Both the position numbers and the translations under genes were made by a program. A stretch of 64,000 nucleotides of DNA from Thecamonas trahens ATCC 50062. Lineage: Eukaryota > Protista > Apusomonadida. How positions within the stretch are numbered: the stretch's first letter is position 1; every line of letters begins with the position of its first letter. This document shows, one piece after another, positions 1 to 64,000 of the stretch. The stretch covers positions 1 to 64,000 of the forward strand of contig NW_013657610.1 of the NCBI RefSeq assembly GCF_000142905.1, read 5' to 3'. The notes under the pieces are model-generated. The model was not told the DNA's origin and did not search any database. It saw only the letters and a list, made by a program, of their open reading frames with translations.

Positions 1-1485
1 GCGAGGTCAGCCGGCCAGCTCTTCTTTGCTGGGCGTCGTGCTACCTCCACCTGACAGCGACGTACCTTGCCAACCCCACCCATGTCCCTCGCTCGTTGTC
101 CTCATCGCCGCCGCCCGCGCACGCACCCTCGCTCACGCCCCGCGGCCGCAATCTGATCTCTGCCATCGAGGAGTTGCGCATGCCGACTGCCACCGACCCC
201 ACCCTCGCTCGCAGCCGAGTGCTGCTGACACCAGCCCCATCGTCCTCCTCGCCGACGTTACCGCTGGCATGACGACTGCCACGCCATTCACGGGCTGGGC
301 AAACAACAAGCCGACCACGCTCCGTCCACCACAGCCGCGCTGCAGCCTGGACACCACCGCCCTGGTGGTCGATGCAACGTCGTCGTTCTTCCTCAAGAGC
401 GCGCTGCGGTTCCAGCTCGCCATCAAGCTAACAGCGGAAGCAACAAAGCCCTGCCCTTCTTCGCCCAGACGAATGGGACATCCGGTTGCTCGACGACAGC
501 GAGCACATGCCATCACCCCTCCACAGACTCGTCGTCGCCAGATCGCGCACACTCTGACCACATCCATGCTTCAGTCGGACCCCAGCCATTCCCTCTCCCA
601 TCGCTACACCCGAGCCACACATGCCGCGCCAGCTCCCAGCAAACGAGCACACGGCCCACACACACACGCGTGTGCTGGACATCCTCTCCAGCTCGATCTA
701 CCACCCCATCCTCGCATCGGCCTCCAATCGCCTCCTCAGCCACCCATCCGACGCCCCCCCAAGCCCGACGAACGATCCCGATCCGATGGGCCTCATCACC
801 ATCTTTGACGCCCCTTCCCAAATCAAACGACCGCAGATCCGTCGTCGGTGAGCTGGCTGCCATGAACCCCCACTGTGCACTCAACAAAGCTGATGCCCGC
901 ATTCCATCGCCATCTCAACTTGCATACGACTGCCCGATCGCTCCCTCACCCTCCCTCGCCCTAGCTACTCTGAACACAAGCCCCCACAGACACAGCCNNN
1001 NNNNNNNNNNNNNNNNNNNNNNNNNNNNNNNNNNNNNNNNNNNNNNNNNNNNNNNNNNNNNNNNNNNNNNNNNNNNNNNNNNNNNNNNNNNNNNNNNCAT
1101 GGCCATCAGCCCGATCCCATCTTCCATGACGCAGACAGCACCACCCTTTCACACCACTCTCTACCGCTATCCGTTGGATGAAGGCTCTAACAATACTAAC
1201 AATCAAAAAGCCAGGCGCAGGCACCGAGCTGCGACGGCATCGCAGCAGGAGTGTCGGTACCGCACGATCACGCCAGCATCGTCGCTCTCCCCCTTGCCGA
1301 CAATCGTGTCCATCCGTCCGCCGTGCCTCGCAGAAGACCAACTCTGACGTCGTCGCCATCGGCTTCACTCACCAAAGTCGTCATCAGCCGCCACATCGCC
1401 CGCGACAACCTCATCAGCTGCGCCCGCGGCGCTCACGCTCGTCGTCAACAGCGCCGTCAAACTCAGCAACGGGCTCATTCTCCGA

Positions 1486-2817
1486 TCATGCGCACCAACC
1501 ACCCTGGCACATCGACGCTCTGTCACAACTCCACGCCCGCCGTGGCCTCGTCCATCTCATCCGCGTCTGCCGATCGCTACGTCCTCGTCGAGGCTCGCCT
1601 TGGCGGCAGCTGCTCGGCCCGGATCGCCTCGATTTGGTCACCGCGCTGACTCGCAAGCGCGTAGCCACTGCACCGAGCCCAACAGCCCCGTGCGACTTGG
1701 TCGGCTGTAGATCGGGTCGGAGGGGGGTCGCAGTTGGGGCTGAGAAGAACGGGTGCGGTCGATCGAGCCGGGGTAAGGCTGGGTGCAGCAGTTGATCACC
1801 TCTCCGATGGTGCCGGCTGACATCAGAGTCTGGAACTCCGAGCTCGGCTCCCTGCCACGCCGCCACGGATTCCATCGAACGAGTCGACACGGTCTGCTGC
1901 CTCTCCTGCTTGCCACTTCTCAGCGCTGAAGTGCTTGAGCCGCTCGGCGCCGCATCGTCTACCGAGGCCACTGCCGACACGAACATACGCCAGACGCGCT
2001 CGGTGTCGTCGAGGCCATACAGCAGGTAGATGGCACACAAGATGGCCTCGGCTTGTACATCATAAGAGTCCGAAAGCACAACATCATCCATGCCAGTGGC
2101 CTTGAGATACTGTTGACACGCTTCCCGTGACTCCATGTCCTGCATGGCGCTCATCATCGGACCCACATCCATGGCGCTGTCCTCGAGTGAGAACAGCTGC
2201 ATCCGACTGACCCATAAGGGTGAGCACCGTGTCGCCGATAAATGCCAGCCGCTTGAACGGTGTGTCGTTCTTGTTCGACGCGATGGCCGTGGAAATGACC
2301 GCGTTCAGCCACTCGTAGCTGGCGGGCATGCCCAAGACAGCCACCGTGTCATGAACCCGCTTGCGGACCCCGTGCATCCGCAAGTGCTTGCGGCCCATGG
2401 CACCGCTTGGTCGATGGCGGCACCGCAATCTGTCGATGCCAGGAACTGAACCAAGCTTGTCGCATTGCCCATGACGCAGCTGTTGTCGTCATTGGCATCG
2501 TCGTCCACCGGCACAGCCTCTTTTTACTCGCGCCCAAGGACGGCCCAGAAAGAGGACACATCACCCCTGTCGACAACCTCGAGAGGATACGTCCAAAGGT
2601 GCTTCTTGTTTGACCGGTGCCACCAAAACGTGACCGATCGCGCCTTCTCGAGCTCTGCGCGGCCCTTGAAGCAGCGCATCAGCTCACCCCCGGCGCGAGA
2701 CGCCTTGCCCGACGACTGGTCCTCCTCGACAAACTTGGCGGGCACGATCCACTTCTCGGCAACAGTGGGCCTGCGATTGTAGGCATACTCGTGGTAGTGG
2801 ATGTGGCGGGCTGGGAG
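1486..2817 (-). pseudogene. RNase III-like domain gene, disrupted (pseudogene or low-quality sequence); 5' end runs into a gap
   Basis: Consecutive minus-strand ORF pieces join to give FKRLAFIGDTVLTL (RNase III signature ERLEFLGD-like) ... DVQAEAILCAIYLLYG (second motif DxxEAxxGAxYLD-like). Joining needs read-through of a TAA at 2524-2526, a -1 change near 2402 and a +1 change near 2212 (GGG run). Confidence 0.6.
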
Positions 2818-5042
2818 NNNNNNNNNNNNNNNNNNNNNNNNNNNNNNNNNNNNNNNNNNNNNNNNNNNNNNNNNNNNNNNNNNNNNNNNNNNNNNNNNNN
2901 NNNNNNNNNNNNNNNNNNNNNNNNNNNNNNNNNNNNNNNNNNNNNNNNNNNNNNNNNNNNNNNNNNNNNNNNNNNNNNNNNNNNNNNNNNNNNNNNNNNN
3001 NNNNNNNNNNNNNNNNNNNNNNNNNNNNNNNNNNNNNNNNNNNNNNNNNNNNNNNNNNNNNNNNNNNNNNNNNNNNNNNNNNNNNNNNNNNNNNNNNNNN
3101 NNNNNNNNNNNNNNNNNNNNNNNNNNNNNNNNNNNNNNNNNNNNNNNNNNNNNNNNNNNNNNNNNNNNNNNNNNNNNNNNNNNCGACCCAGTTGGACGGA
3201 GGTGGCGTGGCGAAGTCAAGCCGATGGCAACCTTGGCACCAGCTGGCAGCGGCATGGGATCGCCACTGGCTTCTGTGGTTGTCCGTGTCTGCGAAGTACA
3301 CGTGTTGGCCACGCTCGGATAGTGTGTGAAGGAGACGATGGTCTCGGCAAACTTGATAGCATCCTCGTCGGAAGGGCTGCTGGGGAAGTGGGCGTTGTGC
3401 CAACTCTCGTCTGCGCACACCTGAAGGACGCCCTCCTACCGGGCCTCGATCGCGTAAAAGCATCCAGCTCTGCTTGCTACGCTAACATGCCTTGCCTTGC
3501 CGCCATGGGTACGGAATGGGGACCGATGAACGGGTTGTCGACTTGGCGGAGATCCGTGTAGAAGCGGTGTGTTGTGTGGTAGTCGGTGTCGTAGCTCTGA
3601 ATCGTCCGTCGCCGAAAGAATTTGGTGATCACTGCTCCGCTCCCTCCAGCTTCCCATTCCATCCAAGCATCGACACACACTCATCGGACAGACTGACGGA
3701 TGATGCAGATATCCATCCTCTCCCATCCCATCACCTGCTTGCTGGTCACGAGCCTGCTGTCCAGCAACTGGCCAGTCGATAAAGCCATCCACGCATACAC
3801 CTCAGTCGTGGCCACGCCCCATGACGCACTCGCATCGCAGCGCTCGTCACAACTATGTACTCAGTCCGTGGCCCACATCCCCAGTACCAACCGTCCGATG
3901 ACCATTTACCCCCTCACGTCATGTCGTAGCCATTGCCGCAGGCTCATCGGCGCTCCACCGCGGCCATCGCCCCGATCGCAATCAGCATCATCACAGAGAC
4001 CCCCCCTGCCCACGCCCGCCGCACAGCATCCGCACTTTCCCACAACATGCCGTCCTTCTTACAGGCACACGTCCAGCAGATGTGAAAGTCGCACAACATG
4101 TAGTACCTATCGTCATCGCACCGGTTCTGGTGATTGCCGAGACAGACCACAGGCTCAAGCCGCATGGCGCTCGACCTCATCCATCCTCACGCGGGACACC
4201 AGCTTCGACATCGACCATGATCCCCATCGATNNNNNNNNNNNNNNNNNNNNNNNNNNNNNNNNNNNNNNNNNNNNNNNNNNNNNNNNNNNNNNNNNNNNN
4301 NNNNNNNNNNNNNNNNNNNNNNNNNNNNNNNNNNNNNNNNNNNNNNNNNNNNNNNNNNNNNNNNNNNNNNNNNNNNNNNNNNNNNNNNNNNNNNNNNNNN
4401 NNNNNNNNNNNNNNNNNNNNNNNNNNNNNNNNNNNNNNNNNNNNNNCAGAAGATAGGCAAGACCGAGGCGCAGTGGCCAGCAGACGTTGATCGAGACACC
4501 CACGAGCACAGCAGCGTGTTGGGCATGCCCGCAGAAGTCATCGACAACGTCCGGCGGAGGCACGAGTTGGAGAGAGGCCGACGGAGAGGCATGCCCTGGA
4601 GAGGGAAGAGCGAGACCCTTGCGGAGGTGATCAAGGCAGAGACCCATCCGACGGAGCGGGCGGAAGGGGCGGGCGGTGGCGGGTGGTGGCGGGGCTTCCC
4701 GGCAGAGGGGGCGGGGAAGGGCACGACGTCACAGTGCCGAGATTGACGTCACAGTGCCGGGAGGACCAATGGAGGGTGACGGGGTGGTCTGACGGGGACG
4801 ATGGATGATACGGGACCATGGGCGTGTACAGAAGGTGGTCGGGAGGATAAACAAGTGGGCAATGAGTATGGTGGGGGTGTCTGAGTGGTGGAGGGGGCTG
4901 TGATCCTGCCTGACGCGATCAGAGTCAATTCTTTTGGATGGCTTTGATGTCTGCCGAATGGCTGTGTGAGTGGGTGGGTGGCGGGGGGTATGGGGAAGGT
5001 GGGAAGGGTATATCTCTCTGTCTGACAGAGTGGAGAGGGAGT

Positions 5043-7439
5043 ATGGCTGCGAATGGTGCTGGACGAGTGGTGGACGTGAGGAAGGCGAGGACGGTGGAGG
5101 AGGTGAGGAGGGCTCTGCGGGATGGCGTGGGCGTGGGCGAGGTGAGGGCGAGGATTGGTTTCGTCAACAACAAGTCCTTCACCGACGCCATGGCCATGGT
5201 GGTGGCGGAGATGTGCCCCAACCTCACATCCCTCGACTTGAACGGCTGCTTCAACATCACCGATGCGGCAGTGGTCGCCCTCGCCGGTGGCTGCCCCAAC
5301 CTCACATCCCTCCGCTTGTACAACTGCTCCAACATCACCGATGCGGCAGTGGTCGCCCTCGCCGGTGGCTGCCCCAACCTCACATCCCTCGGCTTGCGCA
5401 ACTGCTCCAACATCACCGATGCGGCAGTGGTCGCCCTCACCGGTGGCTGCCCCAACCTCACATCCCTCTACTTGAACAACTGCTCCAACATCACCGATGC
5501 GGCAGTGGTCGCCCTCGCCGGTGGCTGCCCCAACCTCACATCCCTCGACTTGTGCAACTGCTCCAACATCACCGATGCGGCAGTGGTCGCCCTCACCGGT
5601 GGCTGCCCCAACCTCACATCCCTCCGCTTGGACTACTGCTCCAAGGTTACCCTCGACTTGCGTCGCGCGCGCACTACCATCGCCCAACCAGACTTCCCTG
5701 CATCGCAGCACGCCCATGCATTGCTTGACGTTGCTCAGGCCCATGTGCCCCATCCGGTGCATGCCATAGACCGCTGCAACCTCCTCTCCCTCGGCGCGCT
5801 CAACACGCTGCTTGCCAACGGCGCAGACCTTTACGATCTCGATGATGACAACACGCACGTGTACGTAGCTGCTCCCGCGGAGCGATCTGCAGCGTTCTCA
5901 TCTGCGATGGTCGCCTGGATCCGCGAGCATGGCGACCGCGCCACCGAGCTCGCCAACGCATCAACAGGCCACCGTCGCCCTCTTTGTCTCCTCCGCGCCT
6001 CACCACCTCCGATTCAGCCGACTTCTCTCCGAGTCATCACGCTGGTACAGACTCAAGCTGTTGAACCCACGTTCANNNNNNNNNNNNNNNNNNNNNNNNN
6101 NNNNNNNNNNNNNNNNNNNNNNNNNNNNNNNNNNNNNNNNNNNNNNNNNNNNNNNNNNNNNNNNNNNNNNNNNNNNNNNNNNNNNNNNNNNNNNNNNNNN
6201 NNNNNNNNNNNNNNNNNNNNNNNNNNNNNNNNNNNNNNNNNNNNNNNNNNNNNNNNNNNNNNNNNNNNNNNNNNNNNNNNNNNNNNNNNNNNNNNNNNNN
6301 NNNNNNNNNNNNNNNNNNNNNNNNNNNNNNNNNNNNNNNNNNNNNNNNNNNNNNNNNNNNNNNNNNNNNNNNNNNNNNNNNNNNNNNNNNNNNNNNNNNN
6401 NNNNNNNNNNNNNNNNNNNNNNNNNNNNNNNNNNNNNNNNNNNNNNNNNNNNNNNNNNNNNNNNNNNNNNNNNNNNNNNNNNNNNNNNNNNNNNNNNNNN
6501 NNNNNNNNNNNNNNNNNNNNNNNNNNNNNNNNNNNNNNNNNNNNNNNNNNNNNNNNNNNNNNNNNNNNNNNNNNNNNNNNNNNNNNNNNNNNNNNNNNNN
6601 NNNNNNNNNNNNNNNNNNNNNNNNNNNNNNNNNNNNNNNNNNNNNNNNNNNNNNNNNNNNNNNNNNNNNNNNNNNNNNNNNNNNNNNNNNNNNNNNNNNN
6701 NNNNNNNNNNNNNNNNNNNNNNNNNNNNNNNNNNNNNTTCATGCTGCAGCCGGACAACACGCACGTGTACGTAGCTGCTCCCGCGGAGCGATCTACAGCG
6801 TTCTCATCTGCGATGGTCGCCTGGATCCGCGAGCATGGCGACGGCGCCACCGAGCTCGCCAACGGCATCAACAAGGCCACTCTCGCCCTCTTTGTCGTCC
6901 TCCGCGCCTCACCGACCGTCCCGTTCTCCATCCCTGTCTTTGCCTTCCTCATTCACTCCGGCGCCGACATCAATGCCCTCGAGCCCATCGCTGGTCTCCG
7001 CCCGCTCCACATCGCTGTGCTCTTGTCCAACGTCTTGGCCACCATGGCACTGCTTGCAGCCGGCGCCGATGTGTGGGCACCGAATCACATCGGTGTTCCC
7101 CCGCTCTCCACCGCAGCGATCGAACTCGCCGAGCCGAAGAGTCGGGAGGTCTACAACCTTGTCACAGGAACCATCCCTGTCCCCGCAGCCGTCGACGATT
7201 TTGTCCAAGAGGCCATCGCCGCGGGTGGTGTCGTTGATCGGCCCGCCGCATCTGGCAACCGGCCTCGATCACGCGTTGACGAGCTGGAAGCTGAGCTGTC
7301 TGCGACCAGAGACGAGCTGGCTCTGATGCAGGACAAGCTGACCGTCGCCGAGGGTGATATCCGGGCTCTCCGCGACGACCGCGTCAAGCTCATCCAGCAC
7401 TTTGACGAGGCCGTCGCCAACTTCCAAGCACGCCGCTAG
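5043..7439 (+). CDS. Cysteine-containing LRR (AMN1/FBXL-type) + ankyrin repeat + C-terminal coiled-coil protein; interrupted by an assembly gap
   Basis: 5.5 copies of CPNLTSLxLxxCxNITDAAVVALxGG; ankyrin motifs FLIHSGADINA...GLRPLHIAV...LLAAGADVWAPNHIGVPPL; heptad tail VDELEAELSATRDELALMQDKL. Sequence on both sides of gap 6076-6737 overlaps, so the true length is uncertain. Start codon is inferred. Confidence 0.8.
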   Translation: MAANGAGRVVDVRKARTVEEVRRALRDGVGVGEVRARIGFVNNKSFTDAMAMVVAEMCPNLTSLDLNGCFNITDAAVVALAGGCPNLTSLRLYNCSNITDAAVVALAGGCPNLTSLGLRNCSNITDAAVVALTGGCPNLTSLYLNNCSNITDAAVVALAGGCPNLTSLDLCNCSNITDAAVVALTGGCPNLTSLRLDYCSKVTLDLRRARTTIAQPDFPASQHAHALLDVAQAHVPHPVHAIDRCNLLSLGALNTLLANGADLYDLDDDNTHVYVAAPAERSAAFSSAMVAWIREHGDRATELANASTGHRRPLCLLRASPPPIQPTSLRVITLVQTQAVEPTFXXXXXXXXXXXXXXXXXXXXXXXXXXXXXXXXXXXXXXXXXXXXXXXXXXXXXXXXXXXXXXXXXXXXXXXXXXXXXXXXXXXXXXXXXXXXXXXXXXXXXXXXXXXXXXXXXXXXXXXXXXXXXXXXXXXXXXXXXXXXXXXXXXXXXXXXXXXXXXXXXXXXXXXXXXXXXXXXXXXXXXXXXXXXXXXXXXXXXXXXXXXXXXXXXXXXXXXXXXXXXFMLQPDNTHVYVAAPAERSTAFSSAMVAWIREHGDGATELANGINKATLALFVVLRASPTVPFSIPVFAFLIHSGADINALEPIAGLRPLHIAVLLSNVLATMALLAAGADVWAPNHIGVPPLSTAAIELAEPKSREVYNLVTGTIPVPAAVDDFVQEAIAAGGVVDRPAASGNRPRSRVDELEAELSATRDELALMQDKLTVAEGDIRALRDDRVKLIQHFDEAVANFQARR
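5214..5645 (+). repeat. 78-bp tandem repeat x5.5 encoding LRR units
   Basis: Units start at 5214, 5292, 5370, 5448, 5526 and 5604 (partial), each beginning tgccccaacctcacatccctc. Confidence 0.97.
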
Positions 7440-8488
7440 TCCTACGGCATGAGTGGCGATGCGCCGCGAGGCTTGTCGAGACGTCTCCCGGCGGCGGCGA
7501 CAGCGAGAACACGACGTTGAATTGCTAGCTCGACATGAAGCTCCAGCCCATGTCACCGCTCTCTCTCACTCTCTCGGTGGTCGCTCCTGCCAAACGATAA
7601 CAATCGCTTTTTCCCTCACTCCCGCATGTGCGGCCCACCGCCACCGGCAAGCCCCTGACGACATCCGGCCGACTGGCAGCGATAGCTGCTACCACACCTC
7701 CCACAGGACTCTCTCCGGGACAAACAAGACCACCATGACCGGGTCAAAGGGAAAGGAGGGCATGCTGCCACGGGCAAGCAGCGTACGTATCCCCTCTCTC
7801 CCCTCCTCTCCCCGCACAGATTACACTCGCTAGAGCACCAGTATGATGTGACCCATGTCTATGGCGGTGGTAGCGCAAGTCGCCGCAGGAAACCGTCGTC
7901 CACTTTTTTTCGGCCTCTGCAAACAGCCAACATAGCCATTCCCCCACAGCCCTCCTCCCCTCCTCCCCCCTCATCACCTAGTTGCTGCCATACCATGTAC
8001 TATGTCGCCATGCACTGTTGCTGTTCTGCTGTTTTGCGCCACCCACAGGTGGATGCTGCCTCCTCCTCCCCCCCCCCCGCTCACTGTCGCGACGCGCCAG
8101 TACAACGNNNNNNNNNNNNNNNNNNNNNNNNNNNNNNNNNNNNNNNNNNNNNNNNNNNNNNNNNNNNNNNNNNNNNNNNNNNNNNNNNNNNNNNNNNNNN
8201 NNNNNNNNNNNNNNNNNNNNNNNNNNNNNNNNNNNNNNNNNNNNNNNNNNNNNNNNNNNNNNNNNNNNNNNNNNNNNTTCCCCCCCTTTGTGCTCGGTAG
8301 CAACGGCGGCGTTTTCGTTGGAATCGGGCACACAAACACAAACGAACGTTTTGATGAAGAAGACAAAAAATACTTGCGTCTCTGCCCTCCCCTCCCTCTC
8401 CCTCCCCCCCCTCCCCCCCCCCCCCCCGACCACAATGTTGTGGCGCGCATTAACGAACCATTGTCTGACTTTGCTGTGTCGTGTGCAG

Positions 8489-11400
8489 GACTTGTCTGCT
8501 GAGACCAAGAACTGCATCATTTTCGACACCATCGCCGCTGCGGACAATGCCTGCAGCGATGCCGAGTTCGATGACATCAAGGCAAGTCTGGAGCGCGACT
8601 ACCCGAGCGCATTCACTGCCAACAAAGCCGGCCTGGACGGCCTGGACATGCTGCTGAGCACCATCATGTCGAACGATGAGTCCGTGAGCATGGACGAGGA
8701 GGCCACCTCAAGCCGCACCCCCTCGATCACCGTGGAGTGGCTGCGCGAGGGTTGCTCGGCAACGTCGTCCGTCGCCGACATCCACGCCTCGGCGAGTTGG
8801 CTGATCAAGCTCGAGGGCAAGCCGTTTAACGCGCGGGTCATCTTTGACATCATCGCGGGACAGCGGAGCTACAGCTTGGTCGTCTGCCTCGTCAACAACG
8901 AGAGTGAGGACACGCCCGAGCACGCCTTTACCTGCCGATCGGGCGTCTGGGCTGCGGCGTTGAGCCCCAACTCGGGCCAGATGATGCCCGGTCAGTTTGA
9001 GGCGCCGACGTCGAACGAGCCCGATCCTGATCCCAAGGCCGTCTTCCGCCGCTGCAAGAACTGCAGCAAGTACCGTCTCGTCTCGCAAACCCATGCATTC
9101 ATGAGAGGTGTCTGCGGCCTGGGCTATGAGAGCCAGTGCTCCGACCCGCCGGTCACCTTTATCGCTGCCCTCTTGCTCTCCAACTCGCCAGCGCTTGCCA
9201 GCGCCAACGGCGAGGTGGATGACGACCTGGTGGGACGCGCGCTTGCGCTCGCCAGCGATCGTGCCATCAGCCATGAGCACCTGGAAGCGCTGTCCACGTG
9301 GGCCGGCGGCGAGCTCAACAAGCGGCGGCCGGGCCGGAGGAGCCGCAAGGGCCTCCTTCTCCGGCCGAGCAAGTCGGACGATGTAGTCAACGTCATCCTC
9401 GACATGGCCAAGCTCTTTGCCATCCCGCACGTCGCCGGTGGCACTTACCTCATCACTGCCCGCAATCTCGGCATCTTTGTCTGCGATAGCCTCGGCCTCG
9501 CCAGCAGCAACTTCCGCACGCTCGTCAAGGACACGCTGCAGTGCGCGGTGCCGGCGGCAGGCGGTGCCACACTCTTCCATCTCCTTCAATCAAGCCATGC
9601 GTTCGAGGCGGGGAGGAAGCACCTCTACGATAGCGCGTACAACGACATCGGCGGCATCTTTGGCGCCGCCTTTGTTTCGGGAGACACCGCCGAGTCGTCT
9701 CAGGACATGCGGCAGGTCCTCACCACCATCGAGTTCGAGTCGGACCGCCGAGCCGAAGATCTCAAGTCAAAGGCCAAGCAGTGGTCAAAGCCCCGATCCG
9801 AGACCTACAAGAGCCTGGCGACAAAGCTGGACTTTAGCCAGGCCTTCAACGATCAAGCCGAGTCGTTGATCCTCTTCCACGGCGCCTCGCGTCTCGGCAA
9901 GTCGACCACACAGGACGTCCTGCTCGAGACCTCCATGCCTAGCGCCGCCGATTTTCTGTCTCAAGCCAGCAATGGCGCAGCCGCCGCCTTTGTTTCCGCC
10001 GGAATGGACAAAGACGACGCGGACGTGGCCTTCAACTTTGACTTTCCCGCCGCCGATGCCGAGCAGCTCTGGTGCGCCAAGAAGGAGAGTCGGAGGCACA
10101 CCAATCGCGCCGGCTCGGCTCAAGCGCCGTTCATCCTCCCAACCCGCTGCGCCGTCGGCCACACTACCGTCATAGACATCGAGGTCCGCTACGGCCGCTC
10201 GTTTGAGGTCGTCGTCGAGATGATGTCCAAGGAGGCGATCTTGGAGCTCATCAGCGTCAACTGCGACGACAACGACTGGCTCAAGAGCTTTGTCGCCAAC
10301 GTGATGGGCAAGAAGAAGCCCAAGAGCTTCCGGTCCAAGGACAAGGATAGTCTTGCGGCTGTGAACAAGCTCAAGGAGCTCATCAACGAGTCATCGAGCT
10401 CATCCTCTCCTGCCGATGCTGTTCTCGACTTTCTTGCCGCTCATGGCGCCGACGTGCGCGGTGCCCTCGACCGGAAGATCATCGTCTCTGCCCCAGCCTC
10501 GTCGGAGCCCCACATTGGCCAGGCCATTGTCCGTGCTGTCATCGCCGCCGCAAACCGGACGGACGACCCCAAGGCTGCGCTCGTCGACTCGGATCCAACC
10601 TCGCTCTCGTTCGGCTCGTTCGAGCACCTCCTCAGCGCCATGTGCGGGCTGGATGGCAAGCTGCGCAACTCGGTGCTGGCCAACTTTGTCAGCCGTGTCA
10701 CGGCCTTTCTCCCGGCCTCGATCATCCCCCCGCGCGGCGTGTTGAAGGACACAGCCGGTACCATCTCTGGCAACAGCATCGTCCGGGGTGTCACCGCTTC
10801 TGCCCTCAAGTCGGCCGCCTTTGTCGTCATCCTCCTCGCGGACGGCGAGAACATCGTTGACAACGACAACGCCAGCGGCACGCTTGATCCGTTCTTCGCC
10901 CATGCCAAGCCATGGCTCGCCATCATTAGAGACATCAAGAACGAGCTCGAGAGCGTGAATGGCGACCGCGATGCTGCCATCTCCAAGCTCACGACCATGG
11001 CCACCACCCGCGACGGCTCCACTGTCAACTTTGCGGTGGTCATGCCCATCAAGCCCAGCGACGAGGACGTCATGGTCCTGCACCACAACGATTGCGTCAC
11101 CAACCTCCGCGAAGGCCTGAACGAGCTGTTCTTCAATCAGCTCCAACTCGTCATCCCAGACTCGCTCAAGGAGCACGGTGAGGTTCCCAACGATCTTGGT
11201 GACGCCTTGGAGCTCCTGTCCGAAGCGTTGTCCTCGGAGCGCTGCCTCTCTGTCTCACGCCTCGCCACCATCAAGTACTCGAGCTGGGCGCTGAACAACA
11301 TTTCGCTTGCCGACTTTGGCCAGGCCTCCAGTCACGATGCTGTCGTATTTGCCGATGAGGGCATGATCCGGCCGAGCGTGGATAGCTCGGGCATTGTGGG

Positions 11401-14400
11401 CTTTCTGGGACGGCTCGACTTTTTCGCCCGCGGCGTCATCCAGGACATGCTCGACAGGGTGAGCAGAGCCGTCGAGGCTGCAGAGAGGGTCTTGACTCCA
11501 ATCGACGACAACGCCCACACCTTGATCAGCAACCTCGTCAAGCAGAAGAGGAAGCTGAAGAGCGAGGCCGGGTCCTACATGGCCGTCGTGGCCGAGGCCG
11601 ATGATCCGAGCTGTGTCGTCCTCCGCCTTGGTAGTGCGGACGTCAAGAAGCTGGCCATCGACCTCACCTCCAAGTGGAAAGAGGATCTGCGCCTCGCTGT
11701 CCTGGAGGCTCTCAGCTTGACTTCCCCGATGATGGCAGGCCCGATCCAGACACCAACAACGAGTTCTTTAGCTCGTTGACCCAGTCCCAGCTCCATCGCG
11801 TGATGCGGTCCAGGCTCACTGTCGCCGTTCGCCAGCTCCAGATCACCGTCAAGTCCGACAACATCCAGTCCGAGCTCGTCACCAGCCTGGCAACGACGCT
11901 CGCGGACTTTCTTCACCTCGTCCTCACCAACCACATCACGAGGCCCGAGAGCCGGGAGCAGCTGGTCAGCAGCCTCGAGGACAGCATCCAGCTCGTCGCA
12001 GTCCGCCTCGTGCAGAAGCTCATCAAGACCGAGCCGATCCTCTCCAGGGACCCCAACGCGATCAATAAGGTCGGTGGCCCGCTTGCAAAGCTTGTCGAGA
12101 AGATCGTGCACGGCGCCAAGTCAATGACGTGGGAGTCGCTGCGGAAGAGCATGGAAGACGTCCTCGTCAACGTCCTCGTCTCGCAGCCGGACGGCCTGAA
12201 TCGTGACAAGGACTTGCTCGTGCTGCCCAAGTCGACTCTGATGAGCACCTCGGCGTTCCGCCACAACCTCTCGCTCCTGTCTCGCCTCATTTTCACCGTC
12301 TTCCGCCCGCGCGCCATTGACGCCACGGTCTCGGACTTGAAGGACTCGACGCTCCACAGGGTCGACTCGTTTCTCCTCGATTCCTTTGTGACCAAGATCC
12401 TCTGGGACAAGACGCGCAGAGTGGTGATGACCGATCAGTGTGCCGAGTTTGTCCGGAGCATCATGGGCAAGATCAACTCGGTCAAGGCCAGCCTCACCAT
12501 CTCGCTGAGCGAGCCGAGCAATTTCGGCCGCCGCTTTGGCGCCCCGCTCGTCGCAGCCTGTCATCGCAGCCGGGTCTGCGACTTGGTTGAGAGCCACAGT
12601 GAGCTCGACAGCGGCTCGCTCTCTTTTGCCATCGGAGACAGCATCCTCGAGCCGCCCACGACGCTCATGGGTGCGGAGGAAGCCGATGCCGTGCTGCGCG
12701 CCGCCCTTGGCCCGGAGCCCATCCCGAGCATCAGCGAGGTGGACGTGACCGTCACGCTCGCTAAGCTCTCTTCCGTCCCCCGCCTGGCAATCGTGTCATT
12801 GGCGCCTGGGTGCGGACCATCGCCACGTCGTCGCCCGACGTGAGCAAGCCGTTCATCACCGACGATCTGCATCTCCACGTTGCCCGCCTCCTCGGAAACG
12901 GCGATGACGCGACGATCACGTCGCTGAAAGAGCTTCATTTGGCCCTCATGCCCAGTGGGACCAGCGTCGACGAGCTGGCGTCGTCCGAAGCCGCCGATGT
13001 TCTCCTGAGGTTCCTCTCGTGGATGCTCCGTGTTCGCTTTGCCGTCGTCGCTGTCAGCAGCAAGCCCGAGGTTGTCCACATTGTCCCGAGCGTCGAAACC
13101 GGCGCTCCTGAGCCGCTCGTTGTCAGTGATCTTCATCCGTATGTGCTCTTCTACATCGCGCCGCTCCGACGTGGCCGGCATAGCTCAGACGGAGACAAGG
13201 AATTGGCCGGCTGGAGCAGCCTCACGCTCACCGATGACTATCGCATGCCCCTCGGCTCGCGCCGCGGTATGCCCGCCGCCAGCGATGGTTTTCAGCCGAC
13301 GACGCATCCTGGCAAGCGCCGGCGTGCCGACGATGACGGCATCGAGCTCGAGAGCGGCGGTCTGGAGGCCATGGTCGTGTCCGATAGCGACGACGCTGGC
13401 GTCGCCGGGCCATCGACGGCTAGCCACGTGCTGACCGCTCCTCCACCGGCCAAGGTGGCGCGCACCACCTCGCGCTCAGCGGACATGACCGCCATGTTCC
13501 CTCCGCCCACCCGCCACGAGCTCAAGCCGATCACCCTCCACCAGTTTCGGCAGACCTACCTCCGGGCGAGGTCGCTCGCCCAGTACCAGGCCGTCAAGAC
13601 CAAAGATCACCTGAATGTCAAGATCACCATGCCTGCCGCTATGTCCGGGCCGTGCCAGACCGTCACGCTCTCTTCATCCGACTTTGACGAGGTCGCCGCA
13701 ACCTCGCTCATCTTCGTCTCGGGCGCCGCTCGTGTCCTGAGCAACGAGTGCAAGATCTTGCAGCCGCCCACCAAGCCGCACACCCGCATCTGCCAGGACT
13801 CCCAGGAGCAGATGTTTCAGGAAGACCGCGTCTATGACCACGATCTGGCCGGTGACGATCGCGTGTACTACGACGAGGGCGTACTGCTGGTGTGCGATGG
13901 CGTGACAGGCGACGTGGCCCACGAGGCAGAGTTCGTCTCGGGCAAGATCGTCTCGTCCAGCATGGTGGTGGGCATGGAGGGCTTCCGCAGATTGGGACAG
14001 TGGGATATCACGAGCCAGTTGGAGCTGCCCAAGCTCGCCTGGCATTTCACCATCATGGCCTCCTTGTGGGCCAAGCCGGTCATCCAGCGCATGCTCCTGG
14101 CCAAGCGGTTCAACACGGCGGCGCTCAACCCGCAGGATCCCATGGTGCGCAAGCAGGCCGAGCAGCAGTGGCAGGAGATGACAATCGCCTTGCCCAATGC
14201 AGTTGAGGCGACTCGGAACAGCGAGCTGCAGCAGAAAGTGACTCATCAGCCGACCACGTTCAAGATCAAGAGACAGCCGAGCTCGTCGTCCACCCTCCTC
14301 ACCGCGGCCATCACCGGGACCAAACTTTCGGTCTTTGTGGCTGGCGACTCGCGGCTGATGGTGATCCGCTGGAACGAGACGACGAGGCAGTTTGAGCCGG

Positions 14401-14990
14401 CGAGCAGGCAGAGCATCACGCCCGAGCTGCTGGTGAAAGAGCCTGGCAGAGACCGCATGATCCCATCGCAGCTGTGGTTCCAGCTCCGCTCGCAAGACGG
14501 CACTGAGCTGCGCAACAGGCACGTGTCACACGTGGCCAAAGTCCCGGGCCACAGCAAGTTTCACTGCGACATCCAGGTCGGTGACATTGTCATCGCAGGA
14601 TCGGACGGCGTGTGGGCCAAGAACAAAGTCCAGAGGAGTGCGCTCTTCGAGGGCAAGGCGCCGAAGAAGAGCGCCCCTCGCCATTGGCCCGATGGCAACC
14701 TGAGGTCGTACACCAGGTGGTTTGTTGGCGAGCAGCCATCTCGTGCCCTCCTGGCAGCGCTCAAGCAGCTCAAGGAGACTGGGGAGGAGCCCATCACCGC
14801 TCAGAGCATCCTTGCCGCCATCTGGCCGCTGGCCATGGAGGCGCGCAATAACTCGTCCAAAAAGGACGATGCCTCTCTGGCGGTCATGATCGTCGGCAAG
14901 AAGGCTGTCGGTCAGCCCGTTCACATCATCAAGCGGGAAGTCGACGACAACGGCCGCATCGAGAACAGCCACCTCGCACCATCATCATAA
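8489..14990 (+). CDS. Multidomain protein (>=2,160 aa): CW-type Zn-finger-like + dynamin-like P-loop GTPase + helical region + C-terminal PP2C (PPM) phosphatase; two -1 frame breaks
   Basis: ORFs 7982-11779, 11674-12843 and 12810-14990 overlap and join at ~11715 and ~12779 (C5 run). Motifs: CKNCSKYRLV...C...C (~9050-9150); G1 GASRLGKST (~9880); G2-like ILPT...HTT..IEVRYG; G3 KDTAG (~10745); PP2C VCDGVTG, AGDSRLMVIR, IAGSDGVW, KDDASLAVM. Branch-like ctgac plus tgcag acceptor at 8464-8488 suggests an upstream exon. Confidence 0.7.
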
Positions 14991-15672
14991 AGTAGTAACA
15001 CATCGCAACGAGCCGGGGATGGCTGGCTGGCCGACCGGCGCTGGGCAGGCGGAGAGGCTGGACCATTGTCCGCGGAGACAGACCGGATGATGATCGGCCG
15101 GGAGAGGGTGGTTGGCCGATACGTCGTCGACATGAAGGTAGTGCAAGGTGATCGGGCCGCTCAAGCTTCCCCATCGCCGTCCATCAACCCCCCCCCCCCC
15201 CCCCCCCCCCCCATCACCATGAGTCGAGCCCTCCCATCGCCATGACCCGTCGTCACGAGCTCGCTTGAAGAGAGGCGCGGGCACAGATCGGAACAACCAA
15301 GCCACACCGGACAACCAGTTGAAACCAGGATACATCCCTGGAGGAGGGGGGGAGTAGTTAGCTGGGCAGAGAGACAGAGGCGCTGCCGCTGGCTGTGGCG
15401 CGCGCGATCCGCCCGCTGACAACACCGATGCGTGGTCTCACCTCGCCTCTGTGCCTTCTCAAGGTCCGTCGCGGTTGAGCGGCGCTCTTGCTATTCTCCT
15501 TCATTCTTTATCCCACCGCCAGCCGAGCGGTCAGCGGCCGGCGGCATTGGTCCGATCGCCGAATAGCGACGGCGGCAGCTGCATCAGCGCCACCACACCA
15601 TCGCCTTTGAGTCTACGAGGATCGGCGCGGTATCGACCACCGATGCTGTGGCGGCAACGTCATTATTGGGCA

Positions 15673-17178
15673 TCACTGCCGTTGGTAGCATGGCGAGCGG
15701 TAGCCACAGCGAAAGGAACTGCGCGGAGCTGACGACGACGACGACGACGACGACGACGCGGTGTGATCAAACGCGCAGTCGAAGCGGCCGCAGCGGCTGC
15801 CGTAGCGACAGCGGCGGCGGATTGGGTCCTGGATGAGGCGCCAGACATGGGCGGTCTTCTCGTCGTCGTCGCCGCAGACATCCAGCAGCGCGTTGTGGAC
15901 GCGCGTGCCCAGGGCGATGTCGCGGGCGTGGTAGCTCGCCCACAAGGCGGCCGAGGCGACGTGATGGTTGAGACAGCCGTCTGTGATGGCAGCGTCTACG
16001 TAGCGGGTGATGCGGGCGACGCGCACAGGCTTGGCGTTGGCAAACGTGCGCAGCATGACGCAGTATGCCTGCGGGCTCGGTTTCAGCTTGGCTGCAGCCA
16101 TGGCGGCCCAGACGGCCTCGGCACCCTCGGCACGCGCAGCGGGCGAGCTGGCGTGGTTGTTGCGATGGGCCTTGATGAGGGTGACAAAGGCGTAGATGTT
16201 GGGCGTGAGGCCGGCGGCGGTTATGCGTGCCAGGGTATGCTCGGCGGCAGAGACATCGCCAACTCGGGCGTGGGCCTCCATCAGCGAGGTAAAGGTGACG
16301 ACGTCGGGCGTGAGACCTGCGGCGAGGAGCTCGTCCATCAGCGCCTCGGCACGCTCGGGCTGCCGCGCTGCGGCGTAGCCGGCTATGATGGTGCCGTAAG
16401 TCTTTGCGTTGGGCGCGACGCCCGCGGCAAGCATCCGGTCAAGCACCTGGGAGGCAGCAGCCGGCGATCGGGCCCGGACGTGAGCCTTGGCCAGCGCCGA
16501 CCAGGCGATGACGTCCGGGACAAGACCGGAAGCGAGCATGCGGGCAAGGATGGCTTCTGCCGTATGGGCGTCACTGGCGTTGGCGCTGGCGTTGATGGCG
16601 GTGCCGTATGCTGTCGCATCGCCGGGCACCCCGCTTGCCTCCATGGCATCGAGCCAGCTGAGGGCGACGTCGACCTTGCGCTCGGCCATGGCCGCCTTGA
16701 TCATCAGCCCGTACGTCGCGGTGTTGGGCGCGATGCCGAGCGAGGGCATGGTGATGTTGACGACGTCAGCTGCGCACTGGGGCTCGCCGGCGGCGATGTA
16801 TGCCGCGGCGAGCGTGGTGAGGCTCACCACGGTCGGCGCAACGCCTGCCGTCTCCATCAGCTCCAGAACGCCCAGCGCGTCTTCGGCCCGTCCGGCCTGG
16901 GCGTAGCCGTCCATGACGATGTTGAAGGCGACGACGTGGGGCGTGATGCCCATGGCCGGCAAGAGCCGCCCAACCATGTCCTCGGCACCCGCTACGTCGC
17001 CGGCTGCCACGCGCTCCTTGATAAGCGCCACATGGTCGACCGCGTCGTCCGCCGCCTCGGCGTCCCCGACCCCGCCGTGGTGCTCCAGCGCCTGGGCGTA
17101 CTCTAGCTGCGAGGCCATGTCGTACGCACCAATGGGAAGCGTAGCAGAAGTGGTAGCCGAGTTGGTGAAGCGGTTCAT
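15673..17178 (-). CDS. Pentatricopeptide repeat (PPR) protein with C-terminal CCCH Zn finger
   Basis: About ten 35-aa repeats (e.g. PDVVTFTSLMEAHARVGDVSAAEHTLARITAAGLT; PNAKTYGTIIAGYAAARQPERAEALMDELLAAGLT); CRYGSRCGRFDCAFDH near the C-terminus. Start at ATG 17178 or 17118. Confidence 0.9.
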   Translation of the reverse strand: MNRFTNSATTSATLPIGAYDMASQLEYAQALEHHGGVGDAEAADDAVDHVALIKERVAAGDVAGAEDMVGRLLPAMGITPHVVAFNIVMDGYAQAGRAEDALGVLELMETAGVAPTVVSLTTLAAAYIAAGEPQCAADVVNITMPSLGIAPNTATYGLMIKAAMAERKVDVALSWLDAMEASGVPGDATAYGTAINASANASDAHTAEAILARMLASGLVPDVIAWSALAKAHVRARSPAAASQVLDRMLAAGVAPNAKTYGTIIAGYAAARQPERAEALMDELLAAGLTPDVVTFTSLMEAHARVGDVSAAEHTLARITAAGLTPNIYAFVTLIKAHRNNHASSPAARAEGAEAVWAAMAAAKLKPSPQAYCVMLRTFANAKPVRVARITRYVDAAITDGCLNHHVASAALWASYHARDIALGTRVHNALLDVCGDDDEKTAHVWRLIQDPIRRRCRYGSRCGRFDCAFDHTASSSSSSSSSAPRSSFRCGYRSPCYQRQ

Positions 17179-17634
17179 GCTCGTCTTGGCTCTGTGAGTA
17201 GTTCTGGCGGTCTGCAAGAGGTGTGTGTAGTTCTGCCCTCGCTCTCCTCTAAAAAGCCGTCGCTCCGGTTTTTGTGCCGCGAAAATACTGTGACATTTGG
17301 AAAGTGCAGTTGGGTTTGTGCAAGTGGCACGGGATGGGCGATGGAGGACGGCGATGGACATAGGGATTCAAGGAACTTGTAGAGGAGGCTGTGGGCGTGA
17401 TGATGACGAGGGTGGCGATGGATGCTGGCGGTTGTGGCGGGTAGAAGAAGTGCGCTGTGTCTGTGTATGTAATGTCACACTCGGGCGGTGTGTAGTGGCC
17501 GAATGCGACAGAGTCGCAATCGAGGGGAGGAGAGGGCGCAGGCGGGATCTCGAGGGAGTGGCTGGTGTGGGGGTGTGGGGTGGTCCCAGGCCTCATTTGG
17601 GTTCCAAGTAGTGGTACGCACTTGATAGCGGCCT

Positions 17635-17710
17635 ACGATTAATCCAACAACAGACTACGATTATTACGAACGAACGATTAATCCAACAACAGACTACGAT
17701 TATTACGAAC
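17635..17710. repeat. 39-bp tandem duplication in a divergent intergenic region
   Basis: acgattaatccaacaacagactacgattattacgaac occurs at 17635 and 17674. Confidence 0.92.
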
Positions 17711-17836
17711 CAAAAAGGGTACACAAACGTTCTGCTCGTGGTGCGCCAAAGACAGTGTGCCCCGGCCGATGGCACACCGCCGCATACTCCTCTCCCGCCC
17801 CCATCCCTCACATCCACACCGCCAATCCCCAGTCCC

Positions 17837-19552
17837 ATGCCGCTCGACCTGCTTCCACGCGAGATAGTGGCGTACATCGGCCGCTGGCTGCCGGCCCGCG
17901 ACGCGGTGGCGCTGGCCTCGACCTGCCGGACACTCCACCGAGCTGTGCTGGGCAACCCGATCACCGCCGCCCACATCCAGGCCCACATCGGCTACGCGGG
18001 CTGTGTCAAGCACGGCCTCTGGCGAGCTGCCCTCCGCGCCCTCCGCTGCAGGTCGCGCCACGGGGGGCTGGCCGGCCGCATCGCCACCGCCCCGGCCGCC
18101 CTGCTGCTGCCCATTGTCATCGGCTTTGGCCGCGATGCAGGGAGCGACGACGAGGACAGTCATCTCGCCCGCGAGCTGCTGCTCAGAGAGCTACAATCGA
18201 TGGACCTGCGGTGCGCGGTGCGCGGCAAGAAGGAGGAGCTCGCGCTGCGTGACATGCCCTCGATCGCAAGCGTGGCAACGGTGTCGCTCCCTGTGGCGAC
18301 GGTGGCCATCTTGCAAGGCGAAGCTGTGGCGGCCGAGATGCTCATGCGGTGCAAGCCGATGGGTACCAACGACGCCAACGTTGCTGTCATTTTCGCGGCC
18401 AGGCGCGGCCTGGGCAGCATTGTCCGCATCATCATCGAGACGTGTGCGCCAGAGGAGCCCTTTATCGCCGACGCCGTCTCGGCCGGGCAGCGGTACCCGG
18501 CGGTGATCGAGGCGGTCATGACCGCAACCGCAACGAGCTATGAGCTGGAGATGACCTGTGCCCAAAGCATCGGACGGGCCGACAACGTCGACGGTGTGGC
18601 GATCGTCCTCGGCGGCGGGCGGGTGGCGTCAGCGTCGGCTCTGGCCAGGGTGATGTTGGCGGCGACGGGCTCGCCAGCGGTCATCACCGCAGTTCTCGAC
18701 CACGAGAGCGTGGATGCGGCGGCAGTCGGGCGCGTAGCACTCGAGAGCTTTGTCAAGGATCGGTCGCGAAATGTGCTCATCGGCGCTCTCATTGCTGACG
18801 AGCGCATCGACCTCAGCGGGCTGGGCAACAAGATGCTGAGGAACGCGGTGCTGGGCCGCCACGAGACGCTCGTGGAGATGCTGATAGCGATGGACAGCGA
18901 GCGGATCCAGCTGACGACGCCGCACAAGGCGGAGCTCGGGATGCTTGTAGCGTGGGCGACGCCGGAGATGACGACGCGCATACTGGCGCACCACACCGTG
19001 GGTGCGACGGCAGTGAGCACGATGGTCTGTGAGGCGGCGATGCGCGGGCGGGAGACAATGGTGCATGCGCTGCTGGCGTACACAGAGAGCGCGGGGATGG
19101 CAGCGGCGATTGATATCGGAGCGGCGTTCCGGCTGGCGTGCAAAGAGGGCCAGGTGGCGGTGGTGGCGGCTCTGATGAGCGACGGACGCATCGGGCACCA
19201 GGAGCGGCTGGTGGCGCTGCGGCTGGCGGCATGCAACAGACAAGCTGGCGCAGTGGCGGCATTGCTGGACGGCGGCGTGTCGCCCCTGCCGATTCTCGAC
19301 GAGAGCGTGGCCATTGCCATCCAGCACGGACACAGTGCAGTGCTCGCGGCGATCATCAGCGATGAGCGGGTGGCCAACCCGGTGGCGATGGTGGCAGCGG
19401 CGGTCCGGCGGGCAACGCGGGTGATGGATCCGGCGGAGAAGCCGAGGTACAGTCTGCGGTGGGACAAGGTCAAGTGCATGCTCGCCGAGCACCCGCGGAT
19501 CAGCCCAGAGGGCTACATGACGATTGTACGGGCGGCGGGGACGTGGTGGTAA
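17837..19552 (+). CDS. F-box-like + degenerate ankyrin repeat protein
   Basis: N-terminus MPLDLLPREIVAYIGRWLPARDAVALASTCRTLH fits the F-box consensus; ankyrin-like units AFRLACKEGQVAVVAALM, ALRLAACNRQAGAVAALL, VAIAIQHGHSAVLAAIISDERV. Confidence 0.8.
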   Translation: MPLDLLPREIVAYIGRWLPARDAVALASTCRTLHRAVLGNPITAAHIQAHIGYAGCVKHGLWRAALRALRCRSRHGGLAGRIATAPAALLLPIVIGFGRDAGSDDEDSHLARELLLRELQSMDLRCAVRGKKEELALRDMPSIASVATVSLPVATVAILQGEAVAAEMLMRCKPMGTNDANVAVIFAARRGLGSIVRIIIETCAPEEPFIADAVSAGQRYPAVIEAVMTATATSYELEMTCAQSIGRADNVDGVAIVLGGGRVASASALARVMLAATGSPAVITAVLDHESVDAAAVGRVALESFVKDRSRNVLIGALIADERIDLSGLGNKMLRNAVLGRHETLVEMLIAMDSERIQLTTPHKAELGMLVAWATPEMTTRILAHHTVGATAVSTMVCEAAMRGRETMVHALLAYTESAGMAAAIDIGAAFRLACKEGQVAVVAALMSDGRIGHQERLVALRLAACNRQAGAVAALLDGGVSPLPILDESVAIAIQHGHSAVLAAIISDERVANPVAMVAAAVRRATRVMDPAEKPRYSLRWDKVKCMLAEHPRISPEGYMTIVRAAGTWW

Positions 19553-19590
19553 ACGGCAGCGATGGCGATGACGATGGCGATGGGCGACAG

Positions 19591-20226
19591 CTACCACTCG
19601 ATGGGCGAGCCGTCGTAGGCGAGGAAGGAGCCCGAGAGCGAGGGCTCGGCGTCCGCGATGCGGGCGAGGATGTTGTCGGCGGCGTCGGCGGCGGGCAGTA
19701 CGCCCGGATGGTCGGGGGAGCGGAAGGGGGCAGAGAGCGGAGTGGCGACGGTGCCCGGGTGGATGGCGAGGACGGTGGCGGCCGGCCGCGATCGGCGCCA
19801 CTCGATGGCGAGCGTCCGCATGAGCATGTTGGCGGCGGCCTTGGAGGCGCGATAGGCGTACCACCCGCCGAGCCCGTTGTCGCCGATGGAGCCGACGCGG
19901 GCGGTGAGAGTCGCCCACACCGCATGCCGATCCCGCCGCGGAACGAGCTTCTCCAGGGCGGCGGCGGCGAGGATGGGCCCGAACCCGTTGACTGCCATGG
20001 CTGCCGTCAGCGAGTCGCGGGAGACGTCAGCCAGCCGGCGCTCGGGCCCGGCAGGCTCGCCCGGCGGGGCATGGCGGCGGTGGAGGAGCCCCGCGGCGTA
20101 GATGACGAGGTCGAGCTGTGGCGTGTGCGCAGAGACGGCCGGGGCGAGGGCGGCCAGCGATGCGTCGCTCGTCACGTCGAGGTCGATGACCGCCGCCGCG
20201 CCGGGAATGGGCTCGACCGGACGGGA
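19591..20226 (-). CDS. Short-chain dehydrogenase/reductase, C-factor (CsgA)-like; N-terminus in gap
   Basis: LTARVGSIGDNGLGGWYAYRASKAA (YxxxK), IHPGTVATPLSAPF, SGSFLAYDGSPIEW* are typical of the CsgA-like SDR subfamily. Confidence 0.9.
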   Translation of the reverse strand, partial: SRPVEPIPGAAAVIDLDVTSDASLAALAPAVSAHTPQLDLVIYAAGLLHRRHAPPGEPAGPERRLADVSRDSLTAAMAVNGFGPILAAAALEKLVPRRDRHAVWATLTARVGSIGDNGLGGWYAYRASKAAANMLMRTLAIEWRRSRPAATVLAIHPGTVATPLSAPFRSPDHPGVLPAADAADNILARIADAEPSLSGSFLAYDGSPIEW

Positions 20227-20617
20227 NNNNNNNNNNNNNNNNNNNNNNNNNNNNNNNNNNNNNNNNNNNNNNNNNNNNNNNNNNNNNNNNNNNNNNNNNN
20301 NNNNNNNNNNNNNNNNNNNNNNNNNNNNNNNNNNNNNNNNNNNNNNNNNNNNNNNNNNNNNNNNNNNNNNNNNNNNNNNNNNNNNNNNNNNNNNNNNNNN
20401 NNNNNNNNNNNNNNNNNNNNNNNNNNNNNNNNNNNNNNNNNNNNNNNNNNNNNNNNNNNNNNNNNNNNNNNNNNNNNNNNNNNNNNNNNNNNNNNNNNNN
20501 NNNNNNNNNNNNNNNNNNNNNNNNNNNNNNNNNNNNNNNNNNNNNNNNNNNNNNNNNNNNNNNNNNNNNNNNNNNNNNNNNNNNNNNNNNNNNNNNNNNN
20601 NNNNNNNNNNNNNNNNN

Positions 20618-20750
20618 GGGATGGGGATGGGGATGGGGATGGGGATGGGGATGGGGATGACTATAATGACCATGATGACCATGGCCATGACCATGATGAC
20701 CATGGCCATGACCATGATGACCATGACGATGCCCATGATCATGATGATGG
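20618..20750. repeat. (GGGATG)n then (GACCAT/GAT)n low-complexity satellite
   Basis: Directly visible; the second part is the reverse complement of the CATGGT arrays at 44.0 and 57.6 kb. Confidence 0.9.
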
Positions 20751-20843
20751 GGTAAAGTGTCGTGGCTACCAGGGCACCGACAGGGTCAGGAATGGAAAAA
20801 CCCGGCTCACGACACCATAGCCACACAAACCTGCTCGTGGTGG

Positions 20844-21818
20844 CTACACAAACATGCTCGTGGTGGCAATGCCAAGCCCGATGCCGTCGCCAAACGCATC
20901 GGCGACGTCGATGGTGGCAACGGTAGCACCTGTCGCGGCGTCGAAGATGAGGAGCGTGTCGAACCTGGCGTCGACCGGGCTCGCAGTCTTGCCGACAAAC
21001 AAGCCGCCGAGGACGGGGCCCGCGCTGGGTGTGCCGCTGTTGGCCGAGAAGAACGACGAGACAAAGTTGTAGCCGGCAAACTTGCCCGAAGGGCCCAGAT
21101 CAGCCACCCGCGCACCAGGCGTCCACGTGCCGGACGCATAGCCCACGTCCTGCTGGAAGGTGTACACGATGGGCGCTGCGCCGTCAAAGCCGCGGGAGAT
21201 AGCATACATCTCACCTTCGAGCGAGACGATCCCATGGAAGAGCCCGGCTTTGACATCCGAGGTCGTCATGGTGTTCGTCGTCAGGTTGCACCACGCCAGT
21301 TGGGCTCCGGTCGAGTAGAGGTAGAACGCGCCGTCGGCGGTGATGGCAAAACCCTCGTCAAACAGCCCTTGGTCGCACTTGGTCGGCGTGAAGACCACGC
21401 CGAAAGTCGGATCGGTCGTCAGCCGCCACACCCGCCCGGTGTTGAGGTCCACCCCGATGAACTCGTCTGTGCCGGGAATGGCCACCACCCCGTCGAGCTG
21501 GACGCCAGGCGGCGTCACCATCGCAGGCACCGTCACCTCGCCCGTCTCGAGGTTGATCACCCCGCCCGAGCCGAGCCCGCAGACAAAGGTCGACGCCGCG
21601 TCGGCACCGCCGCACAGCATACCCGTCCCACCAAAGCCCGGCACGTTCGCGAGGACCTCGACGGTGCCCGAGGCGATGTCGATAGCGACGGCAGCGTTGC
21701 CAAACGTGGCGTTGCCGCCCTTGGCCAGCTGGAGGAGCGAGACGACCCGCGACGGACCAGGCGCAGCGGCCGCCGCCGCGACCAGCGCAAGTAGCACAAT
21801 CAGAGCGAGCGAAGCCAT
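20844..21818 (-). CDS. Secreted beta-strand-rich (beta-propeller-like) hypothetical protein
   Basis: Signal peptide MASLALIVLLALVAAAAA; recurrent strand-turn units IDIASGTVEV, INLETGEVTV, VDLNTGRVWR, FDAATGATVA. Fold is inferred. Confidence 0.7.
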   Translation of the reverse strand: MASLALIVLLALVAAAAAAPGPSRVVSLLQLAKGGNATFGNAAVAIDIASGTVEVLANVPGFGGTGMLCGGADAASTFVCGLGSGGVINLETGEVTVPAMVTPPGVQLDGVVAIPGTDEFIGVDLNTGRVWRLTTDPTFGVVFTPTKCDQGLFDEGFAITADGAFYLYSTGAQLAWCNLTTNTMTTSDVKAGLFHGIVSLEGEMYAISRGFDGAAPIVYTFQQDVGYASGTWTPGARVADLGPSGKFAGYNFVSSFFSANSGTPSAGPVLGGLFVGKTASPVDARFDTLLIFDAATGATVATIDVADAFGDGIGLGIATTSMFV

Positions 21819-21848
21819 GCACGAGGTCATGGCGAGGCAATGTAAGAG

Positions 21849-22080
21849 TCGTGTGTGCCGCAGCTCAGGCCGTTGCAACCGCCAGGGCCACACGCCTTAC
21901 TTAATACAGCCAAACCCCCACAAGCGAGTTTGGACAATGCTGTACTACTTCGAGCGTGAAATCGGCGCGGTTTTGACTCCGCGACGACTTCCGCTCGTGT
22001 GTGCCGCAGCTCAGGCCGTTGCAACCGCCAGGGCCACACGCCTTACTTAATACAGCCAAACCCCCACAAGCGAGTTTGGA
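21849..22080. repeat. Two identical 86-bp direct repeats separated by 60 bp
   Basis: tcgtgtgtgccgcagctcagg...cacaagcgagtttgga at 21849-21934 and 21995-22080. Confidence 0.95.
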
Positions 22081-22744
22081 GTCCCAAAAAAAATATAGCC
22101 ACAAACATGCGGCGCACATGCAGTGCACAGCCGCCACACGGCCAGACCCCAGTGGGGTCACGGCCCACTCCACGGCCGGAACTGCCTAGCAGGGTACACA
22201 TCCGCTCCGCATCTGACGCCTATCGGCCATCTGCAAAGGCAGTCGTCTGCCTGGAGCTGGCCCAGAGCTGGCTAGTGGCCAGGGCTGCCGCGGTGCCAGC
22301 CAACAGCAACCCGAGACCTTCCGCATGTGACTCATCTCAGAGAGCTACCTCCTGTCGGCACGTACGGCGACCAGGCCAGGTCGGCTAGGCCGTGCAGGGC
22401 GCGGGGAGACGACGCGGGCAGAGTCTCTCTCCCCACCCAAGACCCCCCATGACTGTGCCACTCCTCACAGAGGCTTGCGTTCATCTGCAGGTGACCTGCG
22501 CCAGCCGTTCGACCCGCACCCCGCAATGTCGAAGGGAGCTTTCTCGAGCACACTTTTCCAGGCTCAAGCGGCTTTTCTCGCCATTCACGCCTTTCCTTGC
22601 CCCAACTGCATTCCAGCGACCCCATCACAACGCGCATCATCGTGCCATACCCCATAAAGCAAGCTAACCAACAGCTCCTTGCAACTCGCTCTGCCCGACG
22701 CCGCCCTTCAACACCCCGGGAAGAATTTCCACGCTTCCATCACC

Positions 22745-22912
22745 TATGTCATTATTCAAACCATAAACTTATATAATTTCATTTCCATATTATCATGTTA
22801 ATATTATTCACAACGCCTAATTTTAAATATACACTACTTTTACAGCACCGAATATACAAATATATTATTTTGGCCATTTTAGTACCCGTTTATAACTCTT
22901 TTTTTACTCATA
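22745..22912. promoter_or_regulatory. AT-rich island upstream of the giant gene (putative promoter or unwinding element)
   Basis: ~170 bp dominated by A/T with TATA-like words (ttatataat, aaatata, tttataa), ~120 bp before ATG 23030, in an otherwise very GC-rich window. Function is inferred. Confidence 0.5.
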
Positions 22913-23029
22913 CCCTTGCCCATGCTATGGCAACCCCCCCCCCCCTTCCTCCACCGCCCCGATCCCGTCTCACTCACTTCCAACTCCCTTCACCCACCCC
23001 CTCATACCCCACGCGTCTCCCAAACTGCC

Positions 23030-26000
23030 ATGCTCCGCAGCAGCAAGGTGGCGCCGTTAGCGTCAACAACTCCGGGCGGCCTACCGCGGCTCGCTGGAGC
23101 ATCTGCCGCGCATGGCGGGCTCTCCGGCGCCGCGGCGGCCCGCAAGTACCGGGCGCCCCGGCTCGCCTGCCTGGCGCTCCTCCTTGCGGCCACCCTCGCC
23201 ACCCTCGCCGCGCTCTTCCTCGTCCTCGTCCGGCCGGCCGCCACCGCCGCGCTAAAAAAAAAAAACCGGCCGCCACCGCCGCCGGCGCGCCGGCCCTCAC
23301 CCTCGCCGTCTCGGCCTGCTCGCTCACCGTGGCGCCCGCACCTGCGCCGGCGCCCGCCCACGCCGCCTCGGTCGCCTTTGGCCCGTCCGGCCGCGGCGTG
23401 CTCGCCTACGACGCGTCGTCGAATACCCTCACCGTCGCCGCGGCCTCGCCGACCGCCCTCGGCTGCTCCGCCGTCCTCGTCCTCGCCCCGGACCAGCCCT
23501 TTGCCCCCATCGGCCTCGTCGTCAACGCCTCCCGCGCCGCCAACGTCACCATCGCCGCCGCGCCGTCTGCCCGCCTCGCCCTCGCCCCGCCGCTCTCCGC
23601 CGTCGGTGCCTTTGGCTCGCTCGTCCTGCGCCGGCTCGACCTCGCCGCCCCGCTCGCACTTGCCCTTGATGCCGGCGATATCGTCGGCGACGCCCTCGCC
23701 CTGCCGGCCGCCGGCGCCGGATCGGCCGCCACTGCCGCTGGCTCGGTCACTCTCTCCACCACCACCTCGCTCGCCCTCAGCTACACCGTGCCGTCCGACA
23801 CATCGTGCCTCACTGCTCCGGTCCTCGCCACCCCACCGGCCTGCTCCACCGCGCCTGCCACCAATGTCTCCTCCTGCTCCGGCGCCATCCTCACCAACGC
23901 CGCCGGCGCCGCCCCCGTCGCCCTGGCCGCCTCGGCCTCTTACGAGGTCCACGCCGCCGTCCTGGACGCCGCTGGCGCCTTTGTCACCTCCACCGCGCCA
24001 ACGTCACGCTACACAGGCACCGCCCGAAGCCTTGCCCTCTCGCCGGCCTCGCGCTCCGCCCTCGCCGGCCTCCACGAGGCCAACGACCTCTCCGACGTCG
24101 GTTACGAGCTCATCCGCTTCAAGCTCACCGGGCCCGGCGCTCCGGGCCACGACACCGCCTCGTACATGTGGGTCCTCTCCAAGGTCTTCCTCCGGCTCAA
24201 CCTCCGCTACCTCCGTACCGTCTCGCTCGGCCTCCTCTCGCCGCTCGCTGCAGACCTCGAGCTCCGCTTCTCGCCGGGCTTCTGCCCGACAGACCCGGTC
24301 CCGGCCTCTGCCACCGCCTCCAACAGCCTGCAAGTCACCTCCCGGACCGAGGCCCGCCTCTTTGCCTCCTATCTCACCATCGCCGCCGCCGCCTCCTCAG
24401 ACGGCGTCCTCGCCCTCCGCACCCCCGACGAGCCGGCCGCCTCCTGGTCCATCTACGAGTACGACCCGGCCTCCGAGCGCTACCTCCGCAAGCGGGTCTC
24501 TTTCCTCGACGACATGCTCCTTGTCATCCTCAACGGCCTCGCCATCCTCGCCTCGCTCCTCCTCGCCTTTATCGTCCTCTTCCTCACCCTCAAGCTCGTC
24601 TCCTCCCGCTGGAAGGCCGAGCTCGCCGCAGCCCGGAAGGCCCTCAAACTTCGCAAGGTCTCTGCTGCCGCCGCCACCGCCGCCGCCGCATCAGCCTCCG
24701 CCCCAGCTACCTCGATCGAAGCAGGCCCCTCCGGTGCCTCCTTCCTACAGCAGTCAGGCGTCTTCTGGTACTTTTCCAAGGAGGCCGGCAAGTTCTCCGA
24801 GGCCCAGCTGATGAAGAAGGCCAACGCCGCCATCATCAAGGGCAAGTACAACGACGATGGCTCCGCCCAGTCGCGCGCAGACGAGGTCTCGCTGGAGGAC
24901 ACCCTCGTCCAGCCAAAGCCCAAGTCGCGCGTCCAAGTCCTCCGTGAGAAGCTCGTCGCCGCAATCGACTTTTTCTTCCGCAACATCTTCTCCGTCATCT
25001 CCGTCTACGCCATCTTTGTCGCACCCACCGCCTTTATCGTCGTCGCCGCCTACATGTACGAGGCCGGCACCTCGAGCGTCATCTTCCGCATCGTCGCCGT
25101 CTCGCTCTTTGGCGCCAACCTGCTCATGGGTTCGCTCGAGTTTGCCTTTCACCTCTACCGCTTCTCCTCGGCCTACCGCTTCCGCGCCTACCTGCAGTGG
25201 ATCTTCCACCGCTACTTTGCCGCCCTCGTCTATGTCAACCTCGTCGGCGTCTTCCTCATTCTCATGTGGATCCTCCTCGGCCTCGTCATCAACACCATCC
25301 GCGTCCTCCCCTGGGCTACTGCCGTCCTCACCATGGGCGGCCATGTCACCTTTACCTACAAGAAGCTCAAGTCGTGGAAGGAGCTCGTTGTCAACGCCTT
25401 TAAGGACGTCTTTGACACCATCCTCTCCATCGTGCCCACTCATCTCGCCACAAAGACCATGGGCGCACTCGCCGCCGCAGGCATCCCCGTTGCTGGCGCT
25501 GCTGCCGCAACTGGCGACGATCCAGACGAGCCTGGCCCGTCGAACCCGCAGGAGCTCATGGCTACCGTCATGGCCGCCTCGCGCTCCGCGCTCGACACCG
25601 TCTCTGCCTTTGAGGCCCTCGGCAACGCCCACACCGTCGCCCTCTTCTCCATCGTCTCCACCCTCACCGCAGGCATGAAGGCTGGCGAGCCGCGCTCCCA
25701 GCTGCTCCTCGACGTCATCCGCGGGCCTATCGCCTCGCTGCTCGGCCCCTTTGCGCCCGACGCCCTGGACCCCTTCCTCAACGTCTTTGCCACAGTCTTC
25801 GGCCTTCTCGAGGCGACCGCCCTCTCGTCGGCCGCACACATGCCGCACGCCATATCAACCACCAAACTCGACTTTGCGCGCTCCATGAACACTGGCGTTG
25901 CGCGGATGCGCGACATCGGCGACAGGCTCGAGACCCACATCACCCCCGCGCTCCGTAAGCTTTCTTTTGAGCTCTCCGCGCCCGACGTCCTCGCCCGCTT

Positions 26001-29000
26001 CTCCCCGCTCGACGTCCGCAACTGGCTCGCCATGGTCGAGCTTGACCTCGGCCCAGTCTCCGACTACTACGCCACGCTCTCCGGGCCGGCCCTCCTCTCG
26101 CTCACGCCCGACAACATCTCCGCCCGCTTCCCGAACCTGCCCCACGACATCGCGGCGTCTCTCCTTGCCGAGCGCGACAGGCTCGTCGCCTTTATCAACA
26201 TTCGCCTCGCCAAGGACGACATGACACCCGACGGCGCCCACGCCCGGGCAACGTCTTTGCTCGCCTGCCCTCTTCGGTCGCAGACGCTATTCGCTCCTTT
26301 CCGGCCTCGCTCGACCTGCCGGCCCTGTGGGATGCCCTCTGGTCGCCGCCCATCATTGCAGGCATGGTCAAGGCCGGTCTCACCGCATCAGGCCCGGCAA
26401 GCGCAAAGACCTCCCGCGTCGCCGCCGCAGACGACGCATCGCTCTCGGGCTCGGGCTCGGGCTCAGCCTTCCACCACGACCGCGATGGCTCAGACTCGCC
26501 TCCCGACTCGCCCGGCGATGACCTCTCATACTCGTCGGTCCTCGGCTCGTACTCGGGCTACCAGCACTCGTCGTCCGACGTCGCAGGCTCCGGCCTCTAC
26601 TCGGCCTCGGCCTCGGCCTCGTACTCGTCGTCCGACTCGGACCGCGCCGGCGTCTCGAGCATCGTCAACCCGGACCGGATGCGCGAGCTCTTTGCCGAGT
26701 TTACCGGCGCTCAGTTTGCCGCAGCAACTCCTGCAGACCTCCGCTCGCTTGGCCTCCCACTCTACGTGGTCGAGCGCGTCCTGATCGCCCGCGACTCGCT
26801 CTCGGCAAAACTCGCCGCCGTCCAGGCCCGCAGGCTCACCATGACCAAGCTCTACGCGCCCGAGCCCACCGACCGCCTCTCGGCTCTGGTCAACTCACTC
26901 AAGGCCAAGCTCCGCGCCCTCCTAGCCGGCGATCTCACCGCCAAGTTTATCGCCGTCTCGTCCGAGTCGTCGCCCGCCGCAGAAGGCCTCCTCGCCCACT
27001 TTGCCTCGCTCCTCACCTCGGCCCGCCATCCGTTTGCCCCGCTCTTCCGCCGCATGCTCACCGCTTGCCGCTCCGCCCCGGACGTCGCCACCGCCACATG
27101 GCAGAACTTCCTCCGTCAGCTCAAGGCCCAGCTACAGTCTAACGAGAGCTTCGCAGACATGGTCGTTGATGCCCTCCTTGCTGCTCTTCGCGCCGCGCCG
27201 CCCGTCCCGCACGCCACTGCCTCGGCCACAGAGCTGGCCGCCTGGGGCCTCCGCGTCGTCAAGGCCGGCCTCGCCTGGCTTGGCTCGCGCCTCTCGGTCG
27301 TCGTCTTTGGCCAGCTCACCGGCCTCGTCGCCGCCCCGGCCGCCACCCGCCACCCACTCTCGCTCACCGCGCTTGCCCTCGACGCCATTCCAGCCGCCCT
27401 CCACCGCCCGCATCTCGATGCACTCTTCACCCGCATCTTTACCACCATGCTCTCCAAGGGCTCCTCGTTTGCTCGGGTAGTCGACAAGGTGACCCAGGCA
27501 TCGGTGGTTGACCTGCTCGGCCGAAAGCGCGGCCCGCGCCGCTCCGCCCCGTCCTCGGCCTCGGCCTCGGCCTCGGCCTCGTCGCCGACCCCCACTGCCG
27601 CGCTCCGTGCCCCGGCGCCAACCCCGCTCGCCGCCCTGGTCGCTGCCGTCGCTCATGCCGCGCCTGTCGACACGGCGTCGGTCGGCACGTCGGCCGCAGC
27701 CTCGGGCGCCGCTCTCGCCGCCGCCATCGATCACAACCTCGACAACTTTGAAGAGTACGTGACAAAGCCCGGCCATGTCACCGCCTTTGTTGACTCGCTC
27801 ACCTCCCAGACCGAGTCAATCCTCCGCTCCGCCGGCCTCTCCGTCCTCGTCGATCGCCTCCGCCACCTCACCGACCGCAACCGTGAGTCCGAGTCGGCCG
27901 AGACCCACATCCGGCTTGCCTCCAACGTCGTCTCGCTCATCCGCACCGCGCTCAAGCTCGACGCCATCCATGTCCGTCTCGAGCTGGCCTTTAAGCACAT
28001 GGCTTCGTCGGCGTCGACCCACAAGACCTCACGCGCCCTCAACGTCGCCATCGATGACCTTGCCCGCCTCGTCGCCTCGCCGCTGGCCAAGGCCAAGGCA
28101 CTCGCCGCCGCACGTGCAGAGGTTACCACCCGTGCCTCCAAGGCTGCCGCAGTTGCCATCGCCTCGGCGCTTGACACCCCGCACCTCTTTGCCGAGCTCT
28201 TGGCCAAGCTCGGCGGTCGCACCTCGCTCGCAACCTTCCTCGCCGAGTCGCCGGCCAAGCTTGCGTCCGCCAAAGCCTCGGCCGCCCGCGCGCTTGCTCT
28301 CCGCATGCGCGACACGCTCGCCGCCAAGCTCCACCTCGGCCCGGCCGTCTTCCGCTCTTGGATCGCCGCCGGCTTCAAGGACTTGCTCTCCGCCACAATC
28401 GTGCTCGAGCCGCTGAGCAACGCCCGCCACGCACTAGCCTCGCGCATGGCTGCCCTTGCCGACGCCCTTGACGCGCTCTCGGCCGAAATCACCACTGCTA
28501 GTACCGACGCCAACCTTGACGACCCAGCCGTAACCCGAGCGCTCGAGCTGCTGCTGGCCAAGCAACTGACGCTCTCGGCCAAGCTCTCGTCGCTCGGTGC
28601 TCTGGCAAGCTCAATCGACGGCGCCTCGCTCGGCAACGCGCTCTCCCGCGGCTTCCCAGCCTCCCGCACAGTGGCTCTCCTGCACGTCGCCATCGCGCCC
28701 TCTCTCGACCCGCTCCTTGAAGCAGTCGTCCACGTCATGTCGTCGGTCTCGGGCTCTTCGGGCATTTCCAAGTTTGGCGCCCAGCTCGCGTCTGCGCTCT
28801 CGGCCCCGCTCGACCTCTTGGCTCGCCAGACCGCCGTCCTCATCGCCAAACTCGAGGACGTCCGGACCGTCGTCGACGCCGACGACGAGATCCAGGACGC
28901 CATCGATGCGCTCGAGGCCACGACGCAGACCTCGCTCTTTGGCGAGGTTCTTGCCCCGGCCGCTGTCTTTGATCTGTGGGACGCTGCCCTCGACGCCTTT

Positions 29001-32000
29001 CTTCCTCCCGCCCATGACCTCTACCTTGCCCTCGCCGGCGCCGCAGAGACCGTCTTTGGCGCGGCGCCAGCAGACCCGGATGCCGTGCCGGGCAAGAAGA
29101 GCGCCGCGCTGCGCCGAAGCGTCAAGGCCCAGTTTGTGGCGCTGTTCATGATCCCAGCAAGCGCCGCCCCGGGCGTTGAGCTCAACGCCGCCGACTCGGA
29201 CGCCGCCGACTGGCCTGCGACACTTCACGCCCTCGACTCGCTTACAAGCTCGTCGGCAGCGCTGGTGGATCGGGCCTCGCTCGCCTCGCTCGCCGACGCC
29301 CTGGCCAGCGCCCTTCTTGATGCCCAGCTCGGCTCGGCTGACGCCATGGGCAAGCTCATTGCCGATCTTGTGCTGGCAGCAACGCCCAACCTTCGGGCCT
29401 TTGTCGCCGCCGTCTGCTCTCCGTTTGTCACCAGCTGCGAGGAGCTCGTCCACGACAAGCCACTCTTTGAGCTCGAGTCGGTGGTCCGCGCCGTGGTCGA
29501 GGCCGCCGTATCGGCCACGTGGGCCGCCAAGGCGGGCGGCTCGCTACAGGCCGCGACGAAGCCGTTTGTCAAGGCCATGACCTCGATCATTCGCAAGACT
29601 CTCCGCTTTGTCACTCAACCCTCGCTTGCCCTGCCTGATGAAGAACTGGAGAACCTCCGGTGGGCGCTGCGGAGCGAGGCCAACCTCATGTCCGGGAGCT
29701 CGGGCGAGAAGCGGTCGCGGGTCCAGGGCGCCATCGCCGCCGTCGAACTCGCGCTCGCTGCCGACTCGTTGGCCTCGCTCGGTGGCCACGTCCTCGACAC
29801 CCTCCTCGGCGCTATGCAGGCTGTCGGCTTTGCCGCCTTTGCCGCGCCGTTTTCGGCAGTCAAGGCCGCTTTCTCGCGGGCCGGCTTTGACGCCGCCCTC
29901 CTGGATGCCATGCGAGCCGCGCTGCTCGACAAAGTGCTCGATCCATCGGTGACGCCGCGGGGCTCGCTCGGCACCATGCTTGCCACGCTCGTTGTCTCGC
30001 CGACAACCGCCGCTCTGGAGGTGGTGCCCAAGGCGCTGGCCGCTATGACCGCGGCCATGGCGCCCGCACCGCTCCTGGTCACGGGCGCCTCCTCGGCCCT
30101 GCTCGCAGCCTTTGTCACCCAGCACGGCGACAGCCTGGCCAAGGCTGCCGATCCGACCGCTTCGCTCGCTGACGGTCTCGTCAGCTACCTCCTTCGCCCG
30201 TTTGAGGCCTTCTTTGACTCAGCCTTTGCCTGGGGCTCGCAGGGCCTCGACGCGCTTGCCGGCCTCTCCATCGACGCCATCATCGACCCGCTCTGGGCTG
30301 CCATGCCCGTCGAGCTCTTACTGGTCAAGTGCCACGAGGTGCTCGAAGAAGTGTTTGGCTTTTTCTCCACCGGCGTCATGTCAACGCTCCGCTCGGTTGT
30401 CGGCGACATGCTCAACACCGCCGGAGCCGTCGAGGATGCCTTTGCCTCGCTCATCGACGCCGTCCGCGGCGCGCTCATGTCGGTCCGGTCGGTCCTGGCC
30501 GGCACCCCGGTCCAGTTTATGGAGTTTTTCCTCGACTATGTCGACACCCAGCTCGCCGAGGCGCATGTCTTCCACAACATTGTCGACTCGCTGCTCGACG
30601 AAATAGGCGCCCTCACCGCATCGCCGGCCGTGGCTGTTGCGGCCGCGCGTGAGGGCGTGGTCTACGCCCAGACCGAACCGCAGCCGACGGTGCCCGGCGT
30701 CATGGCGGTGGTGCTCAAGGCACTGGCTTCCAACTCACCGTCGCTGGCCGGCGCCCTGGTCCAGGTTGTCGCCAAGGCCGTGGTCCCATTCGACTTCCTC
30801 ATCTCACTCAAGGACGCCATAGTCACCATGGGCACTGGCGTTGCCGCCCTCATCCGCGAGTTCAAGGCCGGCTCGTCCTCGTCCTCGCGCGAGTCGTCGT
30901 TCAACATCGCCGGCCTCGCTGCAGCGCTCGGGCAAGTGCTCGAGGTCATTTTCTCGCGTGTCGACCTGCGGCAGGTCGTTGAGCGCGGCCTGGTCCCTAT
31001 GGCGTCGGCAGTCGTGGGCAGCATCCCGCCCGACGCGCTCGACGAGATCTGCTCTTCCTGGTTCGACTCGCTGTACGAGGCCGTACTCTCGCAAGTGGTA
31101 CCTGAGGTGGTCGAGGTCCTCCCCAAGAGCCCTGCCTTCCGCGATGCCGTGGCCTCGGTCTTCAACCCGGCAGTGTTCGAAGACGTGCCGGGCCTCGCTT
31201 TCCTCGGTCCCAAGCTCCAGGCCTTCCAGAAGAAGCTCTCGGGCCCGTACTACTTTGACATTACCATCGGCGATGTGTTTGCCTCGTTCAAGACCGCGGC
31301 AGTCAAGGCGCAGCGCGGCGACTGGGCAAGCACGCTCAACGAGTTTGACCCGGACCCCAAGGTCACACCGCTGGTCAAAAGCCTCGTCCGCAAGCCGCCG
31401 CCGGGAACGCCCGCATCGCTAAAGGCCTACGTCTCGCACTACGCCAAGAGCATCATGTCGGACTCGGTCTTTCCGCATTTTTGCGAGGCGCTCGTCTCAG
31501 AGATGGTCTACTCATCGACCACAGTGGTTGAGGGGGTGTTCATGGTCCTTGTCGACGCGCTCTCTCGCGAGCCGGACCATATCCTGCGCAACGCGCTCAA
31601 GCCCATCCTCAATGCACAGGCGCGCTTCCGCAAACGCATCCAAAGCGACGGCGGGGCGGTCATGGGCGCCTTTGAGCGCAAAGCCAAGGTCGGCGGGCTG
31701 GTCCCGAGCTTGCTTGGCGTCCTCGTCTCGCTTCCGCTCCGCGGCCTCTCGCCGCTCATTGGCCTCGTCGCATCGCACTACGCCACGGCGCTGGAGGAGG
31801 AGGAGCTGCTGGCGATCGTCAACCGAGTGGGCTCGCGGTACCTTCCGCTGGCCACGACCTGGCGCGACTTTGTCATCACCCACCTCCATGCTTTTACACG
31901 CGAGCTCGTCGAGCCGGACCTCAAGGCCGAGGTGGACAAGATTGTGGACGACGGCGAGGCCGTCGGCCGCGAGCTGGTGGCCTTTGTGTACGAGATGGCG

Positions 32001-35000
32001 ACGTCGATGGTCGAAGACGTGCTCGACAAGGCATCCGGGACGGTGTCTGCCGCCCTCGACGAGCTACAGGGCCTGTCGTGGGACGAGGCGCAGGACGCAA
32101 TCAAGGGTGCGATTCTGGAGGCGGACGCGCTGGTGAGCCCCTGGGCCCGGGCGTACTCGACTCTGTACTCGGAGGGCGTGGGCGCCATCGTGGCCGACTT
32201 TGACCGCGACCTTGCACGGGCCCACGTGAGCGTGGCACTGACCAAGCTTAGCGAGCTTGTGCCCAAGATGCTTGTGCGGCGGTACGACGTGGTTGTCAAG
32301 GATGCCGCTGAAGCGCGTGGCCTGGTCTCTCAGGCCTTTGCGGACATGAACGTGGTGCTGGAGACCGATTTCGGCCACCGGAATGCAGAGAAGGCGCTCA
32401 TCGACGTGCTGCTAGCCCTGTGCACCGCGCCACGGGGCGCTCTGCCTAGTGCCGATACGGCTGTTCGCGAGCGCGTGCTTGCCGCCATTGCGCGCGACGG
32501 AATTGTAGACGCACTCCGCGGGGTGGGCGAACGGTCGCCGCTGGAGCGGGCACTCGAGGTCGCCGAGCTGTGGACAAAAAACTCCCACGGCGATCTCGGT
32601 GAGATCGACGCGCTCGACGACTCACGGCGGAGCCGGCGGCACGACGTCCGCGACGCATTGCTGGTCGACAACGACGATGTTCAAGGCCGCTCGCCCGAGG
32701 CGCAGCTAGTCAAGCTCCTCACCTCGCTGGGGCTGGAGCGCGAGGTTGAGCGCGGTGCAGCGCGCGGCGCCCGGGTCGGTGCAACCGGTGGCGACTCGGA
32801 CTCGGACTCGGACGACAGTGAGGCTGGCGGCAACGAGTGGCTCGATGCAGAGCTACGCGAGGCGGTGACGCTTTCGGAGGCCGGGCTCTCTATGTCGGAC
32901 CGCGAGCGGCGGCTCTGCAAGACCCGCAGGGTGCTGCAGCGGGTGATGAGGATCTCGGGAAGCTCGACAAAGCAGTATCCAAAGCTCTCGCTGCACGGAA
33001 TGGTGCTGCTCGCCCGGGTATCGACCAAGCTGCTCACTGACCTGCGGCAGCTCTTCCACATTGTGGGCGAAACGGACGAGGCCGACGGGGCGGTGCTCCG
33101 CGAGCTCTTTACCCTCAACTACGTCCTCATCCACGTCCTCCAGTTTTCAAGGCACGACTGCCCAAGACAATGGACGAGGTGGCGAGAGGCAAGGCCAACG
33201 CAGCCGAGGCTGCGCAGCTGTTTGACATCCTCGACGCGCTCTTTGAGCTCATGACCTCGATCGGCCACCGGGTGCGGGTGGTGCAAGGCGAGCTGGCAGT
33301 CGGTGCCCGGCTGACCCGCGGCTACCGGGAGAGCGCACAGGCGGTGGCAGTCGCCGCGCTGGATCTGGCGAGCTGCCTGCTGAACACGGGCCACGCGTTT
33401 GCGCGCCAGCTGGCAGGCGAAGTGGCCAAGGCCTCGGTCAAGGCTGCGCGCGTGGCGAGCAAGGCTAAGGGCAGCGCTGCTGATGCCGAGGCTAGCGGGA
33501 GCGAGGCCGAGTACGAGGCTGCGGTGATGGAGGAGTTTGACTCGGCGGCATGCGAGGCCGTCGTTGTTCTCCTCATGATCCATGAGTCGTGGCCGGGCTT
33601 GCTCGTGGGCGGCGCGCGGGTGCCAGACTATCTGGTGGCACACACCGCGGAGACGTCCGGATTCAAGGCCGGGAGCGAACCGCTGGACGCGTCGGCGTCA
33701 CGGAGCGAGCAGCTGCGGGTCCTTGCCGCCCGCGAGGGCGAGGTTGCACTCGAGGTCTCGGGCTGCCTCTATGCCGTCTCGCGGATCTTTGCGTGTGCCC
33801 AGCTGAAACGGGTTGCTCGTGAGGCCGTGGTGCGTTACGGTCGGTCTGGTGCAACCGAAGGGGCGCTGGCAGCCCTGGTGGGTGGTCTCGGCGATGAGCG
33901 GGCTGGGTCGTTGTCGTCGTCGGACGAAGATGACGAGGCTCGCCCCAGTGGAGATCCGACCGGCGTGGGTCTCGACTCGCTGGGAGCCACTGTGGCCGAA
34001 CTCTCCGAGAGTGGGCTGGACAAGGCCGGAGCCGAGGCTATCGAGCTCATTGAGTGGATGGTGCGGCAGGCAGCGCCGGTGCCGGGCGAGCTGCAGGATG
34101 CCGAGTTTGTCATTGCGCTTGCAGAGGAGGCGCTGGTGACGTACGCTGGGCAGGTTGTCGGGCGGAAGCGGGCACTCGGCTCGACGGCGCACAAGATGAA
34201 GCGGACGCTGGACGCAATGGGCAAGTGGCGCGAGACCAAGGTGAACACCCAGATGCCGCTGGCGTTTGTGGCGCACGCACTCGGACTTGGAGCGCTGGAC
34301 GCGTCGGCAATTGCGGTGGCATCGTCGACAACCAAGACCGCGCTCGTGCGTGAGCTCATTGACATTGCCTACGACGAGGTTGTCGGTCGGCCCGAGGTGC
34401 TCTCGGAGGCGGTGGCAAAGCTCCCGATGCGGACGAGCTCTGTCTCGCTCAGCGCGATTGTGGAGAGTGTGACGGCGGCGGTGGATCCGCACGCGCTGCT
34501 GGACCGACTCGTCGGTGCCATTGTACGTGTGCTTCTGCGGCCGCAGTGCTACGTCGAGACTGTGCTGCAGTGCATCGGTGAGCGCGAGTCGCCGCGGTCT
34601 GTGCGTGCAACGATCATGAGCCGGCTTGCGATGATGAAGCGGCCATTTGACAAGGAGCTTGTCAAGCGGCTGCTGAACCCGAACGGGGCGCCGCTGTTTG
34701 TGGCGTCGACCAGGACGCTTGAGCGTTTCAATGCTGCAAGCAAGGTGGGCGACGCGATGGTCAGCTACCTTGCGGTTGCAGTGCCACGGATGGTGGCGTC
34801 GCTGCCGGGCACGCTTCAGGAGGAGATGCAGAAAGAGGCGCGACTCGCCTTTCGTGCTATTCTCTCCAACTTTGTGCTCTCGTTCCAGCACATGCGTGGG
34901 CTGCTTGTGGAGGACACCTTTGAGGCAATGCTCGAGGTGTTTGGCCTGCCATACGGGACGATCCACCTCGGGCGTGCGTCGAATGTGATGTATGTAGAGA

Positions 35001-38000
35001 CGCGCGCCGCGCGTGCTATTTTGGACGGGCTCTCATCGGTACCGGCCGGATGGGCCGAGCAGGACTTGCTTGAAAAGATGTGCAAGGTGCACAGCTCTGC
35101 CGAGACCCAGGCCGGGGCCCTGCCCGAGGCGGCAACCGGCAACGAGACTGTTGAATCGCAGCGTGAGATTGTGTCTGTGGCCAAGGCAACGTCTGGCTGG
35201 GTCATGGCACGCATGGAGGGATCGCTCAAGTGGAGCGCCGCCGTGGAGGCTATCTTTGGCGACGAGGCTCAAAAATCATCATTTGGCCAAGCAGGGGAGC
35301 TGGAAGCCGAGCTGGAAGCCGAGCTGGCTCGGATGGAGTACGAGATCCGCGCGCGACGCGAGGAGCAGGCCGAGGTGCGGGCAACAGCAGCTGCCGAGGA
35401 GGGTGGGAGCGAGGACCGCACTGTCAAGGCCAAGGCCAAGTCCAAAGCCAAGTCCAAGTCCAAAGCCAAGTCCAAGTCCAAAGCCAAGAGCAAGGCCAAG
35501 GCCGATGCGCCCATGGAGCTGTTCAAGGTGGCGGACGCGGACGCGCGGATTCGGCGGTTGGAGTGGCGCGTCGAGGCATTGGGGCGGGTGCTCCGGGTTG
35601 GGCGCGAGCTCAGCCCGCACGCCGAGAACAGCGCTGTGCTGGAGGCGCTGTGCGAAGTGGGCGAAGCGCTCAACGAGTTGTGCAAGGTGTACACACCTGT
35701 GAGTGCACAGCGTGGCGTTGTGCTTGCGCTTGTGGCGCAGATCACGCAGCAGCTGTCAACAGAGGACTTTGGTGACCTCGTAGAGGAGGTGATCGAGGCC
35801 GGACGCGTGTTTGAGAGCGGGGCCGTAAGCGCAGTCGAGTTTGTGTGGCTGCGGATGGCGCTGACGCTGGACACGCGGCGGACGCTGGGTGGGCTACTGG
35901 AGCGGCTGCAGATCGGTGTGAGCGAGTTTGGGCTGGACATTTCGTTCAAGCCGAACGTGACCGACTGGTTGTACGAGACAATGACGGACGAGGCCGCTGG
36001 AGTGCTTGCCAACAAGTTTGGCGTGCGAAATCGCGAGACGTTTACGATGGGCAACCTGTTCGGCGACGCGACCGGCTCGTTTGCGCGGTATGTCCTGAGC
36101 AGCGACTCGTATCACGACAAGGTGCCTGCGCGACCGGGTACGTTTGCGCTGAGCGACGAGGAGGTGGAAGAGCTGCAGAGCCACCTATGCCAGCTGTTTA
36201 CGCGGTGGAAGGTTGCCCTGACGGGGACGCCACTGGAGCTGGTGGCGTACGCGCTGCAGTACAAGTGGACGGCAGACTTGGGCTCAGAGATGGGCCAGGT
36301 GTGGATGAACTTTATGTCGGGACGGATGTTCGACTGGCTGCTGTACGAGGAGATGTTTGGCAAGGACGCGATGGGGCGGTGGCTCTACGCGCGCGAGGTG
36401 GAAGAGTACCTGCGGCTGTGTGACCGCGGAGCTGCCGGACGCGAGGAGGCTGTAGCGTTCTTCAGCAAGTGGATGGGCGGGATCAAGGGCTTCTCGTCGC
36501 GCAACAGCGCCCACGGCCGGGCTGGCAATGTGTACCTCTGGTTCCGTGGGATCATGGAAGACATGATAGCGGGCGACTACTTTTTCTGCTACTTTGACGA
36601 GGCTCGGGCCGAGGGCTTCAAGATCAAATCGATGCTGAAGACGCCCGTGCTCGAGCACGAGCTGTTGGGGCAGATGACGAAGCTGCTTGCGTCGTCGAAG
36701 CGTGCCAAACAGCTTGTGACGCACGCGGCGGTGGAGGCGGTGGGTCCTGTGGCACAGGTGGTGGTCATCAAGCTGCTGAGGCAGTTCCTCCGCAAAGTTG
36801 TGTTGGGCAAGCTGAAGGATGCGCTGCGCCGTGTGGACGCGCGTGTGCTGGAGGAGGTGATGGCCCAGGTTGTGGCTGCCGTCCGAACGTCGCCACTGGC
36901 CAAGCTGGCAGGTGTCTTTGAGGGACTGTCGGGCGGCAAGGTGCGCGCGATTGTGGGCGCCTTCTTTTCTGCCTTTGCCGACGCGTTCCTCCGGGCGCTC
37001 GAGGCAGACATGGGCAAGATGACAGTGTTCGGCTCGCAGATTGTGGTCAGCTTTGTCGAGGCGCGGCGGAGTGGCGTATCTGTTCCCGAGCTGCTGGCGC
37101 TTGTGGAGGCGAACCTGGGCATGATCGTGGACATTGTGAAGGAGGTCGACATGGAGGTGTTCATGTCGAGTGTGGTCGGCGAGCTTGTGGAAGCGCTCAT
37201 TCCGGGGCGCGTCCTTGTCTCGCTCCGCAAGCTCGGCGCGACATGGTCCAAGTCGGACTCGGAGGCGGCGACGCTCGGTGAAGGAAGCTCGAGCGGGTGC
37301 TGCGGATGCAGAGGAGGTGGGAGCCTTACTGCAGAGATCGACGACGACGACGGCGACGGCGAGGTCGGTGAAGAAGACAACGGGGCCGTGGACTTTGGCG
37401 AGCTTGTGGAGGCGCTGGCAGAGCTTGTGGGCGAACTGGTGACCGAGAGCGACTTTGGCGAGCTGCTGAGCAAGCTCAAGGGCGTTCTGGGTGTGCCTGC
37501 CATGGCTGTGGTCATGGACGGCTACCGGAGGCGCGGGCTGGACTACGGCGGCAGCGTCGTGGCCAAGTTCTACACGCGGGTGTTTGAGCGTGCCGGTGTT
37601 GGCTCTATGGCGTATGACGAGCTGGTGGAGATGAGCGAGCGTGCAGAGAGCGGCAGCGGAGCATCGTATGTGGCGATTGTGGACCGGCTGCTGAAGGCGT
37701 CGGAAGGCGGGGACGAGGAGAAGGACGCCACCGACGCAGAGAATGCTTACGACGCCGACGAAGAAGGCGAGGAGGAGGAGGAAGGGAAGAGGAAGACTCG
37801 CTTGTCAAGGCGAGCATGGAAGAGGCGTTGAGCAAGCTGGCGCCGAAGCGGATTGCGAAGGCTGTGGCGCAGGCCGAGGGCGAGACCGAACTGCTGGGAC
37901 AGTTCCTGCGGGAGCTTGTGGGGCTGGCCAAGGTCATCACGTCGCGGAGCGAGGGCGGAGCCGACGGAGCAAGGGCTGGCAACGGCGACGAGGGTGGCGA

Positions 38001-41000
38001 CGATGCAGATGGTCGGTCCAGTCGGTCGATGTCGCAATCTGTACATGCGCTCGCGGAAGTGATGCACAACATGGTGTCATGGCGGGAGCTGGGCAAGGAG
38101 ATGGTCGTCGAAGCAATGACCGGCGTGGAGCGCAAGTTCAACGCCGAGATCTGGCCAGAGTTTGCGGGGCGTCTGCGGACGCAGGTTGCCGAGGCGCTAG
38201 AGGCGCTGGAAGACGCTGAAGACGAGGACGATGAGCTGGAGACGGCGCGCGAGACCGTGACTTCAGTGCAGACGAGCCTGTTTGGGTACCTGGAGGTGGT
38301 GGCACAGGTCATGGTGGCATCGACCGAGAGCGGCGAGGTAGAGCTCGCGCTTGTGCGTTCGCTGTATGCCGATGGCGAGAGCGGGTCCATCTCGAACATG
38401 GTGTCTGGCAAGCGTGGCGGAGGCTGGGACGTGCTGGGCGTGCTCGGGACGGTGTTCCCGCTGCTGGGACAATCGCTTGCGGTGCTGAGCGAGGGTGTGC
38501 CTGGGGCGGATGAGTACTTTGCCCAGCGGAACGACGGGTTTGGTCTTCGTGTGCTTCAGGTGCTCAACGAGTGCCGCGTCGACACGGGGCGGCTGCTGAG
38601 CTCTGGGCACGAGTCTGAGGCATTCGAGTTTGCGGACGTGAGTGGGGCATCTGGAGCATGGGAGCAGGTTGTTGTGGATGCCATCAAGGCTGTGTTCTTC
38701 CCGTTCTCTGAGTCTCTTGGCCCGCGCGGGTTCGACATTGAGCAGAGCGCGAGCGAGGTGCTCGGCGATTTGGAAGAGCGGATGCTGGACTTGCTTGACT
38801 TTGTGCAGCAGACGCTGCGCGGGTTCTGGCGGAGCGCTGTTGCTGCGGTGGACGAAGACCAAAGCCTGGGTGCCCAGCTGGCCAAGCGGGCGTGGGCGGT
38901 TGTTGGCGAGGAGCTGCGGCGACTTGCGGTGACCGGGCGGGAGGTGCGGCGGATGGGACGTGAGGTACGTGGACGTCTGGAGTTTGCGTCGACCGAGGTG
39001 ATGGAGCGTGTTGGCGGAAGCGTGGAGGAGGTGATGCGGTACGACGAGGCGATGCCTGCGGCACTGGAGGCGTACCAAGAGGCCGAGGGCGCGTATACGG
39101 CCGCCAAAGATCTCGTGGAAGGGCTGCTGGGCGAAGTGAGCGACTACGTGTTTGGTGAGCTGCTACCCGGGCTTGTGGGCGAGGTCTTTGACCTTGTCCT
39201 CATTCCGACGTCTGCAGCGACGGCGTCGTGGAAGGCTGTGCTGCCACTTGTTCTCGAGTTTGTGCAAGAGCTTGTGAGTGCGTCGCCGCTTGTGCTTGTG
39301 AACCAGATCCTTGGGCTTGCAGCGAGCAAGGTTGTGGACGGGCTGCACTCGCAGGAGGCGATGGTGCTCTCTGTGCTGCGATCGCTGCGGCTGCGGCTGC
39401 AGGGGCTCGTGCGGCAGCCGCGGTCTGTGTGGCGCGGCGTTCAGGCTGTGGGCGGCCTACTCGAGTCGGGCGCCGACGGCGACGTTGTGCTGCGGCGCGT
39501 GTTTGCCTGGGTTGACGTGCGCGGCCTGATGCAGGCGCTCGCTGCAGAGCTTTGCTCGCTGGTTGTGGCGCCGCACAAGGTGCTGCTCGGCGGGCTTGTC
39601 TCGCCGCTCGCGGCTGCGGCTGCGAGCCAAACGGAGGCGCTGCTGGAGCTGCAGGGGCAGCTGCTGAGGCAAGCGCCCGATGTGTGGAGCGAGGTTGGCG
39701 AGATTGTCAAGCGCGCTGCGATGGTCGGCCTCTCGCGCGAGACGCTTGTGTCCGGCATCCAGGGCCATGTGGTAGGCGTGGCCAACGACCAGGGATGGGA
39801 TGCCGAGGAGGGCCTTGTGCTCAACTACTTTTACGTGTTTGACCAGGTCCACGACGGCGTGCTCAAGCTGATGAAGAGCAAGTTTGTGATGCGGGTGGAG
39901 AATGCTGTGGCGCGTGCGCGGGAGCAAGCGCCTGCGGCTGTGGAACAGTTTGTGCTCCGGCTTGTGCTTGGGTGGCTGGAGGGCGGAGGGAGCGAGACGT
40001 CGCTCCGCGGCTTCCTGGAAGGCGCGACCGAGAACGTGGTGACGTTTGTGTCGCAGGTCGAGGGCCTGGCAGAGGAGCTGCTTGTGGGCTTTCTGGAGTC
40101 TGCAGGCGAGGCGCTGGTCGAGTACGCAACCGAGACGCTGCTGGCCGGTATCGGGCAGGCTGCGCTTCGGAACGTGAGCGTTGTGGCGCAGCAGAACGCG
40201 AGCGTGGTCTCGTTGCGAAAGCTGTTCAACGCCATGCACGACCGAGTGCGGGACGTGGTGAAAGAGATGCTGCAGCACGAGGCGCTTGAGGATGTCCTGG
40301 CCAGCGGCGAGGATGTGGCCAGCTGGCTGGAGCCTGTGTATGGCTGGATGGCCGACGGCGGACTAGAGACGTTTGTCGGTGGCTCGCCGGACGCCGAGGA
40401 TGACGAGGACGTGGTCGATCAAGTGCTGCGGCTGTGTAAGGAGGCGAGCGGCGGCGGACAAGGTGGCAGCAAGGTCAACGAGGTGCTCGCGGCTGTGGTG
40501 AGCGGGCTCCGGGCCGCGGTGGAGGACGCGATGGAGGAGGGAAGCGAAGGCGTGTTTGTCATGGCGGCGCGAGCTCTGGAGGACGGCGTGCTGCAGAGCC
40601 TGAAGGACGGTGGCGAGGCCGGCGGCGCTGCGATGATGAGCCGGCTGATGGCGATTGTGGCCAAGGGCATGGAGGCTGTTGCGTCGCGGCGGAGCGAGGA
40701 TGTGCTGGCGCTGCGGCGGTCGGGCGAGCGCGTGGACGAAGCCGTCGAGGTACTCGGAGGCGAGCTCTCCGAGTCGATCGGTGAGGACTACTACGAGCGT
40801 GCGTTTGTGGCGTCGTACGTGCTGGATGTTGTGTGCGAGCCTGTGCTGCGGATGATGGTGTCGTCAACCAGTCCGGCGGCGATGCTGACGAGTCTTGTGG
40901 CGGCGCGAAAGAGCAGGAGCGCGCAGATTGTGGTGAAGAGCTGGCCAAGAATTGTGGCGCAGTTTGCTCAGCGTGTGCTGTCCGAGGTAGGCGGCGCCGA

Positions 41001-42357
41001 CGGCGACGATGAGAGCGGCGGCGAGGGGCGGCGGTGGAGACCGCTGGATTTTGTGCGGTCGTTCTTTGGCGACGACGTGGGCAGGGCGGCGATCAAGGTG
41101 GAGACGATGGAGGCCGTGGCGCGCGCGTCGGGCAAGTGGGTGTCGCAAGTGGTGGCGCCCGTGGCCAAGTCTGGCGCCGGGGCCAACAAGGCTGCTGGGG
41201 CAGGCGGAGCGTCGCTTGTGGCGCGCGGGCTCGGACTCCGTGGGCTCGGGGTGCAGGCGTACGTCGAGGGCGTGGTGGACGGTGTTCTGCTCAACGGGCC
41301 GCTAGGCCCGGTCTTTGCGCCACGGTCCGGTGTGATCAAGGCTGCAGTCGCCGGGCTCGATGAGAGCATGGCCGAGCGGAAGCTCGGGCAGCTCATCGGC
41401 GAGCTTGTTGCGGCGAGTGCACGCAAGGCGGCAGAGGGCTCTGAAGAGGCGCTGGTGTACCTCGTGCGGTTCCTGGCAGCGCCGGAGCTCGGCCCGCGAT
41501 TTGTGGAAGCGCTGCTTGTGGGCGCGAGCGTGGGCATTGCGAGCGTGCAGGAGGCGGTTGCGAGCGTTGTGGCGTGGGCGCGGCTGATGGTGAAGAAGGG
41601 CGCCGGGAAGCGAGGCGAGGTGGTTGCAGCGCTTGTGGGCCAGTGGCGGGCGCTCCTCGCCGAGGTCCCCGCCCTGGCCAAGAAGGAGATGGAGTCTGGC
41701 GGAAGCGTGCTCGAGTCCGAAGTCCTTGCGCCGTACCGAGAGGTTGCGGAGGAGCTTGTGGGCAAGATCCTGAGCAACTCGCAGTCCACCATCCGGACGC
41801 TCAACTCTGTGCTCGGCAAAACGACGCAGGTTGTGGAGGGAGGGAAGCGGATGCTGTCGTCTGTAGACGAGAAGCTCAACCGTGGCTTTGCGGTGATTGT
41901 GGACGATGTGGTGGCCGAGGTGAAGAGCCAGACTGCGGGGCGGTCGTCGACTGTGGAGGAGAGCGAGCTGCGTGACAAGTGCGCAGATGCGACAAGCGTG
42001 GCGATGAAGCAGCGGGTGAAGAGCGTGTTTGGCGTGAGCGACACGCAGCTTGCAGTGAGTCTCGGCGTGGCCGTCCTCCTCCTGGCCATCATTCTCGCCT
42101 TTATCTTCCTCGGTGTGAGCGCGTTCCGCGGCGGTGGCGCGGCGACAGCGCTCATCAACTCGATCCTGGTGGTGGTGGGTGGGTTCGGGACGAGCGCCGG
42201 TAACTCGAAGAGCGGCAGCGGCGTGTTCCGCATGGTCATGCCCAAAATCCAGGCCTTCCTCGAGACGTGGGTGGGCAAGGCGATGGTGGGCGGGCTGGTG
42301 AAGGAGATTGCCGGCGAGGTGGTGGTGGAGATGGTGCGGGACGACGCGCTGCTGTGA
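23030..42357 (+). CDS. Giant (~6,400 aa) multi-pass membrane protein with SAM-like domains and a very long helical region; four frame breaks in this assembly
   Basis: Five overlapping frames with continuous codon bias join at ~23255, ~26245, ~33145 and ~37785, all -1. Hydrophobic helices at ~23165-23230, ~24515-24600, ~24970-25360 (about five) and ~42050-42190 (two). SAM-like FSPLDVRNWL...LSGPALLSLT at ~26000-26190. Confidence 0.75.
23234..23282 (+). mobile_element. Putative ultra-truncated retroposition footprint: GCT+A12 flanked by a 17-bp target-site duplication
   Basis: ccggccgccaccgccgc at 23234-23250 and 23266-23282 flanks gctaaaaaaaaaaaa; removing 32 bp restores the frame (VRPAATAAGAPALTLAVS). 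Confidence 0.65.
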
Positions 42358-42454
42358 GTCGCGTCCCAGCCCCGCAGACCTTGCCCGGCTCGGCACTGCC
42401 GATGTCAGCCACAGTGGTAAACAATGAGCAAAGTGCAGGCGGGCAGGCGGACCG

Positions 42455-43790
42455 TCATGTGCCCAGCCGGGCAAGGGCGCCGTCGACAAGATCGAGGAGA
42501 CGGACGTCGCCAAAGCGGCCGTGCTTCCGGATGATAAAGGCGCGGAGCTGGCGGAGGCGGTGGAGGTCGGCGAGCGACTCCAAGGTGCGGGCGACGACGG
42601 CCCAGTGCTTGCAGCGGGTGGCGAGCTTGATGCGGGCCTCTGGGTCAGCGATGAGGCCAAGGAAGTAGTCGACGAGGTCGGGCGGGGCGTCGTGGGCGAC
42701 GGCGGCGGCGACAAAGGGCTCCCAGCCGATGACCGACTTGGGCTTGCGGCGGCGAGCCTTGGCCGGGTTTTTGGCGAGTGCCTTGCGGGCGGCGTGGTAG
42801 TCGGCGCCGGCCCAGGCCAGGCTCCGCAGCAGCTCCCAGTCGCCGATCTGTGCGGCGGCAAGGGCCGACTTGCGCATGTAGGCCGCCGGCGAGAGGGCGA
42901 GGGCGGCAGCCAAGGCGCGCGGCGAGGCGACCGAGTCGTCGGGCGCGGCGCGGTGGTAGAAGAGCAGGTAGTGGGCAGTGGCGTAGACAGAGCGGCCAAG
43001 GAGCGGGCGCGGTGGGAAGCGGAGCAGAATGGGCGGCGGGTTGCTGCCAGCGGCGGCGGCAGCATCCATCTTCTGGACCTTGGCCTGGATGCGGAGGAGC
43101 GCAATCTGAGCAGCGATAGACGAGCGGAGGAAGCCGCGCGGCGACTCGCGGGCGGCCGGATCAGCAGCAGCCTTTGCAGCAGCCTCCAGCGCCGGCAGGC
43201 GGCGATCGGGCGGGGCGGCCAGAGCAGCGCGGAGGAGGGCCCATGCCGAGGCCGGCGGTGGGAGCAGGGCGCGGGTGGCGGCAATCAGCTCCGGGTACGC
43301 GCCAACGGCGCGGAGATGGGCCAGGTAGTAGGGGACGGCTGCAGGAGCGGCAGCGAGCATATCGTAGAACGCCGCCGCCGTCAACGACGCCCGCTCCCCA
43401 GCCAGCACATCGATCACAGCATGACCGGCACAGCGATCAGCCAGAGCGGTGAGCAGCGCAGCCTTTGCCGCCGGCGACGGCAGAGCGCGAAGAGCAAGCG
43501 GAGCGCCCGCCAAGACCGCCGCCACCGCCGCCGGCACCGGATTGGGAGTGGCCGCAGAGGCCGAGGCGGAGCGAGACGAGGCGGAGCGAGAGGAGGCGGA
43601 GCGAGACGAGGCGGAGCGAGACGAGGCGGAGCGAGACGAGGCGGAGCGAGACGAGGCGGATCGGAGGCGTGTGCGGAGGGCGGTGATGGTGGCATCACGG
43701 GCAGAGAGGTCTGCGGTGAGGGCGGTGATGGTGGCATGGCGTGCGGAGAGGTCTGCGGTGAGGGCGGTGATGGTGGCGAGGGCCGAGGCG
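42455..43790 (-). CDS. VIPAS39: SPE-39/VIPAS39 (VPS16B)-like protein; 5' end unresolved in low-complexity DNA
   Basis: Ordered motifs recalled from animal VIPAS39: QIALLRIQ, TAHYLLFYH...SP..L, A..GDW, KSVIGWEPFV...HDAPPDLVDYFLGLI.D.E.RIKLATRCKHWAVV..L..L.D. N-terminal part has 15-bp (SASSR) and 42-bp (ATITALTADLSAR) tandem repeats. Confidence 0.8.
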
Positions 43791-43794
43791 AGGG

Positions 43795-44548
43795 CAGGGC
43801 AGGGGGAGGAGGGGGAGCATTGGAGGGGGAGGGGGGGAGGGGGAGGGGGGGAGGGGAGGGGGGAGGGGAGGGGGTGGCGAAGGGGTTGAGGGCTGTGGAG
43901 GGGGGAGGGGGGGTGGGGGTGGGGGTGGGGGTGGCGAAGGGGTTCATGTCGTGGAGGGGTGACAGGTGACGGGGTGGGAGGGGAGGGGAGGGGGGGTGGG
44001 AGGGGAGGGGAGGGGGGGATCATGGTCAGTGTGACTGATGCCATCATGGTCATGGTCATGGTGGTCATGGTGGTCATGGTGGTCATGGTGGTCATGGTGG
44101 TCATCATGGTCATGGTGGTCATCATGGTCATGGTCATCATGGTCATGGTGGTCATCATGGTCATGGTGGTCATCATGGTCATGGTCATCATGGTCATGGT
44201 GGTCATCATGGTCATGGTGGTCATCATGGTCATCGTCATCATAGTCATGGTGGTCATCATGGTGGTCATCATGGTCATCATGGTCATCATGGTCATCATG
44301 GTCATGGTCATCATGGTCATCATGGTCATGGTCATCATGGTCATCATGGTCATCATGGTCATGGTGTCATCATGGTCATGGTCATCATGGTCATGGTGGT
44401 CATCATGGTCATGGTGGTCATCGTCATTGTCATCGTCATTGTCATCGTCATCATGGTCATCGTCATCATGGTCGTCACCATCATCACCACCACCACCATA
44501 CCCCCCCCCCCCCCCACCACCACCACTCCCCCCCACTCCCACCATCTC

Positions 44549-44590
<42 letters not shown>

Positions 44591-44592
44591 GG
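43795..44592. repeat. Composite element: G-tracts, (CAT/GGT)n satellite, C-tracts, (CAT)n
   Basis: G-runs 43795-44020, CATGGT-based array ~44040-44470, C-runs ~44490-44545, (CAT)n ~44550-44590. Confidence 0.95.
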
Positions 44593-47500
44593 CTACATAC
44601 GGTCGATGTCGGACACCTCGCTCTTGTCGACCCGGCCCTCGGCTCGTCGCCGGAGGTAGAGCGCAGATCGCCAGGCCACAACGCCAACGCTGACGATGAT
44701 GACAAACGAGAGGAGGACGTTGCGCTGGATAGTCGACTTGCCGCCGTCAAGGCCGTCCGAGTCGGCAAAGATGACGAGCTGGACCGACGAGCCGATGCCG
44801 ATGGTCAGCTGGAAGAGGTTGTTGTGCGTGCTCTTGAAGGGCCAGAAGAGGCTGATGAGGACAACGTTGACCAGTAGGCTGAGGCCGACCACCATGATCC
44901 GCACCGACGTGCCCGCGATGAGCACCGTCTCGAGCACAAGGACCACGCTCGTCACCAGCGTCGCCACGCGGAACCAGAACACGCCCGGCTGCAGGCCACG
45001 GACCAGAAAGGCAAACGCGCCGCCCTTGAGCTCGGCCATCGCCTCGGCGTTTGCCCCGTACGCCCGATACATCAGCCAGAGCACCACCACCGGGAACGCC
45101 ACCAAGTACATCGCCGCGAGCAGGATGGCCACAGCAAGCGTCGCCGTGTGTGCGCCCTGGAAGCACTCGGTCGAGAGCTCCACCGCGAGCCGTGCAGATC
45201 CGTTCACCGTCGTGCAGTGGAAGGCGTTGATGACCCGGAGCGTGATCTGGAGGTACACCGCCGCCAGGAGCATCACAATCGACACCCGTGCCCGTCGCGC
45301 CCATCGCTCGCCTCTCGTCCGCGGCTCGGTCTCGTCCTCGCCGCTTGTCAGCGACTCGATGTCGTCCACGGTCTTCGCCGGCACGATGCTGCTCGCGCGC
45401 GACGAGCTCCCACTGCTGCTGCCGCCGCTACTGCCGCTGGAGCTGCTAGAGCTGGAGCTCATCGATTTGCTTGGCATGCTCGCCGTCGATGAGCTGGTCG
45501 CGGTCGATGCCGAGCCTGTCTCCTCCTCCTCCTCCTCATCCTTATCCTCATCCTCATCCTTCTCGCCGCTCTCCGTGCTGGCCATGCTCTCCATCACCAC
45601 GCCGGTCATGGCATCGTCGTTGCCCGAGCCATCGCCCGCCTCTGGCGTCTTGGACTTGTTGCGGCGGAGGACAAGGCGATGGCCGATGACGGCGTAGACC
45701 CAGGCGGCGGCGACAAAGAGGACGGCGGCGAGGGCGACGAGGACCAGGGTGCCCCAGAAGAGACGGGCAAAGTTGGATGAGCCGGCGCTGGCAAAGTAGC
45801 AGTTTGGCTTGACAAACTCGACGTCAAAGAGGATGAAGGAGAGCGCGCGGAAGATGTCCGAGAGCGTCTTGCCCGCATCGCCCGAGATCCGCGCACTCGT
45901 AGTCCTCCCCACAAACACAAACTGCTGCAGCGAGAGGACGATCGAGACAAACGACGACATGCGGACGACCGAGAGGAGCGCCACCGCGAGGGTGACCAGG
46001 CCGATGAGGATGAGCGCCGCCAGAACCAGGACGGCGAGCTCGGCCGTATCGCCCCGCTCGCACGCCCGGCACACCCCGGCGTCCGAGTAGAAGTCAGGCT
46101 CGCGGCATTCGGCACAGTACCGGCCGGTGTAGCCAAGATCCTCGTCACATCGCGCCGTGACTCGCGCGCCTGAGTCGTGCAGCACCACAGGGCAAGCCGC
46201 CACCGCGCCCATGGCGCCACAGCACGCCTCCTCCAGCGTGCATCGCCCGGGCGCGTTCCGCTCGCTCGGCGACCAGTAGCCGCGGAGTGGCCAGATGCGG
46301 ACGCCGCCGGGGCAGTACCCGCCCTCGGGGCACGACTTACACTGCCCATCGGCATAGTACTGACCGATGCGGACGCAGTCGGCCGCAACCGCGCCCGACA
46401 AGTCGACGTAGACCAGGCCGGTCAGCGAGATCGACGTCGCCGACACGTTGAGCGTAATCGACGGATAGCCGTCGCCGAGGCCTCCGGGCACGTCAAACTG
46501 GACCGATGTGTCGGTCACCACCAGCGCCCGTGCCGATGACATCTCCACCTTGGTCACGTTGCCGTTGATGGACACTGAGACGTCGCCGTCGCGGAAGCCC
46601 TCGCCGCCCACCACCACCGTCCCGCCCTGCGGACCGAGGATGCAGCCGGAGACGCATCCGTCGATGCGGACGCGGACAAAGGCCCGCTCCGTCGGTGCCC
46701 CGCCGCGCGCCAGCGAGCACGGCGCAGGCTCGACACGATTACCGATGCCAAAGGCGCCGGCGTCGATCGTCGGGTTCGCCGCCCCGCGGTCTGCATCCAG
46801 CAACGCGTTGAGCGGCGAGGACAGGTTGGCCACCGCGCTGGTGGCGAGATTGTGGACGATGATGCCGTGGGTCACCGTCGCGCTGCCTGGTGTCGCGCTA
46901 GCTGCCCGGCCCGAGGCCAAGAGGCACCCGTAGCACGCCCGATTTTGCCGGACGGTGGTGTTGGTCATGACGAGCGCGCCGGGAGCCGTCCAGCCCATAG
47001 CCAGCTCGGCCGTCGTGAGCTCGGCGATGTAGATCGTGCCGTTGCGCGCCGAGTTGGACGTCAGCGCCGATGACGCCACGTTGACGGTGGCGCCGAGGCC
47101 GACCGCCACCGCCGAGCCGAGGCTCGCCACATTGTCGGTGACAGTGAGATCGGCGAGGGAGACGTCGGCGTTGGTGGCAAAGATGCCGCCGCCGAGCTCG
47201 GCGGCAAAGCCGCTGACACTCCCGCCGGACCACACCACGTCGACCCGGCCCACACCCGGCGGCGCGCCGATGTACACACCGCCGCCAGCGGCCACAGACT
47301 CGCGATCGGGACGGGCGGTCAGGACGCCGTTGTTGATGGAGATCCGCGCGCCCACCGCCGCCAACGTCAGCGCCTGGCCCGAGCTCGCTGCGCCGGCCGA
47401 GACGTTGCAGTTGGAGAGCGAGAGACCGTTGAAGACGACCGGACCGGAGAGGGTGCCGTTGACGACGACGCAGCCGCCTGATGTGGCCAGTGCCGATCCC

Positions 47501-50500
47501 GCCGAGAGGCTGCCGTCGACGGCGAGGTTGCTGACGGTGATGCCGGGCGAGTCGATGATGGTCATGACCTGGGTCTGGGCCGTGGCGCAGTTGAAGGTGA
47601 CCGAGGTAAAGTCGATGACCATGCCGGGAGGAAGCGAGGAGGAGAGGCGGAGCGGGACGGAGCAGTCGGAGAAGACCGTCGGGGCAAAGGTGATGGGCCC
47701 GGGCGGCGATGGCGGGAGCGAGTCCAGATACGTCTGCAGGAGCGGGATGGACGAGTCCGGCACAGCCGACGTCACCGCCATGTTGGTGCACGGCGCGTGG
47801 ACAACCCGTGAGCCAGAGCTCGACGCTCCCGACGTCACGGTGCGGATCCCGCTTGGGTCGGAGATCTCGCCCAGCGGGAAGGCCGACGACGGATCGGCCA
47901 CGTGAGCCACGTTGTCGGTAAAGGCGCAGCCGGCGTCAAAGGTGACGGGCGGTGCGGGTGATGCCGCCGGATTGATGTAGAGGACCGAGGCGAGGCAGCC
48001 GCGGATGCGGGTGAAGCTCGTGCCGGTCACGGTCAGGCCCGGCGTGCCCGACGCGATGTACAGCGCGGCCCGGCCGGTGACCGAGTCGACAAAGGTCGAG
48101 CCGGTGACGACGGCCGTACCGGTGCTGCTGAGCGAGATGAGCGAGCCATCGCCGGTGCCGTATCCGCTGTGGCGCCGGATGGTGACGCTGTTGACGACGA
48201 GCGAGCCGCCGCCAAACGACTCGATGGCGCCGCCGATGGAGGTCGAGTCCTGGATGACGGCGCCTGGACCGAGGGTGAGGGTGCCTGTGCTCGTGTCCAT
48301 GCCCACCACCGCTGACGAGGTGGACGAGCATCTCGTGATGGTGCCCAGAAAGGTGACGATGGGCGTGCCGCCGCCGCTGTGGCGAAGGTAGATGGCTCCG
48401 CCGCCGTCGTCGGCAAAGGCGTCCGAGATGGTGCAGTCGGCGTCAAAGGTGACCATCGGCGATTGGCCTGTCGACCGCACCAGCACGCCGCCGCCAAACG
48501 CTGACGACGAGCAGTGGGCGATGTGCACGTTGTGGAAGCTGGCGGTGACGCCCACGCTGGAGATCGAGACGCAGCCGCCGGACGAGGCCGCTCCAAACCG
48601 GACCCGCAGCCCGGTGATGTCCACCGTGCCTGAGGTGGAGAGAGAGAGCCGATTGACGGTAAAGCCCGTGAGGTCGACGGTGTGCGATGCCGAGATGGAG
48701 AGCGTTCCGAGGTAGGTGCCCGGCGTGAGCGACGTGACCGTCCCGCCGGTGATGGCGGCCGCCAACGTGGCGGCGGTAGGGATGGCAAAGCCGCGCACCG
48801 CGTTGCATGGCGAGCCGTCATCGATGAGCATGGACGACATGTCGATCGACGGCACGCTCGACGATGCACTCAGTGACGCACCAGGCGTGAACGAGAGCTC
48901 GCCAAAGATCCACCTGGCCGTGTCCGACGAGCCAAACGAGATCAAGTTGCTCTCAAAGGAGTGGAAGATGTTGACAAAGACCGATGGCCCGGCGATGAGC
49001 ATGAACGACGCCTCGCACCCGATGTTGTTCTGGAACCGCGAGAAGCCCGGCGTCTGGACCACGCTGCTTGCGCCAGCCACGGCAAAGGCGCCTCCTCGGT
49101 TGCCGAGGCAGTCGTCGATGTTGACGGCGGAAAAGGTGAGCGGCGCGTCGTCGAGGGAGACGCATCCGCCATCGCCGCCAGCCACGTTGTTGTTGATGGT
49201 GGCAGTGTTGAGCGCGAGTCCGCCGCCGGCCACGTGCAGCCCGCCACCGTTGCTCCCGGCATCGCAAAAGGTGATCGAGGTCGTGTCGAGGGTGAGGGTG
49301 TGGGCGGGTGTGAGGGCGATGGCCAGCCCGCCGCCGTTGCCCGATGTGGCGGTGCTTGTGGTGATGGTGACGCCGGTCCAGACCGAGGCGCTCGATCCGG
49401 CCGAGACAGCGTAGTCCACTGCGCCGCCGTTGGCAGACGCCGTGCATGCCGTGAACGAGACCGAAGTGAGGTTCATGGCGGCGCCGCCGCCGGAAAAGGC
49501 GAGACAGCCGCCCGATGTGCTGGTGGCGGTGGCAAAGGCCGTGCCCGTCAGGCTAATCGGCGCAGCTGCATTCAGAGCCTGGAACAGCCCGCCGGGCGAC
49601 GATGTCTGCAGACCGTTGGTGAGGGTGCCATCGGTGATGGCCAACGGAGCCGAGAGGCCCGAAACGGTGATGGCGCGGCCAGCGCCGGCGCAGTCGATGG
49701 TGGCTCCGGTCATGGTCCACGAGCGGGCGGTGGAGCCCGAGACGACGACGCCATCGGAGCCGCATCCGGTGTAGGTGAGCGGGGGGATGGTGAGCGGCGA
49801 GATCGCGGCCGAGTCGTCGACAAGGACCTGGAGGCCCGCCACAGAGGCCACCGCCGGGAGACTGGCGTAGACAGCGCAGGCGAGCGGGAAGATGCCGACG
49901 TTGGTGGTGGAGGGCGAGGCAAAGGCTGCGGCCGTGCTCGCGGCGCCATTGAGGAAGACCGCGCCTAGCGGGAGCGATCCGTCGGCGTGATCGGCGGTGA
50001 GCGAGGTGGTGCTGGTGAGCGAGACCGTGCCGGCGACGGTGACGGCACCGGCGATGGCGGCGGGCGAGAGGCGGGCGATGGAGCCGGCGCACATGATGGT
50101 GTCGGAGACGGCGGTGGTACCTGCCAGGGCAAAGACAAACGAGCCGGACGCCGTCGACTCGAACAGCGTCCGCCCGCGGATGCCTGATACGACCGACCCG
50201 CCATCGATGGTAAAGGTGCCTGTGGCGGCCGACGTGGCGTGGACCAAGGCGCCGGCGTTGAGCGAGCCGGTGAGGGTGGTGATGGAGGCGGCGGTGAGCG
50301 TAGTCGTCGACGAAGAGGCCAGAGCAAAGACCGATGCGACGACGTTGGCGTTGAGCGACAAGCCCGTGGCACTGATGGCCATGGTAGACGAGGCGATGTC
50401 AAAGAGGTTAGCAGACGTGGCAAAGTTGGTGATGGTGAGGCCGGAGAGGACGAGGGTGGTGCCCGAGACCGACGCCGTGTCGCGATAGACAGCGCCAGAG

Positions 50501-50883
50501 GTACCTCCCGAACCCGAGATAGACGACGATCCGGTAAAGGTGATGGTATTGGACGAGGCCGTGTTGGAGATGGCGACCACGTTGCCCGGGGCAAAGACAG
50601 CATCATTAAAGGTGATACTCCTCCCGGTGGCGGAGATGACGATGGGCACGACCGAAGAGAGTCCGCACGCAAAGTTGAGCCCATTGATGGTAAGATCGCT
50701 GCCCGTAGACGAAAACTCGAGCGCCGTGTTGCATGTCAGGCCCGTCTCCACCACATTCACCGTCGTCTGCGTATCCACCGCTGCTTGGTACGACGAAATG
50801 TCCGTCGCATCCGTCCGCTCCGTCACGACCGAGACACCGACGATGACCACCGCCAAGACGAGAACTGCGCTGACGTGAGCCAT
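44593..50883 (-). CDS. 2,096-aa cell-surface receptor-like protein: signal peptide, parallel beta-helix (Pmp-like GGA repeats), IPT/TIG-like, Cys-rich, ~7-TM domain
   Basis: Uninterrupted ORF; signal MAHVSAVLVLAVVIVGV; NGGAV, GGAIY, GGGIF repeats; PQGGTVVVGGEGF (IPT-like); CKSCPEGGYCPGG..WPLRGYW; GYTGRYCAEC; several hydrophobic helices at the C-terminus. Confidence 0.85.
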   Translation of the reverse strand: MAHVSAVLVLAVVIVGVSVVTERTDATDISSYQAAVDTQTTVNVVETGLTCNTALEFSSTGSDLTINGLNFACGLSSVVPIVISATGRSITFNDAVFAPGNVVAISNTASSNTITFTGSSSISGSGGTSGAVYRDTASVSGTTLVLSGLTITNFATSANLFDIASSTMAISATGLSLNANVVASVFALASSSTTTLTAASITTLTGSLNAGALVHATSAATGTFTIDGGSVVSGIRGRTLFESTASGSFVFALAGTTAVSDTIMCAGSIARLSPAAIAGAVTVAGTVSLTSTTSLTADHADGSLPLGAVFLNGAASTAAAFASPSTTNVGIFPLACAVYASLPAVASVAGLQVLVDDSAAISPLTIPPLTYTGCGSDGVVVSGSTARSWTMTGATIDCAGAGRAITVSGLSAPLAITDGTLTNGLQTSSPGGLFQALNAAAPISLTGTAFATATSTSGGCLAFSGGGAAMNLTSVSFTACTASANGGAVDYAVSAGSSASVWTGVTITTSTATSGNGGGLAIALTPAHTLTLDTTSITFCDAGSNGGGLHVAGGGLALNTATINNNVAGGDGGCVSLDDAPLTFSAVNIDDCLGNRGGAFAVAGASSVVQTPGFSRFQNNIGCEASFMLIAGPSVFVNIFHSFESNLISFGSSDTARWIFGELSFTPGASLSASSSVPSIDMSSMLIDDGSPCNAVRGFAIPTAATLAAAITGGTVTSLTPGTYLGTLSISASHTVDLTGFTVNRLSLSTSGTVDITGLRVRFGAASSGGCVSISSVGVTASFHNVHIAHCSSSAFGGGVLVRSTGQSPMVTFDADCTISDAFADDGGGAIYLRHSGGGTPIVTFLGTITRCSSTSSAVVGMDTSTGTLTLGPGAVIQDSTSIGGAIESFGGGSLVVNSVTIRRHSGYGTGDGSLISLSSTGTAVVTGSTFVDSVTGRAALYIASGTPGLTVTGTSFTRIRGCLASVLYINPAASPAPPVTFDAGCAFTDNVAHVADPSSAFPLGEISDPSGIRTVTSGASSSGSRVVHAPCTNMAVTSAVPDSSIPLLQTYLDSLPPSPPGPITFAPTVFSDCSVPLRLSSSLPPGMVIDFTSVTFNCATAQTQVMTIIDSPGITVSNLAVDGSLSAGSALATSGGCVVVNGTLSGPVVFNGLSLSNCNVSAGAASSGQALTLAAVGARISINNGVLTARPDRESVAAGGGVYIGAPPGVGRVDVVWSGGSVSGFAAELGGGIFATNADVSLADLTVTDNVASLGSAVAVGLGATVNVASSALTSNSARNGTIYIAELTTAELAMGWTAPGALVMTNTTVRQNRACYGCLLASGRAASATPGSATVTHGIIVHNLATSAVANLSSPLNALLDADRGAANPTIDAGAFGIGNRVEPAPCSLARGGAPTERAFVRVRIDGCVSGCILGPQGGTVVVGGEGFRDGDVSVSINGNVTKVEMSSARALVVTDTSVQFDVPGGLGDGYPSITLNVSATSISLTGLVYVDLSGAVAADCVRIGQYYADGQCKSCPEGGYCPGGVRIWPLRGYWSPSERNAPGRCTLEEACCGAMGAVAACPVVLHDSGARVTARCDEDLGYTGRYCAECREPDFYSDAGVCRACERGDTAELAVLVLAALILIGLVTLAVALLSVVRMSSFVSIVLSLQQFVFVGRTTSARISGDAGKTLSDIFRALSFILFDVEFVKPNCYFASAGSSNFARLFWGTLVLVALAAVLFVAAAWVYAVIGHRLVLRRNKSKTPEAGDGSGNDDAMTGVVMESMASTESGEKDEDEDKDEEEEEETGSASTATSSSTASMPSKSMSSSSSSSSGSSGGSSSGSSSRASSIVPAKTVDDIESLTSGEDETEPRTRGERWARRARVSIVMLLAAVYLQITLRVINAFHCTTVNGSARLAVELSTECFQGAHTATLAVAILLAAMYLVAFPVVVLWLMYRAYGANAEAMAELKGGAFAFLVRGLQPGVFWFRVATLVTSVVLVLETVLIAGTSVRIMVVGLSLLVNVVLISLFWPFKSTHNNLFQLTIGIGSSVQLVIFADSDGLDGGKSTIQRNVLLSFVIIVSVGVVAWRSALYLRRRAEGRVDKSEVSDIDRM

Positions 50884-51606
50884 TTCCTCGTTCTGGATGT
50901 GGCGAGTGGTGCTGGGGGAGAGGGGTGTGTCCGGGGGTAGGTGGGGTGCTGAGTGTGGTGGGGTGCGGCGGGGTGCGGCGGGGTGCGGCGGGTGCGGAGT
51001 GGCGAGTGCAGCGTGGGTTTGGCGGATTGAAATTATTTTTTGCGGGACTTTGCGGTAACTGGCTCATCCCATGGCTTGTGTTGGACAAGGGGAGGGTGGG
51101 GTGGATGGGGTGGAGTGGCAGTGGGAGGGGGGGGGGGGGGGATGAGAGGTAGGAATGCGTATTGAGGGGGAGGGACGGTGTGGGGTTGGTATGGATGGTG
51201 TGGATGGTGGGGATGGTGGCGGTGGCGGTGCGGATTTTTTGGCGGCTCGGTAGAGACGGGCGACGGAAAAAGAGGGAGAGGTTGATGGAGAGAGAGAGAG
51301 AGTGCTTGATGAAGGCAAGGAGGGTAGAATTGGGATAGCGAAGGGCCGTTGGGGATGAGCTGTGGTTGGAGATCGAAAGAGGTGGCGTCCAGAGTGCTGG
51401 TTGGCGTACATATGTGAGGTCTGTTTGGGAGATTTTTTTTCCGACTGCACATGGGTGTATCGCTGGCTTTGGGGGTAGGGACAGGGTTGTGTAGAAGCCT
51501 ACGTGTGCCCATGCTTGAATTACAGGCTCCAATAGAGGTCGCCTGGGGTATGTGTGCGGGGAGGTGGTCCACAGCGAGCGCACTTGACTCTCCACTCCAC
51601 GGGGAA

Positions 51607-51614
51607 TATATAAG
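51607..51614 (+). promoter_or_regulatory. TATA-box-like motif
   Basis: tatataag ~40 bp upstream of ATG 51653, followed by a pyrimidine-rich stretch. Confidence 0.4.
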
Positions 51615-51652
51615 CGTCAGGGATCTTCCTCTCGTCCCTCCCCTCCTTCCTC

Positions 51653-53382
51653 ATGTCGGCATCAGCACCGGGAACTGTCCCACCTTTATCTAGCGGCCGA
51701 CATGTAGCACCATGGCTTTGCATCGTTGCTAAGAGAGCTGTCCTCGCCGAGCCGATGGCCACCACGCCGACCACGACCGGCGGCACGGCCAGCGGCACGT
51801 CCGCCATCACTTTGCCGACGCCGACGCCGACAACGCCCCCGTCGATGATGAGACGGGCGAAGGCGGCTCAAGGAGTCACGACGGCACTCTGTGCGAGACG
51901 GACAAAGCGTGCATAGTGACGATCAGTAGCACGAGTGGGCGGATTGTGCAGATCGACTCGGCTGGATCTGCCTCTGCCGTGATCGCCGCCGTGTCTGCCG
52001 CCAAAGCCACAGCCGCTGCCTCTGGCTGTTCGCTCTCTGTCCTCCGCGCCGCGGTAGCCATCCCGGGCCTTGTGGACATGCACACGCACGGGCTGACGGG
52101 CGACGGCGACGGATGCGCCGACGTGGTGGAGGCATGGGCCGTGCCGGAGCCCTCGCTCGCACGCCTCGCCGCCGCAGGCACTACTTCGGTCGTCCCCTCG
52201 CTCACCTTTCCCACCCACAGGTGGGACGCCACCTGCGCCGCTCTGTGTGCCCTGGCCCGTGCTGCCGGTGAGGGGCGGGGGGCGGGCGAGGCGAGCAAGG
52301 CGGGCGTGGGCGACTTGGCCGAGGCCGGCGACTCGGTGCGGGCGGGCGACTTGGCCGAGGCCGGCGACTCGGTGCGAGCGGGCGACTTGGCCGAGGCCGG
52401 CGACTCGGTGCGGGCGGGCGACTTGGCCGAGGCCGGCGACTCGGTGCGGGCGGGCGACTCGGTGCGGGCGGGGATCGGCAAGGCGGAGCGAAGCTGGATG
52501 GGCGCGCGGGTGCTGGGCGTGCATGCCGAGGGCCCTGTGGTAGCAGATGCGGGTGGGCTGCCTGATCCGGGCAAGCGGGCGTGGGCAAGGGAGAGCGCGG
52601 CGGCTGTGGAACGGGTGTTGGACGCAGCAGAAGAGGCAGGGATTGCTGTCAAGGTCATGACCATCGCGCCGTCGGCAGACGCAGTGTCTGGGTATGCGGG
52701 AATCGCAGCGATGGTCAAGCGCGGAGTGGTGCCGGCGCTTGGACACGACCGCAGCGCGCAGTGGGACCAGGTCATCGGCGCGCTCGAGGCCGCCGCCCCA
52801 TCCCGCTGCCATCTCACCCATGTCTTTAACGTGCAGACCTTTCATCATCGGCTCCCATCGCTGGGCAACCTCGCGCTCATGCGAAGCCTTCCGCCAAGCC
52901 TGGCCCACGTCCCGATGCCGACAGCCGAGGCCGTGGGCGACGGCCTCCACCTCCATCCGACAGTCATGCACGCCCTCGCCACCATCCGCCCACCGACCTC
53001 GCTCGCCTGGATCTCCGACTCGATCCTCACTCCGTCGGCTGTCGGCGACCACGCGTACTGCGGCCGTCGGGTGGCCATCGGCTCGGTCCCGGGCTGCTCC
53101 ACGCCGGCAGTCGTGCTCGCCAGCGGCGACACGGACGCTGCCCCAGTCATCGCCGGCTCGTGCAGTGCCCTCCTTGATACGGTTCGCCTCCTCGTCAACG
53201 AGCTCGGCATTGCGCTCGACGACGCCGTCCGCACTTGCGCTACCACGCCCGCAGACATTGTCGGCGCAGACCATGTCGGCCGCCTTGCTGTCGGCGCCAT
53301 GGGCGACGTACTCCTCCTCGACGCCGATCTCGCACTCATTGCTGTGATTATGGGTGGCGTGCTTGTCCCGGCATCAGGCTAA
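51653..53382 (+). CDS. nagA: N-acetylglucosamine-6-phosphate deacetylase (NagA/AMDHD2 family)
   Basis: PGLVDMHTHG, GTTSVVPSL, GVHAEGP, MTIAP, LGH, THVFN, DGLHLHP, ISD, IAGS, TPA...GRLAVGAMGDVLLLD. The main frame is open from 51733 with no upstream ATG, so a start at 51653 needs a -1 change or an intron at ~51750-51900. Confidence 0.88.
52309..52470 (+). repeat. 36-bp tandem repeat x4.5 (GDLAEAGDSVRA) inside nagA
   Basis: Units at 52309, 52345, 52381, 52417, plus an 18-bp partial unit. Confidence 0.97.
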
Positions 53383-53465
53383 GTGAGCCGTGATGACGAT
53401 GGTAATGTTGGTTTTAGCGCGCGGGGGAAAATGCTTGGGAAAACGGCTGCATGCAGTGGGGCCAC

Positions 53466-55343
53466 TCAGTCAAGCTCGGACTCGTTGACGACGGGCGTGG
53501 GAGCAGCCGGAGCAGCGGCGATGGAGTCGACAAAGGCGTGGAGCTCCTTAGCTTGAGCCTCAAACTCCTCTCGCTCGGCATCTTGGTTGGCGTCGAGCCA
53601 GGCAATGGCCTCGTCGATCCTGGCAGAGATCTTGGCCTTGTCCGGCTCGGTAGCAGAGACGGTACCGTCTCTCACGGCAGTGCGGAGGGAGAAGACGGCG
53701 GCCTCGAGGTCGTTGCGCGCCGAGATGCGGCGGCGGATGATGTCGTCCTCTGCAGCGTACTTCTCCGACTCGGCCACCATGCGATCGATGTCGTCCTTGG
53801 AGAGGCGAGCCGAGTCGTTGGTGATCTTGATCGAGTGCTTGTGGCCCGACGACTTGTCCTGGGCCAAGACGTTGAGGATGCCATCGGCGTCGATGTCAAA
53901 GACAACTTCGATCTGCGGCTTTCCGCGCGGCATGGGCGCGATGCCCGTGAGCTCGAACTTGCCGAGGAGGTTGTTGTCCGCTGTCTGCGCCCGCTCGCCC
54001 TCAAAGACCTGGATGAGCACACCCGGCTGATCGTCAGCGTAGGTGGAGAAGATCTGGGTCTTCTTGGTGGGAATGGTTGTGTTCCGCGGGATGAGGTTGG
54101 TCATCAGCCCGCCAGCGGTCTCCAGCCCGAGCGAGAACGGGGTCATGTCGAGGAGAAGGAGCTCAGCGAGCTTTCCGCTGGTGTCACTCGCGCCCGATAG
54201 GACGGCGGCATGGACAGCAGCGCCGTGGGCGACAGCCTCGTCCGGATTGATCCCCTGCGACGGCGCGCGGCCGGCAAAGTAGTCTGCAAGGAGGGCGCGG
54301 ACACGTGGGATGCGCGTGGATCCGCCGACGAGAACAATGTCGTGGATGTCGGCCTTGGCGAGCTTGGCGTCGGTCAGCGCCCGCTCGACAGGGCCGATGC
54401 ACTTGGCAAAGAGGTCGTGGTTGAGCTCCTCAAAGCGGGCGCGGGTGATGGACGAGTAGAAGTCGACGCCCTCGTAGAAGGCGTCGATCTCGATGGAGGC
54501 GTTGGTCGAGGCCGAGAGTGTGCGCTTGGCGCGCTCGCAAGCAGATCGTAGCCGGCGCATGGCCCGGGCGTTGCCGGTGACATCGGCACGGTGCTTGCGC
54601 TTGAACTCGCGGACAAAGTGGTTGACAAGGCGGGCGTCAAAGTCCTCGCCGCCGAGATGGGCGTCGCCAGCGGTGGCCTTGACCTCAAAGATGCCGTTGT
54701 CGATGGTGAGGACTGAGACGTCAAAGGTGCCGCCGCCCAGATCAAAGATGAGCACGTTCTTCTCAGCGCCCTCGTGGTGGAGGCCATAGGCGATGGCGGC
54801 GGCGGTCGGCTCGTTAATGATGCGAAGAACGTTGAGGCCGGCGATGGCGCCGGCGTCCTTGGTCGCCTGCCGCTGGGCGTCGTTAAAGTAGGCAGGGACA
54901 GTAACAACCGCGTTGCCCACGTCCTCGCCGAGGTATGCCTCGGCAACGCGCTTCATCTTGGTCAGGACCATGGACGAGATCTGCTCCGGCGAGAAGACCT
55001 TGGTCTCGCCGCGGAACTCGACCTCGATCATGGGCTTGCCCTCGTGCTCGACAACGGCAAAGGGCCACGAGGCCATGTCGGCCGCCACAGTGGAGTCGGC
55101 AAACAGGCGGCCAATGAGGCGCTTGGCATCAAAGACTGTGTTCTTGGCGTTCATGGCAGCCTGCAGCTTGGCGCCGTCACCGATGAGTCGCTCGGCGTCG
55201 GTAAAGGCGACATACGATGGCGTCGTCCGGTTGCCCTGCTCGTTGGCGATGATCTCGACGCGATCGTTGCGCCACACGCCGACGCACGAGTATGTGGTCC
55301 CGAGATCAATGCCGACAGATGCGCCAGCAGTGTGAGAAGCCAT
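53466..55343 (-). CDS. HSP70: Cytosolic-type HSP70 (625 aa), atypical C-terminus
   Basis: [56 protein letters not shown]; ends VVNESELD. Confidence 0.97.
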
Positions 55344-56396
55344 GGTTGGGTTGATAGAGACTGATGGTGTGTGGAGAGAGGGTGGGGAGGAGGGAGAAAG
55401 AGAGCGAGTTTTGACATCCAAAAAGAAAAAATGCGCCTTCATGAAGGCGTTGATCTCCCACATGGACAACATGGCAACAAAGAGGATGACACAAGAGCAT
55501 GAAGAGGTTAAAAGGTTGTCGCAATCATGAGTACGTACATATGAATAGTGGTGAGAGGGTTGAAGAGTGGTCAGAAGGATGAACTAGGGGTAGGAGGACG
55601 ACGGGAAGGAGAAGGGAGGGGGAGAGAGGGAGGAAGAAGAGGAGAAAAAATCTGTGGAGGCATGGTTCCATGCGCACGGAATGTTCCGGTTGTTGTGAGA
55701 GAGGGAGAGGGGGGGGGGGGGCTATGAGAGGATCTATTGGTGATGAGATGGGCTACTTTTCTCTGGTGGTGGCATTCTTCTTGCTTGTGGATGTGTGGTC
55801 TGGATGGTGGTGCCATAGACGATGACGATGATGAACCGCTTGCGACTGACAGTGTGTGTAGAGCGGAGAGCAGCCATAAGCTACAGTGTCCGCATCCATC
55901 ATCACTATGCTCTACACAAGCTATCCATGATGGGCACAGGGGGGGGAAGGGTAGAGTGGCATGGGTTAGTGTGCTGATCTTGCTTCTCCTAAGGTCCATG
56001 CGCCCCCTTTCTCGTTCGCTGGTCCTCCGATCCATCGCCTCGACCGCTGCCGGACTCGCGGTCTGCGAAGAGCTGGCACTTCTGCATGATCTTGGCCTTG
56101 GCCTTGCCCTTGACCTTGACCTATCTTCGATCCCGTTCTCGCTCACGCTCACCCTGCACCCACCGCTCTCCCCTCGCTCGACAACGTTCGCGGCAATGAC
56201 CTTTCACACCAAAAAAAACGCATTTGCAATTGCAAAAGTGCATTTTTGTGTGACGGCGGAGAATACTGGCGCCACCATCAGCATGGGAGAGGGCAGGCAG
56301 AGGCGTACTACTACTACTACCGCGAGATACTTAACCTCTCTCGCAGGTTGATCTCGTGCAGGCTTGTAGGCTTGCTATCCAGCAGCAACAAAGAGT

Positions 56397-57401
56397 ATGG
56401 TCAAGGCGAAGCCCCTGTTGGAGGCGGAGGGGAGGAAGACCGGGTCGAGCGGGCGGAGGAAGAACCGGGGCAAGCGATGCACATTCCGGGCCTTCCTGAG
56501 CGTCGTTCTCCCACACACCATGGACAATGCGACCAGGGTCAAGAGGAAGCAAGCCCTGACAAATGCCATCAAGAAGGCGGCAGGCGGCAAGGGTGAGGCG
56601 ACCATCGACGAGGTGCACAGCGGCATGAAGGAGTTCCTTATGGCTGACAGGTCGGCGACGGCACAGTACGCAGCTCGGAAGCTTACACCGAACATGTGTC
56701 TCGCCATGGCCCGGTGCTACGCCTTTGAGCCGAGCACGCGATCGGAGGACAACTCGTCCACCAGCAACGTGAATGACGACAAGCGTCGGGCGCGAGCCCT
56801 GGAGCAGACGGAGAGGGACCGCATCAAGATCAACACGCTGATGGGCGAGACAGTCACTCGGTATCACAAGACCAACCAGGCCAAGGTCAACCGCGAGAAA
56901 ACCAAGGACAAATACGCCGGCAAGGACGTGAGCGCCATCGAAGATGCCCTGGCGCCGACCATTGACGATGTGACCACGTCGATGAAAGCGATGGAGGAGT
57001 GTGGTGCGGGCGAAGCTGTGGTGTTGCGCAAGGCCGAGATGATGACCATCGACTTGCCGCTGGCAGAGCCATCGAGCAGCGACTCGAGCTCGACCTCATC
57101 CGTCGCGTCCTGTGCGGATACGCTGCTGCAGCCGACATGGTCGGACAAAGCTGGGGGGCTGTACAACGAGGTGCTGCCCGGGCTGATGACGCAGGATGCG
57201 ATGTACGGCCAGCAGTTTTGCCTGCCACCGATTATCCATGGGTGCGAGTCGAGTCTTCTTAGACGAGCTAGTCCTGTAGCCGATGCGATGACGGTCGCTG
57301 CAGGCGTGGGCACTGATTGGTGCTACAATCTAGATCTGATCGAGTCTGAGGATGAGTCGAACAACAGCGACAACAGCACGGTGCTCTCGTATCTCAAGTA
57401 G
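56397..57401 (+). CDS. Hypothetical protein, basic N-terminus and acidic/Ser-rich C-terminus
   Basis: 334-aa ORF with coding-like codon usage; NLS-like GRRKNRGKR; no family recognised. Confidence 0.6.
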   Translation: MVKAKPLLEAEGRKTGSSGRRKNRGKRCTFRAFLSVVLPHTMDNATRVKRKQALTNAIKKAAGGKGEATIDEVHSGMKEFLMADRSATAQYAARKLTPNMCLAMARCYAFEPSTRSEDNSSTSNVNDDKRRARALEQTERDRIKINTLMGETVTRYHKTNQAKVNREKTKDKYAGKDVSAIEDALAPTIDDVTTSMKAMEECGAGEAVVLRKAEMMTIDLPLAEPSSSDSSSTSSVASCADTLLQPTWSDKAGGLYNEVLPGLMTQDAMYGQQFCLPPIIHGCESSLLRRASPVADAMTVAAGVGTDWCYNLDLIESEDESNNSDNSTVLSYLK

Positions 57402-57549
57402 TTGTTCTCGCTCCGTCAGTAGTGAAGCAGAAGGTGGCTGTGGTGGAGGGAGGGGTCTTCGCCCGTCTCCGTCTCCGTCTCCACCAACATGGCCATCCCT
57501 GCCAACATGATCATCACCATCATTTTCTTCTTCTTCAACATCAATAAAA

Positions 57550-57962
<413 letters not shown>

Positions 57963-57973
57963 ACACACACACC

Positions 57974-60900
57974 ATGGGACGGCGCAACCGACGACGGCGC
58001 AAGAACGGGCGGCGACAGCAGCAGAGCTTTGGAGCATGGGCGAGTGGCGGTGGGCAGTCGGGCAGGACGAGTCAGCAGACGTCGACAACGAGCTGGCGGA
58101 GTCATACCAAAGTCACTGACGACACACTCCGAGCTGCCTTTCGTCTTGCTCGCCCTGCTTGCGGTGAGCTGGCAGTTGGGCAAGTCGATCGGTCCGAGAA
58201 AATTGCCAGTCATTCGGCGGGCAACTGTGCTGCCTCTCCGAATTGTTTGATGAATCTGGCCTCCATCCCCAAGTCGATGACCGGCAAGTCGTCGATGGCC
58301 GGCCAGTCGGCGGGAAAGGGCGGCAAGGGGAAGAATGCAGCGAACAAGACAAAGCTGGCAGGAGGGACAAGTGGGTGCGGACGAGTCCGGAGTGATGCCA
58401 TCGCGTTTATGGGCTTGGAGAACCTGGGCGCGACGTGCTACATGAACTCGCTGTTGCAGACCTTGTTCATGAACGAAGGCTTTACCAGCGGCTTGCTGGC
58501 CGCCCAAGTCAAGAATCCGGTTCTCGCCGAGCTCCAGCTTGTCCTTGCTCATCTGGTGGTGGACAAGCGGGTATCGCTGCGGCCAGAGGGCCTTGTCTCT
58601 GCCCTTGATCTCGCTCCGCGCGTCCAGCAGGACGCCCATGAGTTCTTCAAGCTCCTCATACACTTTCTGGACAACACTCTCAAGAGCGGCGACGGACCGG
58701 AGAGTGTGCGCAATCTTGTGGAGGAGACCTTTGCCGGCCTCCTTGCCTACCACACCGTCTGCGAGGGCTGCGGCACGGATCGCGAGCGGACCGAGCCGTT
58801 CTACGAGATTGAGCTCAATCTGCTGGGCGAGGAGCGGAGCTTGGGCGGGCTCATCGAGCAGTACCTGGCGCCAGAAACGCTCGACGGTGACAACAAGTAC
58901 CTCTGCTCGCAGTGCGAGAGCAAGCAAGTCGCCTCGCGCTTCCTCACCCTCAATGAGCTCCCGCGGGTCCTCAACGTCCAGCTGCTGCGCTTTGTGTACG
59001 ACGTGGCGACGGGCCGCAAGAAGAAAGTCCACTACGTCATCAACTTTCCGCACGAGCTCGATATGAGCGCGTACGTGGCGAGCGGCGTCGGCGGGGTGTA
59101 CCGGCTGCGGGCGGTCGTCGTCCACATCGGGTCAACTGCCAACGGCGGGCACTACGTGACCCACGCGCGCGGACGCAGCGGCGACGCGCGATGGTGGAAG
59201 TTCAACGACTCGCGGGTGAGCGTGCTCGAGGAGCACGCGGTCGGATACGAGGCGCCGTCATCGCTCTCGGCCAAGGGCAAGGCACTGCTCCGGTCCGCCC
59301 CGGCCGGCACCTCGTCGTCGCACAACGCATACATGCTGGTCTATGAGCGCGTCGACGGACCGACGGCGAGTGAGACCGTGCCCGGGATTGTGGTGCCGGA
59401 TGAGCTCTTTGCGCAAACGCTAGGCCACGGGGCGGTGGTCGACACTACCGGCCTGCTTGCCACCGAGTCGGGCGCGAGCCGCGCGGCTGCGGTTGCGAAG
59501 CACAATGAGCTTCTCTGCAACGTGTTTGAGATCGGGGCGCCCGCTGTAAGCGACGACGCGCCGGGCGCAGCGGCGCGGTATGTGTCGCGGGCATGGCTCG
59601 GCGAGCTCGCGTCTGCCTTTGACGGCAGCGAGGTGCCGCCGATGGACAATTCGGGACTCGAGTGCGAACACGGCCTGGTCTCGCCGGAGCGGGCGTCGGC
59701 GATGAAGCGGCTGAGTGTCGAGGCGTTTGATGCGCTGCTTGCGGCGTACGGCGGCGGGCCTGTGTTTACCCAGGACGACCTCTGCGTGCGGTGCGTCGAG
59801 GCTGCCTGCCGGCAGCAGAGCGAGGAGGTGGCAATGCTCGAGGCAAAGCGGGCCATTGCCTCGCGGCTGGACCCCGGCGGGGCCGACACGGACGCGGTGC
59901 TGGTGTCGCGGGCGTGGGTGACGGCGTGGCGGGCGGCCAAGAGCTACGAGGCGCTGATGAGCCTCGAGCCGCAGATCAACATCGACATCCTGTGCGAGCA
60001 TGGCCAGCTGCAGATGCAGACGTCCAAGACGCGGCGACTCTCGCGGATGGCGTGGGACTACTTTGTGGGTCTTGTGGGTGACCGCAGCGCCCAGCCGCCG
60101 ACGATGATATCTGCCGATGCCGAGCCGTGCGCCGAGTGCCGCGGCGAGGCAGCGAGCGTGAAGGAGGCATTGGCGGCTGAGCGTGGGGTGCGAGCGAACG
60201 AGCGGAGTGCGTTTGCCGCCGTCTTTACCCTCCTTGCCGGCGGCAAGCGGGCCAAGAGCCGGCGCAACATCGAGTGGCAGGTGGGCGAGAGCGCGGCAGC
60301 GAGCGGCGGCAAGCTCGTTCCGACTCCGCTCTCGTGGCTCCATGCGTGGAAGGCGTACCTGCTTGATGCAAGTGCGCCGGGCCCAGGCCCGCTCTCGCTT
60401 GATGAGCTGCGATGCGAGGAGCACGGCGGCCTGACGTACGCGCCGTGGCATGCGGCGGAGAATGATGGCCTGGTGTACCGTCTGGTCAAGGCCAAGCTTG
60501 TGGAGGGGCTCGCAGCCATCCACGGAAGCGTCGGTGAGATTGTGGCGCTGGCGCAGGGAGCCACCGCGAGCGAGGCCGTGTGCGCGGCGTGCTCTGAGGC
60601 GCGTGTGGCGGCTATCGAGGCGGCGCAGTTTGTGTACGACAAGGCAAACGTGCGGATCAAGTTTGAGCGGGAGGTGACGAGCGGGCGCAAGGGCGGCGGG
60701 CGGCGCGGGCGGCGTGGGCCGCAGGTCCGAACGGTGGCGTCATCGGTGGAGCTCTCGGTCGGATCGAACATGACTCTGGCCACCTTTCGCCTGATGGTCT
60801 TTCAGCGGACAGACATTGCGCCTGCGCTCCAACGGCTGGTGGTAGAGAGCGGGACGGAGGCCGGTCGTGTGATCGGAGGCGGCGACGAAGAGGTCGTAAC

Positions 60901-61129
60901 GCTCGAGAATGCCCGGATCGTGCCCAAGACCGTCCTCCGCCTCGCACGGCGTCCAGCAAGCGAGCTCTCCGAGGACGAGCTGGCGAGCGTGCGCCAGTTG
61001 AAGGCGGCCAAGGCGAGCAAGAAGGACGTATCGGATGGGAAGAGCAGCGGGTATGTGGAGACTGGCTTTGCCGCCACCAAGCTGTCCGGCCTCGCCCCAG
61101 GAGGTCCTGACTTTGACCTTGATGAGTAA
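57974..61129 (+). CDS. USP48: Ubiquitin-specific protease, USP48/UBP26 type (USP + 3 DUSP-like + Ubl)
   Basis: Cys box GLENLGATCYMNSLLQ, QQDAHEF, His box HIGSTANGGHY, WWKFNDS, AYMLVY; N-terminal NC..SPNCL; three W....CEHG repeats; Ubl-like TDIAPALQRL; terminal ETGFAATKL. Confidence 0.92.
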   Translation: MGRRNRRRRKNGRRQQQSFGAWASGGGQSGRTSQQTSTTSWRSHTKVTDDTLRAAFRLARPACGELAVGQVDRSEKIASHSAGNCAASPNCLMNLASIPKSMTGKSSMAGQSAGKGGKGKNAANKTKLAGGTSGCGRVRSDAIAFMGLENLGATCYMNSLLQTLFMNEGFTSGLLAAQVKNPVLAELQLVLAHLVVDKRVSLRPEGLVSALDLAPRVQQDAHEFFKLLIHFLDNTLKSGDGPESVRNLVEETFAGLLAYHTVCEGCGTDRERTEPFYEIELNLLGEERSLGGLIEQYLAPETLDGDNKYLCSQCESKQVASRFLTLNELPRVLNVQLLRFVYDVATGRKKKVHYVINFPHELDMSAYVASGVGGVYRLRAVVVHIGSTANGGHYVTHARGRSGDARWWKFNDSRVSVLEEHAVGYEAPSSLSAKGKALLRSAPAGTSSSHNAYMLVYERVDGPTASETVPGIVVPDELFAQTLGHGAVVDTTGLLATESGASRAAAVAKHNELLCNVFEIGAPAVSDDAPGAAARYVSRAWLGELASAFDGSEVPPMDNSGLECEHGLVSPERASAMKRLSVEAFDALLAAYGGGPVFTQDDLCVRCVEAACRQQSEEVAMLEAKRAIASRLDPGGADTDAVLVSRAWVTAWRAAKSYEALMSLEPQINIDILCEHGQLQMQTSKTRRLSRMAWDYFVGLVGDRSAQPPTMISADAEPCAECRGEAASVKEALAAERGVRANERSAFAAVFTLLAGGKRAKSRRNIEWQVGESAAASGGKLVPTPLSWLHAWKAYLLDASAPGPGPLSLDELRCEEHGGLTYAPWHAAENDGLVYRLVKAKLVEGLAAIHGSVGEIVALAQGATASEAVCAACSEARVAAIEAAQFVYDKANVRIKFEREVTSGRKGGGRRGRRGPQVRTVASSVELSVGSNMTLATFRLMVFQRTDIAPALQRLVVESGTEAGRVIGGGDEEVVTLENARIVPKTVLRLARRPASELSEDELASVRQLKAAKASKKDVSDGKSSGYVETGFAATKLSGLAPGGPDFDLDE

Positions 61130-61362
61130 CACACACACACCGAATGCTCCACCATGATCTCCACCGCATCACCCTCAGCCACAAACACCATCAGCCGCAT
61201 CACCATCAGCAGCATCTCCCGCCCTACAGCAGAAAGTTTTGATCGCGACCGGCGAGCGGGCGGCGGGCGGCGGGTGGCGGGTGGTGTAGCCGGCGAGCGG
61301 GCGGTGGAGCCGGCGGTGATTCGGGCGACTCGGTGACTCGACGATTTGAGCGACAGCGACTT

Positions 61363-61396
<34 letters not shown>

Positions 61397-61487
61397 TACG
61401 GGCCTGACCACGACGACGTTGACGACGACCACCCCACCCGCCCCCCCACCCCCACCCCCACCCCTACACACACACACACACACACAC

Positions 61488-62363
61488 ATGAGCACACCAA
61501 GTGGGACAACTGAAGCAGCGACGCCGCACCCTGCGCCGCCGCTGCGGTCGTTTGCAGGGCGAGTGAAGGCCTTCCACGAGCGGGCGGAGCGAGTGGTCAG
61601 CGGAGGAGGAGGAGGAGGAGAGATGGAGACGGGCATGGGTGGGATGATGGAGGGGAAAACGGAGGAGGGGGGCAAGAGCAAGGAATTGAAGTTGAATGTT
61701 CCCGAGAGTGAAAAAAGTGCCATTCAACTGGTGCGACAGGTGGAGAAGACGGTGCCCAATGGAGAAGATCTGGAAGATGGAACGTGGCTGGCTCTCGTCA
61801 CAGGTGTGCTCCAGGGCGTGGCGGCATCTGGCTCGCAGCCCTTTCCCTGGCCACACCTCCGATCACTCCTCGCTGCTGTGGTTGTGGAACGCGGCGCTGC
61901 CTTTTATGCCGCTGTGGCCGATACCGATGACTCCCGCAGGGGCCACTCGTACAGCGACAAGATCGCCACCATTGTGGCCCTGCTGTACGAGTTTGATGAT
62001 ACTCCCTTTACCATCCAGCGCCTGGCCGAGCTCCTCCTCTCGCCGCGGGCGCTTTACACTTCGACGCGCAAGTGGCTCAACGCCGTGACCAAGGCCGTCA
62101 CTGTCTCGTCCGTCGCTCCCGGCGGCGCCTTTCCTGCCGATCCACCCAAGATGCTCGACGGTGAGCCGTCGCCGTTACCGCCTGATGTGGCTGCTGCACG
62201 GGCGAGCGTGCTGGCCGGCGAGAGTGGCGGCGAGTTTGTGGTTGAGGCCCACATCCCGCATGCGTCCTCAGCGCCATCGCCACAGGGCGGGGCATCAACG
62301 CCTGTGGAAGCCCATCACGAGAACGAAGCGGCTGTGGCGGCGCCCGAGGGCGTGTCTGGCTGA
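61488..62363 (+). CDS. PPP4R2: Protein phosphatase 4 regulatory subunit 2
   Basis: FPWPHLRSLL and PFTIQRLAELLLSP...Y....KWLNAVTKAVTVSS match the PPP4R2/Psy4 signature. Confidence 0.88.
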   Translation: MSTPSGTTEAATPHPAPPLRSFAGRVKAFHERAERVVSGGGGGGEMETGMGGMMEGKTEEGGKSKELKLNVPESEKSAIQLVRQVEKTVPNGEDLEDGTWLALVTGVLQGVAASGSQPFPWPHLRSLLAAVVVERGAAFYAAVADTDDSRRGHSYSDKIATIVALLYEFDDTPFTIQRLAELLLSPRALYTSTRKWLNAVTKAVTVSSVAPGGAFPADPPKMLDGEPSPLPPDVAAARASVLAGESGGEFVVEAHIPHASSAPSPQGGASTPVEAHHENEAAVAAPEGVSG

Positions 62364-62394
62364 ATAAAGCCAAGTTGTAGCCGGGTCACGGTAT

Positions 62395-62596
62395 CATCGT
62401 CGTGGTTGTTGTGGTTGTCGTGGTGGTCGGTATCATCATGGTCACCTCCATCACCCCCCAGCCCCAACATGGTCATGGTCACCCCCCAGCCCCATCATGG
62501 TCATGGTCATCCCCCAGCCCCATCACCCCCATCACCTCCATCATCATCACCCCCATCACCCCCATCATGGCCACCCCCATCACCCCCATCATCATA
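62395..62596. repeat. GGT/CAT and CATCACCCC low-complexity array running into a gap
   Basis: Directly visible; G-rich to C-rich switch as at 44 and 57.6 kb. Confidence 0.85.
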
Positions 62597-62887
62597 NNNN
62601 NNNNNNNNNNNNNNNNNNNNNNNNNNNNNNNNNNNNNNNNNNNNNNNNNNNNNNNNNNNNNNNNNNNNNNNNNNNNNNNNNNNNNNNNNNNNNNNNNNNN
62701 NNNNNNNNNNNNNNNNNNNNNNNNNNNNNNNNNNNNNNNNNNNNNNNNNNNNNNNNNNNNNNNNNNNNNNNNNNNNNNNNNNNNNNNNNNNNNNNNNNNN
62801 NNNNNNNNNNNNNNNNNNNNNNNNNNNAGCAACCCCCCCCAACCCCCCAACCTCTACTTTGCGCATACTACGCTTGCGCAGCCCCCA

Positions 62888-63243
62888 GCCAAGCCACTGG
62901 TGGAGCACCTGGAGCGCAAGGCGCGTGCCGAGGCGGCCGAGTCGGACAAGCTGAGGAAGGAGGTGAAGGCGCTCAAGGGACGGATGATGAGTTTGGAAGG
63001 AATGGTGGCCGAAGAGAAGGAAGAGAATCGCAAGTGGCGACAACGATGGTCACACGATCAAGATACCATATACTCGTTGAAGAAGCATCTGAGAGAGGTT
63101 CAGATGGCAACGGCCGCAGCATCATCATCGTCATCATCATCATATTCGTATTCATCGTCATCGTTATCGTTGTCTTTGATTCGTCGTCAGAGTCCTGATC
63201 GCCGCTCTGCTGGTCGTCTTGCTGCTGCTGCTGGTGGTGCTGG

Positions 63244-63284
<41 letters not shown>

Positions 63285-64000
63285 GTCATGCCTCGTCGCC
63301 TTCTGTGGCCATCTCCGCCACTGGCGCCTCGTTGTCCTCCTCGCCTGTCTCGGCTGCTGCTTCCATGGCACGATCGTCGGGTGTTGCTTGTTGTGGTGCT
63401 GCGGATAAGCTGGTCAAGGCGAGGAGGAAGATCGGCTTGTTGCAGGCGGCGGTGGATGAGGCCAAGGCTGCAAAGGCACGGGCTGGGGCGGGATCGGCTG
63501 GAGGCGCGAGTGCGCGGGGGTCTGGGGGGGTGAAGCATCATGTCACTGCTGAGGATGATCTGAGGAGTGCTGTTGAGGCGGCCCAGCGGAAGGCTGCACG
63601 CGCCCGTGATGTCGCTGAGGCCCAGGCGCATGCCCGGAAGCGGGCAGAGGCCTCGCTGGCTGCCTCGCGGAACAGGATCACCCTGCTGGAAGAGCGCAAT
63701 GCGGTGCTTGAAGCAAGGGTAAGTAAGCTCCTGGCCTCATCGGCGCAGGCTGCCGAGGAGGCCCGTTTTGAGCGTGACATCCTCCGCATGGAGGTCGAGC
63801 GTGAACGGCAGCGCAAGGCGCCGTCGCCAGCAGAAGCCCTCCTTCTCATGTACGAGCGCCAGGCCCACTGGCTGGGTAAGTACAAGGAGATGAAGAATTA
63901 CGCCCGCGATCTCGAGGCTGAGCTCGACCGCGTGTATGCCGCCCGGGCTGGCGCAGGTCCTCGAGTCGATACCACAACCGCGCGACCGTCGACCATGGAC
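62888..64000 (+). CDS. Partial coiled-coil protein (both ends missing); absent from the ORF track
   Basis: Frame read manually and open to the window end: AKPLVEHLERKARAEAAESDKLRKEVKALKGR...ITLLEERNAVLEARVSKL...YARDLEAELDRVY. Confidence 0.7.

What the first reader, a model, noticed from the sequence alone, without database searches (positions are those of the whole stretch)
5214..5645. LRR array with hypervariable NRC codons and no synonymous differences: candidate diversified receptor
Seen: the five full 78-bp units are nucleotide-identical except at the x positions of the LxLxx strand and two minor sites. Position 1 codons across the six units are gac,cgc,ggc,tac,gac,cgc (D,R,G,Y,D,R); position 2 are aac,tac,cgc,aac,tgc,gac (N,Y,R,N,C,D); position 3 are ggc,aac x4,tac. 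Every variable codon has the form N-(A/G)-C and can be derived from AAC, and I see no synonymous change. Established: these positions form the concave binding face that is diversified in plant NLRs and jawless-fish VLRs, and AAC->NNC is the pattern made by diversity-generating retroelements. Inference: a protist LRR-ankyrin-coiled-coil receptor whose scaffold is homogenised while binding residues are diversified, by cassette shuffling, gene conversion, selection or targeted mutagenesis. Caveat: other adenines in the unit (aca, gca) are invariant and no reverse transcriptase is in the window, which argues against a true DGR.
Basis: partly seen in the sequence, partly recalled or inferred. Interest (0 to 1): 0.85.

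Follow-up and report, generated by a model that had tools for sequence, protein, structure and literature searches.

The report
Hypervariable LRR repeat family in Thecamonas
A gene of the free-living flagellate Thecamonas trahens carries near-identical 26-residue leucine-rich repeats that differ almost only at three residues on the predicted binding face. It belongs to a family of a dozen or more such genes near scaffold ends that evolve like the fast-diversifying recognition proteins of fungi, but their ligand and role are unknown.

Summary
Window 5214-5644 has five full 78-bp units and one capping unit of a cysteine-containing (FBXL2-type) LRR. They differ at 8 columns, all first or second codon positions, six of them in codons 8, 10 and 11.

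The genome is Thecamonas trahens ATCC 50062, and this array is one of at least 12. I extracted 105 clean units, all within about 25 kb of scaffold ends, inside a shared block of at least 7.7 kb. Across the family, codons 8, 10 and 11 stay hypervariable (pN about 0.45-0.5) while scaffold pS is 0.05-0.07. Synonymous change in those three codons is no higher than in the scaffold.

A DGR is rejected: no reverse transcriptase lies on any array contig, and the AAC at codon 3 is invariant.

Unit types recur within and between arrays, and arrays are mosaics. The best reading is germline unit shuffling plus diversifying selection on the concave face of a cytosolic LRR-ankyrin-coiled-coil protein with no F-box or NOD domain.

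Function, expression and any somatic variation remain untested. This scan had already found the same family on other pieces of this genome (s1-742072, s1-751747, s1-756537, s1-756605).

The parts
1..7727 (.). Repeated block shared with at least 10 other scaffold ends. It holds about 5 kb of upstream sequence with no convincing ORF, then the LRR-ANK gene. Homology stops just after the gene's stop codon.
   Evidence: blastn of window 1-14000 against the paralogous loci gives 87-98% identity to C34, C113, C61, C74, C96, C102, C73, C48, C60 and C87. No TTAGGG arrays occur at these ends, although TTAGGG is this genome's telomere repeat.
5043..5213 (+). Start codon and N-terminal cap, 57 aa beginning MAANGAGR. 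It is modelled as two degenerate strand-helix units and ends in a half-unit (SFTDAMAMVVAEM). No F-box.
   Evidence: The same N-terminus is present in 9 paralogues. AlphaFold2 places strands at residues 8-11 and 36-39 and helices at 18-28 and 48-57. Pfam finds no F-box, and a six-frame PF12937 search gives no hit at any family locus.
5214..5603 (+). Five full 78-bp (26-aa) cysteine-containing LRR units with consensus CPNLTSLxLxxCSNITDAAVVALAGG.
   Evidence: TRF period 78; unit table; Pfam LRR_6 and LRR_4; FBXL2 chain 6o60_C at E 1e-54 by sequence and 5.9e-14 by Foldseek.
5235..5246 (+). Unit 1 hypervariable block, codons 8-11: GAC TTG AAC GGC (D L N G).
5313..5324 (+). Unit 2 hypervariable block: CGC TTG TAC AAC (R L Y N). 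This unit type was found only here.
5391..5402 (+). Unit 3 hypervariable block: GGC TTG CGC AAC (G L R N). The type recurs in arrays C113 (3 copies) and C61.
5469..5480 (+). Unit 4 hypervariable block: TAC TTG AAC AAC (Y L N N). The type recurs in C74 (2 copies) and C61.
5547..5558 (+). Unit 5 hypervariable block: GAC TTG TGC AAC (D L C N). The whole 78-mer is identical to a unit in array C34.
5604..5681 (+). Terminal capping unit (CPNLTSLRLDYCSKVTLDL...). Only its first 41 bases match the repeat. Its hypervariable block is at 5625-5636.
   Evidence: The CSKVTLDL cap is conserved in 10 paralogues.
5682..6075 (+). Post-LRR linker and the first ankyrin-like module, cut off by the assembly gap.
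   Evidence: ORF and paralogue alignment. The model is of low confidence here.
6076..6737 (.). Assembly gap of 662 N inside the gene. The open frame across it is not evidence of continuity. Judging by paralogues, it probably hides part of a copy-number-variable ankyrin module.
   Evidence: The annotated model AMSG_12420 (P0006) jumps the gap.
6738..7265 (+). Ankyrin-repeat region.
   Evidence: Pfam Ank_4 at 3.3e-6 and Ank at 8.8e-4. The AlphaFold2 model on alignment A1 shows paired helices at residues 46-143. The Atlas returns ANK clusters only.
7266..7439 (+). C-terminal long single helix (residues 177-232, pLDDT about 90), read as a coiled coil, followed by the stop codon at 7437-7439.
   Evidence: Heptad-like ELADTKA repeats of variable number occupy the same place in paralogues.

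Best explanation
The array is the binding module of one member (AMSG_12420) of a young multigene family in Thecamonas trahens. So far the family has been found only in this species and in a few near-identical environmental fragments. The genes sit near scaffold ends.

The proteins look cytosolic. Each has an N-terminal cap, 4 to about 30 near-identical FBXL2-type LRRs, ankyrin repeats and a C-terminal coiled coil.

Shown:
- Units are duplicated, lost and exchanged within and between arrays, which keeps the scaffold DNA uniform.
- Residues on and just after the concave beta-strand are driven apart or kept apart. These are unit positions 8, 10 and 11, and more weakly 6, 13 and 14.
- The variety in this window's array is mostly a draw from a shared pool of unit types, not a set of new local mutations.

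Inferred:
- The exchange works by unequal crossing-over and ectopic gene conversion in the germline.
- The excess of replacement changes is due to diversifying selection.
- The concave face binds variable ligands (prey, pathogen or non-self molecules), while the ankyrin and coiled-coil part supplies a constant partner and oligomerisation.
For: Family and location:
- At least 125 unit matches in 13 places.
- Arrays on C70, C74, C34, C73 (two arrays), C113, C61, C60, C48, C102, C96 and C87, all within about 25 kb of a scaffold end.
- The C-terminal domain gives the same census, plus a diverged member on C39.

Selection:
- Per-codon entropy peaks at codons 8, 10 and 11.
- Within arrays, pN at these codons is 0.34-0.66, against scaffold pS 0-0.12 and scaffold pN 0.00-0.035.
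- Minimal change counts are 27 non-synonymous to 3 synonymous in the 3 hypervariable codons, and 15 to 15 in 20 scaffold codons (Fisher P = 0.0015; counts taken, test).
- That is about 1 synonymous change per hypervariable codon against 0.75 per scaffold codon, so there is no general local hypermutation.

Shuffling:
- 45 distinct residue triplets among 105 units, against 76.6 +/- 2.7 expected if the three positions were independent.
- Four of the window's five unit types recur in other arrays, one as an identical 78-mer.
- The commonest scaffold haplotype is carried by 29 of 105 units in 10 arrays, including 3 of the window's 5.
- 60 of 190 scaffold site pairs show all four gametes.
- Units with the C73a-type scaffold sit inside arrays C73b, C113, C48 and C102.
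- Array C73a is internally uniform (pS 0.067) but differs from the rest at pS 0.28.
- Between paralogues, segments of 99.9% identity lie next to segments of 92%.

Structure:
- The LRR part of the model has pLDDT 84-93 and strands spanning unit positions 6-10.
- The best solved relatives are FBXL2 and FBXL17.

Precedent: the same regime is described for the WD40, ANK and TPR repeats of fungal NLR-like proteins (PMC1805685, PMC4986451).
Against: - No ligand, expression or localisation data. No RNA run holds the sequence.
- No recognised signalling or effector domain. Pfam, a 1.8-billion-protein profile search and the Atlas give only LRR and ANK.
- Synonymous divergence in the flanks (0.07-0.09) equals that of the scaffold. 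For most arrays a recent burst of duplication therefore cannot be told apart from continuing homogenisation.
- pN/pS on 78-bp recombining units is a crude test. No recombination-aware site model was run.
- The assembly is a gapped draft. Unit order and number are unverified, and two arrays (C74, C113) carry frame breaks.
- Telomere adjacency is not shown.
Confidence: 0.7

Rival explanations
1. Targeted mutagenesis. A DGR-like adenine-specific retro-mutator, or another programmed hypermutation process, writes AAC-to-NNC changes into three codons of each unit.
For: - In the window every variable codon is N-(A/G)-C.
- Genome-wide, A is the commonest base at five of the six first and second positions of the hypervariable codons, and the third base is mostly C.
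- Units with AAC at all three positions exist (type NNN, 3 units).
Against: - The seven reverse-transcriptase matches in the genome all lie on other contigs: C33, C25, C20, C53 (two), C10 and C84.
- All unit copies found lie inside coding arrays. No separate template copy turned up.
- AAC at codon 3 is invariant in 103 of 105 units. The adenines of ACA (codon 5), GAT (codon 17) and GCA (codon 19) are invariant too.
- 27 of the 315 hypervariable codons (AAG, GAA, CGG, TTT, TGG) cannot come from AAC-to-NNC.
- Non-adenine sites also vary, for example TCC/ACC/AGC at codon 6 and GCC/ACC at codon 24.
- From general knowledge, DGRs are known only from prokaryotes and their viruses.
Confidence: 0.02
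2. Neutral explanation. The units were amplified recently, and positions 8, 10 and 11 are merely unconstrained surface residues drifting freely, with no diversifying selection.
For: - The family is young: pS is 0.05-0.09 throughout.
- The non-repeat flanks show relaxed pN/pS of about 0.65-1.0.
Against: - Under neutrality, pN at these codons should be about equal to pS (0.05-0.09). It is 0.45-0.5, five to ten times higher, in every array with four or more units.
- Synonymous changes in the same codons are not elevated.
- The residues are enriched in N, Y, S, D and G.
Confidence: 0.06
3. Assembly artefact. Short-read or 454 collapse of many paralogous units produced a chimeric array, so the apparent pattern is a product of misassembly.
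For: - N gaps flank almost every array, and the window gene is itself broken by 662 N.
- No contig from any run spans the array.
- Frame breaks occur in the C74 and C113 arrays.
Against: - Misassembly can scramble unit order, but it cannot confine the differences to three codons across 105 units.
- Short contigs from four runs, including an estuary and a marine metagenome, show their listed differences within the array only at codons 6, 10 and 11.
- The array sits inside an ungapped 1.6-kb stretch, 4447-6075.
Confidence: 0.05
4. Functional alternative, not exclusive of the best explanation. The proteins are substrate receptors of a ubiquitin ligase, like FBXL proteins. Their fast-evolving LRR face would target foreign proteins for degradation, with the ligase link made by something other than an F-box.
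For: - The LRRs are of the FBXL2/FBXL17 type, E 1e-54.
- The genome encodes about 80 F-box-like loci scoring over the Pfam cut-off.
- From general knowledge, adaptive evolution of F-box adaptor families is documented in nematodes and plants.
Against: - No F-box in the protein.
- No F-box in six-frame searches at any of the family's loci.
- No BTB, SOCS or RING domain was found.
Confidence: 0.1

Closest known systems
Podospora anserina NWD/HNWD family and other fungal NLR-like proteins with highly internally conserved WD40, ANK or TPR repeats (PMC1805685, PMC4986451)
   Same: - Repeats are more than 85% identical within and between paralogues.
- Repeat number varies between family members.
- Units are exchanged within and between loci.
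- Three to five positions per repeat on the binding surface are under diversifying selection.
- The family is restricted to one lineage.
   Different: - The repeat here is an LRR. PMC4986451 reports that no LRR motifs were found in fungal NLRs.
- There is no NACHT or NB-ARC domain and no N-terminal effector domain, so it is not an NLR.
- The organism is an apusomonad.
- Repeat-number polymorphism between isolates, and any role in allorecognition, are untested.
Ectocarpus LRR-ROCO candidate receptors with LRR exon shuffling (PMC3341825)
   Same: - LRR units are shuffled among paralogues in a protist lineage.
- The positively selected sites lie on the concave face.
- The genes are clustered and turn over quickly.
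   Different: - In Ectocarpus each 24-aa LRR is its own exon and shuffling is exon-based. Here the 26-aa units form one uninterrupted ORF.
- ROCO proteins carry a Roc-COR GTPase. This family has only ankyrin repeats and a coiled coil.
FBXL2 / FBXL17 (cysteine-containing LRR domains of SCF substrate receptors; PDB 6o60, 6wcq)
   Same: - The same 26-residue LRR subtype and fold.
- From general knowledge, the concave face is the substrate-binding face.
   Different: - No F-box.
- The units are near-identical instead of individually diverged.
- The C-terminal ankyrin repeats and coiled coil are absent from FBXL proteins.
Variable lymphocyte receptors of jawless fish
   Same: - Diversity sits at concave LRR positions.
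- Diversity is combinatorial and built from unit 'cassettes'.
   Different: - VLR genes are incomplete in the germline and are assembled somatically from flanking non-coding cassettes.
- Here every array is a complete germline ORF, and all units found lie inside such arrays.
- Somatic change is untested.
Diversity-generating retroelements
   Same: Variable codons are mostly NNC and rich in A.
   Different: - No RT lies on any contig that carries an array.
- There is no template repeat.
- Adenines elsewhere in the unit are invariant.
- Non-adenine sites also vary.

Membership tests
Cysteine-containing (CC-type, FBXL-like) LRR subfamily | Unit of about 26 residues with the pattern C-x-x-L-x-x-L-x-L-x-x-C-x-x-(I/L)-T-D, and similarity to FBXL LRR domains | tested here: met
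   - Unit table.
- Pfam LRR_6 at 6e-14 for the window's N-terminal part and 2e-51 for the paralogue.
- FBXL2 6o60_C at E 1e-54.
- Foldseek top hit 6o60_C at 5.9e-14, rmsd 2.9.
F-box/LRR (FBXL) SCF substrate receptors, the name some databases give these proteins | An N-terminal F-box that binds Skp1 | tested here: not met
   No F-box family among the Pfam hits for the complete paralogue or the window's N-terminal part. Of 101 six-frame PF12937 matches in the genome, none lies at a family locus.
F-box/LRR (FBXL) SCF substrate receptors | Physical association with Skp1 and cullin | not testable with these tools
Diversity-generating retroelement target gene | A reverse transcriptase encoded nearby | tested here: not met
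   The seven PF00078 matches are all on contigs that carry no array.
Diversity-generating retroelement target gene | A template repeat that differs from the variable repeat only at adenines, with all template adenines mutable | tested here: not met
   - No unit copy found outside the coding arrays.
- AAC at codon 3 is invariant in 103 of 105 units.
- 27 of 315 hypervariable codons are incompatible with AAC-to-NNC.
Highly internally conserved repeat proteins with hypervariable sites (fungal NWD type) | At least 85% identity between repeats of one protein, over 100 aa or more | tested here: met
   TRF reports 93% nucleotide matches. From the unit table, units within arrays differ at 0 to about 6 of 26 residues.
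Highly internally conserved repeat proteins with hypervariable sites (fungal NWD type) | Exchange of repeats within and between loci, and variable repeat number | tested here: met
   - Identical units and shared unit types across arrays.
- Mosaic scaffold haplotypes and four-gamete pairs.
- 4 to about 30 units per paralogue.
- Between-isolate polymorphism was not tested.
Highly internally conserved repeat proteins with hypervariable sites (fungal NWD type) | Positive selection at a few positions on the interaction surface | tested here: met
   - pN 0.45-0.5 against pS 0.05-0.07.
- Fisher P = 0.0015.
- The positions lie on and after the concave strand.
- Caveat: this is a counting method, with no recombination-aware site model.
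NLR / STAND receptors | A central NACHT or NB-ARC NTPase domain | tested here: not met
   Pfam finds only LRR and Ank families in the complete 856-aa paralogue.
VLR-type somatically assembled receptors | An incomplete germline gene flanked by non-coding donor cassettes | tested here: not met
   Arrays are complete ORFs with an N-cap and a C-cap, and all units found lie inside such arrays.
VLR-type somatically assembled receptors | Somatic (clonal) rearrangement of the array | not testable with these tools
   Only short Logan contigs were available. Cross-mapping of paralogous units makes heterogeneity uninterpretable.
Ectocarpus-type exon-shuffled LRR receptors | One LRR per exon, separated by phase-compatible introns | tested here: not met
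   Units abut head to tail in one open frame with no indels.

The most novel reading that the evidence does not exclude
The 12 or more scaffold-end arrays, with over 110 unit 'cassettes', recombine during clonal (mitotic) growth. Individual cell lineages of Thecamonas would then carry different LRR arrays. That would be a combinatorial, VLR-like recognition repertoire in a unicellular relative of animals and fungi, not just a product of germline evolution.
Probability: 0.05. Interest if true: 0.9.

Novelty: new variant of a known kind. Interest (0 to 1): 0.55.

Why it matters
Near-identical repeats with a few hypervariable surface residues mark proteins that must keep pace with changing ligands. 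Until now this regime has been described in detail for the WD40, ANK and TPR repeats of fungal NLR-like proteins and, through exon shuffling, for brown-algal LRRs.

This family shows the same regime in a different setting:
- The repeat is an FBXL-type LRR.
- The protein has neither a NOD domain nor an F-box.
- The organism is an apusomonad, one of the closest unicellular relatives of animals plus fungi.

That suggests repeat shuffling plus selection is a general and repeatedly invented route to recognition diversity in eukaryotes. It also gives a concrete, small and culturable system in which to look for the ligands. Those could be bacterial prey, viruses or conspecific non-self.

I found no paper describing this family.

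Tried and rejected
- DGR or a nearby RT: rejected.
- F-box in an upstream exon: none.
- Telomere adjacency: TTAGGG arrays exist at the starts of C1 and C2, but none at any family-bearing scaffold end I read. 'Subtelomeric' is therefore not shown.
- ORFs in the shared upstream or distal block: only low-complexity frames, nothing convincing.
- Reads: the four runs I laid were Logan contigs of 60-330 bases that cannot span the array. No RNA holder was found, so there is no test of unit order, expression or clonal heterogeneity.
- Profile search of the C-terminal half against 1.8 billion proteins: swamped by generic ankyrin proteins. The full-length matches I fetched were T. trahens paralogues or short, closely similar fragments.
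- Metagenome contig scan: one true relative, a 1155-bp contig holding the C-terminal half only. The rest were generic ANK.
- ESM Atlas: ANK clusters only.
- Redundant contigs as a source of inflated counts: C102/C60 and C87/C61 are mosaics of 92-100% identity, not simple duplicates.
- No PAML or HyPhy was on hand, so no formal site-model test was run.
Full report
**1. The observation.**
Window 5214-5644 is a head-to-tail array of period 78, with 5.5 copies, 93% matches and no indels. Read in frame, it gives five full units of the form CPNLTSLxLxxCSNITDAAVVALAGG. A sixth unit keeps only its first 41 bases and runs into a conserved cap, CSKVTLDL.

The five full units differ at 8 of 78 columns:
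- positions 1 and 2 of codons 8, 10 and 11
- position 2 of codon 13, in unit 1
- position 1 of codon 24

None is a third position. There are no synonymous differences, against 45 pairwise non-synonymous ones, 35 of them in three codons.

On its own this small array is only moderately improbable. P = 0.03 for no third-position column, and P = 0.012 for six of eight columns falling in three codons. The case rests on the rest of the genome.

**2. What it belongs to.**
Protein searches name the genome as Thecamonas trahens ATCC 50062 and the window's gene as AMSG_12420 (P0006). The window is C70:1-64000 of a 28.7-Mb assembly in 131 gapped scaffolds.

The 78-bp unit matches at least 125 places in 13 regions. 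I fetched them and extracted 111 units, 105 of them clean, from arrays on C70, C74, C34, C73 (two arrays), C113, C61, C60, C48, C102 and C87. A further partial array on C96 matched the unit search but yielded no clean unit. Arrays hold from 4 to about 30 units.

Every array lies within about 1-25 kb of a scaffold end. On every scaffold longer than 12 kb, all but one of the genes (C73a, see below) point towards the interior.

The window's first 7.7 kb is itself a repeated block, 87-98% identical to at least 10 other scaffold ends. It consists of about 5 kb upstream without a convincing ORF, then the gene. On C73 the arrangement differs: one copy is inverted, and three or four members cluster within 25 kb.

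TTAGGG is this genome's telomere repeat, seen at the starts of C1 and C2. None of the family-bearing ends I read reaches such an array. 'Scaffold-terminal' is therefore shown; 'subtelomeric' is not.

**3. The protein.**
A gap-free paralogue (L033:2842-5412, minus strand, 856 aa) shows the full architecture:
- a 57-aa N-terminal cap
- 18 LRRs
- a linker
- ankyrin repeats
- a C-terminal helix

Pfam finds LRR_6, LRR_4 and Ank families and nothing else meaningful.

The window's own gene is broken by 662 N at 6076-6737. The frame across the gap is meaningless, and the annotated model simply skips it. Its C-terminal part (6738-7439) is 99% identical in protein (98.5% in DNA) to the C74 paralogue.

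An AlphaFold2 model of residues 1-344 is confident over the LRR part, with pLDDT 84-93. It places each beta-strand on unit positions 6-10 (6-8 in the end units). By the established geometry of LRR solenoids, the conserved L7 and L9 face the core. Positions 6, 8 and 10 then face the concave surface, and 11, 13 and 14 follow in the ascending loop.

The closest solved structures are FBXL2 (E 1e-54 by sequence, 5.9e-14 by Foldseek) and FBXL17.

A model of the C-terminal 233 residues, built on nine paralogues, shows ankyrin-like helix pairs and one 56-residue helix at pLDDT about 90, which I read as a coiled coil.

There is no F-box. None appears among the Pfam hits, and none of 101 six-frame F-box-like matches in the genome lies at a family locus. 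There is also no N-terminal hydrophobic stretch. The only hydropathy peak lies inside ankyrin helices. The protein is therefore probably cytosolic or nuclear.

**4. How the units vary genome-wide.**

| Codons | Amino-acid entropy |
|---|---|
| 8, 10, 11 | 2.8, 3.1, 1.9 bits |
| 6, 13, 14 | 1.3, 0.8, 1.2 bits |
| the other 20 codons | 0.8 bits or less; 13 of them at 0.14 or less |

Pairwise counts within arrays:
- pN at codons 8, 10 and 11 is 0.34-0.66.
- Scaffold pS is 0-0.12, and 0.05-0.07 in the three large arrays.
- Scaffold pN is 0.00-0.035.

Minimal change counts are 27 non-synonymous to 3 synonymous in the three hypervariable codons, against 15 to 15 in twenty scaffold codons (Fisher P = 0.0015; counts, test). 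Synonymous change per codon is thus the same in hypervariable and scaffold codons, and only replacement change is in excess, about twelve-fold. That argues for selection and against a general local mutator.

The residues used are mainly N, Y, S, D and G.

TCC, ATC, CTC, ACC, GCC, TTC, TTT, AAG, GAA, CGG and TGG also occur. The mostly retained third-position C follows from the low synonymous divergence everywhere.

**5. Shuffling rather than local mutation.**
The three hypervariable positions are strongly linked. There are 45 distinct triplets among 105 units, against 76.6 +/- 2.7 expected under independence.

Unit types recur within arrays in multi-unit blocks, for example KSS-YSS-DNN in C74 and KYN-LGN in C34. 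They also recur between arrays.

Four of the window's five types occur elsewhere:
- GRN in C113 and C61
- YNN in C74 and C61
- DNG in C73a
- DCN as an identical 78-mer in C34

The adjacent pair GRN-YNN is shared with C61.

With the six variable codons masked, the commonest scaffold haplotype is carried by 29 of 105 units in 10 arrays, including three of the window's five units. That is why this array shows no synonymous difference.

Further signs of exchange:
- Sixty of 190 pairs of informative scaffold sites show all four gametes within 78 bp.
- Units with the distinctive C73a-type scaffold, marked by linked changes at codons 21-23 and 25, sit inside arrays C73b, C113, C48 and C102.
- Paralogous loci are mosaics of segments at 99.9% and 92% identity.

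Array C73a is internally uniform (pS 0.067) yet differs from all the others at pS 0.28, the same as its flanks at 0.27. Arrays therefore turn over as units after the genes diverge.

A caveat applies to the other arrays. Flank pS (0.07-0.09) equals scaffold pS (0.074). For them, a recent burst of duplication cannot be separated from continuing homogenisation.

Two older family members have ordinary, individually diverged LRRs in front of the same ankyrin and coiled-coil tail. These are AMSG_11238 on C73 and a gene at C39:27.5 kb. This suggests the uniform arrays arose by amplification of one unit.

**6. A DGR, or another mutator.**
No reverse transcriptase lies on any array-bearing contig. All unit copies I found are in coding arrays. 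AAC at codon 3, the same codon as the supposed substrate, is invariant in 103 of 105 units. The adenines of codons 5, 17 and 19 are invariant as well. Of 315 hypervariable codons, 27 cannot derive from AAC-to-NNC, and non-adenine sites vary too. I put this reading at about 2%.

**7. Independent data.**
I laid four runs: two from the species (2010 and 2020), one estuary metagenome and one marine metagenome. They hold fragments of the family at 90-100% identity. All are short Logan contigs.

Every difference listed inside the array falls at position 1 or 2 of codon 6, 10 or 11. This must largely reflect cross-mapping of paralogous units. It agrees with the pattern and shows that the family exists in wild populations. 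It cannot test unit order, clonal heterogeneity or expression. No run on record as RNA held the stretch.

**8. Comparison and novelty.**
The regime matches the one described for the Podospora NWD family and other fungal NLR-like proteins:
- highly internally conserved repeats
- exchange within and between loci
- variable repeat number
- three to five positively selected surface positions

(PMC1805685, PMC4986451.) Those papers concern WD40, ANK and TPR repeats, and PMC4986451 states that no LRR motifs were found in fungal NLRs.

Brown-algal LRR-ROCO genes shuffle LRRs as exons (PMC3341825). Here the units form one continuous ORF, and there is no NOD, ROCO or F-box domain.

Literature searches found nothing on this family in Thecamonas. 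I therefore class it as a new variant of a known kind.

Earlier follow-ups in this scan reached the same reading on other pieces of the genome. I re-derived it here from the sequences. This report adds:
- the evidence that unit types are linked and shared between arrays
- the comparison of scaffold with flank divergence
- the mosaic-array evidence
- the negative F-box, RT and telomere searches at the family's own loci

**9. Verdict.**

The mechanism is most likely germline unit shuffling plus diversifying selection, at about 0.7.

Noticed in passing
window 5847-6075 and 6738-6928; P0001, P0002, P0003: The ankyrin region contains a module of about 150 aa that varies in copy number between paralogues. 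AMSG_12426 (P0001) has extra copies. The window's assembly gap lies inside such a duplication, so sequence on its two sides is a diverged duplicate.
   Followed up: partly
alignment A1, columns 193-227 (paralogues on C48, C61, C96, C73, C34); window 7266-7436 lacks them: The coiled-coil segment carries 7-residue ELADTKA-like repeats whose number differs between paralogues, from 0 to about 6. This is a second copy-number-variable repeat in the same proteins.
   Followed up: no
G000:C73 around 20 kb (AMSG_11238, P0005) and G000:C39:27518-28171 (P0016): Two diverged family members have 6-7 ordinary, non-uniform CC-type LRRs in front of the same ankyrin and coiled-coil tail. They probably represent the ancestral state, before one unit was amplified.
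   Followed up: partly
L031 (C74), minus strand, unit at about 4249-4404; L035 (C113) 3413-3491: Two arrays contain a frame break or stop inside a unit. These are either pseudogenes or homopolymer errors in a draft assembly.
   Followed up: no
window 1-4900 and homologous stretches of C34, C61, C74, C73, C96, C102, C113: About 5 kb upstream of the gene is conserved at 89-97% among scaffold ends, yet shows only low-complexity ORFs. Its nature (promoter region, non-coding repeat, degraded element) is unknown.
   Followed up: partly
G000:C25:3798-4265 and G000:C20:8442-8753: Two of the genome's seven reverse-transcriptase matches lie in long open frames (1125 and 1131 aa) within 10 kb of scaffold starts. 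They may be end-associated retroelements and are unrelated to the LRR arrays.
   Followed up: no
whole genome; one match at window 17846-17950: About 80 loci match the F-box-like Pfam model above its cut-off, which is a large F-box repertoire for a 29-Mb genome. One weak match lies in the window, in another gene.
   Followed up: no
runs X4, X7, X9, X10, X13; L048 (metagenome contig Ga0207991_1051976): Estuary and marine metagenomes from several studies hold fragments of this family at 90% identity or more. One 1155-bp contig encodes only the C-terminal half, preceded by stop codons. Thecamonas-like organisms carrying the family appear to be widespread.
   Followed up: partly
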